This document shows, one piece after another, positions 1 to 64,000 of a stretch of 64,000 nt of DNA (its first letter is position 1; every line of letters starts with the position of its first letter). Where the stretch lies: positions 20,643 to 84,642 of the forward strand of contig CAWDYT010000008.1 of the NCBI GenBank assembly GCA_963806695.1. The letters run 5' to 3'. Both the position numbers and the translations under genes were made by a program. Source of the DNA: an uncultured Chloroflexia bacterium (GTDB lineage: Bacteria > Chloroflexota > Limnocylindria > QHBO01). A model generated the notes under the pieces. The model saw only the letters and a list, made by a program, of their open reading frames with translations. It did no database searches and was not told where the DNA came from.

Positions 1-97
1 CGACCCCGAAGAGCTCCTCCGCGTAGAGCCCGCCATCGTCCTTGCGGAACTGCGTGTGGCGCTTGTGCGGCACCTCGCCGCGGCGGACGTAGAACAT
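1..97 (-). CDS. hmgA: Homogentisate 1,2-dioxygenase, N-terminus only (runs off the window start)
   Basis: Hand translation from ATG at 97: MFYVRRGEVPHKRHTQFRKDDGGLYAEELFGV, like the N-terminus of actinobacterial-type HmgA; FAH and hppD are also in the window. Confidence 0.75.
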   Translation of the reverse strand, partial: MFYVRRGEVPHKRHTQFRKDDGGLYAEELFGV

Positions 98-140
98 CGA
101 GTGCATTATCGCCGCGACAGACCGATGCAGGAGCGGAGCG

Positions 141-578
141 ATGGTGATCGACCCGGGGACCGAGAAGGGCGGACGCGCCGATGCGCGCCTTCGCGACGAG
201 CTGGTCGTATGGCTCATCACCGTCTCGGCGGATGGAAGTCCGGTTCCGACGCCCGTCTGGTTCTGGTGGGACGGGCAGACGGTCCTCGTCTACTCGCAGC
301 GTGAGAAGCCGAAGCTCCGTCACATTGCGGCCAACCCTCGAGTCTCCGTGGCCATGCGGACCGACGAGCTCGGCGATGAGATCACCGTCCTCGCCGGCGA
401 GGCTGTCGTCGATTCATCGCTGCCGTCGGCTGCTGAGCACCCCGGCTACCGGGAGAAGTACGCGGACCTCATCGCGCGGCTCGGGGCGGACCCTGCTTCA
501 TTCGCCGGCGAGTACGCGGTCCCGATCCGCATCACACCGACGAAGCTGCGCCAATGGAGGGCCGCCTCGGCGGGCTGA
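141..578 (+). CDS. PPOX-class (putatively F420-dependent) oxidoreductase, Rv3369-like
   Basis: WLITVSADGSPVPTPVWFWWDG...KLRHIAANPRVS split-barrel motifs. Confidence 0.8.
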   Translation: MVIDPGTEKGGRADARLRDELVVWLITVSADGSPVPTPVWFWWDGQTVLVYSQREKPKLRHIAANPRVSVAMRTDELGDEITVLAGEAVVDSSLPSAAEHPGYREKYADLIARLGADPASFAGEYAVPIRITPTKLRQWRAASAG

Positions 579-588
579 GCGTGGCTCG

Positions 589-1176
589 TCAGCCTTGGCG
601 GGTCAGCTCCGAGTGCCCGCCCCTCGGGTAGACGATGATCAGCCGCGCGGGCTCGTCCCCCACCGTCTCCGCGTCGTGGGGCAGTGTCCCGTCGAGCAGG
701 ACGTAGTCGCCCGCGCCGGCCTCGACGACCGACTCACCCTGCGTGATCCGGACCCGGCCCGACATCACGAGATGATGCTCGTCCCCCGGATGGGCGTGAA
801 ACCCGGTGCGGTAGCCGACGGGCATGACGCCCTCGAAGATCGCCACATCTCGTGCAATCCCGCCGTCGACCTGGGACATCGCGCCCGACCCGCGCGGCAG
901 CCGGCGGCGTGGGCGTTCCGAGGATCGCACCAGGCGCGGCCCAACGCTCTGATCGAGCAGGAACCATGCGATCGGCACGTCGAGCGCATCGGCCAGGGCG
1001 GCAAGCGTCTCGAGCGACGGTGAGGCCTTGTCGTTCTCGACCTGCGACAGGTAACCGACGTTGAGGCCCGATGCCTCCGAAACCTGGGTGAGCGTCAGCC
1101 CCCGGTCGCGCCGCCGCCGGCGGACCTGGGAGCCCACGAGCGGCCGACGACGCGTCGGGGGTGCGGCTTCGGTCAT
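589..1176 (-). CDS. XRE-family HTH plus cupin transcriptional regulator
   Basis: LTLTQVSEASGLNVGYLSQVENDKASPSL HTH; C-terminal cupin HAHPGDEHHLVMSG. Confidence 0.9.
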   Translation of the reverse strand: MTEAAPPTRRRPLVGSQVRRRRRDRGLTLTQVSEASGLNVGYLSQVENDKASPSLETLAALADALDVPIAWFLLDQSVGPRLVRSSERPRRRLPRGSGAMSQVDGGIARDVAIFEGVMPVGYRTGFHAHPGDEHHLVMSGRVRITQGESVVEAGAGDYVLLDGTLPHDAETVGDEPARLIIVYPRGGHSELTRQG

Positions 1177-1200
1177 GCGACGAGTATGTCATCGAAAAAC

Positions 1201-1234
1201 CGATATTGACAAGAGCAATATCGCGAGGCAGAAT
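1201..1234 (+). promoter_or_regulatory. Sigma70-type promoter overlapped by a palindromic operator
   Basis: TTGACA (1206-1211), 17-bp spacer, CAGAAT (1229-1234); palindrome CGATATTG-N7-CAATATCG (1201-1223) covers the -35; divergent XRE gene adjacent. Confidence 0.65.
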
Positions 1235-1309
1235 ATGGACGAAGACCAAATGGGATGGCCTTCGTCAAATCTCATCGATCCCATGGAAGCCCAGGAAGGA
1301 CCACACGTC

Positions 1310-1924
1310 ATGAAGGTCGCCATCATCGGTGCCGGCAACGTCGGTACCGCACTCGCCACATCCATCGGCCGCGCAGGACACGACGTCACCATCAGTGCCA
1401 GCACACCGGAGAGCGCACGCCAGGCCGCGGAGGTCACCGGCGCGCATGCTGCGCCGGACAACGCCAGCGCCGTCCGTGACTCGGACATCGTCATACTCGC
1501 CGTCCCGTACGTCGGCGCCGGCCAGGAGGTCGCCCAGGAGATTCGGGACGTCGCGGCCGGGCACGTCGTGGTCGACGCCACGAACCCGATGAAGCCCGAC
1601 TACTCCGGCCTGGCGACCGAGGGCACCTCGGCTGCCGAGGAGTTCCAGAAGCAGCTGCCCGAGGCCAGCGTCGTGAAGGCGTTCAACACGATCTTCGCGT
1701 CGAACCAGGCGAAGCCGGACGCATCGATGGACGGCTACGTCGCCGGTGACGACGACCAGGCCAAGGCCAAGGTGCTCGAGCTCGTCGAGTCCATCGGCTT
1801 CTCGCCGGTCGACGTTGGACCACTGCGCAGCGCCCGCCACCTGGAGGGCATGGCCTACATCAACATCGGCCTGAACGCTGCCAACGGGTGGGACTGGAAG
1901 TCCGCCTGGCGGCTCGAGCGCTGA
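1310..1924 (+). CDS. NADPH-dependent F420-reductase-like NAD(P)-binding oxidoreductase
   Basis: MKVAIIGAGNVG Rossmann fold, VILAVPY, VVDATNP, VVKAFNTIFA, GFSPVDVGPL; SD AGGAAGGA upstream. Confidence 0.85.
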   Translation: MKVAIIGAGNVGTALATSIGRAGHDVTISASTPESARQAAEVTGAHAAPDNASAVRDSDIVILAVPYVGAGQEVAQEIRDVAAGHVVVDATNPMKPDYSGLATEGTSAAEEFQKQLPEASVVKAFNTIFASNQAKPDASMDGYVAGDDDQAKAKVLELVESIGFSPVDVGPLRSARHLEGMAYINIGLNAANGWDWKSAWRLER

Positions 1925-1928
1925 CGGG

Positions 1929-2411
1929 ATGGCCATCACTCGCCTGAACCACGCCGTCCTGTTCGTCCGGGACGCCGATGCGGCCGCGGCGTTCTACCGC
2001 GACGCCTTCGGCTTCGAGGAGCTCGATCGGCCGCAGGGGATGCGCGCCGCATTCATGCGGTCGCCCTCCGGGACCAACCATCACGACCTCGGCCTGTTCG
2101 AGGTTGGGCCCGATGCCCCGCGGCCTCCGCGGGGATCCGTCGGGCTGTACCACCTCGCCTGGCAGATCGACACCATCGAGGCGCTGGCCGAGATGGCAGG
2201 CCGCCTCCGCGGGCTCGGCGCCCTGACGGGTACGTCCGATCACGGCGTGAGCAAGTCGCTGTACGGCCGCGATCCCGATGGCAACGAGTTCGAGGTGATG
2301 TGGGAGGTGCCACGCGAGGCGTGGGGTCGCTTCGAGAAGGAAGCCACCGTCATGCCGCTCGACCTCGAGGCCGAGCTGCGCCGGTGGGGAGCGGGCAGCT
2401 CGGTCCAGTAG
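1929..2411 (+). CDS. VOC/glyoxalase family protein
   Basis: LNHAVLFVRD, NHHDLGLF, GLYHLAWQ, SKSLYGRDPDGNEFEV. Confidence 0.9.
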   Translation: MAITRLNHAVLFVRDADAAAAFYRDAFGFEELDRPQGMRAAFMRSPSGTNHHDLGLFEVGPDAPRPPRGSVGLYHLAWQIDTIEALAEMAGRLRGLGALTGTSDHGVSKSLYGRDPDGNEFEVMWEVPREAWGRFEKEATVMPLDLEAELRRWGAGSSVQ

Positions 2412-2418
2412 CGTCCGG

Positions 2419-3045
2419 TCACTTCGCGCCGAACCGCGTCCGCGAGTGGTGCTCCTGCGCGAGGCGCCGCAGCGCCGATAGCGCCCGCTCGAACACGACG
2501 GTGCCGATCACGGTGGCTTCGACCGCCGCAGCGGGCTCCGTCTGTTCGGCGACGTAGGCGAGCTCGGCATCCGCCAGCGCGTCGGCGTGGCGGGCGTAGC
2601 GATCGAACACCTCGGGCCCGACCCGCCAGCCGAGCTGGCGCAGGGCAAGGAGGGCCGCCGCGAGGTCGTCGCGTGCCGGGTTGGCGCCGGCGAGGTTCCA
2701 GCCCAGCGTTTCCAGCCACGCGTCCGTCTCCGCGCGTGCCATCGGCAGCGCCTCGTCCCGAACCGGCGTCTCCCGACGGAGCGCGGTGTGCGCGGCCGCC
2801 AGCGTCTCGTGCAGCGGCACGTCGCTCCGATCCAGGGCGTCGAGGACGGAGCGCACCGCCTCGAGGCTCAAGCCGCCGACCTCCACCAGCACCCGCACCA
2901 GGTGCAGTCGTCGGAGGTGCCGATCGCCATAGCTCGCCTGGTTGCGCGCCGTGCGCTCACCGCCAGGCAGCAGCCCTTCGCGCAGGTAGTACTTGATCGT
3001 GGGGAGCGGCACTCCGCTCGCCCGACTCAGCTCCGAGATTCGCAT
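2419..3045 (-). CDS. MerR-family transcriptional regulator
   Basis: MRISELSRASGVPLPTIKYYLREGLL MerR HTH. Confidence 0.9.
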   Translation of the reverse strand: MRISELSRASGVPLPTIKYYLREGLLPGGERTARNQASYGDRHLRRLHLVRVLVEVGGLSLEAVRSVLDALDRSDVPLHETLAAAHTALRRETPVRDEALPMARAETDAWLETLGWNLAGANPARDDLAAALLALRQLGWRVGPEVFDRYARHADALADAELAYVAEQTEPAAAVEATVIGTVVFERALSALRRLAQEHHSRTRFGAK

Positions 3046-3063
3046 GGCTTGACGATCCTAATG

Positions 3064-3100
3064 GATAGTGCCACTATCTGCAATAGATAGATCAACTATC
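3064..3100. promoter_or_regulatory. Tandem palindromic operators GATAG-N5-CTATC
   Basis: GATAGTGCCACTATC (3064-3078) and GATAGATCAACTATC (3086-3100), 22 bp apart, between the MerR gene and its divergent neighbour. Confidence 0.7.
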
Positions 3101-3119
3101 CGCAAGGAGCGAATCACCG

Positions 3120-3542
3120 ATGGCCCACGAATCGCGCCGGCTCGCCGGCATCATCCTCATCCTCGTTCCGGCGGTGGCCTTCGGTGGCGCCAGCCTGCTG
3201 TCGATGATCGTCGGCCAGGCGCCGGGCTACCTCGACAATCAGGTCCGGCAGGACCTGTGGCGGGCCGGGCACGCGCACGCGGGGATCATGCTGATCATCT
3301 CGCTCGTCCTGCTCCGCTACGTCGACGAGACGCCGTTGCGCAGCGGCTGGCTGTGGCTGGCTCGGCACGGCGCGCCGATCGCGGCGATCTTCATGCCGCT
3401 CGGGTTCTTCCTTTCGGTCCTGAGCCCGGAGACAACCGAGCCGAATGCCCTGATCGGGCTGGTGCCGATTGGTGGGCTGTTCCTGGTGGGCGCGGTCATC
3501 ACGACCGGGGTCGGGCTGCTGCGAGCGCCGGCCACTGCCTGA
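3120..3542 (+). CDS. Hypothetical integral membrane protein (about 4 TM)
   Basis: Four hydrophobic segments, WRAGHAHAG motif, SD AAGGAG. Confidence 0.75.
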   Translation: MAHESRRLAGIILILVPAVAFGGASLLSMIVGQAPGYLDNQVRQDLWRAGHAHAGIMLIISLVLLRYVDETPLRSGWLWLARHGAPIAAIFMPLGFFLSVLSPETTEPNALIGLVPIGGLFLVGAVITTGVGLLRAPATA

Positions 3543-3545
3543 GTG

Positions 3546-4031
3546 CTACCGGTGCAGCGAGTCCAGCTGGTCCGCGTGCTCCTCGAGGTGGCTCGCGATG
3601 AACTTCTCGACGATCTGCTCCACCGTCATCTCGCCGCGGACCGGGTGCATGCCCCGCAGCCGCCAGGTCTCGTCATCCCACGCGCGCACGGCGTCGTTGA
3701 CCTCGGCCAGCGAGGACTGCACGCGTTCCAACAGTGCCTGCGGGTCGGTGTGGCGGTCGCGCTCGATCGCCGCGAGGCGGCCCGCATCGGTCTTCACCCG
3801 CCCGAAGGGAACCGGCGAGTGCGTGGGTTGGGCGATCACCCGCTGCGCCTGCGCGAACCAGTACGCGGGAAACTCGGCGAGGTGCGCCCAGACCTGCCCC
3901 GCCTCCCAGCGCTCGTCGCCCCCTGGGTCGGGATCGGCGAGGCCGGACGGCAGCGGTCGCGACGCGTGCTCGGCCAGCCGGCGCTCGGCGTCAGACAGGC
4001 GGGCGACCAGGGCATCGACCGAGGCACTCAT
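3546..4031 (-). CDS. DinB/YfiT-like helical-bundle protein
   Basis: WEAGQVWAHLAEF...HPVRGEMTVEQIVEKFIASHLEEHADQL; ATGA overlap with the FAH gene. Confidence 0.7.
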   Translation of the reverse strand: MSASVDALVARLSDAERRLAEHASRPLPSGLADPDPGGDERWEAGQVWAHLAEFPAYWFAQAQRVIAQPTHSPVPFGRVKTDAGRLAAIERDRHTDPQALLERVQSSLAEVNDAVRAWDDETWRLRGMHPVRGEMTVEQIVEKFIASHLEEHADQLDSLHR

Positions 4032-5020
4032 CGGGACGGCCGCTCCACCACGTTCGCCGTCAGCTCGCCGAGGCGTTCGATCGCCAGGCTGACCGTGTCT
4101 CCGGGTTCGAGGTAGCGCTTCAGCCGTTCGTCCCGGATCTCCAGCAGACACCCCGTGCCAACGGTGCCCGATCCGAGGAGGTCTCCGGGTCGCAGACGGA
4201 CGTCGGCGCTGGCGCGCTCGACCATCTCGCCGAAGCTGAAGTGGGCGCTGGACCAGGTGCCGCGCGACAGCTCGTCCCCGTTCACGGTGGCAGTCATCGC
4301 AACATCGTAGCCCTTGCCCTTCCGTGCGTCGGCGAGCTCGTCCGGGGTGACCAGCCACGGGCCGATGGACGACGCGAAGTCCTTGCCCTTGGCCGGGCCG
4401 AGGCGGACCGTCGTCTCCTCGCGCTGGAGGTCGCGGGCCGACCAGTCATTGAGGACCATGTAGCCGCCGATCGCCTCCTCGCCGCGGCCTGCATCGAGGT
4501 CGCGCACCGGCGTGTCGATGAGCGCGGCGACCTCGAGCTCGTAGTCGAGCTCGCTCGATCCGCGCGGCGCCCACACGGGATCGCCCGGCCCTCGGATCTC
4601 GGACACGTTGCTGAAGTAGAAGATCGGCAGGCGGTACCACGCCTCCGGGATCTCCATGTCGCGTCGCTTCCACATCGTGCCGACGTGCTGCTCGAAGGCG
4701 TAGAAGTCGCGGAACGTGGGCGGCTGGAGGATCGGTGGGCCGAAGACCAGGTCCGGTGCGTCCATCGGCTCATCGGTGTCGGCGTCCAGCAGGTCCGCGA
4801 GTGCCTCGACGCGGAGGCCGTTGGCGAGGTGCGCGTCGAGCGTTGTGACCGGTTGCCGGAAGAGGGCGCTGTTGTGGGCGCGCGCGGGTTCGGCGGCAAC
4901 GAGGGCGCGGCGCGCCCCCTCGAGGTCGAGCCACCCGCCACCGTCCGTATCGAGCGCCGCGGCGAGGCGCCACGGCGTTCCGGCGGGGCCCGTCCGCTCC
5001 CGGATGTGAGCGATCTTCAT
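4028..5020 (-). CDS. Fumarylacetoacetate hydrolase family protein
   Basis: FRDFYAFEQH, LDYELEVAA, NDWSARDLQ, KGKDF, GSGTVGTGC. Confidence 0.9.
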   Translation of the reverse strand: MKIAHIRERTGPAGTPWRLAAALDTDGGGWLDLEGARRALVAAEPARAHNSALFRQPVTTLDAHLANGLRVEALADLLDADTDEPMDAPDLVFGPPILQPPTFRDFYAFEQHVGTMWKRRDMEIPEAWYRLPIFYFSNVSEIRGPGDPVWAPRGSSELDYELEVAALIDTPVRDLDAGRGEEAIGGYMVLNDWSARDLQREETTVRLGPAKGKDFASSIGPWLVTPDELADARKGKGYDVAMTATVNGDELSRGTWSSAHFSFGEMVERASADVRLRPGDLLGSGTVGTGCLLEIRDERLKRYLEPGDTVSLAIERLGELTANVVERPSR

Positions 5021-5059
5021 CGGCGTCTAAGTCTAGGGCGGCCGCTAGACTCGGGCGCG

Positions 5060-6139
5060 ATGCCGCCGCTCCCGCCCTCTCCGCTCGTCGCGTCCGACGC
5101 GCACCTCGATCACTCAGGGCTCATCGAGCTGGTCGGCGGTCTCGAGGTGCCGTGCTTCGAGTCGCCGGAACGGGCGGTCGTCATCCGGGAGGCATTGCTG
5201 GCCACCGGGGACTACGAGCTCGTCGCCCCCGAGTCCCATGGGCCGGACCCGATCGCGGCCGTGCACCAGCTGGAGCTCATCGACCTGGTCGAGCACGCAT
5301 GGGACGACGCGATGGCGGCCGGGCGCGATCCAGGGCGACCGCTGCTGCCCGACACGTTCCTGCTCCGCGAGTACGCCGGCCGCATGGCGCTGTCCGAGCT
5401 GCCGATCGAGCGCCACGACCGTCTCGGGGCCTACTGCTTCGACACCGCGACCCCGATCGTTGCCGGAACGGCGACTGCCGCGCGGGCGGCAGTCGACATC
5501 GGCCTGACCGCCCTCGATCTCGTGCTGGCCGGGGCGCCCGTGGCGTACGGTCTGTGCCGGCCGCCGGGCCATCATGCCGGGCGGAACCTCATCGGCGGCT
5601 ACTGCTTCTTCAACAACGCCGCCATCGTCGCCGAGTCGGTCCTGGCGCGCGGTGCGGAGCGCGTCGCGATCCTCGACGTCGACTTCCACCATGGGAATGG
5701 CACGCAGCAGATCTTCTGGGAGCGCGGCGACGTCCTGTACGTCAGCCTCCACGGGGATCCGCGTGGCATCTATCCGTACTTCTCCGGCTACGCCACGGAG
5801 CGCGGTGCCGAGGATGGCCTCGGCGCGACGTTGAACCTGCCGCTCGCGCCGGGAACCGATGGTGACGCGTACCTCGGCGCACTCGCCGAGGGTCTCGCTG
5901 TCATCAGCGACTTCGACGCCGATGCGCCGCTCGTGGTCTCGCTGGGATTCGACACCTACCACGCCGACCCGATCTGCAACCTCGCCCTGCAAACTCCCGA
6001 CTACGCGCGGATCGGAGCGGCCATCTCGACCCTCGGCATGCCGGTCGTTGCGCTCCAGGAAGGCGGCTATGCGGTGGACGCGCTCGGCGCGAACGCCGTC
6101 GCATTTCTCGATGCCGTGCGCGACGGCCTGGCCCCGTAG
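5060..6139 (+). CDS. Histone deacetylase family / acetylpolyamine amidohydrolase-like
   Basis: RPPGHHAG, GGYCFFNNAA, LDVDFHHGNGTQ, LQEGGY. Confidence 0.9.
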   Translation: MPPLPPSPLVASDAHLDHSGLIELVGGLEVPCFESPERAVVIREALLATGDYELVAPESHGPDPIAAVHQLELIDLVEHAWDDAMAAGRDPGRPLLPDTFLLREYAGRMALSELPIERHDRLGAYCFDTATPIVAGTATAARAAVDIGLTALDLVLAGAPVAYGLCRPPGHHAGRNLIGGYCFFNNAAIVAESVLARGAERVAILDVDFHHGNGTQQIFWERGDVLYVSLHGDPRGIYPYFSGYATERGAEDGLGATLNLPLAPGTDGDAYLGALAEGLAVISDFDADAPLVVSLGFDTYHADPICNLALQTPDYARIGAAISTLGMPVVALQEGGYAVDALGANAVAFLDAVRDGLAP

Positions 6140-6176
6140 AATTTCTTTACCCCGACCTCCTGGAGCACGGCATCGC

Positions 6177-7200
6177 GTGAAGCGCATCGGTTTCCTGTCC
6201 TTCGGCCATTGGTCCGACTCGCCCCACTCGCAGGTGCGGTCCGCGTCCGACGCGCTGCTCCAGTCGATCGAGCTGGCGGTCGCCGCCGAGGAGCTCGGGG
6301 CCGACGGCGCGTACTTCCGCGTCCACCACTTCGCCCGCCAGCTGGCGTCGCCGTTCCCGCTGCTGGCCGCTGTCGGCGCGCGGACGAGCCGGATCGAGAT
6401 GGGTACCGCGGTCATCGACATGCGCTACGAGAATTCGTTCTACATGGCCGAGGACGCCGGTGCGGCGGACGTCATCGCCGGCGGCCGCCTCCAGCTCGGA
6501 ATCAGCCGCGGCTCGCCGGAGCAGGTCATCGACGGGTATCGACACTTTGGCTATGTTCCGGCCGAGGGGGAGACCGATGCCGACATGGCTCGGCGCCACG
6601 CCCAGGGCTTCCTCGAGCTCCTGAAGGGCGAGGGCTTCGCCCAGCCGAATCCGAGGCCGATGTTCCCCAACCCGCCCGGACTGCTCCGGCTCGAGCCGTT
6701 CTCCGCGGGGTTACGCGAGCGAATCTGGTGGGGCGCCGCATCGACGGCCACGGCAGTGTGGGCTGCCGAGCTGGGCATGAACCTTCAGAGCTCGACCCTC
6801 GTGTTCGACGAGAGCGGTGAGCCACTGCACGTCCAACAGCGCAGGCAGATCGACGCGTACCGCGAGGCCTGGACCGCCGCCGGCCACGAGCGCGAGCCGC
6901 GCGTCTCGGTCAGCCGCAGCATCTTCGCCATCGTCGACGACCGCGACCGCACCTACTTCGGTCGCGGCGGACAGGAGCGAGACCAGATCGGCTACATCGA
7001 CGAGAACACCAAGGCGATCTTCGGTCGATCGTACGCCGCCGAGCCCGAGGTCCTCGTCAGGGAGCTGGCGGAGGACACCGCGATCGCGGCAGCCGATACG
7101 CTCCTGCTGACCGTGCCGAACCAGCTCGGCGTCGACTACAACGCCCACGCCATCGAGAGCATCCTGCGCGTACGTCGCGCCCGAGTTGGGCTGGCGCTGA
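6177..7200 (+). CDS. LLM-class flavin-dependent oxidoreductase (one +1 indel near 7170)
   Basis: GTG start, KRIGFLSFGHW, FRVHHFA, GRLQLGISRGSPE; removing one base near 7170 gives the ending ILRYVAPELGWR-stop at 7200. Confidence 0.85.
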
Positions 7201-7232
7201 CCGACCGACCGAATCGCCAGCCGAGGCAACAC

Positions 7233-7294
7233 TTGACAGACCTTGTACAGAGTGTGGTATCGTGGCGTCCAGACTATACAAACACTGGACGCCA
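7233..7294. promoter_or_regulatory. AT-rich promoter-like sequence and 10-bp inverted repeat between convergent genes
   Basis: TTGACA 7233-7238, TATCGT 7258-7263 (19-bp spacer); TGGCGTCCAG-N12-CTGGACGCCA 7263-7294. Confidence 0.45.
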
Positions 7295-7326
7295 TGCCTC
7301 GCCCGACCCCCTGTACCGATCGCCCG

Positions 7327-8307
7327 TCAGCCCTCCAGGGCCGGATCGTCGACGCGCGCGAGCCCGACGACGATCTGCCACAGCCGGCGGCGCTCCTCCC
7401 GGCTGACCCTGGTGAACGGAACCCGGTCGAACGGACGCTCCCGTCGATCGAGGAAGAACGCGCCGGATCGGCGATGTCCCGCCGGGTCGCAGGCCAGCCA
7501 GACGAGGGTGTCGACGCCCTCCGCGGGCGTGCGAAGGATGGGCTCGATCAGCTGCCGGAAGCCGGGAAGCGAGGCGGACAGCCCTGGCGTGTCGGCCCAA
7601 CCCGGGTGCATCGCGTTGAACGCGATGCCGCTGCCGCGCATGCGGCGCGCCCACTCGCGCATGAGCATCACCTGGGCCCGTTTGGCGCGTGCGTAGGCGA
7701 GAGTGCCGGAGAAGGGCTCGCCCTCGAATTGGAGGTCGTCGAGCCGCAGCCGCTGGGTGTACATGCCGCCCGAGCTCATGGCGATGACCCGGCCGGCCGG
7801 CGAAGCGCGCAGCAGGGGGAGCACGCCGGCGACGAGCGCGAACGGCCCGATCACCAGCACGGCCAGGGTTGCCTCGATTCCGTCGGGGCCCACGGAGCGC
7901 TCGGGGAAGATCGCCCCGGCGTTGTCGATGAGGACGTCGATGCGTGGCTCAGCCGCCGTGATGGCTTCAACGGCTTCGCGCACCGACGCCAGCGAGCCCA
8001 TATCGGCCACGACGGTGGTGAAGCGGCCCTCCCCGTGGCGGTCCGTGAGCTCGTCGCGCACCGTTTCCAGGCGTTCACGGCTGCGACCGACCAGCACGAT
8101 CCGCCCTCCGAGAGCGGCCAGCTCGTCCGCCGCCTGGCGACCCAGCCCGGAGGTCGGGCCGGTGAGCAGCACCGTCTGGCCGGCCAGCGCGTCGGGATCG
8201 GGACGACGCCAGGCGTGAAGGCGTCGGCGGGCGGCGATGCCGAGGCTCGTGAAACTCCCAACCACGGTGACCTCGAGCGCGTCGTCGAGCACCTCGTTCC
8301 AGCCCAT
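7327..8307 (-). CDS. Short-chain dehydrogenase/reductase
   Basis: TGPTSGLG, LIDNAGA, YARAK catalytic YxxxK, HPGWADTPG. Confidence 0.88.
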   Translation of the reverse strand: MGWNEVLDDALEVTVVGSFTSLGIAARRRLHAWRRPDPDALAGQTVLLTGPTSGLGRQAADELAALGGRIVLVGRSRERLETVRDELTDRHGEGRFTTVVADMGSLASVREAVEAITAAEPRIDVLIDNAGAIFPERSVGPDGIEATLAVLVIGPFALVAGVLPLLRASPAGRVIAMSSGGMYTQRLRLDDLQFEGEPFSGTLAYARAKRAQVMLMREWARRMRGSGIAFNAMHPGWADTPGLSASLPGFRQLIEPILRTPAEGVDTLVWLACDPAGHRRSGAFFLDRRERPFDRVPFTRVSREERRRLWQIVVGLARVDDPALEG

Positions 8308-8374
8308 CTCCACCTCCTGTCGCGCCGCCAGTCCGACGCATGCACATCTTGACCGCAACCGTACCGAGGACGAC

Positions 8375-8836
8375 ATGACCCGCTTGAACGAACGCATCGA
8401 AACCGCCCTTCCGATCGAGGAGGCCTTCGCCTATCTCGCCGATTTCGCCAACTCGCAGGAGTGGGACCCCGGCGTGGCCCGCGCGGAGCGCATCGGCTCC
8501 GAAGAGATCGGGGTCGGGACCCGCTTCCGACTCGGCGTCCGCCAGGGCGACCGGGTTGTGCCGATGGAGTACCGCATCACCGACTTCGATCGGCCTCGCC
8601 GGGTCGTGCTGGCCGGCTCTGGCTCCGCCATCAACGCCGTCGACGAGCTGCGCTTCGAGCGATCCGGCAACGGCACGATCGTCGACTACACCGCCGATAT
8701 CCGGCTCGGCGGCCTCCTGCGCCTCGTGCAGCCGTTCCTGAGCGGCACCTTCCGGCGCATCGCCGCCGACGCGTCGGGGGGCATCCGGAGCACGCTCGCG
8801 GCCCGTGCCGCGGCGCACGGAACGGACCGGCCATGA
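8375..8836 (+). CDS. SRPBCC/polyketide-cyclase family protein
   Basis: [34 protein letters not shown]. Confidence 0.85.
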
Positions 8837-10113
8837 GGGTCGCCGTCATCGGTTCCGGCATCAGCGGCCTGACCGCCGCGTACAAGGTGTCCCGCGACGG
8901 ACACGAGGTTCGGCTGTTCGAGGGCGAGGCAACGCCCGGCGGCCACGTCAAGACGGTCGAGGTCGAGACGCCCGCGGGGCCGATCGCCGTCGACACCGGG
9001 TTCATCGTCTTCAACGACCGGACCTACCCGCGCTTCATCGGCCTCCTTGCCGAGCTGGGCGTGTCCTCGCAGCCGAGCGACATGTCGCTCGGTGGCTCGT
9101 GTCGGGCGTGCGACATCGAATGGAGCACCCGCGGCCTCCGCGGCTATTTCGCGCCGCCGACATCGATCGTGCGGCCGCGACACTGGGGCATGCTCAACGA
9201 CATCCTCCGCTTCTATCGAGACGCTCGTGCCCGACTTGACGGAGCTCAGGGCGCGCGGCGGACGACGCTCGCCGAGTTCCTGGATGAGCGCGGGTATGGG
9301 ACGGCCTTCCGCAGCCACTTCATCCTTCCGCTGACGTCGGCCGTGTGGTCGACGGCAGCGAGCCGCATCGGCGACTTCCCGGTCGACTACCTGCTCCGAT
9401 TCCTCGACCACCACGGCCTCATCGGCTATGGCAACGCCCTCCGCTGGCGAACCGTCACCGGCGGCTCGATGCGCTACGTCGACCGCATCCTGGAGCGGCT
9501 GCCGGCCGGCGTGGTCCGTGCCGGGGACGCGGTCGTAGACGTCAGCCGGGACGCGAGCGGTACGACGGTGCGCACCGCGGCGGGCTGGCACGAAGCGTTC
9601 GACGTGATCGTCCTGGCTACTCATGCCGACGACGCACTCCGGCTGCTCAGTGACGCCGATCCGCGCGAGCGGGCGGCGCTCGGGGGCTTCGACTACACCA
9701 CCAACGACGTCGTGCTCCATACCGATGCGACGCTCCTGCCGCGGCGTCGCGCGGCGCACGCGTCCTGGAACGTCGACCAGGCCGACTGTAGGCTTCCTGG
9801 CGACGCCCTCACCATGACCTACGACATGAACCGCCTCCAGTCCCTGTCGGGCACGACGCAGTACTGCACCTCGGTCAACCCCGACCGCGAGCGGCTCGAT
9901 CCCGCCACCGTGATCGTCGAGCGCGCCATGCGCCACCCGCTGTACACCTTCAAGACGCTGGAGGCCCAGGCTGCGCTCAGTGCGCTCCAGGGTTGGCGCG
10001 GCACGTTCTACGCCGGGGCGCACCTCGGGTACGGGTTCCACGAGGACGGCTGCCGCTCCGGGTACGCCGCAGCGGAGCTGATCGCCGGCGGCGCGCGGGA
10101 GCTGGCGGCATGA
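8833..10113 (+). CDS. FAD-dependent oxidoreductase (amine-oxidase family, cfa-associated, UfaD-like)
   Basis: [31 protein letters not shown]; ATGA overlaps on both sides. Confidence 0.9.
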
Positions 10114-10850
10114 GGTCGCACCTGCTGGAGGGGATCGTGCGGCACCGTCGTGCACGGCCGTTCACATACGAGCTCGAACACTCGGTCTTCTATCTCGCGC
10201 TCGACCTGGACGAGCTCGACGAGACCCCGCGTCGGGTGCGCCTCATCGGCCGCAACCGGCCGAACCTGCTCGTCTTCCGCGACGCGGACCACCTCGATCC
10301 GCCCGCTGCGGACCTGCGCACATCGGTCCATGCGCACCTCCGCGCCGAAGGGTTGGAGCCCGCGGGTTGGCGGATCACGCTGGTGACGAACCTTCGCGTG
10401 CTCGGCTACGTCTTCAACCCGGCCAGCTTCTATCTGTGCCGCGACACGGAGGGCACGCTGCAGGTCGTCATCGTGGAGGTCCACAACACCCACGGCGAGC
10501 GCCACCAGTACACGCTGCGGCCGGAGCACGACGGCAGCACGTTCGTCTCGTCGATGGAGAAGGCCTTCTACGTGTCACCGTTCATCGACCCCGTCGGCTC
10601 CTACACCGTGCGCGTGCGCGACGAGGACGAGCGGCTGCGCATCACGATCAACGAGGCCAAGGACGGCGAGCTCCAGCTCCACGCGAGCCTCGACCTGGCG
10701 CGTCGTCGATTGAGTTCGCGCGCAGTGGCAGGCATGCTTCTGCGGCATCCGCTGATGACGCACAGGACGATCGGGATGATCCACGTCCACGCCCTCCGCA
10801 TCTGGCGCCGCGGGGCCCGGTTCTACCGCCACGGCCAGGCCGCATCGTGA
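10110..10850 (+). CDS. DUF1365 family protein (UfaO-like)
   Basis: [42 protein letters not shown]. Confidence 0.9.
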
Positions 10851-12093
10851 CCTCCACCGCATCCCTCGGCCAACTGACGCGGGTCGCCGAGCCGATCCTG
10901 TCGCGGGTTGCCGAGCGGGTCCTCCTCGCCGCGGCGACACGGATCCGCAGAGGGCGGCTCCAGTGACCTTCCCCGATGGTTCGCAACGATCGTTCGGCGA
11001 CCCGGCCGCCATGGATCGCGCCGAGGTTGTCGTCCACGACCCCGAGGCATACCTGCGCATGCTCGTGGGCGGCGAGACCGGCGCCGGCGAGGCCTACGTC
11101 GACAGGCTCTGGTCGAGCCCGGACCTCACTGCGGTCATCCGGCTCGGCGCCCGGAATCGAGCCGAGCTTGCACTATCGACCGGGATGCTGCGCGTACCAG
11201 ACCAGCTGCGCCGGACGGTCACCCATCGGCTGCGCCGCAATACGCGGAGCGGCGCGCGCCGCAACATCTCCGCCCATTACGACCTGGGCAACGACTTCTA
11301 CCGGCTGTGGCTCGACGAGACGATGACCTACTCGAGCGCGGTCTTCGCCTCCCCGGACCAGTCGCTCGCCGATGCGCAGCGCAACAAGTACCGGATCATC
11401 GCCGAGGGCGCCGGCGTGCGGGAGGGATCCCGCGTCCTGGAGATCGGATCCGGCTGGGGCGGGTTCGCCCTGTACGCGGCCGGCGAGCTCGGCGGCGCGG
11501 GTGACGTCGATCACCATCTCGCGGGAGCAGCGCGATCTCGCCCGGCACCGCGTCCGCGAGGCTGGCCTCGAGGACCGCGTCGAGATCCAGCTGCGCGACT
11601 ATCGCGACGTCACCGGCACGTACGACGCGGTGGTGTCGATCGAGATGTTCGAGGCGGTCGGCGCCGAGTACTTCGCGGCCTTCTTCCGCGCGTGCAGCGA
11701 CGCGCTCGTCCCCGGCGGCAGGCTGAGCCTCCAGACGATCACGGTGCCCGATGTCGGCTACCGGCGCCAGGTCGGTGGCGCGAACTGGATCCAGACGCTA
11801 CATCTTCCCGGGAGGCATGCTGCCGTCGCTCGCAGCGATCGAGCGTTCGCTGCACGGCACCGGATTCGTGGTCACCGGCGTGCCGCGACATCGCCGAGCA
11901 CTACGTCCGGACGCTGCGTGCCTGGCGCAGCGCCTTCCTCGAGCGTCGGGGAGACGTCCGGGCGATGGGCTTCGACGACCGCTTCATCCGGACTTGGGAG
12001 TACTACCTCGCGCTCAGCGAAGCCGGCTTCGCGACGGGCGTGACGCAGGACCTCCAGCTCGTCCTCGAGAAGCGACTGCCCGCCGGCGCCTGA
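10847..12093 (+). CDS. cfa: Cyclopropane-fatty-acyl-phospholipid synthase family methyltransferase (several indels)
   Basis: NISAHYDLGNDFY, MTYSSA, VLEIGSGWGG, VSIEMFEAVG, RTWEYYLALSEAGF spread over different frames. Confidence 0.85.
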
Positions 12094-12130
12094 CCTGCCC
12101 GCGCGCGGCATTGGCCGCCATACTCGCTCC

Positions 12131-12955
12131 ATGCGCCGCCCTTCTTCGCCCGGCCCCGGCCGCCGCGACCGGCCACCTTCCGGTGGCAGCGCTAGGCGAG
12201 ACCAGCTGGGAGCGGGTCGCGACGTGGTACGACGGCTGGGTCGGCGACCGCGGCTCGGCGTACCACCGCGAGCTCGCGATCCCGGCCACGCTCGATCTGC
12301 TCGACCCGCGCCCGGGCGAGGCGGTCCTCGACCTCGGCGGAGGGCAGGGCGTGCTCGCGCCGGCGCTCGTCGAGGCGGGGGCATCGGTCACGGTGGTCGA
12401 TGCCTCGGCCAGGCTGATCGCGGCGGCGAAGCGGCGCCACGGGCGGCTTGCGCGATGCGCGGTTCCTGGTCGGCGATGCCCGCCGGCTGTCCGCCGTCGC
12501 AGGGCTCGAGCCGGGGCGGCTTCGACGCGGCGACCGTCATGCTCGCGATCCAGGACATGGACCCGCTCGACGACGTCGTCCGAGGGCTGGACTGGGCGTT
12601 GAAGCCCGCGTCACGCGTCGTGCTGCTCATGACGCACCCGGCATTCCGCCAGCCTCGCCACTCCGGCTGGGGATACGACGAGGGGCGCAAGCTGACCTAT
12701 CGACGCGTGGACGGCTACCTGTCCGAGATGGCGGTGCCGATGAAGTCGCTCGGTGGTGGCCTGCCGACGCGCAGCTTCCATCGGCCGATCAGCGCCTACG
12801 TCAACGCCCTCGCGGCGGGCGGCTTCGCGACCGATGCCATGGTCGAGATCCCCGACCTCCCGCCCGACCGGCGACCGGGCAAGGCGGCTCGCGGGGATGC
12901 CCGCGCCCACGACGAAATCCCGATCTTCCTGGGGTTGCGCGCCGTCCGTCGGTGA
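12131..12955 (+). CDS. Class I SAM-dependent methyltransferase (indels)
   Basis: WERVATWYD, VLDLGGGQG, HPAFRQPRHSGW, FHRPISAY in different frames; CATACT 6 nt before the ATG. Confidence 0.75.
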   Translation: MRRPSSPGPGRRDRPPSGGSARRDQLGAGRDVVRRLGRRPRLGVPPRARDPGHARSARPAPGRGGPRPRRRAGRARAGARRGGGIGHGGRCLGQADRGGEAAPRAACAMRGSWSAMPAGCPPSQGSSRGGFDAATVMLAIQDMDPLDDVVRGLDWALKPASRVVLLMTHPAFRQPRHSGWGYDEGRKLTYRRVDGYLSEMAVPMKSLGGGLPTRSFHRPISAYVNALAAGGFATDAMVEIPDLPPDRRPGKAARGDARAHDEIPIFLGLRAVRR

Positions 12956-13030
12956 CCGACCAAGCGCGCCAGCGCGTTTCGGGCGAGAATGCGCCCCCGC
13001 CTTCCCACACACCAGCACAGGTTCACCGTC

Positions 13031-14365
13031 ATGACTGTCAGCGACTCCGAGCGGCGCCCGGCGCCCGCCAGTGCCGCCATCCTGATTGCCGTTCTCCTGC
13101 TCTTCGGGGCGGCCACGTTCGTGGCCGGCCTGGCCGTCGGCTCGAACGGCGGCGTGGGCCAGGCGGACCCATCGGCCGATCCGTCGGTCAGCGTGCCGTC
13201 CGAGGTCGCCACGCCTGAGGGAACGCCGGGACCGACGCCGGTCCTCGAGACGGTGACCTGCACCGAGCCGTCCGAGGCCTTCGCCGTGCTGTGCGAGGTG
13301 TACGCCGACATCAAGGGCGAGTACGTCGACGAGATCAGCGACGAGGACCTCGTCGATGGCGCGGTGCGCGGCATGGTCGAGTACGGCCTCGAGGATCCGT
13401 ACTCCGGCTATCTTCCGCCGGAGCAGTACGGCTCCGCGCTGGACGACCTGTCCGGCAGCTTCTCTGGCATCGGCGCGGAGGTGGGCATGGAGAACCTGGC
13501 CGATCCCGACGACCTGGCCGCGTGCACAGTTGTGACGGAGACGTGCGTGATGGTCATCGTCGCGCCGCTCGACGACTCGCCGGCGGAGCAGGCGGGACTG
13601 CGGCCGGGCGACCAGATCCTGGCGGTCGACGGGACCCCGACGCTGGGCGAGAGCATCAGCTCGCTCGTCTACCAGGTGCGAGGCGAGTCGGGCACCGATG
13701 TGACGCTCACGATCCGTCGGGACGACGAGGAGTTCGACGTGACGATCACCCGAGCGGTGATCGAGCTCGAAGAGGTGACCTCCGAGCTGCTGCAGGACGG
13801 CATCGGCTACGTCCGCCTCACTTCGTTCACCGATCGCGCACCGGGCCTGTTCTCCGAAGCCGTCTCGTCGCTCCTCCAGCAGGGCGCCACCGACATCGTG
13901 TTCGACCTGCGGTCGAATCCCGGCGGCTACATCGTGGCCGCGCAGGGCGTCGCGTCGCAGTTCGTCGGGTCCGGCGAGCTGCTGTTCACGGTCGAGTCGG
14001 GCGAGGACGTCGACGAGTGGCGCGCGGAGGACGGCGTGGCCCAGGACCCCTCGATCGAGGTCGTCGTGCTCGTCGACGGCGGATCGGCATCGGCCTCCGA
14101 GATCGTGGCAGCCGCGCTCCAGGAGCACGAGCGCGCGACGATCCTCGGGGAGGACACGTTCGGGAAGAACACGGTCCAGATCTGGAACGACCTGCCCAAT
14201 GGCGGCGGGCTGCGCCTGACCACCGACCGGTGGTTCACTCCCGAGCACAACTCGGTGGCGCCCGACGGTGTGCAACCCGACGTCGAGGTCGCCGGCCCGG
14301 AGGATCCGGCCTCGGAGGACGACCCACAGCTGGACCGGGCGGTCGAGGTCCTGCTCGAGGACTGA
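13031..14365 (+). CDS. S41 family C-terminal processing peptidase (PDZ plus protease)
   Basis: N-terminal TM, DPYSGYL, SPAEQAGLRPGD, DLRSNPGG, SASASEIVA, TFGK. Confidence 0.92.
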   Translation: MTVSDSERRPAPASAAILIAVLLLFGAATFVAGLAVGSNGGVGQADPSADPSVSVPSEVATPEGTPGPTPVLETVTCTEPSEAFAVLCEVYADIKGEYVDEISDEDLVDGAVRGMVEYGLEDPYSGYLPPEQYGSALDDLSGSFSGIGAEVGMENLADPDDLAACTVVTETCVMVIVAPLDDSPAEQAGLRPGDQILAVDGTPTLGESISSLVYQVRGESGTDVTLTIRRDDEEFDVTITRAVIELEEVTSELLQDGIGYVRLTSFTDRAPGLFSEAVSSLLQQGATDIVFDLRSNPGGYIVAAQGVASQFVGSGELLFTVESGEDVDEWRAEDGVAQDPSIEVVVLVDGGSASASEIVAAALQEHERATILGEDTFGKNTVQIWNDLPNGGGLRLTTDRWFTPEHNSVAPDGVQPDVEVAGPEDPASEDDPQLDRAVEVLLED

Positions 14366-14374
14366 GCCGGCCGG

Positions 14375-15346
14375 CTACCCGGCGAGAATCCGCAGGAACA
14401 GGTCGGGATCGACGTTCCCGCCGGAGATGACGACCACCCGGGCGTCGTCGTCTTCGCCGCGCGGCACGCTGCCGGCAAGGTGCGCCCCCATCGCCGCCGC
14501 ACCCGATGGCTCCACGACCAGGCGCGCGCGCGTGGCGAGCTGCCGCATGGCATCGGCCATCTCGTCCTCGGTGACGGTGACGATCTCGTTCATGAAGCGC
14601 CGCAGGTGCTCGAAGGGAAGCGTCCCGAGCGAGTTCGTGCGCAGGCCGTCGGCCATGGTGCGCCCGGTCTGCTCCGCGGTCCAGGTGACCAGCACACCCC
14701 GCTCCAGCGACTCCTTGGCATCGGCCGCCAGCTCCGGCTCGACTCCGACGATCCGGGCGCCGGGGGCCAGCGCTCGCACGGCGGTCGCCACCCCGCCGGA
14801 CAGGCCACCGCCCGACACCGGCACGAGGACGCTGGTGACCGACGGCAGGTCCTCCACGATCTCGAGGCCGCACGTCCCCTGGCCGGCGATGATGGCCGGG
14901 TCGTCGTACGGCTCGACCATCACCAGGCCGCGCTGCGCGACCAGCCGGAGCGCGAGCGCGTGGCGCTCCTCGGAGTCCATCCCGGTGAACTGGATCTCGG
15001 CACCGTCGCGCCGGACGCCCTCGATCTTCACGCGCGGCGCGTCGCGCGGCATGCAGATCACGGCGGGCGCGCCCAGCAGACGCGCGGCCCGCGCCACGGC
15101 CTGGGCATGGTTGCCCGACGAGTAGGTCACGACGCCACGGGAGCGCTCCTCGTCGGTCAGCGACGCAATCTTGTTGTAGGCGCCGCGCATCTTGAACGCG
15201 CCGACCGGCTGGAGGGACTCGGGCTTCAGCCAGGTCGTGTCGTCCCAGCGCAGCAGCGGCGTACGCGTCGCCACGCCGCGAACGCGATCGGCGGCTTCCC
15301 GAATCTCCTCGATGGTGACGATGTGCGGCTCGGCGCTGACCTCCAT
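14375..15346 (-). CDS. PLP-dependent threonine/serine dehydratase
   Basis: KPESLQPVGAFKMRGA, SSGNHAQ, VPVSGGGL, VISGGN. Confidence 0.92.
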   Translation of the reverse strand: MEVSAEPHIVTIEEIREAADRVRGVATRTPLLRWDDTTWLKPESLQPVGAFKMRGAYNKIASLTDEERSRGVVTYSSGNHAQAVARAARLLGAPAVICMPRDAPRVKIEGVRRDGAEIQFTGMDSEERHALALRLVAQRGLVMVEPYDDPAIIAGQGTCGLEIVEDLPSVTSVLVPVSGGGLSGGVATAVRALAPGARIVGVEPELAADAKESLERGVLVTWTAEQTGRTMADGLRTNSLGTLPFEHLRRFMNEIVTVTEDEMADAMRQLATRARLVVEPSGAAAMGAHLAGSVPRGEDDDARVVVISGGNVDPDLFLRILAG

Positions 15347-15370
15347 GCCACCGATGCTAGCGCGCGAGGC

Positions 15371-15811
15371 TCACGGGATCGGCAGCTCCTCGCAGCCCAG
15401 CTCGACGAACACCCGCTCCTCGTTCCCGAGGGCCGGGTTGACGTCGTCGGCTGGGACGAGACGGTCGCAGCGGTAGCGTGACCATCGCTGCGAGCCGAAC
15501 CGGTCGCGCGTGGCGTCGACTAAGAGCTCGACCGTCCCGTTCTCGTGGACCCGGTAGTAGCGCGTGACCGGGTCGCCCTCGTCGGTTGGCCGGGTGCTGA
15601 TGAGCTCCGCGCCGTCACCGTTCTGGAACGCGCGGAGCAGGCACGTCCGGGCATCGACGTTGTGAGGCAGCCCGTTCGCCTCGATGGACTCGACGCCGCA
15701 CGATGCGAGCGGCAACCGGTTGGTGATCCACTCAGGCTCGTCGGTCGACAAGGGGCTCGTGCACCCGGCCAGCAGTCCGAGGATCGCGACGAGGACGGCG
15801 CGCTGACGCAT
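15371..15811 (-). CDS. Hypothetical lipoprotein
   Basis: Signal peptide with lipobox LAGC; TDEGDPV and DRF motifs reminiscent of DUF4362 (unverified). Confidence 0.7.
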
Positions 15812-15814
15812 CGG

Positions 15815-17257
15815 TCAGTAGGCGCGAGCCCAGGTCGCGAGCTCGGTGCCAGGCTTGCCGCAGTGCATGCATGCGGTGCCGGGGTCGCGCACCTCGAGCG
15901 GCAGGAAGCGGATCGTCGCCTTCGTCTTCGCGCTGATCTCCGCCTCGCAGGCCGCGTCGCCGCACCAGGCGCCGACCCAGAACCCGCCCTCTGCCTCGAC
16001 GCCCGTCGCGAATGCGTCGAACGAGGCGATCTCGTGGGTGTTGGCGTCGCGGAAGGCGAGCGCGTCGTCGTAGCAGCGCCCGCTGGACCGATGCGAGCCG
16101 CGCTGCCATGCCGCTCACGACCTCGGCCATCGACAGCTCCACCTTGTCGCCGCCCTGACGGCTGACGAGCCACCGCCCGGCCGGCGGCAACGTCCCGCGG
16201 CCCGAGCTCGATCGCGCACCGGCACGCCCTTGAGCTCCCACTCTGCGAACTTGTATCCGGGGCGATGCTGGTCGCGGTCATCGAGCCGTACGCGAATGCC
16301 GTTCGCAGCGAGGTCGTCGCGCACTCGCTCGGCCACCGCCGAGCACCGCGCGACCGCTCCTCGTCGGTCCGATGGATCGGCACGATCACGACCTGGATCG
16401 GCGCGACCGCCGGAGGAAGGCGAAGGCCGGCATCGTCGCCGTGGGCCATGATCGTGCCCCCGACCAGGCGCGTGGAGAAGCCCCACGACGTGGCCCACGC
16501 GTGCTCGAGCTCGCCGCCGCGTTCGAGGAACGTCACGTCGTAGGCCTTCGCGAAGTTCTGCCCGAGGAAGTGCGAGGTGCCCGCACTGCAGCGCCTTCCC
16601 GTCGCGCATCAGGCCCTCGATGCGTGTAGGTCTCGACGGCTCCCGGGAATCGCTCGCCCGCGGCTCTTGCGCCCGGTCGACCGGGATCGCGAGCACGTCC
16701 TCCGCGACCTCGCGGTAGACCTCGAGCATCTGGAGCGCCTCCTCGTGCGCCTCGTCCGCGGTCGCGTGGGCCGTGTGGCCCTCCTGCCAGAGGAACTCGG
16801 TCGTGCGGAGGAACAGCCGCGTGCGCATCTCCCAGCGCACGACGTTCGCCCATTGGTTGTAGAGCAGCGGCAGGTCGCGATAGCTCTGGATCCAGTCGCG
16901 TAGGTCGACCAGATGATCGACTCCGACGTCGGCCGGATGACGAGCGGCTCCTCGAGCTCCTCGCCCGCCGCCGTGCGTCACGACCGCCACCTGCGGCGCG
17001 AAGCCCTCGACGTGATCGGCCTCCCTGTCGAGGAGGCTCATCGGGATGAGCAGCGGGAAGTAGACGTTCTCGTGGCCCGTCGCCTTGAAGCGATCGTCGA
17101 GCGCGCGCTGGGTGTGCTCCCAGATCGCATAGCCGTGGGGCCTGATGATCATCGAGCCCTTGGCCGGGCCGTGCTCGGCCAGCTCGGCCCGCTTCACGAC
17201 CTCGACGTACCAGCCCGGGAAGTCGTCTGCCTGCCTCGGCAGCCTGGCGGTGCTCAT
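15815..17257 (-). CDS. proS: Proline--tRNA ligase, archaeal/eukaryote-like type (multiple indels)
   Basis: [59 protein letters not shown]-terminal Cys-rich end ...ARAY-stop. Confidence 0.92.
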
Positions 17258-17290
17258 GGAGCGCCGATGCTAGCCGATGGCACGTCGTCC

Positions 17291-19751
17291 CTAGGCGGCG
17301 GTGCCGTCAGCGGCCGCCGGACGCAGGGCTCCTCGTCGGGCCCGCTTGGGCCTCGCCGTTCGCGCGGCCCAGCGATGCGCGGTCGCTAGGCCCTCCATGC
17401 CGGCCTCCACCTCCGTGGCGTCCACGGGCCGTGAGAAGAACCACCCCTGCCCGTACGTGCTGCCCAGCACGCGCATCCGCTCCGCCTGGTCCTCGGTCTC
17501 GATCCCCTCGGCCACCGTCGCGATGCCGAGCGACTCGCCCAGCGCCACGATCGCCCCGGCCAGCGCCGGCCGGTCGCGCGTCCCCTCGGCGCCCTGCACG
17601 AACTCGGCGGCGATCTTCAGCGCGTCGACCGGGAACTGGCGCAGGTGGCTGAGCGAGAAGTATCCGGTGCCGAAGTCGTCGATCACGACCCGCGACCCCG
17701 AGCGTCGCGCAGGCGCCTCGAGGGTCGCCACCGTCGCGGTGGTCGCCTTGATGAGCGCGGTCTCGGTGAGCTCGAGGATGAGGCGGGTCGGCTCCAGGCC
17801 GGCCCAGGCGAGGGCCTCCTCGACCGCGCCGACGAACCCCGGCTGCTGGATCTCGCGCGCCGACACGTTGACGCACAGGAAGAGCTCGCGGCGGGGTCAG
17901 GCCGAGGCGCCTGCCAGGCCGACGGCCCGCTCGCAGGCCTCTCCGCAGGACCCAGCGACCGATCGGCAGGATCGCGCCGTTCTCCTCGGCGATCTCGATG
18001 AACTCGCCCGGCGGGACGAGGCCGCGCTCGGGGTGCTGCCAGCGGACGAGGGCTTCGACGCCGGCGATGCGGCCCGGTCTCGAGCGTCGACGATCGGCTG
18101 GTAGACGAGCCGCAGCTGGTCGAGGTCGACGGCGCTGCTGCAGCTCGGCGCCCAGCTCGTGCCGGGCGCGGATCGGCTGCGTGCATGCCCGGGTCGAAGA
18201 CCGCGAACCCGGCCTTGCCGTTGGCCTTGGCCATGTACATCGCCACGTCGGCGTTGCGCACCATCTCCTGCGCGCTCCGCGCGTCGCGTGCGCTGGCGAT
18301 GCCGATGCTGGCGGACGATCGTGATGGTGTGGTCGCCGATGACGTACGGCACGCGCAGGTCGCGGACGAGCCGCTCGGCCATCGACCGTGCGCGGCGCGA
18401 GCTCCCGGTCGTCCTCGGTGAGGATGGCGAACTCGTCGCCGCCCAGCCGGGCCACGAGGTCGCCCTCGCGGACGAGCGCCGCGGATCCGGTCGGTGACCG
18501 CGATCAGCAGCGCGTCGCCGGCGGCGTGGCCGAGGGTGTCGTTGATGACCTTGAAGTCGTCGAGGTCGATGAACAGGACGGCGGTGAGCCCGTCCCGGTC
18601 GCCGCGTTGGCCTCGAGCGTGCTCTCCAGGTCTGCCTGGAACATGTGCCGGTTGGCGGCGCCGGTCAGCGAGTCGCGCTCGGCCAGGTCTCTGGACGTGG
18701 CGCAGCAGGACGGCGTTGCGCAGGTTGAGGGCCGCCACGGCCGGCGAACTGGCCGAGGACCGATGCCACGCGGCGCTCGACGCCGAACACGGTGCGCGAC
18801 GCGATGCTCGACCACGATCGCGCCGACCGGCAGTCCGTCGGCCATGAGTGGCGCGACCAGCAGGTTCCGCGCATCGGGCATGACGGCAGCCAGCAACGGG
18901 TTGGCGTCGGCCTCGACGCGCTTGACCGGCAGCAGCTCGCGGCGCTGCCACGCGCGCCGCACGATCGCGTCGACCGGCGCGGGATCCGTCCACTCGGTCG
19001 TCCCGCGGGACGCCAGCACGATGAGCTGGTCAGCGGCCGCCCCGAGCACGACGCCCCGCCGGAACCCGAACCGCGCCGCCAGCCCGTCGAGCACGACACG
19101 GGCCTGGAGCACCGGATCGGCGACGTCGTCGAGCCGCGCGCCGACATCGACCAGCGCCTGGAGGTCGGCGCGACGCTGCCGGAGCTCCCGCTCGTTCATC
19201 GCCGAGAAGATCGAGGTCGCGATCGCGAACAGCCAGAAGCTGGTCACGTTCAGCACCGGCATCCGATCGAAGACCACGGCACTGCCCGGCACCACGTCGA
19301 CCGGCGGGACGAGCCCGGCGGCCTGCGCGTACAGCACCACGAACAGCAGCAGCGAGTGCCACAGCGCGATCTTCAGGCCCGTGCGGTACGACGCGAGCAA
19401 CGACACCGCCACCAGGTGCAGGTAGATGAGGAATCGGATCGGGCTCTGGGTGGCGCCGGTCACATACATCGCGTACGCGAGGTAGACGCCGTCAGCCAGG
19501 AGCAGGGCATTGAGCACGGCGAAGCTGAATGGACCGGCCCGCCTCCGCGCAACCTCGGCAAGGATCGCGGCCAGCATGTACACAGCGGTGGCACCGGCAA
19601 GCGCCGAGATCGGCACGCCAAGCGACTCGGGGCGGGCGAAGCTCCACGCCATCACCACGGCTCCCATGGCCATGCGCAGGACCAGCAGATGGCCCATGCG
19701 GTCGCTCAGCGCGGTGTAGTCCTCGGGAGTGACGTGTCGCCGCCGGATCAC
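17291..19751 (-). CDS. Membrane GAF-GGDEF-EAL diguanylate cyclase/phosphodiesterase (multiple indels)
   Basis: N-terminal TM helices, GAF-like segment, [52 protein letters not shown] across frames. Confidence 0.88.
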
Positions 19752-21132
19752 AGGTCGACCTCCGGCTCGAATCGGACGACGGTCTCCACCACGTGCTGGG
19801 GCGCCATGCGCAGCTTCGGATCGCGGCGATCGATGTGACCCTGCACGGCGATGAAGGCCAGCACCGCCACGGTAAGGGCAATCGGGAAGGTGAATTGCCC
19901 GGCCACGGCGACCGCGGCCTCAGGCTGCACCACCGCGGTCACCCCGGTGATGGCAGCCGCCAGGACCTGGGCGACGACGCCGGTCGGCGCGAGCGGGTGC
20001 GCCTCGATGGGCGGCACCACGGTGATCGGCTGGCCGGCCGGGGCCGCCGGCTCAGGGCGGGCCCCGGCCGCTGTCTCGAGGGAGGCTGGTCCACGACGCT
20101 CCTCGCCGAAACCGCTCTCGATCGACTCGTCGACGATCGGCGGCAGGGCCATCGGCGGCTCGCCCATGGAGGGATCATTCGCCGGTTCCTGCACCGGCTC
20201 GGCCGGATCGGGCTCTGCACCGGCGCGGATCCCGGGTTCGGCTGCGGTTCCTGCACCGGCTCGGCCGGGCCGGGCTCCTGCACCGGCGCGGACCCCGGAT
20301 TCGGCTGCGGTTCCTGCACCGGTCCTGCCGGACCAGAGGGCGTGGGTCCGACCTGAGCCGGGGTTGGATCGGGCCTCGGGACCGGGGTTGGATCCGGCGT
20401 GGGCACTGGAGTCGGGTCCGGCGTGGGCACTGGAGTCGGGTCCGGCGTGGGCACAGGAGTCGGGTCCGGCGTCGGCACCGGGGTCGGATCCGGCGTGGGC
20501 ACCGGAGTCGGGTCCGGCGTGGGCACCGGAGTCGGGTCCGGCGTGGGCACAGGAGTCGGGTCCGGCGTGGGCACCGGAGTCGGGTCCGGCGTGGGCACCG
20601 GAGTCGGGTCGGGAGTGGGGGTCGGGCTCGGCGAGGACGTTGGATCGGTCGTTGCCACCCGCTCGACGGTGTCGGAGTGATCGTCCCATTCCGGCGCCGC
20701 CACCTCCTCGTCGCAGCTGAAGACGGAGCCGCTCACGACCGCGCAGACGTGGTCCATGCCCGCATTGGCGGCGACGTAGCTCACGGAACAGGTCCCGGAC
20801 GTCCCCGTCCAGCACTGCAGGTCGGGGCTGTTTCCTGGGCTGTTCGGGCTGTTCGGGCTCGACGGCGTGAAGAACCACCGCACGTGGGTGTTGCTGTCGC
20901 TTCCGACCGTCGGGCTGCCGGAGGCGTCGCTGACCTCGGCGGTCAGGACGACGGTCGACCCGATGGCGACCTGCAGCTGCTCGGGATCCACGTTGACACG
21001 CGTTCCGGGGGCAGCGAGGGAAGGGGCGGCAACGAGCAGGAGCATCGACCAGGCGAGGGCAACGGCCGTGACGGACGCCATCGGGCGGCGTCCGATGCGG
21101 AAGTGGCGCCGGCGGCCTGGTGTCTGGTTCAT
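19748..21132 (-). CDS. Secreted/surface protein: signal peptide, Cys-containing beta domain, Pro/Thr stalk, C-terminal TM with DRRDPKL tail (one indel near 20215)
   Basis: N-part from ORF 19939-22386 and C-part from ORF 19748-20878 join at a 1-nt deletion in a 63-bp repeat; stop overlaps the GTG of the GGDEF-EAL gene. Confidence 0.75.
20184..20322 (-). repeat. About 2.2 copies of a 63-bp coding repeat ([21 protein letters not shown])
   Basis: GGTTCCTGCACCGG starts at 20184, 20246 and 20309 (periods 62 and 63). Confidence 0.85.
20377..20616 (-). repeat. 10 tandem 24-bp coding repeats (PTPDPTPV)
   Basis: Unit GGGCACCGGAGTCGGGTCCGGCGT with mostly synonymous variants; a degenerate 11th copy is adjacent. 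Confidence 0.95.
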
Positions 21133-21310
21133 GCTCGGGTCATCGATGTCGCTCCGATCAGGGGGCATTCCTGAAGGTTGATGAACGGAACGATGCCGCG
21201 ACGAGGCCGGCGCGGCGAGGGGCGTAATCGTCACCCGTGGTACGCCCCGGGGCGGGCGCGCACCACCGCGATATCGGCCTCGTCGAACGAGTGTGCAGTC
21301 GGGTGCAGTA

Positions 21311-21331
21311 CCCCGTAGGACTCGAGTGCCG
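21311..21331. promoter_or_regulatory. DosR/NarL-like box, copy 1
   Basis: CCCCGTAGGACTCGAGTGCCG; 16/21 identical to the reverse complement of 40816-40836. Confidence 0.4.
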
Positions 21332-21376
21332 CGACCCGATGAGGTCCGGATCGGACGGGTGCGGTTAGGCCCGGAC

Positions 21377-22505
21377 TCAGTCGTCCGCGCGCACGATGCG
21401 GTAGATGAACCCGGCCTTGTCGTCGCTGACGTAGAGCGCGCCATCGGACCCGACCGCCAGGCCCGCGGGGCGGCCGAGAGCCCCATCGGCGCCGTCGGGC
21501 AGGAAGCCGGTTGCGAACGGCTCGGGGTCGCCTGCCGGCTCGCCGTCCCATGGCAGCCACCACAGCGCGTAGCCGACCTTGACCGACGAGTTCCACGATC
21601 CGTGGAGGGCAACCACGAGGTGATCCTCCCAGCCGACCAGGTCGAGCGGAGCCGTGTGGGCCGGGAACGGTCGCCGCCGGATCGCGCGACGCCGTCGCAC
21701 GCGGTCGCATCCGTCCCGAATTCGGGGTCGCGCAGGGAGCCCGCGTGGCAGCGCGGCCATCCGGCATCGGCACCGTCGACGAGCTCGTACATCGTCTCCG
21801 GCGGCTCGTCGTCGCCCAGCAGGTCGCGTCCCATGTTCGTCGCCCACGCGCGGCCGGTGGCAGGGTCCACCCAGACGCCCACGGCGTTGCGCAGCCCGAC
21901 CATCCACGGTCGCAGCTCGCCGTCCTCGACGACCTGCACCGTGGCGCGGCGCTCGTCCTCCTCGTCGCAGACGTTGCAGGACGAGCCGATGGACAGCAGC
22001 AGACGGCCGTCGGGCAGCACCGCCACGGTCTTGGTGCTGTGGCCGCCGGTCGGGAGCCCGCTGGCCACGGTCCGCCGATCCGTCTCCTCGAGGCCGTCGA
22101 GCACGACCTCGTACAGGGCGGCCTCGCCGGCCACGAGCAGCCGCCCATCCTCGGTCAGCGCGATGTCGTGGGCCGATCCGTAGCCGGAGCCGACCTCGAC
22201 GACCTCGTCGGCCACACCGTCCGCATCGGCGTCCGGCAGCGCCACGATGCGGTCCGCACCGCGCTCTGCGACGAGCAGCGTGCCGTCGGGCGCGACCGCC
22301 ATGAAGCGCGGGCCTGCGAAGGCCCTCGGCGAAGACCGACGCCCGAAAGCCGTCCGGCAGGCGAAGCTCGGCGCGGCCTCCCGCACCCGGCGTCGAAGTT
22401 CACGCCCATGAACGGAGCCAGCAGCGGTCGCAGGATCCAGCCGACGCCGAAGAGCAGTGCGAACGCACCGATCGCGAACAGGGCCAGGTTCCGAACGCGG
22501 CGCAT
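21377..22505 (-). CDS. PQQ-dependent sugar/sorbosone dehydrogenase family beta-propeller (indels)
   Basis: N-terminal TM; [58 protein letters not shown]. Confidence 0.85.
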
Positions 22506-22568
22506 CGGTGGATGCTAGGCCGGCCCGGACTGGGCATCGGCGGTGGACGACGCTGCGAGAATGCGGCG

Positions 22569-24587
<2,019 letters not shown>

Positions 24588-24632
24588 GGCGGCGAGTCTA
24601 CCGCAGGACCGATGCCGCCCTCGACCTCCGGA

Positions 24633-25378
24633 TCAGCTCTCGGCCGGAGTCCGACCGGTTCCGGCGGCGAGCGCCACGTCGATCATGCGGTCGATCGCCA
24701 GGTTCAGCTCGTCGAGCGGCAGGTACGTCTCCTCGGTGGTCGCCTCCTCCGACAGCACGTCGCTGACCGTGAGCGCGCATGCCGCCTGGACCCCGGCCCG
24801 GGCGGCGAGGAAGAAGAGCGCCGACGCCTCCATCTCGAAGGCGAGCACGCCGCGCTCCCGCCACCGCTTCGCGTAGTCGTCATCGGTGTTGTAGAAGACG
24901 TCGACCGACGCGACCAGCCCGGTCTGCGCCTCCACGCCGACCGCGGACGGCCGCGTCGACCAGCGCGCGGGTCAGCTCGAAGTCGGCGGCCGGCGCGTAC
25001 GGGCTCGCCGTGCAGGTACGTGCGTCGTGGCGCCGTCGACCGGGCAGGCCGCGGTGGCGATGACGAGATCGCCGGTGCGGAGCCCGTCGCCGATCCCGCC
25101 GCAGGTCCCGACCCGGATGAGCCGTCGCGCGCCGAGGCGCAGCAGCTCCTCGACCACGATGCTCAGGCTCGGCGTGCCCATGCCGGTCGTCTGGACGCTG
25201 ACCGGCGCGCCCGCCGAACGTGCCCGTGAAGCCGAGCAGGCCGCGATGGTCGTTCACCTGGCGCATCGATGCCCCCGTCGAAGCGCTCGGCGATGCGGCG
25301 GGCACGGTTGGGATCGCCGGGGAGGAGCACGAGCGGCGCGTAGTCGCCGTCCTCGGCGCGGAGATGGATCTGTGGCAT
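24633..25378 (-). CDS. deoD: Purine-nucleoside phosphorylase, DeoD type (indels)
   Basis: VLLPGDPNRARRIAE, GMGTPSLSIVVEEL, IRVGTCGG, FEMEASALF, LTVSDVL. Confidence 0.85.
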
Positions 25379-25451
25379 GCCGGTAGCCTATCCCAGCCGG
25401 TCCGCCGAGCGCGAGTTGGCCCGTCGCGATTGCTCAGGTGGCGAGGAAGCC

Positions 25452-25990
25452 ATGACCGAGCGACTCGACCGGGCGTCTACCCCGACGGCATCTCCGACCG
25501 CCACATCCGGCCGGTGACCGGCTGGCGACGCAACGCCAGCCCGGTCGGGCTGGCGGTGTTCGGCGTGGTGGTCGTGCTGGCGTGTCAGCGGCCTGCTCGG
25601 ACACGAGCGGACGTGGGAAGCCGCAGGCGAGTCGGCCGCGTCCCTCGAGGTGCACGCCCCGGAGATCATCCGCAACGGCGAGTTCTTCGAGATGCGCGTG
25701 CGGGTCGCGTCGCACGAGCGCCATCGGCGAGCTGGTCGTGGGGATCGACGAGGCGCTGTGGGAGGACATGACGGTCAACACCCTGATCCCCGCGGCCACC
25801 GAGGAGACGAGCGAGGACGGCGAGACCGATTCACCTTCGCCGAGCTGGCCGCCGGGACGACGTTCCTGTTCAAGATCGACGTCCAGGTCAACCCGGACAT
25901 CGTCATCGGCAACGAGGGCAGCGTGACGATCTACGACGGGAGCCGATGAGCTCGCCACGGCCGACCTCTCGATCACGGTGCTGCCCTGAT
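25452..25990 (+). CDS. Hypothetical membrane-anchored protein (indels; boundaries approximate)
   Basis: Coherent fragments in three frames: RHIRPVTGWRRNASPVGLAVFGVVVVL, EVHAPEIIRNGEFFEMRVRV, LWEDMTVNTLIPAATEE, FLFKIDVQVNPDIV. Confidence 0.55.
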
Positions 25991-26499
25991 GGACATCGCG
26001 CTGCGGGCCACGGTCATCTTCGTCGCGCTGTACGTGCTCGTGCGGCTGATGGGCAAGCGGGAGCTCGGGCAGATGACGCCGTTCGAGCTGATCGTCCTGG
26101 TCGTCATCGGCGACCTCATCCAGCAGGGCGTGACGCAGAACGACTTCAGCCTGACCGGGCGCCATCATCGCGGTCTCCACCATCGCGCTGCTGGCGCTGC
26201 TCATGAGCTGGGCGGCGTACCTGTGGCCGTGGGCCGAGCGGCTGCTCGAGGGCGAGCCTCGGGTCATCGTGCGCGACGGTGAGATCCTGACGCCCAACCT
26301 GCACCGAAGCCGCCTGACGGCGTCCGAGATCGAGTCCGAGATGCGGCTGGCCGGGATCGGGACGCTCACCGACGTGGCGTGGGCGATCCTGGAGCCCAGG
26401 GGCAAGATCAGCTTCATCCAGCGGGACCGTTCGGGCGACGGCGATGGCGAGGAGCCGCCGCCCAACCCGCGCCAGGCGGAGGACGACGGAGCTGCCTGA
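25989..26499 (+). CDS. DUF421/YetF family membrane protein (one indel)
   Basis: RLMGKRELGQMTPFELIVLVVIGD, EGEPRVIVRDG, AILEPRGKISFI. Confidence 0.85.
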
Positions 26500-26528
26500 G
26501 GTCTCGACCCGCTAGCATCGGCGGCGGA

Positions 26529-27363
26529 ATGACCAGCCGATGGACCGATGAGCTTCGCTTCGCCACCGATCTCGCTCGACGCGCCGGCGCGCTGCTGATC
26601 GAGAGCTACGAGCGGATCGAGCGCATCGACTACAAGAGCAAGCGCGACGTCGTGACGAACGCCGACTACGCGTCGGAGCGGCTCGTCATCGACGCGATTC
26701 ACGAGCGATTCCCGGGCGACGCGATCCTGGCGGAGGAGTCGGGCGAGCATGCCGGCGTGCTGCGCGACGACGGCTCGCACAACGGCCGGACCTGGGTCGT
26801 CGATCCCCTCGACGGGACCGTCAACTACGCGAACGGGATCCCGTACTACTGCGTCAGCATCGGCCTCGTGGTCGACGACCGCCCGACCGTGGGAGTGATC
26901 TTCGATCCCGCCCGCGACGACCTGTACGACGCGGTCGCCGACGGGCCGTGCGCGGCTCAACGGCGGCCCGGTGCGGGCGTCGACCAAGGAGAATCTCGGC
27001 GACTACGTCGTGAGCCTTGCCGTGATCGGTCGTGGCGGCCTGATGCGCGAGCGGACGGATCGCGCCGCTCATCCGCATCCATCGGCGCATGGGCAGCGCC
27101 GCGCTGTCGCTGGCGTACGTCGCCAACGGGCGCTTCGACGCGTTCGTCCAGAATGGCGGCCTCTCGCCGTGGGACGTCGCGGCGGCCGGCCTGATCGCCG
27201 AGCGGTCGGGGGCGGTGGTCACGAACATCAGCGGCGGGCCGTGGTGGGATCCGCGCGTTCGTGGGACCACGCACCAGCGTCGTGGCGGCGCCGGCCGCGC
27301 AGCACGGCGCGCTCATGGAGCTCCTGGCCTCCGTCCGCACCTCGCGTCCAGACGCCGCCGCTA
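26529..27363 (+). CDS. Inositol monophosphatase family (SuhB-like; indels; 3' end approximate)
   Basis: [53 protein letters not shown]. Confidence 0.85.
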
Positions 27364-27990
27364 GGAGGCCGGCCGCGCCGGCCTCGAGGACGTGGGCGAA
27401 CATCCCGAGCGTGAGCGCGGTGGCGCCCCACACCCGCACGCCGCCGTAGCGGTATGCGCCGGCGACGATCCGGAAGCCGCGCGACTCGAACTCCTCGTCG
27501 CCGAGGACATCGGGGTCGAACAGCGCGGAGAGCGGCAGCTCGACGATCGACGCCACCTCGGCATCGTGCGGCACGAGCGTCGGCCGTGCCGGCAGCGCAC
27601 CGATCACCGGCCGCAGCTCGTAGTTGCTGACCGGGATCCAGACGTCGTCGAGCTCGCCGAGGATCGACGACCGCCGCCGGCTCGAGGCCGATCTCCTCCC
27701 ACGCCTCGCGCAGCGCGGCGGCCTCGGGCGACGCGTCGTCCGGGTCGACGGCGCCGCCCGGCAGCGACACCTCGCCGGCATGGGAGCGCAGCGTCGGCGT
27801 GGCGGACGGTCAGCGGCACGACGCAGCCGCCCGTCGTCACCGGGGTAGATCGCCAGCAGCGTCGCGGCCGGCCGCGCCGGCGGGAACGTGGAACGGTCGA
27901 ACCGGCCGCGCACGACCGTCCCGTCACGCGTGCGTGCGAAGAGGCGCTCGTCCAGCGGGATCGGACGCGGCGACGCGGGCCACCGCATCG
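27361..27990 (-). CDS. Nudix hydrolase, CoA pyrophosphatase type (indels; ends approximate)
   Basis: [22 protein letters not shown] Nudix box, VWGATA. Confidence 0.82.
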
Positions 27991-28035
27991 GCGATGGCGG
28001 CCTGCCATCCGTCGGCAGCGCGTAGAATCCGATCC

Positions 28036-28480
28036 ATGCTCCAGGCTCACCTCGACCGGGACGGCCGCGTCCGCGAGGTCCTGTACCGCACCCGCGTGCT
28101 GGTCAACCGTACGCCCGCATTTCAGCAAGTCGACGCGCAAGGAGGCGAACCGGGCGCTCGACGCGCTCGAGAACCAGCTTGGGCTGCAACCAGGTCAACG
28201 CGCGGAGTCGGCGCGCGGCATCGAGCTGCTGAACCGCGCACACTGCGTCGCTCCTGTTCGGCCTTCTGCGGGAGCACGGATTCGTCGAGCGCTTCGCGCC
28301 GCCCTGCGCCGCTCGGCCTCGCGGCATCAACGATCGGCTCGACGAGATCCCGCACTCCGTCATGGCCCAGCCGATCGCGGGCCCGACCGACGGTCGCCAG
28401 CACCGCGACGACCTGGCGGCCGAGCAGCGGTTCGACGCCGACGGCCGCCCGCTCCCGCCGCCGCCCGGCTACTACCTAGC
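28036..28480 (+). CDS. Hypothetical protein (indels)
   Basis: TAGAAT 7 nt before the ATG; coding-like fragments MLQAHLDRDGRVREVLYRTRV, EANRALDALENQLG, LFGLLREHGFVERF. Confidence 0.45.
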
Positions 28481-29330
28481 CGCGGTCGGGTCGGGCGCCG
28501 CGGTCCCGTCCCGCGCCCGCAGCGCATCGACAGGCGGCCTCGGTCGGCGTCGATCCGAGCCCCAGCCGGTCGCCGACGCGCGCCGCCAGCGGCGGCTCGA
28601 GGTAGGTCGACGCAGCAGCTCCGCAGCCCGTCGGCCGCGAAGACCTCCGCCGGCGTGCCGTCGAGCAGGACACGCCCGCTCGCGCATGACCACCACGCGC
28701 TCGAACGTCTCGGCCACGAACCGCATGTCGTGGCTGATGGCGATGACGGTCCGTCCGGCGTCCGCGGCGCAGGCATCGACGATCGAGCGCACGCGCTCCA
28801 CGCCGCGCGCGTCCTGGCCGGTGGTCGGCTCGTCGAGCACCAGCACCGGCGTGCGCATGGCGAGCACCGAGGCGAGCGCCAGCAGCTTTCGGCGCGAGTG
28901 CGCCGAGGTCGTACGGGTTGGTTCGTCCTCGCCGCGGAGCCCGGCCGCCATCGAGCGCGGCATCGACCGCGGCCGCGAGGTCACCGCCGCGCATCGGCCC
29001 AGGTTGCGCGGCCCGAACTCCACCTCGGAACGCACGGAGCCGGCGAAGATCTGGCGGTCAGGGTCCTGGAAGACGAGGCCCACGCGCGACCGCCAGCTGC
29101 GCGACGGTGCAGCGTTGCCGCGTCGCTGACCGTCGACCAGCACGCGCCCCTCGGTCGGCCGCAGCAGGCCGTTGAGGTGGCGCACGAGCGTGGTCTTGCC
29201 GCTGCCGTTCTGGCCGACCAGCGCCACCACGTCGCCGGACGCGATGGTCAGCGTCACGCCGTCGAGCGCGCGGACTGGCCCCTCGCGGTAGACGTGGCAC
29301 CGAGCCGTGCTCGAGCGTGCGATCGGTCAG
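28476..29330 (-). CDS. ECF transporter ATPase A' (indels; boundaries approximate)
   Basis: GQNGSGKTT Walker A, VFQDPDRQIF, VLVLDEPTTGQD, ISHDM. Confidence 0.82.
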
Positions 29331-30144
29331 CCTCGGCCGCCTCCGCAGCCGGCCGGGTCGAGGCCGGCGGCCATCACGGCCGCGCGCGCCAGTCGCACGG
29401 CCGGCGGGCGGGGCGACGCCGAGCTCTCGGGAGGCGCGGATCGGCCAGCACCTCGGCGGCGGGACCGTCGAGCGCGATCGGCGCCCTCGACGAGCGACGA
29501 CGACGCGGCTGGCGACGGCGGCCAGCAGGTCCGTCTTCTGCTCGCGATCAGGATGCAGGCGCCGTCGGCCGGCCAGGCGGCCGATGGCTTCCGCCACGAG
29601 CGTCGTTCCCGGCCGGGTCGAGCTGCGCGGTCGGCTCGTCGAGGACGAGGTGCTCCGGCCGCATCGCGAGCAGGCCGGCGATGGCCACGAGCTGCTGCTG
29701 ACCGCCGGACAGCCGCGCGGATCGCGCTCGACCAGCGACTCGATGCGCAGGGCGACGACGGACTGCCACGTTCGTTCGCAGCGACCTCGTCGCGCGGCAG
29801 GCCGAGGTTCATCGGCCCGAACGCGATCTCCTCGAAGACGGTATCGGCCACCTGGCTGAGCTGCGTGGCCGGGTTCTGGAAGCCGATGCCGATCCGCTCC
29901 GCCAGTCGGTACATCGGCCAGGCGTCCACGTCCTCGCCGTCCAGCTCGATCGTCCCGCGGATGCGCCCGCCGATGGCGCGCGGCGCGAGACCGCTGACGA
30001 CGAGGCACAGCGTCGTCTTGCCCGCTTCCGAGGGACCCGCCAGCCCGACCACGTCGCCTCCGGCAGCTCGAGGTCGATGTCGAGCAGCGATGGGCGGCGA
30101 CGCCGGCGTACCGGTAGCCGACGCCCGAGAGCCGCAGCGGTCAT
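29327..30144 (-). CDS. ECF transporter ATPase A (indels)
   Basis: [36 protein letters not shown]. Confidence 0.82.
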
Positions 30145-30971
30145 GCGGCCCGACCCGCGCGATGCGCGCCACCATCAGCGCGACCAGCGCGACCACGAGC
30201 GCCCAGCGAACCACGGCCTCCACCGGGCGGTCCGCGGGCGTCCAGAGCAGGGTCCGCCGGCCGGGTCGAGTGAATCCGCGCGCCTCGAGGGCCATCGTCC
30301 GCTCCTCGACCTCGGCGATCGAGCCCAGGATCACCGGGCCCGACGATCGGCAGGATCCCGCGCACCCGACGCCAGACGGAGCCCTCGGTGTCGAGGCCGC
30401 GGGCGCGCTGCGCCGCGGTGATGTGCCCGGCCCGCTCGACCATGGCCGGCACCGTCTGGACCGACGCGTTGGCCACGAACGCGACCCGCGGGCTCACGCC
30501 GCGCCGCTCGAGGTCGACGACGAGGTCGCCGGGCCGGGTGGTCAGGTAGAAGAGGGTGATGGCGCCGCTGATGGCGACGATCCGGGCCAGGATCTCCAGG
30601 GCGAAGGCGAGCCCCTCGGCGGTCGCCGTGATCGGGCCGATCTGCAGCAGGACCGTCTCGCCGCCCGGAAAGAAGAAGAGGTTGACGAGGACCGCCGACA
30701 CGGCGATCGGCAGCGACAGCAGCAGGGTGGTCCGGATCAGGCGACCCAGCACGCCGGCGGCGATGGCCGGACCGATGACGGCGACGACCACGAGCACCGC
30801 CGGCCCGACCAGCCCACCGAGGACGACGGCGGCCAGCGCCGTCACGGTCGCCAGCGTCGCCTTCGTCAGCGGGTTGAGGCGGTGGAAGGCGCTCGGCCCG
30901 GGGGATGCGAGGAAGGCCGGGACGTCGCGGCCGGTCGCCGCGATCTCGCTCAGGCGGTCGCTCCCCGCCAC
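30141..30971 (-). CDS. ECF transmembrane T component (EcfT/CbiQ-like)
   Basis: FHRLNPLTK, AQRARGL, ALEARGF XRX motifs; possible GTG start at 30971 after GGAGGAGG; one indel near 30335. Confidence 0.8.
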   Translation of the reverse strand: MAGSDRLSEIAATGRDVPAFLASPGPSAFHRLNPLTKATLATVTALAAVVLGGLVGPAVLVVVAVIGPAIAAGVLGRLIRTTLLLSLPIAVSAVLVNLFFFPGGETVLLQIGPITATAEGLAFALEILARIVAISGAITLFYLTTRPGDLVVDLERRGVSPRVAFVANASVQTVPAMVERAGHITAAQRARGLDTEGSVWRRVRGILPIVGPGDPGLDRRGRGADDGPRGARIHSTRPADPALDARGPPGGGRGSLGARGRAGRADGGAHRAGRAA

Positions 30972-32054
30972 TCGCCCTCCTCCTCGGGCACGCGCCTCCT
31001 CCTCCTCGAACAGCCGCTCGCCCTGCGGGAAGCGTGCCTTCGTCCGTCGGGCCATGGCCGAGACGATGAGGTAGACGACGAAGAAGGTGGTGATCTTGTC
31101 GATCGGGTCGCTGATCAGGCCCTGGCCGAGCGTCGCGGCCCCGATGTCGGCACCTCCCTGGCGGAACGCCGCGACCAGGAAGTCCGTGCCGGAGCCGGTC
31201 ACGCCGCCGAACACGCCGGCCGCGATCGGGGCGCTGATCAGCGCCGCCACGATGCCCGTCACCATGCCGGTCACCACCACGTAGGTCGCGGTCAGGTCGC
31301 GCCGCACGATCAACAGCGCGAAGAGGCCGACGACGGTCGCGACCACCAGCGCCAGGGCGAGCCACCCGATGATCACGAAGATCGCGTTGTCGGAGGTCGG
31401 CGTCAGGCTGGTCGGCCCAAGGGCCGCGGTGTACCCGAGGTAGGCGAGGTACGCGAGCCCGCCCACCACCACGGCGGTGATCGCGCCGCCGATGAGCAGC
31501 TCGCGCGTCGGCCGGTTCGGGCGCGGCCGGAGCATTCCAAGCTGCCCCGCCACGCCGGCAAGCAGGCCGATCACCGCTGCCACGACCGCGAATGCGGCCG
31601 CCGGCGGATACTGGAACGGCGGGGGGATCACGTATGCCCACAGGACGTTGGCGAGCATCCCTGTCGCGGCTCCGGCAAGCGGACCGGCCAGCACGCCGAC
31701 CAGGATCGTCCCGATCGAGTCGAGGTAGATCGGGATCTTCAGGGCGGCGGCGACGGTCTGACCGAGGATGATGTTGAGGGCGATGGCGATCGGCATCAGG
31801 ATGAGCGTCCGTGTCGTGAACTGGCTTGTCACCGACGAGATGGTGCCGGTCTGAATCCGCTCGACGACCAGATAGACCGCGATCGCCACGAGGAGCGCCA
31901 CGCCGAGGGTGAGGGCCAGGACGTCGGCCACCGCCTGGTAGGCGAACGTGACCGGGTCTGCCTCACCGGCCTCCGGGATCCCTCCCGCCATGACGATGCC
32001 GGCGGCCACGACGACCACGAAGGCGACGAGGGTCGCGATCCATCGAACGAGCAT
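30950..32054 (-). CDS. ECF substrate-binding S component with extra TM helices (in frame with EcfT as sequenced)
   Basis: TLILMPIAIALNIILG, IPIYLDSIGTILVGVLAGP, FGGVTGSG, SDPIDK. Confidence 0.75.
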
Positions 32055-32084
32055 CTGACCTTCCTCTGGTATCGGTGCGGGTGG

Positions 32085-33074
32085 CTAGCTGTACGGCGCG
32101 CTGACGGCGCGCGCGAGGCGGGACAGGAGCTCGGCCCGCATCCCTTCAGCGTCGATGCGGGTGGCGAGCGTCACCGGCGGCCGTTCGTCAGACTCGGAGC
32201 GGAAGAGGCTGCCGGCCAGGTAGGGGTCGGAGCTGGTGTCGCAGGCGAGGACCTCGCTGACCTCCTCTGTCACCAGGTCCGGGCGGAGGAGCGAGCCGAT
32301 CAGCGCGACCGGATCATGCAGGTACGCGCCGTCGATGCCATCGGCCTGCTGGTGGAATCCGACGTAGAAGCGGACCGCGTCGCGGACGATGCCCGCGAGA
32401 TGGGTGTCGGGCAGGGCCGCCAGGTCCTCCATCCGAAACACGACGTCCTGCGTCGCATCCAGCGGGAACATCCGGTGCAGGGCTCCCGCGCGAAGGCAGA
32501 GCTCGGCGGCCTCGGGGTCGACGCACGCATTCCACTCGCCGGTCTCCGTCGTGTTCCCGCGCTCCTCGAGCGTGCCACCCATCCAGATCACCTCGCGCGC
32601 CGCGCGGTGGAAGTCGACGCCCTGCTGACTCGCGGCAGCCAGGTTGGTCAACGGCCCGAGGGCGAGGACCGTCATCTTTCCCGGATGCCGGGTGAGATGC
32701 GCCCCGAGATAGCGGCTGGCAGGGATGGCGGTGTACTCGGTCGTCCCCAGCTGGCGGTCCTCGCCGCGCAGCTCGACGTAGCCGGTCCCGGTCGGGCCGT
32801 GCGTGTCGGGCGCCGTGCGCAGCCGGCGCTGAAGCGGGCGGGCGGCGCCGATGCTGACCGGCACGTCGCCGCGGCCGACCATCCGCAGGATCTTGCCGGT
32901 GTTGCGTGCCACGTGGTGAATCTCGACGTTGCCGGCGACGCAGGTGACGCCCCGGAGGTTGAGCTCGGGGCTGGTGGCGGCGATCAGCAGCGCGATCATG
33001 TCGTCGATCCCGGTGTCGACATCCAGGATCAACGGCCGGGGCACGGCCTGCTGAGGGGTGTCCTCCACGTCCAT
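32085..33074 (-). CDS. Inosine/uridine-preferring nucleoside hydrolase family
   Basis: LDVDTGIDD (DxDxxxDD), VAGNV, LGPLTNLA, EWNACVDPEAA, LHDP. Confidence 0.9.
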   Translation of the reverse strand: MDVEDTPQQAVPRPLILDVDTGIDDMIALLIAATSPELNLRGVTCVAGNVEIHHVARNTGKILRMVGRGDVPVSIGAARPLQRRLRTAPDTHGPTGTGYVELRGEDRQLGTTEYTAIPASRYLGAHLTRHPGKMTVLALGPLTNLAAASQQGVDFHRAAREVIWMGGTLEERGNTTETGEWNACVDPEAAELCLRAGALHRMFPLDATQDVVFRMEDLAALPDTHLAGIVRDAVRFYVGFHQQADGIDGAYLHDPVALIGSLLRPDLVTEEVSEVLACDTSSDPYLAGSLFRSESDERPPVTLATRIDAEGMRAELLSRLARAVSAPYS

Positions 33075-33081
33075 CGGCCGC

Positions 33082-33987
33082 CTATGGTACGCGCCAGCCG
33101 CCGGCCTGACCGACCTTCGTGCTCAACGGCCGGCCGAGCGTGTCGGCCACGTGGCGCGCCGCGACGAGGAGCGCGTCGAGGTCGATGCCGTGCGACAGGC
33201 CCTCGCGGTCGAGCAGGTAGACGAGGTCCTCGCTGGCGAGGTTGCCCGCGGCGCCCGGGGCGTAGGGGCATCCGCCGGTTCCGCCGGTCGAGGAATCGAA
33301 GCAGCGCACGCCGAGCTCGAGGGCGGCCGAGACGTTGGCGAGGGCCGTCCCACGCGTGTCGTGGAAGTGCATGGCCAGCCGTTCGGGAGCGATCCCTGCG
33401 GCCGCAAGGGCGGCCACCACGCGTCGCACGTCCGCCGGACCGGCCACACCGATCGTGTCGCCGATGCTCAGCTCGTCGATGCCGAGCGCGACCAGCTCCC
33501 GCGCCACGCCGACCACCGCCGCCTCACCGACCTCGCCCTGGTAGGGGCAGCCGAAGGCGGTGCTGACATAGCCGCGCGTCCACCAGCCACGCACGCGCGC
33601 CCGTTCGACCACCGGGCGGAAGGCGTCGATCGACTCGGCGATGCTCATGTTGATGTTCGCGCGCGTGAAAGGCTCCGAGGCGGCCGTGAACACGCAGACC
33701 GCATCGGCTCCCGCGGCCTCGGCGCGATCCATGCCCCGGGCATTGGGGACGAGCACCGGGTAGCGGACGCCCGGTCGCCGATCCAGCCGCGCCATCAGCG
33801 CGTCCGCGTCCTCCAGCTGGGGGACCGCCTTGGGTGACACGAAACTGGTGGCCTCGATCTCGCGCAGCCCCGCGTCGGCGAGCAGATCAATGAACCGCAG
33901 CTTCGCGTCGGTCGGGATCTGGGTTGCCTCGTTCTGCAGGCCATCGCGCGGACCGACCTCGTAGACACGGACGTCGCGGTCGCTCAT
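33082..33987 (-). CDS. Hydroxymethylglutaryl-CoA lyase
   Basis: EVGPRDGLQNE, FVSPKAVPQ, HFHDTRG, GGCPYAPGAAGN. Confidence 0.95.
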   Translation of the reverse strand: MSDRDVRVYEVGPRDGLQNEATQIPTDAKLRFIDLLADAGLREIEATSFVSPKAVPQLEDADALMARLDRRPGVRYPVLVPNARGMDRAEAAGADAVCVFTAASEPFTRANINMSIAESIDAFRPVVERARVRGWWTRGYVSTAFGCPYQGEVGEAAVVGVARELVALGIDELSIGDTIGVAGPADVRRVVAALAAAGIAPERLAMHFHDTRGTALANVSAALELGVRCFDSSTGGTGGCPYAPGAAGNLASEDLVYLLDREGLSHGIDLDALLVAARHVADTLGRPLSTKVGQAGGWRVP

Positions 33988-36012
33988 GCGCCCGATTGTG
34001 CGACTTCGCCGACCAGGTCGCCGCGCTGGACCTGCTGGCCCACGTCGACCAGCAGCCGGACGAGCACTCCATCGATGGGTGCGACCACCGCGTGCTCCAT
34101 CTTCATGGCCTCGATCACGATCACCGCCTGGTGGGCCTGGACCGATGCGCCCTCGGCCACCCGGACCGCGATCACCCGTCCCGGCATCGGCGCGACGAGC
34201 ATCGCCGTCCCCTCATCGCCGGCTGACGCGGCATGCCGAACCGCCTCCTCCACCGTTGGGGCCGGCGCCGGAGCGAAGGACAGGCTCTGCCCGTCGACGT
34301 CGACGTGCGCCGTCGGCCCGTCGACCGCCGCGATCGCATCGGTCGCCACATCGCCTTCCTGCGGTACCTCGATCGACCGCTCGTCACCCTCCTGCACCAG
34401 CCGCTGCACCGGCGAGGCATTCAGACGCCAGCCACCGCCCCACGGGTCACCGGTGGCGGCGCCACGGAGCGCGCGGGCTGCGGCTCGCCAGTGCCGGTCC
34501 TCGATGGCGGGCGAGCCGGGCAGCGACATGCCGGCGATCGTGTCTGTCCGCATCTCGCCCTCGCGCATGACCGGCTGCTCGACGAGCCAGCGGAGGAAGC
34601 GAAGGTTCGTCCGGACGCCCAGGACCAGGGTCTCGGCGAGCGCGCGTCGCAGCCGTTCGACGGCGTCCTCGCGAGTCGCGCCGTGCGTGACGATCTTGGC
34701 CAGCATCGGGTCGTAGCGGTCGCTCACCTCGTCGCCCGCGGCCACGCCGGTGTCGACCCGCACCCCGTCCGGCCAGCGAACGGTCGCCAGCCTCCCGGTC
34801 GCCGGCAGGAACCCGCCCTCCGGATCCTCGGCATAGAGGCGCGCCTCGATCGCGTGTCCGCGGAGGTCCGGCGGGGCCGACAGGCCCAGCGCTCCGAGCG
34901 ATTCCCCGCCGGCGATTCGCAGCTGGTCCTCCACCAGGTCGCGTCCTGTCACCGCCTCGGTGACGGGGTGCTCGACCTGGAGGCGCGTGTTCATCTCGAG
35001 GAAGTAGAAGTCGCCCGAGTCGGCGAGCAGCATCTTCGACGGTGCCGGCGCTCACATAGCCGACCGCCTTCGCCACGGCCAGCGCCGCCTCCCCGAGGCG
35101 CCGGCGAAGCTCCGGGGTCACCGCTGGTGCCGGCGCCTCCTCGACGATCTTCTGGTTCCGCCGCTGGGCGCTGCAGTCGCGCTCGCCGAGGTGGACACCC
35201 GCTCCGTGCGCGTCGAACAGCACCTGCACCTCGACGTGACGCGACCCGCCCAGGTACTGCTCGAGCACGATCCGGTCGTCCCGGAACGACCGCGACGCCT
35301 CGCGGCGAGCGCCGCGCAGCGCCTCCGCCAGGTCCCCGGGCTCCGTCACCACGCGCATGCCCTTGCCGCCGCCACCGGCGGAGGGCTTGACCAGGACGGG
35401 GTAGCCGATGCGCGCTGCTTCGCGCGCCAGCCTTCCGTCGTCCTGCGCATCGCCGTCGTAGCCCGGGATCACCGCCACCCCGTGTGCGGCTGCGCGTTGC
35501 CGGGCCGCGGCCTTGTCGCCCATGGCCGCGATGGCGCCGGGCGGGGGGCCGACCCACACGAGGCCGGCGGCGCCCACCGATCGGGCGAAGTTCGCGTTCT
35601 CGGCGAGGAACCCGTACCCGGGATGGATCGCATCGGCTCCGGCGCGCTGCGCGACCGCCAGGATCTCGGCGGCGTCCAGGTACGAGCCGATGACGTGCGC
35701 CTCGTCCATCCCGGATGGCGGGCGCTCGTCCGCGGCATGGATGCCCACCACGCGAATGCCCAAGCGGCGGGCGGTCCTGGCCACTCGGACCGCGATCTCC
35801 CCACGGTTGGCGACGAGCAGGGCGCGAATCGGGGAGCGGGTCGCTTCGCCACCCCGTTCCGCCACGTTCGACAGCGACGAACGCGACACCCGCGCACGCG
35901 CTCCCACGCGGCGGGCCGGGAGCTTCCCTTCAGCGATCCAGCGCTGGACGGTCCGGACCGTCACCCCCAGCTCCGCTGCCACCTCCCGAGGGCTAAGCTC
36001 GTCGTCAGGCAT
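33984..36012 (-). CDS. Methylcrotonyl-CoA carboxylase alpha (biotin carboxylase plus biotinyl domain) with an N-terminal HTH_17/excisionase-like domain; one indel near 35035
   Basis: SPREVAAELGVTVRTVQRWIAEGKLPARRVG HTH, then LLVANRGEIA, HPGYGFLAEN, GGGGKGMR, FYFLEMNTRLQVEH, EAMKME. Confidence 0.9.
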
Positions 36013-36042
36013 GTCGCGATTGTCGCAGGTAGCGCCCGGCGG

Positions 36043-36834
36043 TCACGAGGTCCAGCGCGGCGGCCGCTTCTCCACGAACGCGGTCAGGCCTTCCTGTCCC
36101 TCCGCCGATGTCCGCTGCTGGGCGATGTGTCGCGGCGTGTGCCCGGCCGCCTCCTCCGGACCCAGCGTCCGGATCTCACGGACCAGCGACTTCGCAGCGC
36201 GGATCGCCGTCGGCCCCGCGGTGCGCAGCTCGCCGACCCATGCCGTGATCCGATCGTCCAGGGCCGCCTCGTCGGGAACGACCTCGTGCACGAGGCCGAT
36301 GCGCAGCGCGCGCGCGGCGTCGAAGCGCTGGCCGGCCGGGAACAGGGCGCGCGCATGGGACTCGCCGATCTTCGGGACGACGAACGTGCTGATGACCGCC
36401 GGGATGATGCCCAGCCTCGTCTCGGTGAAGCCGAAGGTCGCGTCGGCGGTGGCGACGACGACGTCGCTGACGGCGCACAGGCCCATCCCGCCCCCGAGCG
36501 CCGCGCCCTGCACGCGGGCAAGGACGGGCACCGGGCAGGCATCGATCGCGGCGAACATCGCCTGCATGGCCGCGGCGTCGCGCTCGTTGTCGTCGACGGA
36601 CAGGCCGATCGCCGCACGCATCCACTCGACGTCCGCGCCGGCGCAGAAGACCGGACCCTCCCCGGCGAGGACGACACCGCGCAGGGCGTCGGGCGGTTCG
36701 GTGGCCAGCGCCTCGAACGCGGCGCGCAGCTCGGCGATGACCGCCGCGTTGAACGCGTTCCGAACCTCCGGGCGCCAGAGGCGGACCCACGCCACGTCCG
36801 CGTCCCGCGTCACATGCACCGCGGTGCCACTCAC
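36043..36834 (-). CDS. Enoyl-CoA hydratase family (methylglutaconyl-CoA hydratase-like)
   Basis: RPEVRNAFN, FCAGAD, GAALGGGMGL, ETRLGIIPAVI, EGQEGLTAFVEKR; leucine-catabolism context. Confidence 0.9.
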   Translation of the reverse strand: MSGTAVHVTRDADVAWVRLWRPEVRNAFNAAVIAELRAAFEALATEPPDALRGVVLAGEGPVFCAGADVEWMRAAIGLSVDDNERDAAAMQAMFAAIDACPVPVLARVQGAALGGGMGLCAVSDVVVATADATFGFTETRLGIIPAVISTFVVPKIGESHARALFPAGQRFDAARALRIGLVHEVVPDEAALDDRITAWVGELRTAGPTAIRAAKSLVREIRTLGPEEAAGHTPRHIAQQRTSAEGQEGLTAFVEKRPPRWTS

Positions 36835-37649
36835 GGTGCCCGACCCCGGCGATGGAACGGCTCGCTGACGGCGCGAACCTGCCCGAGCAGTGGCTCCTCC
36901 AGCCACACCACGTCGGTCCCGTCGGGCACGTCGACGGTCGCGGACGCGCCGTTCGCGCCGACCAGCCCGAGCAGCAATCGGGAGCGGCCGCCGTCGTCGG
37001 ATTCCACCAGGTACGCGGCATCCACGCGCGTGTCGCGCAACGCCTCCGCCAGCTGTCGCTCGAGGTCACGCGTGTCGATGCTCGGCGGTCGGATGCGAAT
37101 CGAGGATCGCGCCGTCGGGCTGAAGAGTGGCTCGTCGTCGGAGCCGGGGACGCGCCCACCTGCCAGGGCCTCCAGCTCCTCCAGGTCGAAGCGGTAGGGC
37201 ACCGGGCCAGCCGGGTCCATGATCGCGGGCAGTCCGGCCGCGGCCAGGTTGGCGACCGCGATGCGAGCGGGCAGCGGCAGGTTGCCGGTGTGGGCCGGCG
37301 CCCACGCGGCGAGCGCGCCGACCGAGCCGAACACGACGCTCACCGGTCGCCCTTCGCCCTCCTGGGCGAGCATCACACTGATCTCGACCTGCTCGTCGTC
37401 GTTCACAGCCGATGCGAGCGCCGCCTTCGCCTCCTCGCCGTGCTCCGGCGGGACCGGGAGCAGCAGCGTGCCGCCCATCAGCACGCGGTAGAACTCGCGC
37501 AGCGCGCGTCGATCCCCGCCGCCACCCTCCTCGGCGTCTCGTGCGGCGAGCATGGCGTCGAACAGGTTGGCGGCGCTCTCCTCGAGGCTGCCGGACGGGA
37601 CGGATCGGTCGTGCGAGCCCGGAGCGGGGCGGTCGGCGGGCGATTGCAT
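36831..37649 (-). CDS. SseB-family-like protein
   Basis: TLLLPVP...VVFGSVGALAAW...AIMDPAGP and C-terminal VDAAYL...LLLGL; start chosen at MQSP. Confidence 0.6.
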   Translation of the reverse strand: MQSPADRPAPGSHDRSVPSGSLEESAANLFDAMLAARDAEEGGGGDRRALREFYRVLMGGTLLLPVPPEHGEEAKAALASAVNDDEQVEISVMLAQEGEGRPVSVVFGSVGALAAWAPAHTGNLPLPARIAVANLAAAGLPAIMDPAGPVPYRFDLEELEALAGGRVPGSDDEPLFSPTARSSIRIRPPSIDTRDLERQLAEALRDTRVDAAYLVESDDGGRSRLLLGLVGANGASATVDVPDGTDVVWLEEPLLGQVRAVSEPFHRRGRAP

Positions 37650-37689
37650 CGGTCCGGTGAGCCTACCGGATGCTGATAGCATCAGGTCC

Positions 37690-38481
37690 ATGATCCGGGG
37701 CATCGACCACCTTGTGATCGCCTGTGAGGATCCGGACGCCGCCGCAACGGAGCTCGAGGCAGCGCTCGGTGTCGTCAGCACGGGCGGCGGCCGCCATCCT
37801 GGCTCGGGCACGTGGAACCGGATCGCATGGCTCGCGGACGGGTCCTACCTCGAGCTGATCGGGGTGACCGATCCCGACGCGGCGCGGCAGAGCCCGGTCG
37901 GTGCGGCCGGCCTGCGAGCCCTCGACGAGGCGGGCGGCGGGCTGGCCACGTACGCGCTCCGCGTGGACGACCTCGACGCGACCGTGGCCGGTCTGCGGGC
38001 GGCCGGCTCCTCGTACGGCCCGCCCATCTTCGGGAGCCGGACCCGCGACGATGGCGAGGTCGTCGAGTGGTGGACATCGGTGCCCGAGGCACCGCTCGGT
38101 CCGACGATGCCGTTCCTCATCGAGCACGCCTATTTCGGCGTCGAGTGGGGCCCCGCGGCGCTTGGCGAGCGCGCGCTGTTCGCGCACCCGATCGGGTCGC
38201 CGGTGGTGCTGGTGCGGCTCGACCTCGCCTCCGTGGATCCACCGTCGCTGGCCGCCGACCTGCACCAGGAGCTGGAGCTCGACTTCTGGGCCGTGGCCGA
38301 TCTCGCGGTGGCCGACGTCGGACCGCACGTCATCCGCCTCGTCCCGCGCCGCGAAGTGCCGCTCCCGGCGGTCGTCACGCTCGGAGCCGCGGTCGAGACA
38401 CCTCGGACAGCCGAGGTGCTCGAATTGCGCCTCGACGTCGAGGTCGTCGACCTGCCGGTGCCGGTGCCCTTCCCGGCCTAG
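37690..38481 (+). CDS. VOC (glyoxalase-3-like) protein
   Basis: IDHLVIAC, GGRHPGSGTWNRI, YLELIG, PFLIEH. Confidence 0.85.
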   Translation: MIRGIDHLVIACEDPDAAATELEAALGVVSTGGGRHPGSGTWNRIAWLADGSYLELIGVTDPDAARQSPVGAAGLRALDEAGGGLATYALRVDDLDATVAGLRAAGSSYGPPIFGSRTRDDGEVVEWWTSVPEAPLGPTMPFLIEHAYFGVEWGPAALGERALFAHPIGSPVVLVRLDLASVDPPSLAADLHQELELDFWAVADLAVADVGPHVIRLVPRREVPLPAVVTLGAAVETPRTAEVLELRLDVEVVDLPVPVPFPA

Positions 38482-38527
38482 CCCGGAAGCCAGCTCCTGC
38501 GCTCGCCGTCTCGCAGCCGGATGACTC

Positions 38528-40126
38528 TCACATCCGATAGAGGCTGAACCCCGGCTCGGGAATCGGCGCGTTCAGGGCGGCGGAGATCCCGAGAGCGAGC
38601 ACCCGCCGCGTGTCCAGCGGATCGATGACCCCGTCGTCCCAGAGGCGCGCCGTGGAGTGGTAGGGCGAGCCCTCGCGTTCGTACTTGTCCAGGATCGACG
38701 CCTCGAAGGCGTCGCGCTCCGCATCGGTGTCGAAGCCTCCGCGCACGGTCGACAGGACACGCGCGGCTTGCTGCCCGCCCATGACGCTGATCCGGGCGTT
38801 GGGCCACATCCAGAGCTGGCGCGGGCCGTACGCGCGTCCGGCCATACCGTAGTTCCCGGCGCCGAAGCTGCCGCCGATGATGACGGTGAACTTCGGCACG
38901 TTCGTGGTGCTCACCGCCGTGACCAGCTTGGCGCCATCCCGGGCGATGCCGCCCGCCTCGTACTCGCGGCCCACCATGAAGCCGGTGATGTTCTGGAGGA
39001 AGACGAGTGGGATGCGCCGTTGCGAGGCGAGCTCGACGAAATGCGCTCCCTTCAGCGCCGACTGGCTGAACAGGATGCCGTTGTTGGCGAGGATGCCGAT
39101 CGGCTGGCCCATGATCCGCGCGAAGCCGCACACCAGCGTCTCGCCGTACCGCTGCTTGAACTCGTGGAACTCGCTCGCATCGACCAGTCGCGCGATCACC
39201 TCGCGAACGTCGTAGGCCTGGCGCGCGTCGGCCGGGACGACGCCGTACAGGTCCGCCTCGGCCACGTCGGGGTCCGCCGGCGGGGCGACGTCCCACGGTG
39301 GGTCGGGCCGGCGCCGCGCGAGGTTCCGGACGATCTCGCGACCGATGGCCAGCGCGTGCTCGTCGTCGAGGGCGTAGTGATCGGCTACGCCAGACTGCAC
39401 CGTGTGCACCTCGGCGCCGCCCAGCTCCTCTGCGCTCACGACTTCGCCGGTCGCCGCCTGCACGAGCGGCGGGCCTCCGAGGAAGATCGTTCCGGTGCCC
39501 CTGACGATCACCGTCTCGTCGGACATGGCCGGCACGTACGCGCCGCCCGCCGTGCAGGAGCCCATCACCAGCGCGACCTGAGGGATGCGGCGGGCCGAGA
39601 GCTGCGCCTGGTTGTAGAAGATCCGCCCGAAGTGCTCGCGGTCGGGAAAGACCTCGTCCTGGAGTGGCAGGAAGGCACCGCCCGAGTCGACGAGGTACAG
39701 GCACGGCAGGTGGTTCTCCAGCGCGACCTCCTGGGCACGGAGGTGCTTCTTCACCGTCATCGGATAGTAGGTGCCGCCCTTGACGGTGGCGTCGTTCGCC
39801 ACGATGACGCACTCGCCGCCCTCGATCCGACCGACGCCGGTCACGATCCCGGCCCCCGGAGCCTCGTCGTCGTAGAGGTCCGTAGCGGCCAGGGCATTCA
39901 GCTCCAGAAACGCGCTTCCCGGGTCGAGCAGGCGATCGATCCGTTCCCGTACCGGCAGCTTGCCGCGCTCGCGGTGGCGATCGATCGACCGGTCGTCACC
40001 CGCGGCACCCCGCGCGCTCAGCGCCCGATGCCTGGACCGCAGGTCGTCGACGAGCGCGCGCATCGCCTCGGCGTTGGCGCGCGTGGATGGGCTGGTCGGG
40101 TCGAGCTCGCTGCGCAGGACGGCCAT
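38528..40126 (-). CDS. Methylcrotonyl-CoA carboxylase beta (carboxyltransferase)
   Basis: [54 protein letters not shown]. Confidence 0.95.
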
Positions 40127-40149
40127 CGCCGTCGATTATCGCCGCGCGA

Positions 40150-40734
40150 TCAGGCCAGCGTGACGAGCGGGACGATCTGCGCGACGTGGGTGGTGTTGAC
40201 GAGGGCGACGCTGACCACGTGCTCGAAGGGCGGTTCGCCGGAGTGGAGGATGTAGGCGTCGGTCAGCGGGATGAACCGCTGCGTGCGCAGGAGGTGCAGG
40301 CCGATCTCGACACCCGGGGCGAGGTGCACGTTGCCGGTGATGTTGAACGGACCGGCCACGCACGATGCGCGACGAAGGCGACGGTGGAGGCGCAGCTGCC
40401 GGCTGGCGCGCCATTCGGGCGGCATGGCGAGGATCACCCGGGCCGTCGCGAGGGACTCCCACTGGCCGTGTTCGCCGAGGGCGACGGGCACATCGGTGTC
40501 GTCCGATGGCATCGAACGGTCGTCGAGGGGTCCGGGACTCGGCCGCCACAGGCGCAGCTCGTCCTGGGTGGCGAGCAGGTCGGTCACGCGCTGGCCGTTC
40601 GGGGCGATCCAGCCGACGATTCGCGCGTCGGCGGTGTAGAGCTCGATCGGCGCGAGGTCGGTGGACGTGGCGATCGCCGCGCTTCCCTGCGTGGCCGACG
40701 GGCCGGGACCGCGGCGCCAGTTCCAGAACGTCAC
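40150..40734 (-). CDS. Conserved-looking hypothetical protein
   Basis: GTG start with SD CAGGAGG; RVTDLL...GPFNITGNVHL...FIPLTDA...VALVN pattern seen in small Chloroflexota hypothetical proteins (unverified). Confidence 0.7.
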   Translation of the reverse strand: MTFWNWRRGPGPSATQGSAAIATSTDLAPIELYTADARIVGWIAPNGQRVTDLLATQDELRLWRPSPGPLDDRSMPSDDTDVPVALGEHGQWESLATARVILAMPPEWRASRQLRLHRRLRRASCVAGPFNITGNVHLAPGVEIGLHLLRTQRFIPLTDAYILHSGEPPFEHVVSVALVNTTHVAQIVPLVTLA

Positions 40735-40815
40735 GTTGCCTCCTGAGTGGTCGCCGCCGGGGCACGAAGGCGGCGGCCGTGTGCGAACCGTACCGGTGGC
40801 TCGCACCGTCACCAA

Positions 40816-40836
40816 CGGGTCGAAAGTCCTACGGGG
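40816..40836. promoter_or_regulatory. DosR/NarL-like box, copy 2
   Basis: Minus strand CCCCGTAGGACTTTCGACCCG; core GGACTTTCGACCC resembles the DosR consensus GGGACTWWAGTCCC. Confidence 0.4.
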
Positions 40837-40994
40837 GCCGTTGCCCGGACGCATCGGTCCTGCCGCTGGGGGTTGCCCTCGGCGAAGCCTGACGCGATAC
40901 TCCGACTGAATCGGTCGGAGTTCCGGCCGAGGTTCCATCTCCGCCCGCGCGGCAACAGCCCGCGCGCCCGTCGACCATCGGCGAACCCCCACCC

Positions 40995-41873
40995 ATGTCC
41001 GTTGCAGAAGCAACCTCCACCGCGCGTCCCGCTGCGCTCGTCACCACCGAATGGGCCCGGGATCATCTCGACGACCCGACCGTCCGATTCCTGGAGGTCG
41101 ACGTCGACACCGACGCCTACGACTCCGGTCATCTGCCCGGCGCCACCGGGGTGAACTGGAAGACGCAGCTCACCGACGCGGTGCGCCGCGACCTCGTCAG
41201 CCGCGAGGAGCTCCAGGATCTGCTGCGTGCCGCCGGCGTGAACGACGACACCACGATCGTGCTGTACGGCGACAACCACAACTGGTTCGCGGCCTGGGCC
41301 TACTGGCAGGCGCGCTACCAGGGGCTCGACAACGTCCGGCTCCTCGACGGCGGCCGCGCCAAGGTCGAGGCCGACGGCCTGCCGCTGACGACCGATGCGC
41401 CGAGCCACACGCCGGGCACCATCACGCTGCCCTCGTCGACGCGCGAGGAGCTGCGGGCCTACCGGCAGCAGGTGATCGACGGGGTCGGGGCAGGCGGAGG
41501 GAGCCTGGTCGACGTCCGGTCACCGGAGGAGTTCCGCGGCGAGCTCGCGGCCCCGGCCCACCTCCCGCAGGAGGCGGCGCAGCGCCGCGGCCACATCCCC
41601 GGCGCCATCAACGTTCCCTGGTCCCAGGCGGTCGCCGAGGACGGCACGTTCAAGCCGATCGACCAGCTCCGTGCGCTCTACGGCGACCGCGGCGTCGACG
41701 GCGGCGAGGAGATCGTCGCGTACTGCCGCATCGGTGAGCGCTCGAGCCACACGTGGTTCGTGCTGCACGAGCTGCTCGGCTACGGAGACGTGCGCAACTA
41801 CGACGGCTCCTGGACCGAGTACGGCTCGCTGGTGGGCGTGCCGATCGAGACGGGCGACGGATCGTCGAATTGA
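40995..41873 (+). CDS. Tandem-domain rhodanese (thiosulfate/3-mercaptopyruvate sulfurtransferase)
   Basis: GHLPGA, VDVRSPEEF, GHIPGA, YCRIGERS, NYDGSWTEYG. Confidence 0.95.
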   Translation: MSVAEATSTARPAALVTTEWARDHLDDPTVRFLEVDVDTDAYDSGHLPGATGVNWKTQLTDAVRRDLVSREELQDLLRAAGVNDDTTIVLYGDNHNWFAAWAYWQARYQGLDNVRLLDGGRAKVEADGLPLTTDAPSHTPGTITLPSSTREELRAYRQQVIDGVGAGGGSLVDVRSPEEFRGELAAPAHLPQEAAQRRGHIPGAINVPWSQAVAEDGTFKPIDQLRALYGDRGVDGGEEIVAYCRIGERSSHTWFVLHELLGYGDVRNYDGSWTEYGSLVGVPIETGDGSSN

Positions 41874-42313
41874 CGGACGCCCCCGCGCGGTCGCTGGTGG
41901 GTCCGGCGCCGGAGGGCATGCCGGACCCGCACCTGACTCCGCCCCAGATCGCGCGGAGCGGTGACCCGTTCGCCGCGCTGCGGGTCGTCCATTTCGTGTC
42001 GCGCCTCCGTCGCAACGAGACGCTCCAGCTGCGGGACGTCGTCACCGCGCTGAACGCCGAGTTCCTCGACTGGTCGTTCGCCGAGAAGGTCGTCCTCGCC
42101 GAGATCGTCCAGCTCCAGGCGAACTGGGGCATCAGCTTCCACGGCGAAGATCGGATCGTGCTCGATCGCAACGAACGCGGGCACACGCTCCTCATCATCG
42201 ACTCGACCAAGATGAGCTCGTTCCTCGTGGCCGAGGCTCGCCGCCTGGCCGAGGCGTGCGCGGAGGAGCTCCGCCAGTTCACCCTGGGCGACGGGATCAC
42301 GCGCGACAACTGA
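41870..42313 (+). CDS. Hypothetical protein coupled to the rhodanese gene
   Basis: TTG start overlapping the TGA of rhodanese; typical coding bias; no family recognised. Confidence 0.7.
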   Translation: MTDAPARSLVGPAPEGMPDPHLTPPQIARSGDPFAALRVVHFVSRLRRNETLQLRDVVTALNAEFLDWSFAEKVVLAEIVQLQANWGISFHGEDRIVLDRNERGHTLLIIDSTKMSSFLVAEARRLAEACAEELRQFTLGDGITRDN

Positions 42314-42315
42314 CG

Positions 42316-42966
42316 CTAGTCGCGCAGCTCCTCGAGCTTGTCGTCGCGCCCGATGAGGATCAGCTCGTCGCCGTCGGCCAGCCGCTCTTCGCGAGCCGGG
42401 TTGACGACGACCTGCTGGCCGCGACGCAGCGCGATGGGGGTCAGGCCCAGTCGACCCGGGAGGTCCAGTTCGCCCAACGACTTCCCGATGAACGACTTGG
42501 GCGGCAGGATCTTCTCGATCCCGAAATTCGGCGCCACGTCGAGATAGTCGAGCACGTTCGGCACGTTGAACGAATGCGCCAGCCGCAGGCCGGTCTCGCG
42601 CTCGGGAAAGACGACCCGGTCGGCCCCGACGCGGGCCAGGATCTCGCCGTGCAGCAGGCTGCCGGCCTTGGCGATCACCGTCCGCACCCCAAGGCGTTTC
42701 AGGACCATCGTGGCGAAGATGGAGGGCTCGGCGTCGCTGCTGATCGCGACGATCGCCGTCGCGAAGTCGCCGGCACCCGCCGACCGAAGCGCCTCCTCGT
42801 CGGCGGCGTCGAGCTGGAGGGCGTGCGTGACGTCCGGCGCGATCTCGTTGACGAGACCCTCGCTTCGATCGATGGCCAGCACCTCGTTGCCCAGGCGCTC
42901 GAGCTCGAGCGCAAGGGCGGACCCGAAGCGGCCGAGGCCGATCACCATCACCTGTTCGCGCGCCAT
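42316..42966 (-). CDS. KtrA/TrkA RCK-domain potassium-uptake regulatory subunit
   Basis: VIGLGRFGSA, DATD-like DAADEEAL, ADRVVFPERE, RCK_C domain. Confidence 0.92.
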   Translation of the reverse strand: MAREQVMVIGLGRFGSALALELERLGNEVLAIDRSEGLVNEIAPDVTHALQLDAADEEALRSAGAGDFATAIVAISSDAEPSIFATMVLKRLGVRTVIAKAGSLLHGEILARVGADRVVFPERETGLRLAHSFNVPNVLDYLDVAPNFGIEKILPPKSFIGKSLGELDLPGRLGLTPIALRRGQQVVVNPAREERLADGDELILIGRDDKLEELRD

Positions 42967-42976
42967 CGGTTCCAGC

Positions 42977-44410
42977 CTAGCCGATGCGAACCGACTCGAC
43001 GGCCGGTCGATACGGGATCGGCCGTGCGCGAGCGGTGAGGGCGAGCACGAGGGTCAACGGCCCGAGGCGCCCGATGAACATCGCCGCGATCGTGATCAGC
43101 CGGGCCGCGTCGTCCATCTCGGGAGTGATGCCGGTGCTGGCCCCGACCGTGGCGAATGCCGACACGGATTCGAACAGCGTCTGCACGAACGTCGCCTCGG
43201 TCGTCACCGTCAGGCCGATGCCGACGATGAAGACGAATGCGATGGCCAGCAGCGCCACTGCCAGCGCGCGATACACGATCACGTGCTCGATGCGGCGACC
43301 GAATGCCATCGCGTTCGGATTTCCTCGCACCGTCGAGGCGATGGCGATCAAGAGCACGGCGAAGGTGTTGATCTTGATGCCGCCGGCCGTCGAGCCGGAA
43401 GCGCCCCCGATGAACATCAACGCCATCACCACGAACAGCGTCTCGTCCAGGAACGCGCCGGTATCGAGTGCCGTGAATCCGGCGGTCCGGAGCGTGGTCG
43501 ATTCGAACAGGGCGTTCAGCAGGCGCTGGCCGGGCGGCAGCGCGCCGAGGGTGCTCGGGTTCGACCACTCGCTGAAGCCGATGAGGGCGGCCCCGCCGCC
43601 GAGGAGGGCGAGCGTGGTGATCAGCACGATCTTGGTCTCGAGAGCCATGCGCGCCCAGCGCCGCACCGTGACGGCGTTCGCGATGATCGCGTACCCCAGG
43701 CCGCCGAGCGACAGGATCACCCCGATCGTAACGAGGACGACCCAGTCGTCCACGAAGGGGCTGAGGCTGCGGAACCCGCCGGTGATGTCGAAGCCCGCGT
43801 TGTTGAAGGCCGAGATCGAATGGAAGATGCCCCACCAGATGCCCAACGGATGCCACGGCGGCCCGGCCTCCGGACCGGCCATGAAGGCGATCGACAGGAC
43901 GACCGCCCCGGCAACCTCGACCACGATGGTGAAGATCGCGATGCGTTTCAGGACGGTCGTCACCGTCCCGAGCTCCAGGCCCCCGAGCGATTCCTGGACG
44001 ACGAGGCGGTCCCGCAGCGTCGTTCGCCTTCCGAGGAACAGCATGAGCAGCAGGGTCGAGCCCGCCATGATGCCGAAGCCGCCGATCTGGATGAGCAGCA
44101 GGATCACGACCTGTCCGAACGGGCTCCAGTAGGTCGCCGTGTCCACCACCACCAGGCCGGTGACGCAGGCGGCGCTGGTGGCGGTGAAGAGCGCATCCAT
44201 GAAGGGCGGCGAGGCGCCACCGGCCGTCGCGAAGGGCAGCATGAGCAACCCGGTGCCGGCGGTGATGAGGACGACGAACAGGAGAAGCAGGGAAAGGGCC
44301 GCGTCCGGTGGCCGGCCGGCTCGCCGAGGCGGCGTGATGGTGATCCGTTGCTGCTCGGCTCGTCCGGAGCGGATTGGTCGATCACCCCGGCGACGCCCGC
44401 GGAGCGTCAT
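42977..44410 (-). CDS. KtrB/TrkH potassium-uptake membrane subunit
   Basis: SAACVTGL, SAFNNAGF, RTAGF, SAFATVGAS pore loops; MFIGRLGP. Confidence 0.92.
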   Translation of the reverse strand: MTLRGRRRGDRPIRSGRAEQQRITITPPRRAGRPPDAALSLLLLFVVLITAGTGLLMLPFATAGGASPPFMDALFTATSAACVTGLVVVDTATYWSPFGQVVILLLIQIGGFGIMAGSTLLLMLFLGRRTTLRDRLVVQESLGGLELGTVTTVLKRIAIFTIVVEVAGAVVLSIAFMAGPEAGPPWHPLGIWWGIFHSISAFNNAGFDITGGFRSLSPFVDDWVVLVTIGVILSLGGLGYAIIANAVTVRRWARMALETKIVLITTLALLGGGAALIGFSEWSNPSTLGALPPGQRLLNALFESTTLRTAGFTALDTGAFLDETLFVVMALMFIGGASGSTAGGIKINTFAVLLIAIASTVRGNPNAMAFGRRIEHVIVYRALAVALLAIAFVFIVGIGLTVTTEATFVQTLFESVSAFATVGASTGITPEMDDAARLITIAAMFIGRLGPLTLVLALTARARPIPYRPAVESVRIG

Positions 44411-44455
44411 GCGAAGCCGGCGGTCTGCGCTTCCACCCCCCGAGGGTAGCGCGCG

Positions 44456-45397
44456 TCAGACCCGGTCGGAGTCTCCAGCCTGGCCGAGCTGGGCGCCGAC
44501 CGGCTCGCCGTGGGTCGGTCGGACCGCGTCGTCGTTCACCGGCAGTGGCACCCGGCGCGGCTTCGGTCGGAACGGCGAGGTCTCGGGGACGATCGGCCCG
44601 TCGGTCTCCGCCAACGTGCCGCCCCGATAGGCCTCCCACACCGCCATCACGGTGTCTCGGTGGGGCCGGATGCGGCAGTGCTCGTCCCGGTTGCCCATCT
44701 CGTCGCAGTAGCCGAGCGGGACGCACTTCGGGGCCAGGAACGAGCCGAAGAACGGCGAGACGCGGAAGATCTCGTGGCGGATCTGCTTGAACAGCTGGCG
44801 GATCTCCCACTGCGCCATGGTGCACAGCCGCAGGCCGCTCATGTGGATGAGCTGCCGCAGGTTCACCGTCATGATCAGGTTGGTCTGCATGGCGTTCGGG
44901 AAGATGAACCGGGCGTCCTCGGCCGGCACCTCGGCCTGGAGCAGCTGGCCATACAGGTCGAGGTTCTCGTCGACGGCGCGCTGGAACCGGCCCGCCAGGT
45001 CGTCGGGCAGGTCGCCCTTCGTGATCGAGTCGGGGATCGTGAAGTTGTCGCGCTTCTTGAAGCTCACGTACCGCTGTGACTGCTGATCGAAGGCGGTACC
45101 CGCGCGATGGCGGACCAGCTGGTGCGACAGGGTCCGGGTGACGCCGCTGATGGCGAACGTGAAGTTCACGTGCTCGATCGTGCTGCCGTGCCCCGACTCC
45201 ATCACCTTGCGGACGAGGTTCTGCTGCTTCTCGTCGGCCACCTGGCGGCTGACCGCCTTGTCCCAGATCTGGTCGGGGACCTGCTCGGAGTAGCAGGTGC
45301 GGCAGGCCGTGTAGATGATCGGGAGGTAGTACTCCTCCACGATCTCCTTGGTGGGGAAGATGAGCTTGGCGGAGAGCGCGGCGGAGGTGGGGGGCAT
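44456..45397 (-). CDS. thyX: FAD-dependent thymidylate synthase
   Basis: GHGSTIEH, SHQLVRHR...QQSQRY ThyX motif, EDARFIFP, AQWEIR. Confidence 0.95.
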   Translation of the reverse strand: MPPTSAALSAKLIFPTKEIVEEYYLPIIYTACRTCYSEQVPDQIWDKAVSRQVADEKQQNLVRKVMESGHGSTIEHVNFTFAISGVTRTLSHQLVRHRAGTAFDQQSQRYVSFKKRDNFTIPDSITKGDLPDDLAGRFQRAVDENLDLYGQLLQAEVPAEDARFIFPNAMQTNLIMTVNLRQLIHMSGLRLCTMAQWEIRQLFKQIRHEIFRVSPFFGSFLAPKCVPLGYCDEMGNRDEHCRIRPHRDTVMAVWEAYRGGTLAETDGPIVPETSPFRPKPRRVPLPVNDDAVRPTHGEPVGAQLGQAGDSDRV

Positions 45398-45439
45398 CTG
45401 AGCCTCAAGGGTGCCAGCCGGCGGCCAGCGGAACCATAC

Positions 45440-45488
45440 GGTTATCCACAGATCCTACCCACACAGTGTATGACAACTGTGGATAACC
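45440..45488. promoter_or_regulatory. Inverted pair of perfect DnaA boxes upstream of thyX
   Basis: TTATCCACA 45442-45450 and TGTGGATAA 45478-45486, inside a 12-bp inverted repeat; 7/9 box CTACCCACA at 45455-45463. Confidence 0.75.
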
Positions 45489-45545
45489 CGATACGCCTCG
45501 ACGCCGTCGCTCGCGCTCGAATTCAGATTCGTGCTCGCCCCGTTG

Positions 45546-47208
45546 TCATACGGCGCCTTGGTCGTCGGCGGGGTCGTCTCCCGCTCCTCGATCGCGATCC
45601 TCGAGCCGTGCCAGGCCGTGCGTGCGGTCGAAGGCGACGCGGTTGCCGCCTGCCCGCTTCGCGCTCGCGAGCGCCTCGTCGACGCGGAGGAGCAGGCCGT
45701 CGCGGTCGAGGTCGTCGCCGGGTCGCAGGACTGCGATGCCGACGCTGGAAGTGAGCGTCGAGCTGCTCGGTTCCGACGGCGATCGGTCGCAGGCCGAGCC
45801 GGTGCTGGAGCGCATCGGCGAAGGTGGCCGCCCCGCCCTCGTCGGTGTGCGGCAGGACGGCGAGGAACGCGTCCCCGCCGAAGCGGCCGAGCTCGTCGGC
45901 TTCGCGGACTCGCAGCCGGATGCGGAGCGCCACCTCGCGCAGGGCGGCGTCGCCGCCTGCGGTGCCGTGGAGCCGGTTCACGGCGGCAAAGTCGTCGAGG
46001 TCGAGCAGGACGATCGCGACCGGATGCTGATAGCGCCGGGCCTCGGCCACCTCGATGCGAAGTCGCTCGAGGATCGCGGTCCGGCTGGTGACGCCGGTGA
46101 GCGGATCGACCGACGAGGCGCGCTCGAGCTCCTGCCGCTGGAGGTCGATCGTGCGCCGCGCCTGGAGCAGCTCCTCGATCGTCCCGCGCAGCTCGCGGCC
46201 GAGCCGCTCTGCCTCGGGTGAGGTGCCCGGGTCCCGGATCACGGCCGTCAGGCCGTCCCCGCTTCGCCGCAGGCCGACGCGCAGCCCGCCGACGGCGGTG
46301 ACCGTCGAGACGGATTCGCCGGGCAGGGGCATCGTCGCCAGGGAGATGCCGAGGAGGTCTTCCAGCCGCGAGCCGGCCGACGCGTCATCGAGACCGAGCA
46401 ACGATGCGGCCGTGGGATTCCAGTCGCGCAGCCGGAGGCGGCCGTCGAAGCGAAGCACCGCGTCCGCGAGGTGCGCGGCAAGCTCCGGAAGGCGGTCCGC
46501 GTCCTGGTCGGCCACCCGTCCCTGCGGCACGGCCGCAACGAGGATCGCGATGAGCTGGGAGCCGACCAGTGCCGCCAGGCCGATCACCGCCTCCAGGCTT
46601 GCCTCGCTGGCGACGGCCGCCGCGGCAAGGCCCGGGAGCAGGGCCGTCGCGATCGCACCGATGCCCCGTCCAGTCGCGACCAGCGCGGCCGCGACCGCCG
46701 CCACGGCACCGAGCATCGTGATCGGGACGGTGAGCGGCTGGATCGCATCCCGCACAACGGGAAGGAGGTCCAGCACGACCGCGATGCCGGCAAGGCCGAG
46801 CAGTCCGCCGGCCACCGCGGCGCGCGAGCTGCCGGCGGCGACGGTCCACGCCGAGCGATCGGCGATCGCGGCGCCGAGCAGCGCGATGGCCGCGCCGACA
46901 AGGGCCAGCAGCGACGGCGCGCCGCCGAGCCAGCCGAGTGCCGCGCCGGCGAGAGCCCCGGAAGCGCCGGCGCCAAGGAGCGCAGACACCCGTCCGTCAC
47001 GGAGCCCCGCCACCAACCACGCCAGCGTGGCGATCGCCGCCGTGACCAGCAGCGCGACGGCCAGCACGGACGGCACCCAGCCCACGCCGGCCGCGTCGAG
47101 GTCAGCGGGAGGCAGCGCGCGGACGGCCACCAGCACGGCCAGCAGGGGGCCGGCCACCAGCAGCCCGAGCGCGCTTCGAACGGCGCCGATCGCGGCGATG
47201 CGCTCCAT
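45546..47208 (-). CDS. Multi-TM protein with PAS-like domain and degenerate GGDEF (GGDAF); one indel near 45735
   Basis: About 8 TM helices, DWNPTAASLLG, DPLTGV, DLDDFAAVN, READ I-site, RFGGDAF. Confidence 0.82.
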
Positions 47209-47278
47209 GGATCGAGTGTGGTCGAGCCTCGCGCGCCGCGGCAATGGTACGAACGCTCGCTCCTATACTCGGCGGGCC

Positions 47279-47653
47279 GTGAAGGACCGACCCGCTGCCG
47301 TGATGTCGCGCCGCGACTTCCTGGCGGCCACCGACGCCCTGGTGCGCGACGGCGAGGCGCTCGTCGAGGATCCCGACTGGGATCGGTTCCGCGCATGGCT
47401 GCTGGCGTCCGACCGGCTTCTCGAGCGTGTCTGGGGCCGAATGGACCGCTACCACCTCGCCTGGCTGAACGTCGGCCGCGACAGTGCGCCGCCGGGGTCC
47501 GCGCTCGACGAGAGCGGCACGCGCCGCTTCATTGCCGAGGTAGCCAGCGGCAAGCTGGCCGTCCTGCGTACGATGAAGTCCGCCGTGGAGCGCCAGGGTT
47601 GGACCCTGCTCTCCGACGAGCCCGACAGCCCGCCAGCCGAGGAGGACCGATGA
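47279..47653 (+). CDS. Hypothetical protein
   Basis: TATACT 9 nt before the GTG; ATGA overlap with the next gene. Confidence 0.65.
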   Translation: MKDRPAAVMSRRDFLAATDALVRDGEALVEDPDWDRFRAWLLASDRLLERVWGRMDRYHLAWLNVGRDSAPPGSALDESGTRRFIAEVASGKLAVLRTMKSAVERQGWTLLSDEPDSPPAEEDR

Positions 47654-48375
47654 GCTACCCGATCGCCGCGGGCGGCCTCGCGGCCGTCCTTGCCCACCCC
47701 GACGACGAGAGCTTCGGCTGCGCCGGCGCCCTGGCCCTCGCCCACGACGCGGGCGCCACCACGCGGCTGCTGGTCGTGACGCGCGGCGAGGCGGGCACAC
47801 CGGACGGCGAGGCCGACCCGTCGTTCGGCGATCGACGCGAGGCGGAGCTGATCGGCGCGGCCAAGGCGATCGGCCTGGACGAGGTCTCGATCCTCGACGG
47901 CTATCCCGATGGCGGCGTGGCGGACCACGACTTCGACACCCTGATCGAGGAGATCGCTGCCTGGCTTGCCGATCGGCGGCCGCAGGCGGTGATCACCTTC
48001 GGCCCGCACGGGGTGACCGGCCACCCCGACCACGTCGTCGTGGGCAATGCCACCCGCTGGGCTGTGGAGCGCCTCGCCGATATCGGCCAGGCGCCCAACG
48101 CGGTGTACGTGATCTCGCCCATCTTCGATCCAAGCGGCACTCTGTACGACCTGTCGCCAGAGGAGCAGGCTGCAACGCATCGGATCGAGATCACGCCCGT
48201 CGCCCCGCGGAAGGTCGACGCCCTCGAGTCGCACGCCAGCCAGGTGGACACGGTCGAGGAGATCGCCGCGCTGCGAGCGGCCATCGAGGCCGGCGGACCG
48301 ATTCACGAGGGCTATCACCGCGTTCGCCCGCTCGTGCCGCAGCCGCATCCGGTCTACGACACTCGCCTCCTGTAA
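47650..48375 (+). CDS. PIG-L/LmbE (MshB/BshB-like) deacetylase
   Basis: AHPDDE, TRGEAG, GHPDH, HASQ. Confidence 0.9.
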   Translation: MSYPIAAGGLAAVLAHPDDESFGCAGALALAHDAGATTRLLVVTRGEAGTPDGEADPSFGDRREAELIGAAKAIGLDEVSILDGYPDGGVADHDFDTLIEEIAAWLADRRPQAVITFGPHGVTGHPDHVVVGNATRWAVERLADIGQAPNAVYVISPIFDPSGTLYDLSPEEQAATHRIEITPVAPRKVDALESHASQVDTVEEIAALRAAIEAGGPIHEGYHRVRPLVPQPHPVYDTRLL

Positions 48376-48407
48376 GCGCCATTCGCGGAACGGCGTATCC
48401 TTAGCGC

Positions 48408-48698
48408 ATGGCAATCGAACAGAACCTCGGCAAGGTGGACGAGGTGATGACCGCGCTGTACGACATCCAAGATCCGGAGATCGGGATGAGCATCGTGGAC
48501 CTCGACCTCATCAAGGCCGTCGAGATCGGCGCCGATGGTGGTCCCACCGAGATCAAGATGGTGCTCACCACGCCGTTCTGCCCGTGGGCCGGGGAGCTGA
48601 TTCAGACCGTGAAGACGAAGGCCGAAGAGGTCGTCGGTCCGCCGGTCAAGGTCACCCTGCTCGCCGAGCGCTGGGAGCCGCCGCCGGGCCTCTTCTAG
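48408..48698 (+). CDS. DUF59/SufT-like metal-sulfur cluster assembly factor
   Basis: IQDPEIGMSIVDLDLI, LTTPFCP. Confidence 0.88.
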   Translation: MAIEQNLGKVDEVMTALYDIQDPEIGMSIVDLDLIKAVEIGADGGPTEIKMVLTTPFCPWAGELIQTVKTKAEEVVGPPVKVTLLAERWEPPPGLF

Positions 48699-48763
48699 CG
48701 GGGGTCCCTCACCTGCTTCGCGCGGATCGCCCTGGCGCGCCTGCACCCGGTTAGGATCTCGAC

Positions 48764-49327
48764 GTGCGCATCTACACGAAGAAGGGCGACGACGGCACGA
48801 CCGGGCTGCTGTTCGGTGGCGACCGTGTGAGCAAGGCCGACCTTCGGACCGATGCGTACGGCACGGTCGACGAGGCCGTCTCCGCCCTCGGGCTGGCCCG
48901 CGCGGCGATCGGGAGCGTCACGGACCGCACCGAGGCGCGCCTCGCGGAGCTCTCCCTACGCTTGCAACGGGAGCTGTTCGTGGTGGGCGCGGAGATCGCC
49001 ACGCACGTCGACCGTCGCGACCGGCTGACGGACGGCGTCTCCCGCGTGACCGATGACATGGTCGCGGCGCTCGAGCGGGAGATCGACGAGCTCGAGGGGG
49101 TCGTCGAGCAGCCGAAGGAGTTCGTCCTGCCCGGCGAGTCGATGACCGGCGCGGCGCTCGACCTGGCGCGGACCACGGTGCGACGTGCAGAGCGGCGAGC
49201 CGTCGCACTGGCGGAGTCCGGCGAGCTGCCCGAGTCGCAGGTGGTCCCTTACCTCAACCGCCTGGCCGATCTCCTTTTCGTTGCGGCCCGCGCTGCGGAT
49301 GGAGGCTTCCTGCCCGTCCGCCGCTGA
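48764..49327 (+). CDS. PduO-type cob(I)alamin adenosyltransferase
   Basis: IYTKKGDDGTTGL, YGTVDE, RRAERR, YLNRLAD. Confidence 0.92.
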   Translation: MRIYTKKGDDGTTGLLFGGDRVSKADLRTDAYGTVDEAVSALGLARAAIGSVTDRTEARLAELSLRLQRELFVVGAEIATHVDRRDRLTDGVSRVTDDMVAALEREIDELEGVVEQPKEFVLPGESMTGAALDLARTTVRRAERRAVALAESGELPESQVVPYLNRLADLLFVAARAADGGFLPVRR

Positions 49328-49560
49328 GCGGCGGATTCCGGTTGGGCCGCCACTTGGTTCACGTGGAAATCGTCGCGAATGAGGCTAGCATCGGCGGTAT
49401 CGGTGCACGCCGCCGAGCCCGGCCATCTGCTCCCGCCGCGCTTCGTTAGCCGTTGCGCCCGGCGGTAGAATCGGCCCTCCGGCCCACCAGCCTGCCTCCC
49501 GGTGGGGGTACACCGCGGCAGCCCGGCCCAGTGTGGCGCACTGACAAGGAGACTCACACG

Positions 49561-50928
49561 ATGAGCTATGCCGTGACCAACCCCGCCACGGGCGAGACGG
49601 TCAAGACCTACGACACCATCACCGATGCCGAGCTCGAGACCGTGATTGGCTCAGCCGACGAAGCACACCGCACCTGGTCGAAGTCGACCACGGTCGAAGA
49701 GCGCGCTGCCCTCATCCGTCGCGTCGCCGAATTGCACACGCGAGCGCCGCCAGGAGCTGGCCGAGCTCATCGTCCGCGAGATGGGCAAGCCGATCGGGCA
49801 GGCGCTCGAGCGAGGTCGACTTCGCCGCGGACATTTACGACTATTACGCCGACCACTCGCCGGACTTTCTGAAGGACGAGCCGATCGACCTCCTCGCGGG
49901 CGATGGCTCGGCGGTCATCCGCCGCTCGTCGCTCGGGGTGCTGCTCGGCGTCATGCCGTGGAATTTTCCGTACTACCAAGTTGCCCGCTTCGCGGGCCCG
50001 AACCTCATCATCGGCAATACGATCCTGCTCAAGCACGCCGCGCAGTGCCCCGAGTCCGCTGCCGCGATGCAGCAGATCTTCCGCGACGCGGGCTTCCCGC
50101 CCGGTGCCTACGTCAATATCTACGCCTCGCACGACCAGCTCGAGCGGGTCATCGCCGACCCGCGCGTGCAGGGCGTCTCGCTCACCGGCTCCGAGCGCGC
50201 AGGCGCCGCGGTCGCCGAGATCGCCGGCCGCCACCTGAAGAAGGTCGTGCTCGAGCTCGGCGGGTCGGACCCCTTCATCCTGCTCTCGACCGACGACCTC
50301 GACGCCACGGTTCAGCAGGCGATCGACGCCCGGCTCGACAACAGCGGCCAGTCCTGCAACGCGGCCAAGCGCTTCATCGTCGCCGACGAGCTGTACCAGC
50401 CTTTCCTCGAGAAGTTCACCGCGAAGATCGCCGAGATCGAGGCGACCGACCCGACGTCGGCTGACTCGGCGCTCGGCCCGCTGTCCTCGCTGAAGGCAGC
50501 CGAGAACGTCGACGAGCAGGTCAAGCGGGCGATCGAGCACGGCGCGACGCTCGCGCACGGCGGCACCCGCAGCGGCGCGTTCTTCCAGACGACGGTGCTG
50601 ACGGAAGTCACGCCCGAGAACCCCGCCTCCAAGGAGGAGTTCTTCGGCCCGGTCGCGCAGGTGTACCGCGCGAAGGATGAGGCCGACGCCGTGCGCATCG
50701 CGAACGACACCCCGTACGGCCTCGGCTCGTACGTCTACACCACCGACGAGGAGCAGGCGCTCCGCGTCGCTGACGGCATCGAGGCCGGCATGGTGTTCGT
50801 GAACGTCGTGCTCGCCGACGGCGCCGAGCTGCCGTTCGGCGGCATCAAGCGCTCAGGCTCGGGCCGCGAGCTGGGCCGACTTTGGCGCCGACGAGTTCGT
50901 GAACAAGAAGCTGATCCGCATCGGCTGA
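49561..50928 (+). CDS. NAD(P)-dependent succinate-semialdehyde dehydrogenase-like (indels near 49740, 49805, 50880)
   Basis: MPWNFPYYQ, LTGSERAG, ELGGSDP, GQSCNA, EEFFGP, PFGGIKRSG. Confidence 0.88.
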
Positions 50929-51107
50929 CGCCCGGCTCGGTCGCCGGACGGCTTCGGACTCTGACGCGCCGCAGGACGGCGCAGGCGGCGTCGGCAGCGG
51001 GCATGGGACCCGCGGTCGCTCGGTCTGCTTCAGGCGAGCCGCCGCATTCGCGAATGGAGAGTGACCGGGCTAGGGTGGACGGACGCACCAAACCGGAGGA
51101 GATCACG

Positions 51108-51536
51108 ATGCCGGCGCGATTGAACCCGTATCTCACCTTCCCTGGGAATGCCCGCGAGGCGATGGAGTACTACGACGACGTCCTGGGCGGGAACCTGGTC
51201 CTCACGACCTTCGCTGAGGGCGGAATGGCCGACAACCCGGCCGATGCCGACAAGGTGATGCACGGGCAGCTCGAGACCGACAACGGGTTCACGCTGATGG
51301 GCTCGGACGCGCGGAGCGACGCGCCGGGGGAGCCGATGTCCGGCGTGCAGATCTCGCTCTCGGGCGACACCGCGGCCGATGCGGAGCTGTCCGGCTACTA
51401 CGACCGGCTGGCGCAGAAGGGTACGGTCGTCGAGCCACTCGAGCAGGCTCCGTGGGGAGACAAGTTCGGGATGGTCACCGACCCCTACGGGGTGCTGTGG
51501 ATGGTGAACATCCAGGGGGCACAGCCGGCCGGCTAG
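51108..51536 (+). CDS. VOC family, PhnB-like
   Basis: LNPYLTFPGNAREAMEYY, KVMHGQL, WGDKFGMVTDPYGVLWMVN. Confidence 0.92.
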   Translation: MPARLNPYLTFPGNAREAMEYYDDVLGGNLVLTTFAEGGMADNPADADKVMHGQLETDNGFTLMGSDARSDAPGEPMSGVQISLSGDTAADAELSGYYDRLAQKGTVVEPLEQAPWGDKFGMVTDPYGVLWMVNIQGAQPAG

Positions 51537-51543
51537 GAGCCGC

Positions 51544-53168
<1,625 letters not shown>

Positions 53169-53244
53169 CTAGCCCGATGCGATGGGGTTCGGGACGGGCT
53201 CCGAAGAGGTGCCGCGCGACGTTGGCCTGCTAGCATCGGCTTCC

Positions 53245-53697
53245 ATGACCGATGCGTCCGTCAAGGCCGAACCCGATGCGCCCGGCGAGCTGCCGCCCGG
53301 CCGGACGCCGCCGCTGGCGCCTGAGGAAGCGGATCGACTGTTCCGCCAGGGCGTGGCGCTCTTCAACGGGGTTCGCTACTGGCACGCCCACGAGGCGTGG
53401 GAGACCGTCTGGCGAGCCGCCCCCGACGAGGAGCGCGAGTTCTACCAGGGCCTGATCCAGGTCGCGGCCGGGCTGCTGCATCTCCAACGCCGCAACCTAC
53501 GCGGGGCGAGGAACAAGCTGTCCGAGGGGGTCGCCAAGCTCCGACGCTACGAGCCGGCGCACCACGGCATCTTCGTGAATGAGCTGATGGGGCAGGCGAC
53601 GCGCGTCCTCGATGAGCTGAACGACGGCTACCTGCCCTACCTCATCCCGCCCGTCATCCGCTTCACCGACGCGGAGCGCGCCGACTTCAGCCGATGA
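53245..53697 (+). CDS. DUF309 family protein
   Basis: [24 protein letters not shown]. Confidence 0.88.
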
Positions 53698-55079
53698 GCG
53701 AGTTCCGGGTCGAGCGCGACTCGATGGGCGAGGTGCGCGTCCCAGCCGATGCGAAGTGGCGCGCTCAGACGCAGCGCGCGGTCGAGAACTTCCCGATCTC
53801 CGGCACACGCCTCGAGCCCGCGCTGATCGCCGCCCTGGCGCGAACCAAGGGGGCCGTCGCGTCGGTGAAGGCCGCGGAGGGGATGATCGCGCCGGACCTG
53901 GCCGAGGCGATCGCCGCGGCCGCCGACGAGGTCGCGCGCGGGGACCACGATGCCCAGTTCCCGATCGACGTCTTCCAGACCGGCTCGGGGACGAGCAGCA
54001 ACATGAACATGAACGAGGTGCTCGCCACGCTCGCGTCCGAGCGCCTCGGCCGCCCGGTCCATCCGAACGACGACGTCAACCATCCGATGTCGTCGAACGA
54101 CCTGTTCCCGGCCGCCATCCACATCGCCGCGACCTCCGGCGTCGTCGAGGACCTCATCCCGGCGTTGGAGCACCTGGCCGGCGCGCTCGAGGCGAAGGCC
54201 ACCGAGTTCGCCGATGCCGTGAAGGCAGGCCGCACGCACCTCATGGACGCCACGCCGGTGACCCTCGGCCAGGAGTTCGGCGGCTATGCGGCCCAGGCCC
54301 GCATCGGCGTCGAGCGTCTGCGCGCCACGTTGCCGCGGGTGGCGGAGCTGCCGCTGGGCGGGACGGCCGTCGGCACGGGGATCAACTCGCCACCGGGCTT
54401 CGGCGCACGGGTCATCGCCGCCGTCGCGGCCGAGACCGGGCTCCCGCTGACCGAGGCGCGCGATCACTTCGAGGCGCAGGGCGCCCGGGACGGGCTGGTC
54501 GAGCTCTCCGGCCAGCTGCGGACGATCGCGGTCAGTCTCACCAAGATCGCCAACGACCTGCGCTGGATGGGCTCCGGTCCGCGTGCCGGCCTCGGCGAGA
54601 TCCACCTGCCGGACCTCCAGCCGGGGTCCTCGATCATGCCCGGCAAGGTGAACCCGGTGCTCCCCGAGGCGACCCTGATGGTGTGCGCCCAGGTCATCGG
54701 CAACGACGCCGCCGTGGCATGGGGAGGCGCGGCCGGCAACTTCGAGCTGAACGTGATGCTGCCGATGATCGGGCGCAACGTGCTCGAGTCGATCCGGCTC
54801 CTGGCCAGCGTGACCCGGCTCCTCGCCGATCGCTGCATCGACGGCATCAGCGCCGACGTCGATCACCTCCGCGAGATGGCCGAGAGCTCGCCGGCCATCG
54901 TCACCCCTCTCAACCCGTATCTCGGCTACGAGGAGGCGGCCAGCATCGCCAAGCAGGCGCTCGCCGAGCGCAAGACGATCCGCCAGGTCGTCATCGAGCG
55001 CGGCCACGTCGCCCAGGGCCGGATCACCGAGGCCCAGCTCGACGAGGCGCTCGACGTGATGCGGATGACCCGTCCATGA
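53694..55079 (+). CDS. fumC: Class II fumarate hydratase
   Basis: [39 protein letters not shown]. Confidence 0.95.
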
Positions 55080-55083
55080 CCGG

Positions 55084-64000: not shown

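Follow-up and report, generated by a model that had tools for sequence, protein, structure and literature searches.

How do signals reach c-di-GMP enzymes whose input domains are buried in the membrane? This has been a long-standing gap, and most of the inputs are unknown. The question is raised by two adjacent genes on the minus strand at positions 17291-21132 of the window, a 64,000-nucleotide stretch of DNA from an uncultured Chloroflexia bacterium. One gene encodes an anchored surface protein and the other a membrane enzyme with a six-helix (6TM) input domain followed by GAF, GGDEF and EAL domains. All the described elements were located in the window (Table 1). The pair recurs in two phyla and has the appearance of a surface receptor made of two proteins and so far undescribed; no description was found in searchable papers.

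Table 1. Location of the gene pair and its elements in the window
Feature	Position	Strand	Basis and remarks
Anchored surface-protein gene	19748..21132	-	ORFs, sequence, frameshift-aware alignment to orthologues
N-terminal signal peptide	21013..21132	-	Read from sequence
Ig-like beta-sandwich head, four conserved Cys	20638..21021	-	AlphaFold2, Foldseek, alignment
Pro/Thr stalk, 10 tandem 24-nt units encoding DPTPVPTP	20381..20619	-	Tandem Repeats Finder
Pro/Gln/Glu-rich 63-nt repeat, 2.4 copies	20183..20334	-	Tandem Repeats Finder; holds frameshift at 20215
C-terminal anchor module	19751..19990	-	Alignments, profile search
GTGA stop/start overlap	19748..19751	-	Sequence; 4-nt overlap shared by 28/31 pairs
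6TM-GAF-GGDEF-EAL enzyme gene	17291..19751	-	Broken by at least 15 single-base insertions
Six-helix membrane input domain	19197..19751	-	Hydropathy, conservation by topology, PF25323 profile
GAF domain	18745..19106	-	Pfam near threshold, AlphaFold2 model
GGDEF domain (approximate limits)	18214..18678	-	Pfam, motif reading
EAL domain (approximate limits)	17432..18146	-	Pfam, residue reading
Frame-breaking insertion cluster, enzyme gene	17888..18800	-	Frameshift-aware alignment, sequence contexts

The two proteins and their reading frames

The start of the surface-protein gene was placed at the ATG at 21132 (an alternative ATG lies at 21168). After one frame correction the reconstructed protein has 461 residues, and its intact orthologues have 427-494. 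The signal peptide consists of a basic N-region, a hydrophobic core of 18 residues and then APG, and the pattern RR..hydrophobic..PSxAxPG is kept in the orthologues. The head was modelled by AlphaFold2 as an all-beta domain (pLDDT 84.7, pTM 0.80), for which Foldseek returned intimin D0-D1, macroglobulin MG, Ig V and SbsC domains; Pfam gave a weak match to Big_1. Four cysteine residues of the head (C70, C78, C93 and C103) are invariant in the orthologue alignment, and the length of the Pro/Thr stalk differs among orthologues. The protein ends in a hydrophobic helix and a tail, closing on a stretch of 31 residues. The layout proposed in an earlier note on this DNA, namely a signal peptide, a Cys-containing beta head, a Pro/Thr stalk, a TM helix and a charged tail, was thus recovered both in the window and in the intact orthologues.

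Two other identities of the surface protein were rejected. A WSC-domain wall sensor (PF01822) is contradicted by the lack of a Pfam WSC match and by the Ig-like sandwich of the head. Type IV pilins carry a class III signal peptide with a G/FTLIE motif and an N-terminal TM helix, whereas the present protein carries its TM helix at the C-terminus and its signal peptide is of the cleavable Sec type.

The TGA of the surface-protein gene (19750-19748) overlaps the GTG of the enzyme gene (19751-19749), as the earlier note had read it, and an SD-like GGAGG lies within the last codons of the anchor gene. The enzyme orthologues are 815-845 residues long. The input domain has six hydrophobic segments, with the N-terminus predicted to be inside and with short outer loops. 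It had been regarded as unrecognised; nevertheless, in 11 of the 12 diverse members PF25323 (6TM_PilS) was the top family, each time below the cut-off (best E 5e-6). The scores were 18-30 bits at best against a gathering score of 27, the window copy giving 18.1 bits (E 0.0023), and some homologues carry a precomputed PF25323 match. Judged from these profiles, the input domain is probably a distant member of the PilS-like 6TM family, with a match below the Pfam gathering score. Conservation in the domain is highest in the cytoplasmic YRTGLK loop, which joins TM4 to TM5 (0.92), and in the NERELR helix (0.76). On the outer side, the short TM3-TM4 loop (TGG..SP) scores 0.71 and the other two loops 0.42-0.45. 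Three residues, D87, H112 and S121, are invariant in the domain. The AlphaFold2 model of the 6TM part was of moderate quality (pLDDT 54-77 over residues 110-200), and no solved structure was matched by the modelled part.

The conserved NERELRQRR helix joins TM6 to the GAF domain. Pfam scores for GAF (PF01590) were 21.4-22.5 bits around a cut-off of 22.4, and the AlphaFold2 model of the domain matched solved GAF domains with a probability of 1.0 and a target-normalised TM-score of 0.55-0.62. The GGDEF motif is found at 18429-18443 (RLGGDEF), and an RxxD I-site (REGD) lies five residues ahead of it; Pfam GGDEF (PF00990, cut-off 23.8) scored 141 bits in an intact orthologue and 62.7 bits in the window fragment. 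The EAL motif is found at 18048-18056, and EALVRW, VNVS, ELTE, IDDFGTG, LKI, EGIE and GQG are all readable in the window copy. Pfam EAL (PF00563, cut-off 31.3) scored 234 bits in an orthologue and 124 and 46 bits in the window fragments. The GAF domain and the intact GGDEF and EAL motifs noticed earlier were thus all found again, and both the cyclase domain, with its I-site, and the phosphodiesterase domain look active by their motifs.

In the earlier note the frames had been crossed silently. Neither gene is a single open frame in the window. The surface-protein gene contains one frame change, at which a G is missing at 20215 in comparison with the adjacent copy of its own 63-nt repeat. In the enzyme gene the frame changes at least 15 times from 18800 to 17888, almost always by a single extra base. 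Frameshift-aware alignment showed 11 breaks of the same type in the neighbouring proS gene, which is essential and syntenic; the PQQ sugar dehydrogenase gene has four, and the reading frame of hppD also slips in and out. The source genome is a MAG of 23 contigs with an estimated completeness of 57%, and the orthologues of the pair in sister genomes are intact. These facts suggest that the frameshifts in both genes are most likely assembly errors. If the frameshifts were real, this particular copy could be dead, and the breaks in the two genes would be those of a decaying pseudogene pair. We consider this improbable, since an essential gene is broken in a similar manner together with two other genes, amino-acid identity to the orthologues is high on either side of every break with no stop-rich decay, and the combination of few contigs with so low a completeness is also seen in other long-read MAGs of the genus.

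Conservation and pairing of the anchor and the enzyme

The C-terminal anchor is composed of an outer juxtamembrane helix, the TM helix (approximately 19841-19918), DRRDPKL (19811-19831) and a conserved cytoplasmic end of 20 residues. In the consensus, the TM helix opens with F/I-P and is followed on the cytoplasmic side by Q-x-x-[IV]-D-R-R-D-P-K-L-x-x-A-P...E..L.F, of which P, D-R-R-D-P-K-L and A-P are invariant across phyla in the alignment. The outer juxtamembrane helix is conserved within the class. The anchor profile was found in 1,749 protein clusters (50% identity), always at the extreme C-terminus, and the outer domains of these clusters are otherwise unrelated. The Pro/Thr stalk with the Cys-containing head is lineage-specific; elsewhere the same anchor bears Ig arrays, TasA-like domains or low-complexity sequence, and Big_13 arrays among the outer domains reach 2,725 residues. 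The alignments show that the anchor and the membrane domain are the conserved parts and that the outer domain is variable.

No curated family covering the anchor was found in Pfam or NCBIfam searches. A C-terminal sorting signal of the LPXTG/sortase or PEP-CTERM/exosortase type was rejected: there is one anchor per Limnocylindria genome and one to three in Actinomycetes, 14-55 residues follow the basic motif, and no NCBIfam or Pfam sorting-signal model matches the anchor.

Among 401 genomes of the class Limnocylindria, the anchor profile was found in 71 and the 6TM profile in 74. In all 71 anchor genomes the 6TM gene is the next gene on the same strand, 2-124 nt away, with one pair per genome. 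A second sample came from the class to which G406 belongs, the genome that carries the Frankiales MAG locus L057; we infer the class name, Actinomycetes. In this sample the anchor occurs in 37 of 401 genomes, and the 6TM gene lies directly downstream in each of the 30 anchor loci fetched. The actinobacterial partner enzymes stop after GGDEF, with no EAL domain; GGEEF is present in all 28 evaluable loci, about 225 residues after the 6TM domain. A pattern scan of 185,579 species gave 24 evaluable loci, all paired. When the context of nine diverse anchor proteins was inspected, the 6TM gene was downstream in seven, upstream in one and absent in one, the anchor gene L063, which lies on a 2-kb contig and has no enzyme gene in the following 0.8 kb. 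The preferential adjacency of DRRDPKL-tail proteins to this enzyme family, on which the earlier proposal depended, was therefore borne out. The proposed translational coupling is also conserved, as judged from the 4-nt overlap. The pairing is far beyond chance by co-occurrence statistics that ignore phylogeny.

The flanking genes vary by lineage (hppD/proS, argCJBD or clpB), and two pairs stand in tandem on one contig; the pair thus moves and duplicates as a unit. Extra c-di-GMP phosphodiesterase genes occur in some loci. The data support the view that the two genes form a dedicated pair. What adjacency and coupling establish is co-function, not contact.

How the anchor may address the enzyme

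We lean towards a reading in which docking of the anchor on the 6TM domain governs the c-di-GMP output. Here we infer the contact and its surfaces, and likewise the direction of signalling, from outside to inside, and the kind of stimulus. The two genes would encode a dedicated two-protein transmembrane receptor. The surface protein would be exported and held in the membrane by its C-terminal anchor, with the Ig-like head on a Pro/Thr stalk that may be long enough to span the wall of a single-membrane cell. The enzyme would be made in a fixed ratio to the anchor protein through the overlapping stop and start codons, and would be almost wholly without parts outside the membrane, its six-helix bundle leading to GAF, GGDEF and EAL. 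The TM helix and tail of the anchor would pack on the six-helix bundle and on its most conserved cytoplasmic elements, the candidate contact surfaces being the YRTGLK loop and the NERELRQRR helix that leaves TM6. A change of state of the outer protein, such as binding, pulling, clustering or loss, would then be relayed by TM6 and GAF and would shift the balance of c-di-GMP synthesis and breakdown.

The closest analogues of the pair are PilA-PilS and PilO-SadC, not LapA/LapD. In Pseudomonas aeruginosa, the six TM segments of PilS bind the single-pass pilin PilA directly, according to PMC6058289, which cites Kilmury and Burrows 2016. The present pair shares with it a predicted input domain of six TM segments with hardly any outer loops, and a single-pass partner, the contact here being a proposal. 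In contrast to PilS, the output is GAF-GGDEF(-EAL) in place of a histidine kinase, translational coupling links the two genes, the partner is anchored at its C-terminus with neither a class III signal peptide nor FTLIE, and the PF25323 match is below the cut-off. For the cyclase SadC, binding of PilO to its TM domain has been described (bioRxiv 10.1101/2020.10.17.343988). In PilO-SadC and MotC-SadC of P. aeruginosa, as proposed here, a bitopic protein of a surface-sensing apparatus regulates a membrane diguanylate cyclase via its TM domain, a likeness of layout that need not imply homology; the SadC partners, however, are parts of large machines encoded elsewhere, whereas the present partner is dedicated, adjacent and marked by a signature anchor. 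The TM helix of Caulobacter PilA raises c-di-GMP through PleC-PleD, with sensing placed in the periplasmic domain of PleC (PMC7196804). There too the TM helix of a surface-structure subunit serves as the signal, but indirectly, via a kinase and a response-regulator cyclase that have no counterpart here.

The earlier note had compared the pair in concept with LapA/LapD. LapD is catalytically inactive and serves as a c-di-GMP receptor; it carries a HAMP domain together with a periplasmic domain that binds LapG, and it depends on the LapG protease and on a T1SS adhesin. The LapA-LapG-LapD system of Pseudomonas fluorescens resembles the present pair in that an adhesin is functionally linked to a membrane GGDEF-EAL protein. 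Here, however, there is no HAMP domain, large outer loop, LapG or T1SS adhesin, the GGDEF and EAL motifs are intact, and the score for the NCBIfam LapD equivalog is 130 bits, where the cut-off is 1020. LapA/LapD is therefore a poor analogue, and a LapD-type receptor was rejected on the same grounds together with the absence of a protease gene from the conserved unit.

As for the catalytic core, the soluble GAF-GGDEF(-EAL) enzymes of Actinobacteria, among them mycobacterial DcpA/MSDGC-1, are similar, a likeness that does not imply orthology. Streptomyces CdgE is given as a GAF-GGDEF protein lacking TM segments (PMC6205966, PMC7911125), in which it differs from the present enzyme, and no anchored partner is described. 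Outside bacteria, the Limnocylindria protein recalls the yeast wall-stress sensors Wsc1 and Mid2 in having a signal peptide, a small Cys head, a long stalk of the Pro/Ser/Thr type, one TM helix and a short tail; in yeast, the short cytoplasmic tail recruits a signalling enzyme. Kingdom and downstream pathway differ, no WSC domain is present here, and the outer domains of other lineages are quite different.

It is also conceivable that the 6TM domain counts membrane-resident anchor, as PilS gauges inner-membrane pilin via TM segments (PMC6058289), and adjusts c-di-GMP when the anchor is depleted by, for example, shedding, extraction or incorporation into a wall structure, the outer state not being transmitted. 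The PilS-like input domain, the effect of the Caulobacter PilA helix via PleC-PleD (PMC7196804), and outer domains that are exchangeable and sometimes mere low-complexity sequence would all fit a signal that needs the anchor alone. On the other hand, coupling fixes the ratio of synthesis, which is odd for gauging the amount of one protein; a processing or shedding site is not evident, and the outer juxtamembrane helix is conserved too, within the class. We regard this as unlikely. About equally unlikely is the reverse direction, following LapD-type logic, in which the c-di-GMP state of the enzyme acts via the anchor on the exposure, clustering or release of the surface protein. The RxxD I-site and EAL domain, the adhesin-like nature of many partners (such as the longest Big_13 arrays), a conserved cytoplasmic tail of 25-30 residues that could serve as receiver, and the additional phosphodiesterase genes at some loci speak for it. 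However, the conserved unit includes neither a protease nor another effector, the features that define LapD are missing, and the plain GGEEF cyclases of the actinobacterial pairs suit an output enzyme better than a receptor.

Binding is not proven by adjacency and coupling alone, and one anchor gene, L063, has no enzyme neighbour. The anchor might then be simply an efficient membrane anchor, with the enzyme co-transcribed for regulatory convenience and no contact between the two. This is improbable, because across two phyla the anchor stays invariant and everything outside it changes, Limnocylindria genomes carry a single copy that is always next to the same enzyme family, and the pair stays together despite changing flanks and duplicates as a pair. 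A plain anchor, moreover, would not need the conserved DRRDPKL..AP..E..L.F peptide. Finally, the order of motif, TM helix and basic cluster recalls C-terminal sorting signals, and with the three invariant residues of the 6TM domain it could suggest an intramembrane enzyme that cleaves or sorts the anchor by an LPXTG- or PEP-CTERM-like signal. Sorting systems usually serve several substrates whereas there is one per genome here, the anchor extends well beyond the basic cluster, and the 6TM domain matches a sensor family and no protease family; such a function is very hard to credit. Docking of the anchor on the 6TM domain stays our preferred reading.

Implications for c-di-GMP signalling

For one large family, of approximately 1,750 anchor clusters, the pair would be a compact genetic answer to the question of input: the input would be the membrane anchor of the partner, the outer domain being freely exchangeable. 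It would also provide a sequence code that can be tested, with DRRDPKL on the anchor side and YRTGLK/NERELR on the enzyme side. The principle of PilS, in which a six-helix bundle reads a single-pass helix, would be extended past pilins and kinases. In Chloroflexota and Actinomycetota, two phyla whose surface sensing is little understood, surface proteins would be tied to c-di-GMP. Since a cultured carrier of the pair, Motilibacter deserti, exists, the idea is open to bench testing.

A wider reading can be offered tentatively. It is possible that single-membrane bacteria of soil and freshwater share an undescribed modular class of surface receptors, in which an interchangeable outer domain, a universal adaptor and a PilS-like 6TM-GAF-GGDEF enzyme convert surface load into c-di-GMP. 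The carriers would be Limnocylindria, Actinomycetes, Acidimicrobiia and probably Thermoleophilia. If this is true, the adaptor would consist of F/I-P, the TM helix, a Q followed by 14 residues, and then E..L.F, and the cytoplasmic tail peptide may be a ligand of the GAF domain. An Ig head on a stalk of the glycosylated type, an adhesin of 2,700 residues or a TasA-like domain would be the outer plug-ins. Yeast Wsc1 has been described as a mechanosensor (PMC9024836, PMC2885430). Contact or mechanical load would in this class be turned directly into c-di-GMP, as a bacterial counterpart of mechanosensing of the Wsc1 or integrin type.

Pairing of the anchored protein with a membrane c-di-GMP enzyme

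According to the earlier note, surface proteins ending in a TM helix and a DRRDPKL tail (hereafter the anchor) should preferentially adjoin one family of membrane GGDEF-EAL enzymes. We ran two profiles, one for the anchor (A2) and one for the six-TM input domain of the enzyme (A3, hereafter 6TM), on the same 401 class-level genomes of Limnocylindria. The anchor was found in 71 and 6TM in 74 of them, each as a single copy; these genomes belong to two families and 18-19 genera. In 71 of the 71 genomes with an anchor, the 6TM match followed the anchor match on the same strand, 2-124 nt away, and the expected adjacency was thus borne out. The co-occurrence gave a Fisher p of 6e-76 without correction for phylogeny. 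The three 6TM-only matches in this class were weak or divergent.

A pattern scan with the anchor motif, derived from a six-member alignment and covering 185,579 species with one genome apiece, returned 26 loci, nine of them from Actinomycetota MAGs (Acidimicrobiales, Frankiales, Mycobacteriales, Catenuloplanes). The 6TM signature lay about 650 nt past the motif in all of the 24 loci with enough downstream DNA. The Actinomycetes sample comprised 401 genomes of the class, its name being inferred, of the genome that holds a Frankiales MAG locus (L057). The anchor was present in 37 of these 401 genomes; 6TM was directly downstream in 30 of 30 fetched loci, and GGEEF followed about 225 residues beyond 6TM in 28 of 28 evaluable loci. 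In Motilibacter deserti (GCA_011250635.1, locus L099), a carrier that is in culture, the gene for an anchored protein of 420 aa (LDDRDPKL; 5702-6964) lies 36 nt before that for a 6TM-GAF-GGDEF protein of 555 aa (7001-8668). All the sampled partner enzymes end in GGDEF, to which those of Limnocylindria add EAL. A kinase as the output part was not seen in the 71, 30 and 24 loci above, in nine further anchor loci whose gene context was examined, or among 240 listed homologues.

The GTGA overlap between the stop and start codons of the two genes, as described in the earlier note, is present in the window sequence. Among 31 pairs, the geometry was NTGA in 28, TGATG in one and a gap of 9-12 nt in two, and an SD-like GGAGG sits inside the final codons of the anchor gene. 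In the final five codons (e.g. window 19751-19765; loci L033-L058), it lies within the codons of EEQL, or of GGAPA in Actinomycetes. Since the GGAGG is embedded in conserved C-terminal codons, part of the conservation of the protein end may be a nucleotide-level constraint.

The gene order in the same genus is hppD, PQQ dehydrogenase, surface protein, enzyme, proS, a threonine-dehydratase-like gene and an S41 peptidase gene. The genes flanking the pair differ by lineage (proS/hppD, argCJBD, clpB). One JGI contig (3300078173, locus L066) carries two anchor/6TM-GGDEF pairs in tandem at 3501-8156 (see table), where the pair is duplicated as a unit. No natural fusion of the surface protein and the enzyme was seen. 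The adjacency, the stop/start geometry, the changing flanks and the tandem copy indicate that the pair behaves as a unit. The two proteins are made from coupled reading frames and are co-inherited in two phyla.

Several loci depart from the common layout. In actinobacterial loci, an extra GGDEF-HD-GYP gene overlaps the cyclase gene by 4 nt (L062, 5524-8231) and an EAL gene lies upstream (L065, 177-1157); these separate c-di-GMP phosphodiesterase genes parallel the fused EAL of the Limnocylindria enzyme. On the JGI contig 3300047160, which encodes the anchor-bearing protein P0222, the order is reversed, with a 6TM_PilS-GGDEF gene directly upstream of the anchored protein; small genes follow, including one with a weak WxL-type peptidoglycan-binding match. 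The sole anchor gene seen without an adjoining enzyme gene is on a 2-kb contig whose sample carries the label human metagenome (L063, 1-2016), where it is followed by a convergent, tentatively DUF559-like ORF. Two contigs recorded as Steroidobacteraceae and Candidatus Binatia (L036 and L043) carry pairs 73-80% identical to the Limnocylindria proteins, which points to mis-binning or to errors in the taxonomic labels.

Coordinates of the pair and its neighbours in the window, and of the tandem pairs
Feature	Position	Strand	Remarks
Surface-protein gene	ATG 21132 (or ATG 21168) to TGA 19750-19748	minus	ORF/sequence
Enzyme gene	GTG 19751-19749 to TAG 17293-17291	minus	ORF/sequence
proS	15700-17257		Directly downstream of pair; essential gene; 11 single-base breaks, of the kind seen in the pair
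PQQ sugar dehydrogenase gene	21231-22505		Upstream of pair; 4 single-base breaks
hppD	about 23400-24587		Several single-base breaks
L066, pair 1	anchor 3501-5207; enzyme 5243-6805		
L066, pair 2	anchor 6907-7923; 6TM gene start 7920		

Structure of the two proteins

In intact orthologues, the surface protein begins with a signal peptide ending in PSxA|xPG. The head, some 120 residues long, has four invariant Cys and was modelled by AlphaFold2 as an Ig-like sandwich (pLDDT 84.7, pTM 0.80). This model matched intimin D0-D1, macroglobulin, Ig V and S-layer SbsC domains in Foldseek; in Pfam, the head gave weak Big_1 matches and nothing else. The Pro/Thr stalk varies in length among orthologues (10 x DPTPVPTP in the window copy), and a Pro/Ala/Glu segment is also variable. 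The last 80 residues are strongly conserved (...[54 protein letters not shown]...ET.V.F..EEQL), and no Pfam or NCBIfam model covering the anchor was found.

Among 1.84 billion representative proteins, a cross-phylum anchor profile of 52 positions matched 1,749 clusters with E <= 1e-3, of which 570 reached E <= 1e-10. Its match was always at the extreme C-terminus, with 14-55 residues past DPKL, in proteins ranging from fragments up to 2,725 aa. The Pro at the TM start, D-R-R-D-P-K-L and A-P are invariant across phyla and are followed by an E..L.F element. The outer parts are mutually unrelated and include the Ig head with a stalk of the window protein, Big_13/Ig arrays, a putative TasA/camelysin-like domain, and Gly/Ser/Asp-rich low complexity. 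In an Actinomycetes subfamily (L093, L095, L098, L099), the N-terminal domain has the pattern ...DASGPLF...RCL.L.Y...GSGG.FG.C.GF.G....GTL and, judged by eye, resembles TasA/camelysin-type secreted proteins. Source annotations go no further than "hypothetical protein" and "diguanylate cyclase (GGDEF)-like".

The enzyme has six hydrophobic segments with predicted outer loops of 8-18 residues. Because its N-terminus, TM2-3 loop and TM4-5 loop are basic, the GAF, GGDEF and EAL domains are placed in the cytoplasm. A conserved helix, [12 protein letters not shown], exits TM6. The sequence score of the GAF domain was borderline, and its fold was confirmed by a structure model match. The GGDEF domain (141 bits) has the GGDEF motif and the RxxD I-site, and the EAL domain (234 bits) has every catalytic position.

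The membrane domain had been taken as unrecognised. PF25323, the Pfam PilS-like 6TM family, was the top Pfam match in 11 of 12 diverse members; all the matches were below the curated cut-off. Many homologues carry PF25323 as precomputed annotation. In a fold search with the 6TM-GAF model, GAF domains were the sole matches and the membrane part had none. The input domain would be PilS-like on a sub-threshold match, with a membrane model of moderate confidence. Conserved positions of 6TM are in TM4 and on the cytoplasmic face, with column identities of 0.92 for YRTGLK and 0.76 for both NERELR and TM4; among the three outer loops, the values are 0.42-0.45 for two and 0.71 for the other (TGG..SP). 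Selection is concentrated on the anchor and on TM4 and the cytoplasmic face of the bundle. One member of the pair is secreted and held by its C-terminal anchor; the other, a membrane c-di-GMP enzyme, lacks an outer sensor of its own.

Frame breaks in the window copy

Both genes of the pair are broken in the window (71% G+C), which comes from a Candidatus Limnocylindria MAG of 2.14 Mb in 23 contigs with a completeness score of 57%. A frameshift-aware aligner was used, with the intact orthologue of a sister genome as reference for the enzyme gene. This gene contains at least 15 frame changes, all within 18800-17888; 14 are single extra bases, and the alignment showed no residue loss around any of the changes. 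One frame correction suffices for the surface-protein gene: at 20215 the N-terminal frame stops with ...GSAPVQ and, from the same base, the C-terminal frame reads EPDPAEPVQ. Compared with the copy of the 63-nt repeat that comes just before in this gene, a G is absent here. The reconstructed protein has 461 aa, as against 427-494 aa in orthologues. No near-identical intact copy of it was present in the protein collection, where the best match covered 39% of the queried region at 81% identity.

Single-base indels, 30 or more in number, break every gene in about 9 kb of the window (15520-24587); they are patchy, and most are insertions lying outside homopolymers. The two genes at 12,989-15,346 are intact, as are both genes of the pair in same-genus genomes. 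Judging from this sequence pattern, the breaks very probably represent patchy consensus error in a long-read MAG, and decay of the genes, the essential proS among those broken, is improbable.

Possible mode of action and related systems

Three published cases are precedents for the mode of action proposed below. PilA is bound by PilS via six TM segments (PMC6058289). In the cyclase SadC, the TM domain is the part that PilO binds (bioRxiv 10.1101/2020.10.17.343988), and in Caulobacter the TM helix of a pilin raises c-di-GMP (PMC7196804). The head-stalk-TM-tail layout of the Limnocylindria surface protein is like that of the yeast wall mechanosensor Wsc1, by analogy only (PMC9024836). Memberships in the LapA/LapD, WSC, pilin and sorting-signal groups were each tested and rejected, and Streptomyces CdgE, listed as a soluble GAF-GGDEF protein, was set aside as a characterised relative.

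The anchor helix and tail may dock onto the six-helix bundle; the partner's state would then be passed on, by way of TM6, the NERELR helix and the GAF domain, to the balance of GGDEF and EAL. It is rather unlikely that the bundle purely senses the pool of anchor, and control in the opposite direction, from inside out onto the surface protein, seems equally so. Co-expression of the two proteins without contact is less likely still, and a processing role for the six-helix bundle is very remote. Docking of the anchor onto the bundle, with relay to the catalytic domains, is the reading we prefer.

Full-text literature gave nothing on Limnocylindria c-di-GMP, on PilS-like domains with GGDEF, or on single-pass accessory partners of diguanylate cyclases. 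It is known in principle that partner proteins regulate membrane cyclases and that six helices can sense a single-pass helix. A partner that is dedicated to its enzyme, is translationally coupled to it and joins a signature anchor to exchangeable outer domains seems not to have been described.

What the first reader, a model, noticed from the sequence alone, without database searches (positions are those of the whole stretch)
33984..36012. DNA-binding HTH fused to the biotin-carboxylase subunit of methylcrotonyl-CoA carboxylase
The first ~50 aa (SPREVAAELGVTVRTVQRWIAEGKLPARRVG) are a typical HTH_17/excisionase/BldC-like winged helix. They are joined in frame by a ~12-aa linker to LLVANRGEIA, with no stop, no ATG and no SD between the two parts. 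The only indel in the gene is ~800 nt downstream of the junction. I know no characterised biotin carboxylase carrying a DNA-binding domain. It would be a 'trigger enzyme' like PutA or BirA, coupling leucine catabolism or biotinylation state to transcription. HTH_17 domains oligomerise head-to-tail on direct repeats, and MCC holoenzymes are multimeric, so assembly could control DNA binding (inference).
Basis: partly seen in the sequence, partly recalled or inferred. Interest (0 to 1): 0.78.

Follow-up and report, generated by a model that had tools for sequence, protein, structure and literature searches.

The report
DNA-binding head on leucine-pathway carboxylase
In a class of uncultured soil and freshwater bacteria (Limnocylindria), the biotin-carrying subunit of the leucine-breakdown enzyme methylcrotonyl-CoA carboxylase always carries a small DNA-binding domain, and its gene always starts behind one invariant DNA motif, so the enzyme probably switches off its own gene, though nobody has tested this.

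Summary
On the minus strand, 36012..33984 encodes an excisionase/MerR-like winged helix (aa 6-52; Pfam HTH_17 46.8 bits), a roughly 10-aa variable linker, then biotin carboxylase, BT and BCCP domains. One extra A at 35035/35036 breaks the frame.

The fusion is real and old. It occurs in essentially all genomes of the window's family and in most MCC-bearing genera of a second family. A tree gives one origin and one secondary loss. The HTH is the most conserved domain of the protein.

The neighbours are an MCC-beta-type carboxyltransferase, an enoyl-CoA hydratase and HMG-CoA lyase, so this is MCC alpha.

GCGACAATCGCGAC lies directly before the start codon and is invariant in 35 distinct upstream sequences. 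It overlaps a -10 box (GACAAT) that implies a leaderless mRNA. The motif is present wherever the HTH is present. It is absent from all unfused relatives, including one that lost the HTH.

Best reading (about 0.5): the HTH binds this motif and represses its own alpha/HMG-CoA-lyase operon. No effector link is shown, and I found no paper or solved structure describing this architecture.

The parts
33984..36012 (-). MCC alpha gene with an N-terminal HTH (HTH, linker, BC, BT, BCCP). In this assembly it is split into ORF A (36012..34447) and ORF B (35033..33984).
   Evidence: The closest intact homologue, P0001 (672 aa), aligns to P. aeruginosa MCC alpha 3u9s from aa 62 to 667.
35857..35997 (-). Winged helix-turn-helix domain (aa 6-52), MerR-like/excisionase type.
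   Evidence: Pfam PF12728 scores 46.8 bits and TIGR01764 scores 41.4 bits. The AF2 model has pLDDT 81 with topology H-H-E-E-H. Foldseek matches are Pukovnik Xis (TM 0.78-0.80), RacA-DNA (0.74) and BldC-DNA (0.76-0.78). R20, V22, Q23, R24, W25, G29 and G37 are invariant across families f1 and f3.
35830..35856 (-). Variable flexible linker (about aa 53-61).
   Evidence: Column conservation is 0.40, against 0.87 for the HTH. In the full-length model, residues 51-60 are coil with pLDDT 57. Linker length varies among relatives.
35035..35829 (-). Biotin carboxylase N-domain and the first part of the ATP-grasp domain (aa 62-326), including GGGGKGM.
   Evidence: Pfam PF00289 and PF02786; translation.
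35035..35036 (-). Site of a 1-nt insertion (AA where relatives have A) that shifts the frame.
   Evidence: The window reads GTCGAAGATG and L083 reads GTCGAGATG. Homologues read GTVEMLL across this point.
33984..35033 (-). Rest of the ATP-grasp domain, then Biotin_carb_C, the BT region and BCCP with the biotinyl-lysine motif EAMKME.
   Evidence: Pfam PF02786, PF02785 and PF00364; translation.
36013..36028 (-). Invariant element CTGCGACAATCGCGAC directly before the ATG. It holds an extended -10 box (TG at 36027-36026, GACAAT at 36024-36019) and is the candidate operator (two 9-bp units, GCGACAATC and GCGACATG.).
   Evidence: It is unique in the window and the only exact copy in the genome. Each position carries about 2 bits in 35 distinct f1 upstream sequences, while the flanks carry about 0. 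The core CGACAATCGCG is kept in f3. It is absent from unfused relatives.
33082..33987 (-). HMG-CoA lyase. Its start overlaps the alpha stop (ATGA), so it is in the same operon.
   Evidence: NCBIfam NF004283 scores 392.8 against a cut-off of 246. It always follows the fused gene in f1 and f3.
36043..36906 (-). Enoyl-CoA hydratase (methylglutaconyl-CoA hydratase-like), immediately upstream.
   Evidence: Pfam ECH_1 E 1.2e-50. The best NCBIfam models are crotonase and gamma-carboxygeranoyl-CoA hydratase, both below their cut-offs.
38528..40126 (-). Carboxyltransferase, MCC beta type, in a separate transcription unit.
   Evidence: The best solved relative is P. aeruginosa MCC beta 3u9r at 759 bits. 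GCC beta scores 433 and PCC beta about 260.
40127..40143 (-). Promoter-like GGCGATAATCGACGGCG directly before the MCC-beta ATG. I used it as an internal control.
   Evidence: Only the -10 hexamer is kept among relatives. The flanks drift, and f1 differs from f3.

Best explanation
The gene encodes a catalytically intact-looking alpha subunit of 3-methylcrotonyl-CoA carboxylase. A MerR-like/excisionase-type winged helix-turn-helix of about 50 aa is tethered to its N-terminus by a flexible 8-25-aa linker.

Shown:
- The fusion is real.
- It arose once in the common ancestor of two Limnocylindria families.
- It has been kept under strong purifying selection.
- Every fused gene starts behind the same DNA element (core CGACAATCGCG; in family f1 CTGCGACAATCGCGAC-ATG).

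Inferred:
- This element overlaps a -10 box whose distance to the start codon implies a leaderless or near-leaderless mRNA.
- The HTH of the gene's own product binds the element, probably as two or more head-to-tail copies on the 9-bp GCGAC repeats, as BldC does.
- Binding blocks RNA polymerase, which gives negative autoregulation of the alpha/HMG-CoA-lyase operon.
- Because MCC beta is transcribed separately from an ordinary promoter, this loop could match alpha synthesis to need, for example with free or excess alpha acting as the repressor.

Whether substrate, biotinylation or alpha6-beta6 assembly modulates binding is unknown. The frameshift in this window's copy is most likely an assembly indel.
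For: Fusion and its spread:
- All 120 best hits have HTH_17 and BC in one chain, and most are full-length with BCCP too.
- The first 100 aa match continuously in about 66 of 66 genomes of the window's own family. They also match in most MCC-bearing genera of a second family.
- In 1.84 billion representative proteins, only 65 score E <= 1e-10. Every HTH+BC representative I checked belongs to this family.

Selection on the HTH:
- Column conservation is 0.87 for the HTH, 0.80-0.84 for BC and 0.40 for the linker.
- There is no conserved internal start codon.

Fold and DNA-reading residues:
- The HTH model resembles Xis, RacA and BldC.
- Invariant R20 and R24 align with RacA Lys15 and Arg19, and R24 with BldC Arg30. 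These are the base-reading residues in those structures (PMC4914108, PMC5859096).

MCC identity.

The motif:
- It is invariant whatever the upstream gene is, and it is kept in f3.
- The MCC-beta promoter of the same genomes, used as a control, drifts normally.

Co-occurrence of HTH and motif:
- Unfused alpha genes have no motif. In f2 they are translationally coupled to ECH, and in G188 they follow beta.
- G134 nests inside the fused clade (support 100/97) and has lost both the HTH and the motif, while keeping its own plain leaderless-type promoter.

Period: a BldC protomer occupies a 9-bp direct repeat (PMC5859096).
Against: - There is no binding data of any kind.
- Part of the motif (A[CT]AATCG) also occurs at the MCC-beta promoter in f1. 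Some of its conservation may therefore be lineage promoter style.
- The strict sigma-70 scan calls no promoter at this site.
- The direct-repeat reading holds in f1 but is weaker in f3, where the second unit varies (GCGCC, GCGTC). There an inverted repeat, GCGA-caa-TCGC, fits equally well.
- The co-loss of HTH and motif rests on one genome (G134).
- HTH and motif may have arrived together as one cassette. If so, their co-occurrence could be historical rather than functional.
- The window's own copy is frameshifted, and the reads could not be examined.
Confidence: 0.5

Rival explanations
1. The HTH binds DNA, but the invariant element is only a specialised leaderless promoter. The HTH would act elsewhere, for instance through low-specificity nucleoid association like RacA, or at other sites such as the GCGACA arrays upstream of gyrA in some relatives.
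For: The element contains a well-placed extended -10 box. The spacing to the ATG fits a leaderless start. The MCC-beta gene has the same promoter layout and shares A[CT]AATCG. RacA, the second-best sequence relative, binds DNA both specifically and non-specifically (PMC4914108). Arrays of 9-bp GCGACA units exist upstream of gyrA in at least 16 of 53 f1 genomes.
Against: Non-consensus positions of the -10 box and the whole discriminator are invariant over a divergence at which the MCC-beta promoter flanks are randomised. The CGCG after the -10 box is kept in f3 even though the distance to the ATG varies. G134 keeps a leaderless-type promoter but lost the motif together with the HTH. The gyrA arrays are missing from f3 fused genomes and from the window's own genome.
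Confidence: 0.17
2. The HTH domain no longer binds DNA. It would serve as a protein-protein module, for example in holoenzyme assembly, filament formation or partner recruitment.
For: Xis, BldC and RdfS-type domains oligomerise through the same fold (PMC5859096). MCCs form higher-order assemblies (PMC12776079). The domain is fused to a subunit of a large oligomer.
Against: The residues that read bases in RacA and BldC (R20, R24) are invariant, as are the recognition helix RT/SVQRW and the wing arginines. This would not explain an invariant DNA element that is gained and lost with the domain.
Confidence: 0.1
3. The element is the operator of a different regulator, or the target of an alternative sigma factor. 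The HTH and the element would co-occur only because they arrived as one cassette, a small autoregulated HTH gene inserted between ECH and alpha.
For: In sister family f2, ECH and alpha are translationally coupled (GTGA overlap). In f1 the motif and the HTH sit exactly at that junction, as a cassette insertion would predict.
Against: If the cassette was an autoregulated HTH gene, the element is still the HTH's own operator. No other close paralogue of this HTH is found in most f1 genomes. No conserved -35 box is present in f1, which argues against an ECF-type sigma factor.
Confidence: 0.08
4. In this particular organism the gene is a true pseudogene: the 1-nt insertion at 35035/35036 is real.
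For: The sequence as given is out of frame. The reads could not be checked.
Against: Both halves are otherwise intact and conserved, including GGGGKGM, EMNTRLQVEHPVTE and EAMKME. The indel is an extra base in an A run. Several other MAGs of this clade carry lone frameshifts in the same gene on long contigs: P0010, P0011, P0020, P0055 and P0086, and G054, G074 and G197. The genome scores only 56.65% complete at 2.14 Mb, which fits broken marker genes.
Confidence: 0.2

Closest known systems
3-Methylcrotonyl-CoA carboxylase alpha subunit (MccA/LiuD; P. aeruginosa 3u9s, human MCCC1)
   Same: It has the BC, BT and BCCP domain order. The best solved match, at 504 bits, runs over aa 62-667. Its partner is an MCC-beta-type CT (759 bits to 3u9r). 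It lies in a liu-like cluster with an enoyl-CoA hydratase and HMG-CoA lyase.
   Different: It carries an extra N-terminal winged HTH and linker of about 60 aa, which is absent from every solved BC chain. The gene has its own leaderless-type promoter with an invariant element, instead of being coupled to the upstream gene as in family f2.
BirA (group II biotin protein ligase / bio operon repressor); also PutA and NadR: bifunctional enzyme-repressors ('trigger enzymes')
   Same: An N-terminal (winged) HTH and a metabolic enzyme lie in one chain. A candidate operator sits on a promoter of the same pathway. The logic of sensing the enzyme's own state is the same (own knowledge; PMC4016012 for the BirA architecture).
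   Different: The HTH family is different (HTH_17/MerR-like, not the BirA wHTH or the PutA RHH). The enzyme is different: a carboxylase subunit of an alpha6-beta6 complex. DNA binding, the effector and the regulon are untested. The only supported target is the gene's own promoter.
BldC (Streptomyces), founding member of the small MerR-like wHTH regulators
   Same: The fold matches (TM 0.76-0.78) and the sequences are related (E 2e-4). The arginine equivalent to Arg30 is conserved. The candidate site in f1 is two direct repeats with the 9-bp period of a BldC protomer site, AATTxxxx(C); compare AATCGCGAC (PMC5859096).
   Different: BldC is a free-standing 68-aa protein with a developmental regulon and AT-rich sites. 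Here the domain is fused to an enzyme and the site is GC-rich. Head-to-tail binding is not shown.
Mycobacteriophage Pukovnik Xis (4j2n) and other excisionases / recombination directionality factors
   Same: It is the closest solved relative by sequence (E 4.4e-9, 43% identity) and by fold (TM 0.78-0.80). TIGR01764 'excise' scores above its cut-off.
   Different: There is no integrase, attachment site or mobile-element context. The domain is vertically inherited with a housekeeping catabolic gene.
LiuR (MerR-family regulator of liu genes in Proteobacteria)
   Same: It is a MerR-superfamily HTH associated with control of leucine-catabolic genes (own knowledge).
   Different: LiuR is a separate protein with a coiled-coil dimerisation and effector domain. 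Here only the wHTH is present, and the rest of the polypeptide is the enzyme.

Membership tests
MCC alpha subunit (biotin carboxylase-BCCP chain of 3-methylcrotonyl-CoA carboxylase) | BC domain (Biotin_carb_N, ATP-grasp, Biotin_carb_C) with the glycine-rich loop and catalytic motifs. | tested here: met
   Pfam hits. GGGGKGM and EMNTRLQVEHPVTE are present.
MCC alpha subunit (biotin carboxylase-BCCP chain of 3-methylcrotonyl-CoA carboxylase) | BT region and a C-terminal BCCP with a biotinyl-lysine (AMKM). | tested here: met
   Biotin_lipoyl E 8.6e-16 and EAMKME. The homologue aligns to 3u9s through to residue 650.
MCC alpha subunit (biotin carboxylase-BCCP chain of 3-methylcrotonyl-CoA carboxylase) | A partner carboxyltransferase of MCC-beta type and a leucine-catabolic gene context. 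| tested here: met
   The CT scores 759 bits to MCC beta, against 433 to GCC beta and about 260 to PCC beta. HMG-CoA lyase scores above its cut-off. Synteny is conserved in f1 and f3.
MCC alpha subunit (biotin carboxylase-BCCP chain of 3-methylcrotonyl-CoA carboxylase) | Carboxylation of 3-methylcrotonyl-CoA. | not testable with these tools
   This needs an enzyme assay.
MCC alpha subunit (biotin carboxylase-BCCP chain of 3-methylcrotonyl-CoA carboxylase) | An uninterrupted reading frame in this genome. | tested here: not met
   There is a 1-nt insertion at 35035/35036.
HTH_17 / excisionase-family DNA-binding domain (PF12728, TIGR01764) | A profile score above the curated cut-off. | tested here: met
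   PF12728 scores 46.8 against 27. TIGR01764 scores 41.4 against 28.8.
HTH_17 / excisionase-family DNA-binding domain (PF12728, TIGR01764) | A winged-helix fold: two helices, a beta-hairpin wing and a C-terminal helix. | tested here: met
   The AF2 model has H8-15, H19-28, E33-36, E39-43 and H44-54. The top Foldseek hits are Xis, RacA, BldC and RdfS.
HTH_17 / excisionase-family DNA-binding domain (PF12728, TIGR01764) | Sequence-specific DNA binding. | not testable with these tools
   There is only indirect support: invariant base-reading residues and a co-inherited invariant DNA element.
BldC family (small MerR-like regulators) | A free-standing protein of about 70 aa made of the wHTH only. 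| tested here: not met
   The domain is fused to an enzyme of about 610 aa.
BldC family (small MerR-like regulators) | Head-to-tail oligomers on direct repeats with a 9-bp period. | tested here: inconclusive
   In f1 the site reads GCGACAATC GCGACATG., with a 9-bp period. The second unit is degenerate in f3. There is no binding data.
Classical MerR regulators | A C-terminal coiled-coil dimerisation helix and effector domain, with an operator inside a 19-20-bp promoter spacer. | tested here: not met
   After the wing comes one short helix, then a coil linker, then BC. The element overlaps the -10 box and +1. The f3 promoters have 17-nt spacers.
Bifunctional enzyme-repressors ('trigger enzymes', BirA/PutA type) | An enzyme and a DNA-binding domain in one polypeptide, with both conserved. 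| tested here: met
Bifunctional enzyme-repressors ('trigger enzymes', BirA/PutA type) | An operator at promoters of the pathway, and DNA binding modulated by the enzyme's substrate or state. | tested here: inconclusive
   A candidate operator exists only at the gene's own promoter and not at the MCC-beta promoter. Modulation is not testable here.

The most novel reading that the evidence does not exclude
A subunit of a biotin-dependent carboxylase is itself a sequence-specific transcription factor that reports the enzyme's assembly or activity state. Free or idle MCC alpha would bind, BldC-like, as head-to-tail HTHs on 9-bp GCGAC repeats over its own leaderless promoter. Incorporation into alpha6-beta6, or substrate turnover, would change the geometry or avidity of the tethered HTHs and so set alpha/HMG-CoA-lyase expression. 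In some genera the same protein might also occupy the 2-4-unit GCGACA arrays upstream of gyrA.
Probability: 0.15. Interest if true: 0.85.

Novelty: new variant of a known kind. Interest (0 to 1): 0.66.

Why it matters
Enzymes that double as transcription factors, such as BirA, PutA and NadR, are textbook cases of direct metabolic feedback. None is known among the biotin-dependent carboxylases, which are large, well-studied oligomers. Here the candidate is unusually well defined for an uncultured lineage. It has a 50-aa domain with a confident fold and a 14-19-bp invariant site. It also comes with natural controls: sister lineages without the domain, and one secondary loss. A simple gel-shift and reporter experiment could therefore settle the question. 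If confirmed, it would add a new architecture for subunit-level autoregulation. It would also extend the BldC/Xis-type head-to-tail binding mode to an enzyme fusion, and give a first regulatory element and promoter type (leaderless, GACAAT -10) for Limnocylindria. For genome annotation, automatic pipelines name these proteins 'excisionase family DNA binding protein', which hides a core catabolic enzyme.

Tried and rejected
1. A regulon built from near-copies of the motif. The recurrent GCGACATTCGCGAC sites proved to be gyrA coding sequence (ITDVSDIRDESDR). GCGACACTCGCGAC in genus g4 is ECH coding sequence. I rejected both as operators.

2. A 12-mer search with one mismatch in f3 genomes. It was swamped by GCGACGATCGCG, a common coding string, and told me nothing.

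3. Fusions outside the class. The genome-contig scan was swamped by the universal LL[IV]ANRGEI pattern. Its apparent long matches (Pseudomonas botevensis L007, Piscinibacter L037 and others) have no HTH. The representatives search found HTH+BC only in this family.

4. A separately encoded HTH in relatives. The apparent matches running through stop codons in f2 are a different BC paralogue (ACC/PCC type) preceded by a CT gene. The true f2 MCC alpha simply lacks the HTH.

5. An HTH-less isoform from an internal start. There is no conserved start codon.

6. An RNA hairpin reading of GCGA-caa-UCGC. I did not pursue it: the stem is only 4 bp, and the element lies upstream of the likely transcription start.

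8. The strict promoter scan found nothing at this site. The promoter call therefore rests on comparative evidence.

9. Literature. I found no paper on an HTH-biotin carboxylase fusion. The 'helix-turn-helix' in the Legionella MCC preprint is a structural motif of the beta subunit and is unrelated.
Full report
**What is in the window**

The finding lies on the minus strand. ORF A (36012..34447) begins MPDDELSPREVAAELGVTVRTVQRWIAEGKLPARRVGARARVSRSSLSNVAERGGEATRSPIRALLVANRGEIA.
- Pfam places HTH_17 at aa 6-52 (E 3.6e-12, 46.8 bits, cut-off 27), Biotin_carb_N at aa 62-161 and the ATP-grasp domain from aa 166.
- NCBIfam's excisionase-domain model TIGR01764 also scores above its cut-off (41.4 against 28.8).
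- After aa 326 the frame is lost. The window reads GTCGAAGATGCTG where the nearest relative reads GTCGAGATGCTG and homologues read GTVEMLL. That is one extra A at 35035/35036.
- ORF B (35033..33984) continues in the next frame with the rest of the ATP-grasp domain, Biotin_carb_C and a biotinyl domain with EAMKME.

**Is the frameshift real?**

Indirect evidence favours an assembly error.
- Both halves are otherwise intact.
- The indel sits in a short A run.
- Other MAGs of this clade carry lone frameshifts in the same gene on long contigs (truncated P0010, P0011, P0020, P0055 and P0086; G054, G074 and G197).
- The window's genome is a 2.14-Mb, 23-contig MAG that scores only 56.65% complete.

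I put a true pseudogene at about 0.2.

**The fusion is real, old and narrowly distributed**

- A search with residues 1-100 found 763 proteins. All 120 best hits have HTH_17 and BC in one chain, and most are full-length proteins of about 660-690 aa that also carry BCCP. They are 65-80% identical over the first 100 residues. The named ones come from Candidatus Limnocylindria / Chloroflexota MAGs, and JGI often names them merely 'excisionase family DNA binding protein'.
- Among 201 genomes of the class, the HTH-BC junction is continuous in essentially every genome of the window's family (f1). It is also continuous, at 50-58% identity, in many genera of a second family (f3). Families f2 and f4 match only the BC part.
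- In 1.84 billion representative proteins, only 65 reach E <= 1e-10. Every HTH+BC representative I checked belongs to this family. Apparent hits in Pseudomonas and others are spurious.
- A maximum-likelihood tree of the BC region puts f1, the fused f3 genes and one unfused f3 gene (G134) in one clade (support 92/79). G134 nests inside the fused f3 group (100/97). The unfused alpha genes of f2 and G188 form the sister clade. This means one origin and one secondary loss in the sample.

**The HTH is under strong selection**

- In 110 full-length homologues the HTH is the most conserved domain. Column conservation is 0.87, against 0.80-0.84 for the BC domains and 0.75 for BCCP. The linker is free to vary at 0.40.
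- No internal start codon is conserved between the HTH and BC. The V50 codon is GTC 16, GTG 9 and GTT 3, and 11 of 30 genes have no start codon in the linker. An HTH-less isoform is therefore not a conserved feature.

**It is MCC alpha**

- The carboxyltransferase at 40126..38528 scores 759 bits to P. aeruginosa MCC beta. It scores 433 to geranyl-CoA carboxylase beta and about 260 to PCC beta.
- The closest intact homologue of the fused protein is best matched by MCC alpha 3u9s over aa 62-667. No solved BC chain covers aa 1-58.
- HMG-CoA lyase (392.8 bits, cut-off 246) overlaps the alpha stop codon. A crotonase-family hydratase lies just upstream.
- The order CT, ECH, HTH-alpha, HMG-CoA lyase is conserved in f1 and f3.
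- The genome has a second, ordinary BC paralogue on another contig.

**What kind of HTH**

- A profile of the domain finds mycobacteriophage Pukovnik Xis (E 4.4e-9), B. subtilis RacA (6.5e-7) and Streptomyces BldC (2e-4) among solved structures.
- An AlphaFold2 model (pLDDT 81) has helix, helix, beta-hairpin wing, helix. It superposes on Xis (TM 0.78-0.80), RacA-DNA (0.74), BldC-DNA (0.76-0.78), RdfS and the SoxR/MerR DNA-binding domains.
- R20, V22, Q23, R24, W25, G29 and G37 are invariant across both families.
- By the printed alignments, R20 and R24 correspond to RacA Lys15 and Arg19, and R24 to BldC Arg30. These residues read bases in those complexes (PMC4914108; PMC5859096).
- In a full-length model of the nearest intact homologue (mean pLDDT 89.6), residues 51-60 are coil with pLDDT 57. 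The domain is therefore a flexibly tethered module.

**The invariant DNA element**

Mis-extended database N-termini all read 'CDNRD', which pointed to conserved DNA just upstream of the start codon.
- In 35 distinct f1 upstream sequences, CTGCGACAATCGCGAC followed by ATG or GTG carries about 2 bits at every position. The 20 nt further upstream carry about 0.
- This holds whatever gene lies upstream.
- The element is unique in the window and is the only exact copy in the genome.
- f3 genes keep the core (n)GCGACAATCGCG(A/C/T)C, 1-5 nt before the start. It is usually preceded at 17 nt by TTGCnn. A basal f3 subgroup has GCGACAAACG(C/T)GACATT.

My reading is that GACAAT is a -10 box (with an extended TG in f1) placed 6-10 nt before the start codon, which would give a leaderless or near-leaderless mRNA. 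The strict consensus scan does not call it, so this is inference. Invariance of the non-consensus -10 positions and of the discriminator goes beyond what a promoter needs.

**Internal control**

The MCC-beta gene of the same genomes also has a -10 box 7-10 nt before its ATG. There only the hexamer is kept and the flanks drift:
- f1: GGCGATAATCGAC, GGCCGATAATCGG and GGGCCATAATCGG.
- f3: CCTATCATC and CCTATCCTT.

This is what ordinary promoter conservation looks like at this divergence. The shared piece A[CT]AATCG warns that part of the alpha motif may be lineage promoter style.

**Co-occurrence with the HTH**

- In sister family f2 the ECH stop overlaps the alpha start (GTGA). Alpha begins directly at ..LVANRGEI, with no HTH and no motif.
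- In G188 an unfused alpha follows MCC beta directly.
- G134 descends from fused ancestors. It has no HTH and no motif, yet keeps its own leaderless-type promoter (gggacTAGGATgcgggcGTG).

The HTH and the element were therefore gained together at the ECH/alpha junction and, in the one case available, lost together.

**Binding mode (inference)**

In f1 the element reads as two 9-bp direct repeats, GCGACAATC and GCGACATG. A BldC protomer occupies a 9-bp direct repeat, AATTxxxx(C), and BldC oligomerises head-to-tail (PMC5859096). AATCGCGAC fits that template. In f3 the second unit is degenerate, and an inverted repeat GCGA-caa-TCGC describes the core equally well. The register and stoichiometry are therefore open.

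**Mechanism I commit to (about 0.5)**

The HTH of MCC alpha binds the element over its own -10/+1 and represses the alpha/HMG-CoA-lyase operon. MCC beta is transcribed separately without the motif. The loop may therefore tune alpha supply, with unassembled alpha as the likely repressor. Nothing here shows dependence on substrate, biotin or assembly.

**Rivals**

The rivals, with their confidences, are: the element is only a promoter and the HTH acts elsewhere (0.17); the HTH is a protein-protein module (0.10); another factor binds the element (0.08). Each is set out in its own section.

**Side observation: GCGACA arrays upstream of gyrA**

In at least 16 of 53 f1 genomes, the region just upstream of gyrA carries 2-4 tandem 9-bp units, for example GCGACATAC GCGACATAC GCGACAGAC GCGACAAGG. 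The arrays are absent from the window's own genome and from f2, f3 and f4. They show that GCGACA units with a 9-bp period recur as intergenic arrays in this family. They do not track the fusion, so I treat them as unexplained.

**Novelty**

I found no paper or solved structure with a DNA-binding domain on a biotin carboxylase. Other agents of this scan noted the same family in other genomes. I treated those notes as leads and re-derived the points independently.
- the MCC-beta promoter control;
- the f2 and G134 comparisons;
- the tree;
- the rejection of the gyrA-coding false sites.

It is a new variant of the known kind 'enzyme that is also a repressor'.

Noticed in passing
Relatives: L164 (G012:C1:~583499-583531), L163, L158-L162, L168. 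Own genome C5 (gyrA) lacks it.: In at least 16 of 53 genomes of the window's family, the intergenic region just before gyrA carries 2-4 tandem 9-bp units GCGACAnAC, for example GCGACATAC GCGACATAC GCGACAGAC GCGACAAGG. The arrays are absent from families f2, f3 and f4 and from the window's own genome. They could be a second target of the HTH or of another factor.
   Followed up: partly
window 40127-40143 (-) and CT starts in L003-L005, L165/L166, L120-L139: The MCC-beta gene also starts 7-10 nt after a -10 box (GATAAT or CATAAT in f1; TATCAT, TATCCT or TATGAT in f3). Leaderless or near-leaderless mRNAs may therefore be common in this lineage.
   Followed up: partly
window 36831-38481: Two genes lie between MCC beta and ECH: a Glyoxalase_3-domain gene on the opposite strand (37552-38481 +) and an SseB-like gene (37811..36831 -). 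Both are conserved inside the liu-like cluster in family f1. Their role in the pathway is unknown.
   Followed up: partly
L120 (G155:C117, f3 genus g39), upstream of the fused gene: There are two copies of ATGCGCGACAATCGCG, 26 nt apart, before the start codon. This is a duplicated candidate operator.
   Followed up: no
L198-L202 (family f2 MCC alpha): The unfused f2 alpha subunits have GGGGIGM in the glycine-rich ATP loop, where the fused clade has GGGGKGM.
   Followed up: no
P0135, P0149, P0157, P0162, P0238 (representatives search): Proteins of 480-700 aa made of 4-7 tandem HTH_17 domains turned up as relatives of the HTH. P0238 scores 164 bits to PF12728.
   Followed up: no
window 30141-32054 (-): A 637-aa ORF has a CbiQ (ECF transporter T component) domain only in its C-terminal third. 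It may be a fusion with a membrane S component.
   Followed up: no
G000:C4:29595-29777 (L002): The genome has a second, ordinary ACC/PCC-type biotin carboxylase paralogue. The fused gene is therefore not the only BC.
   Followed up: partly
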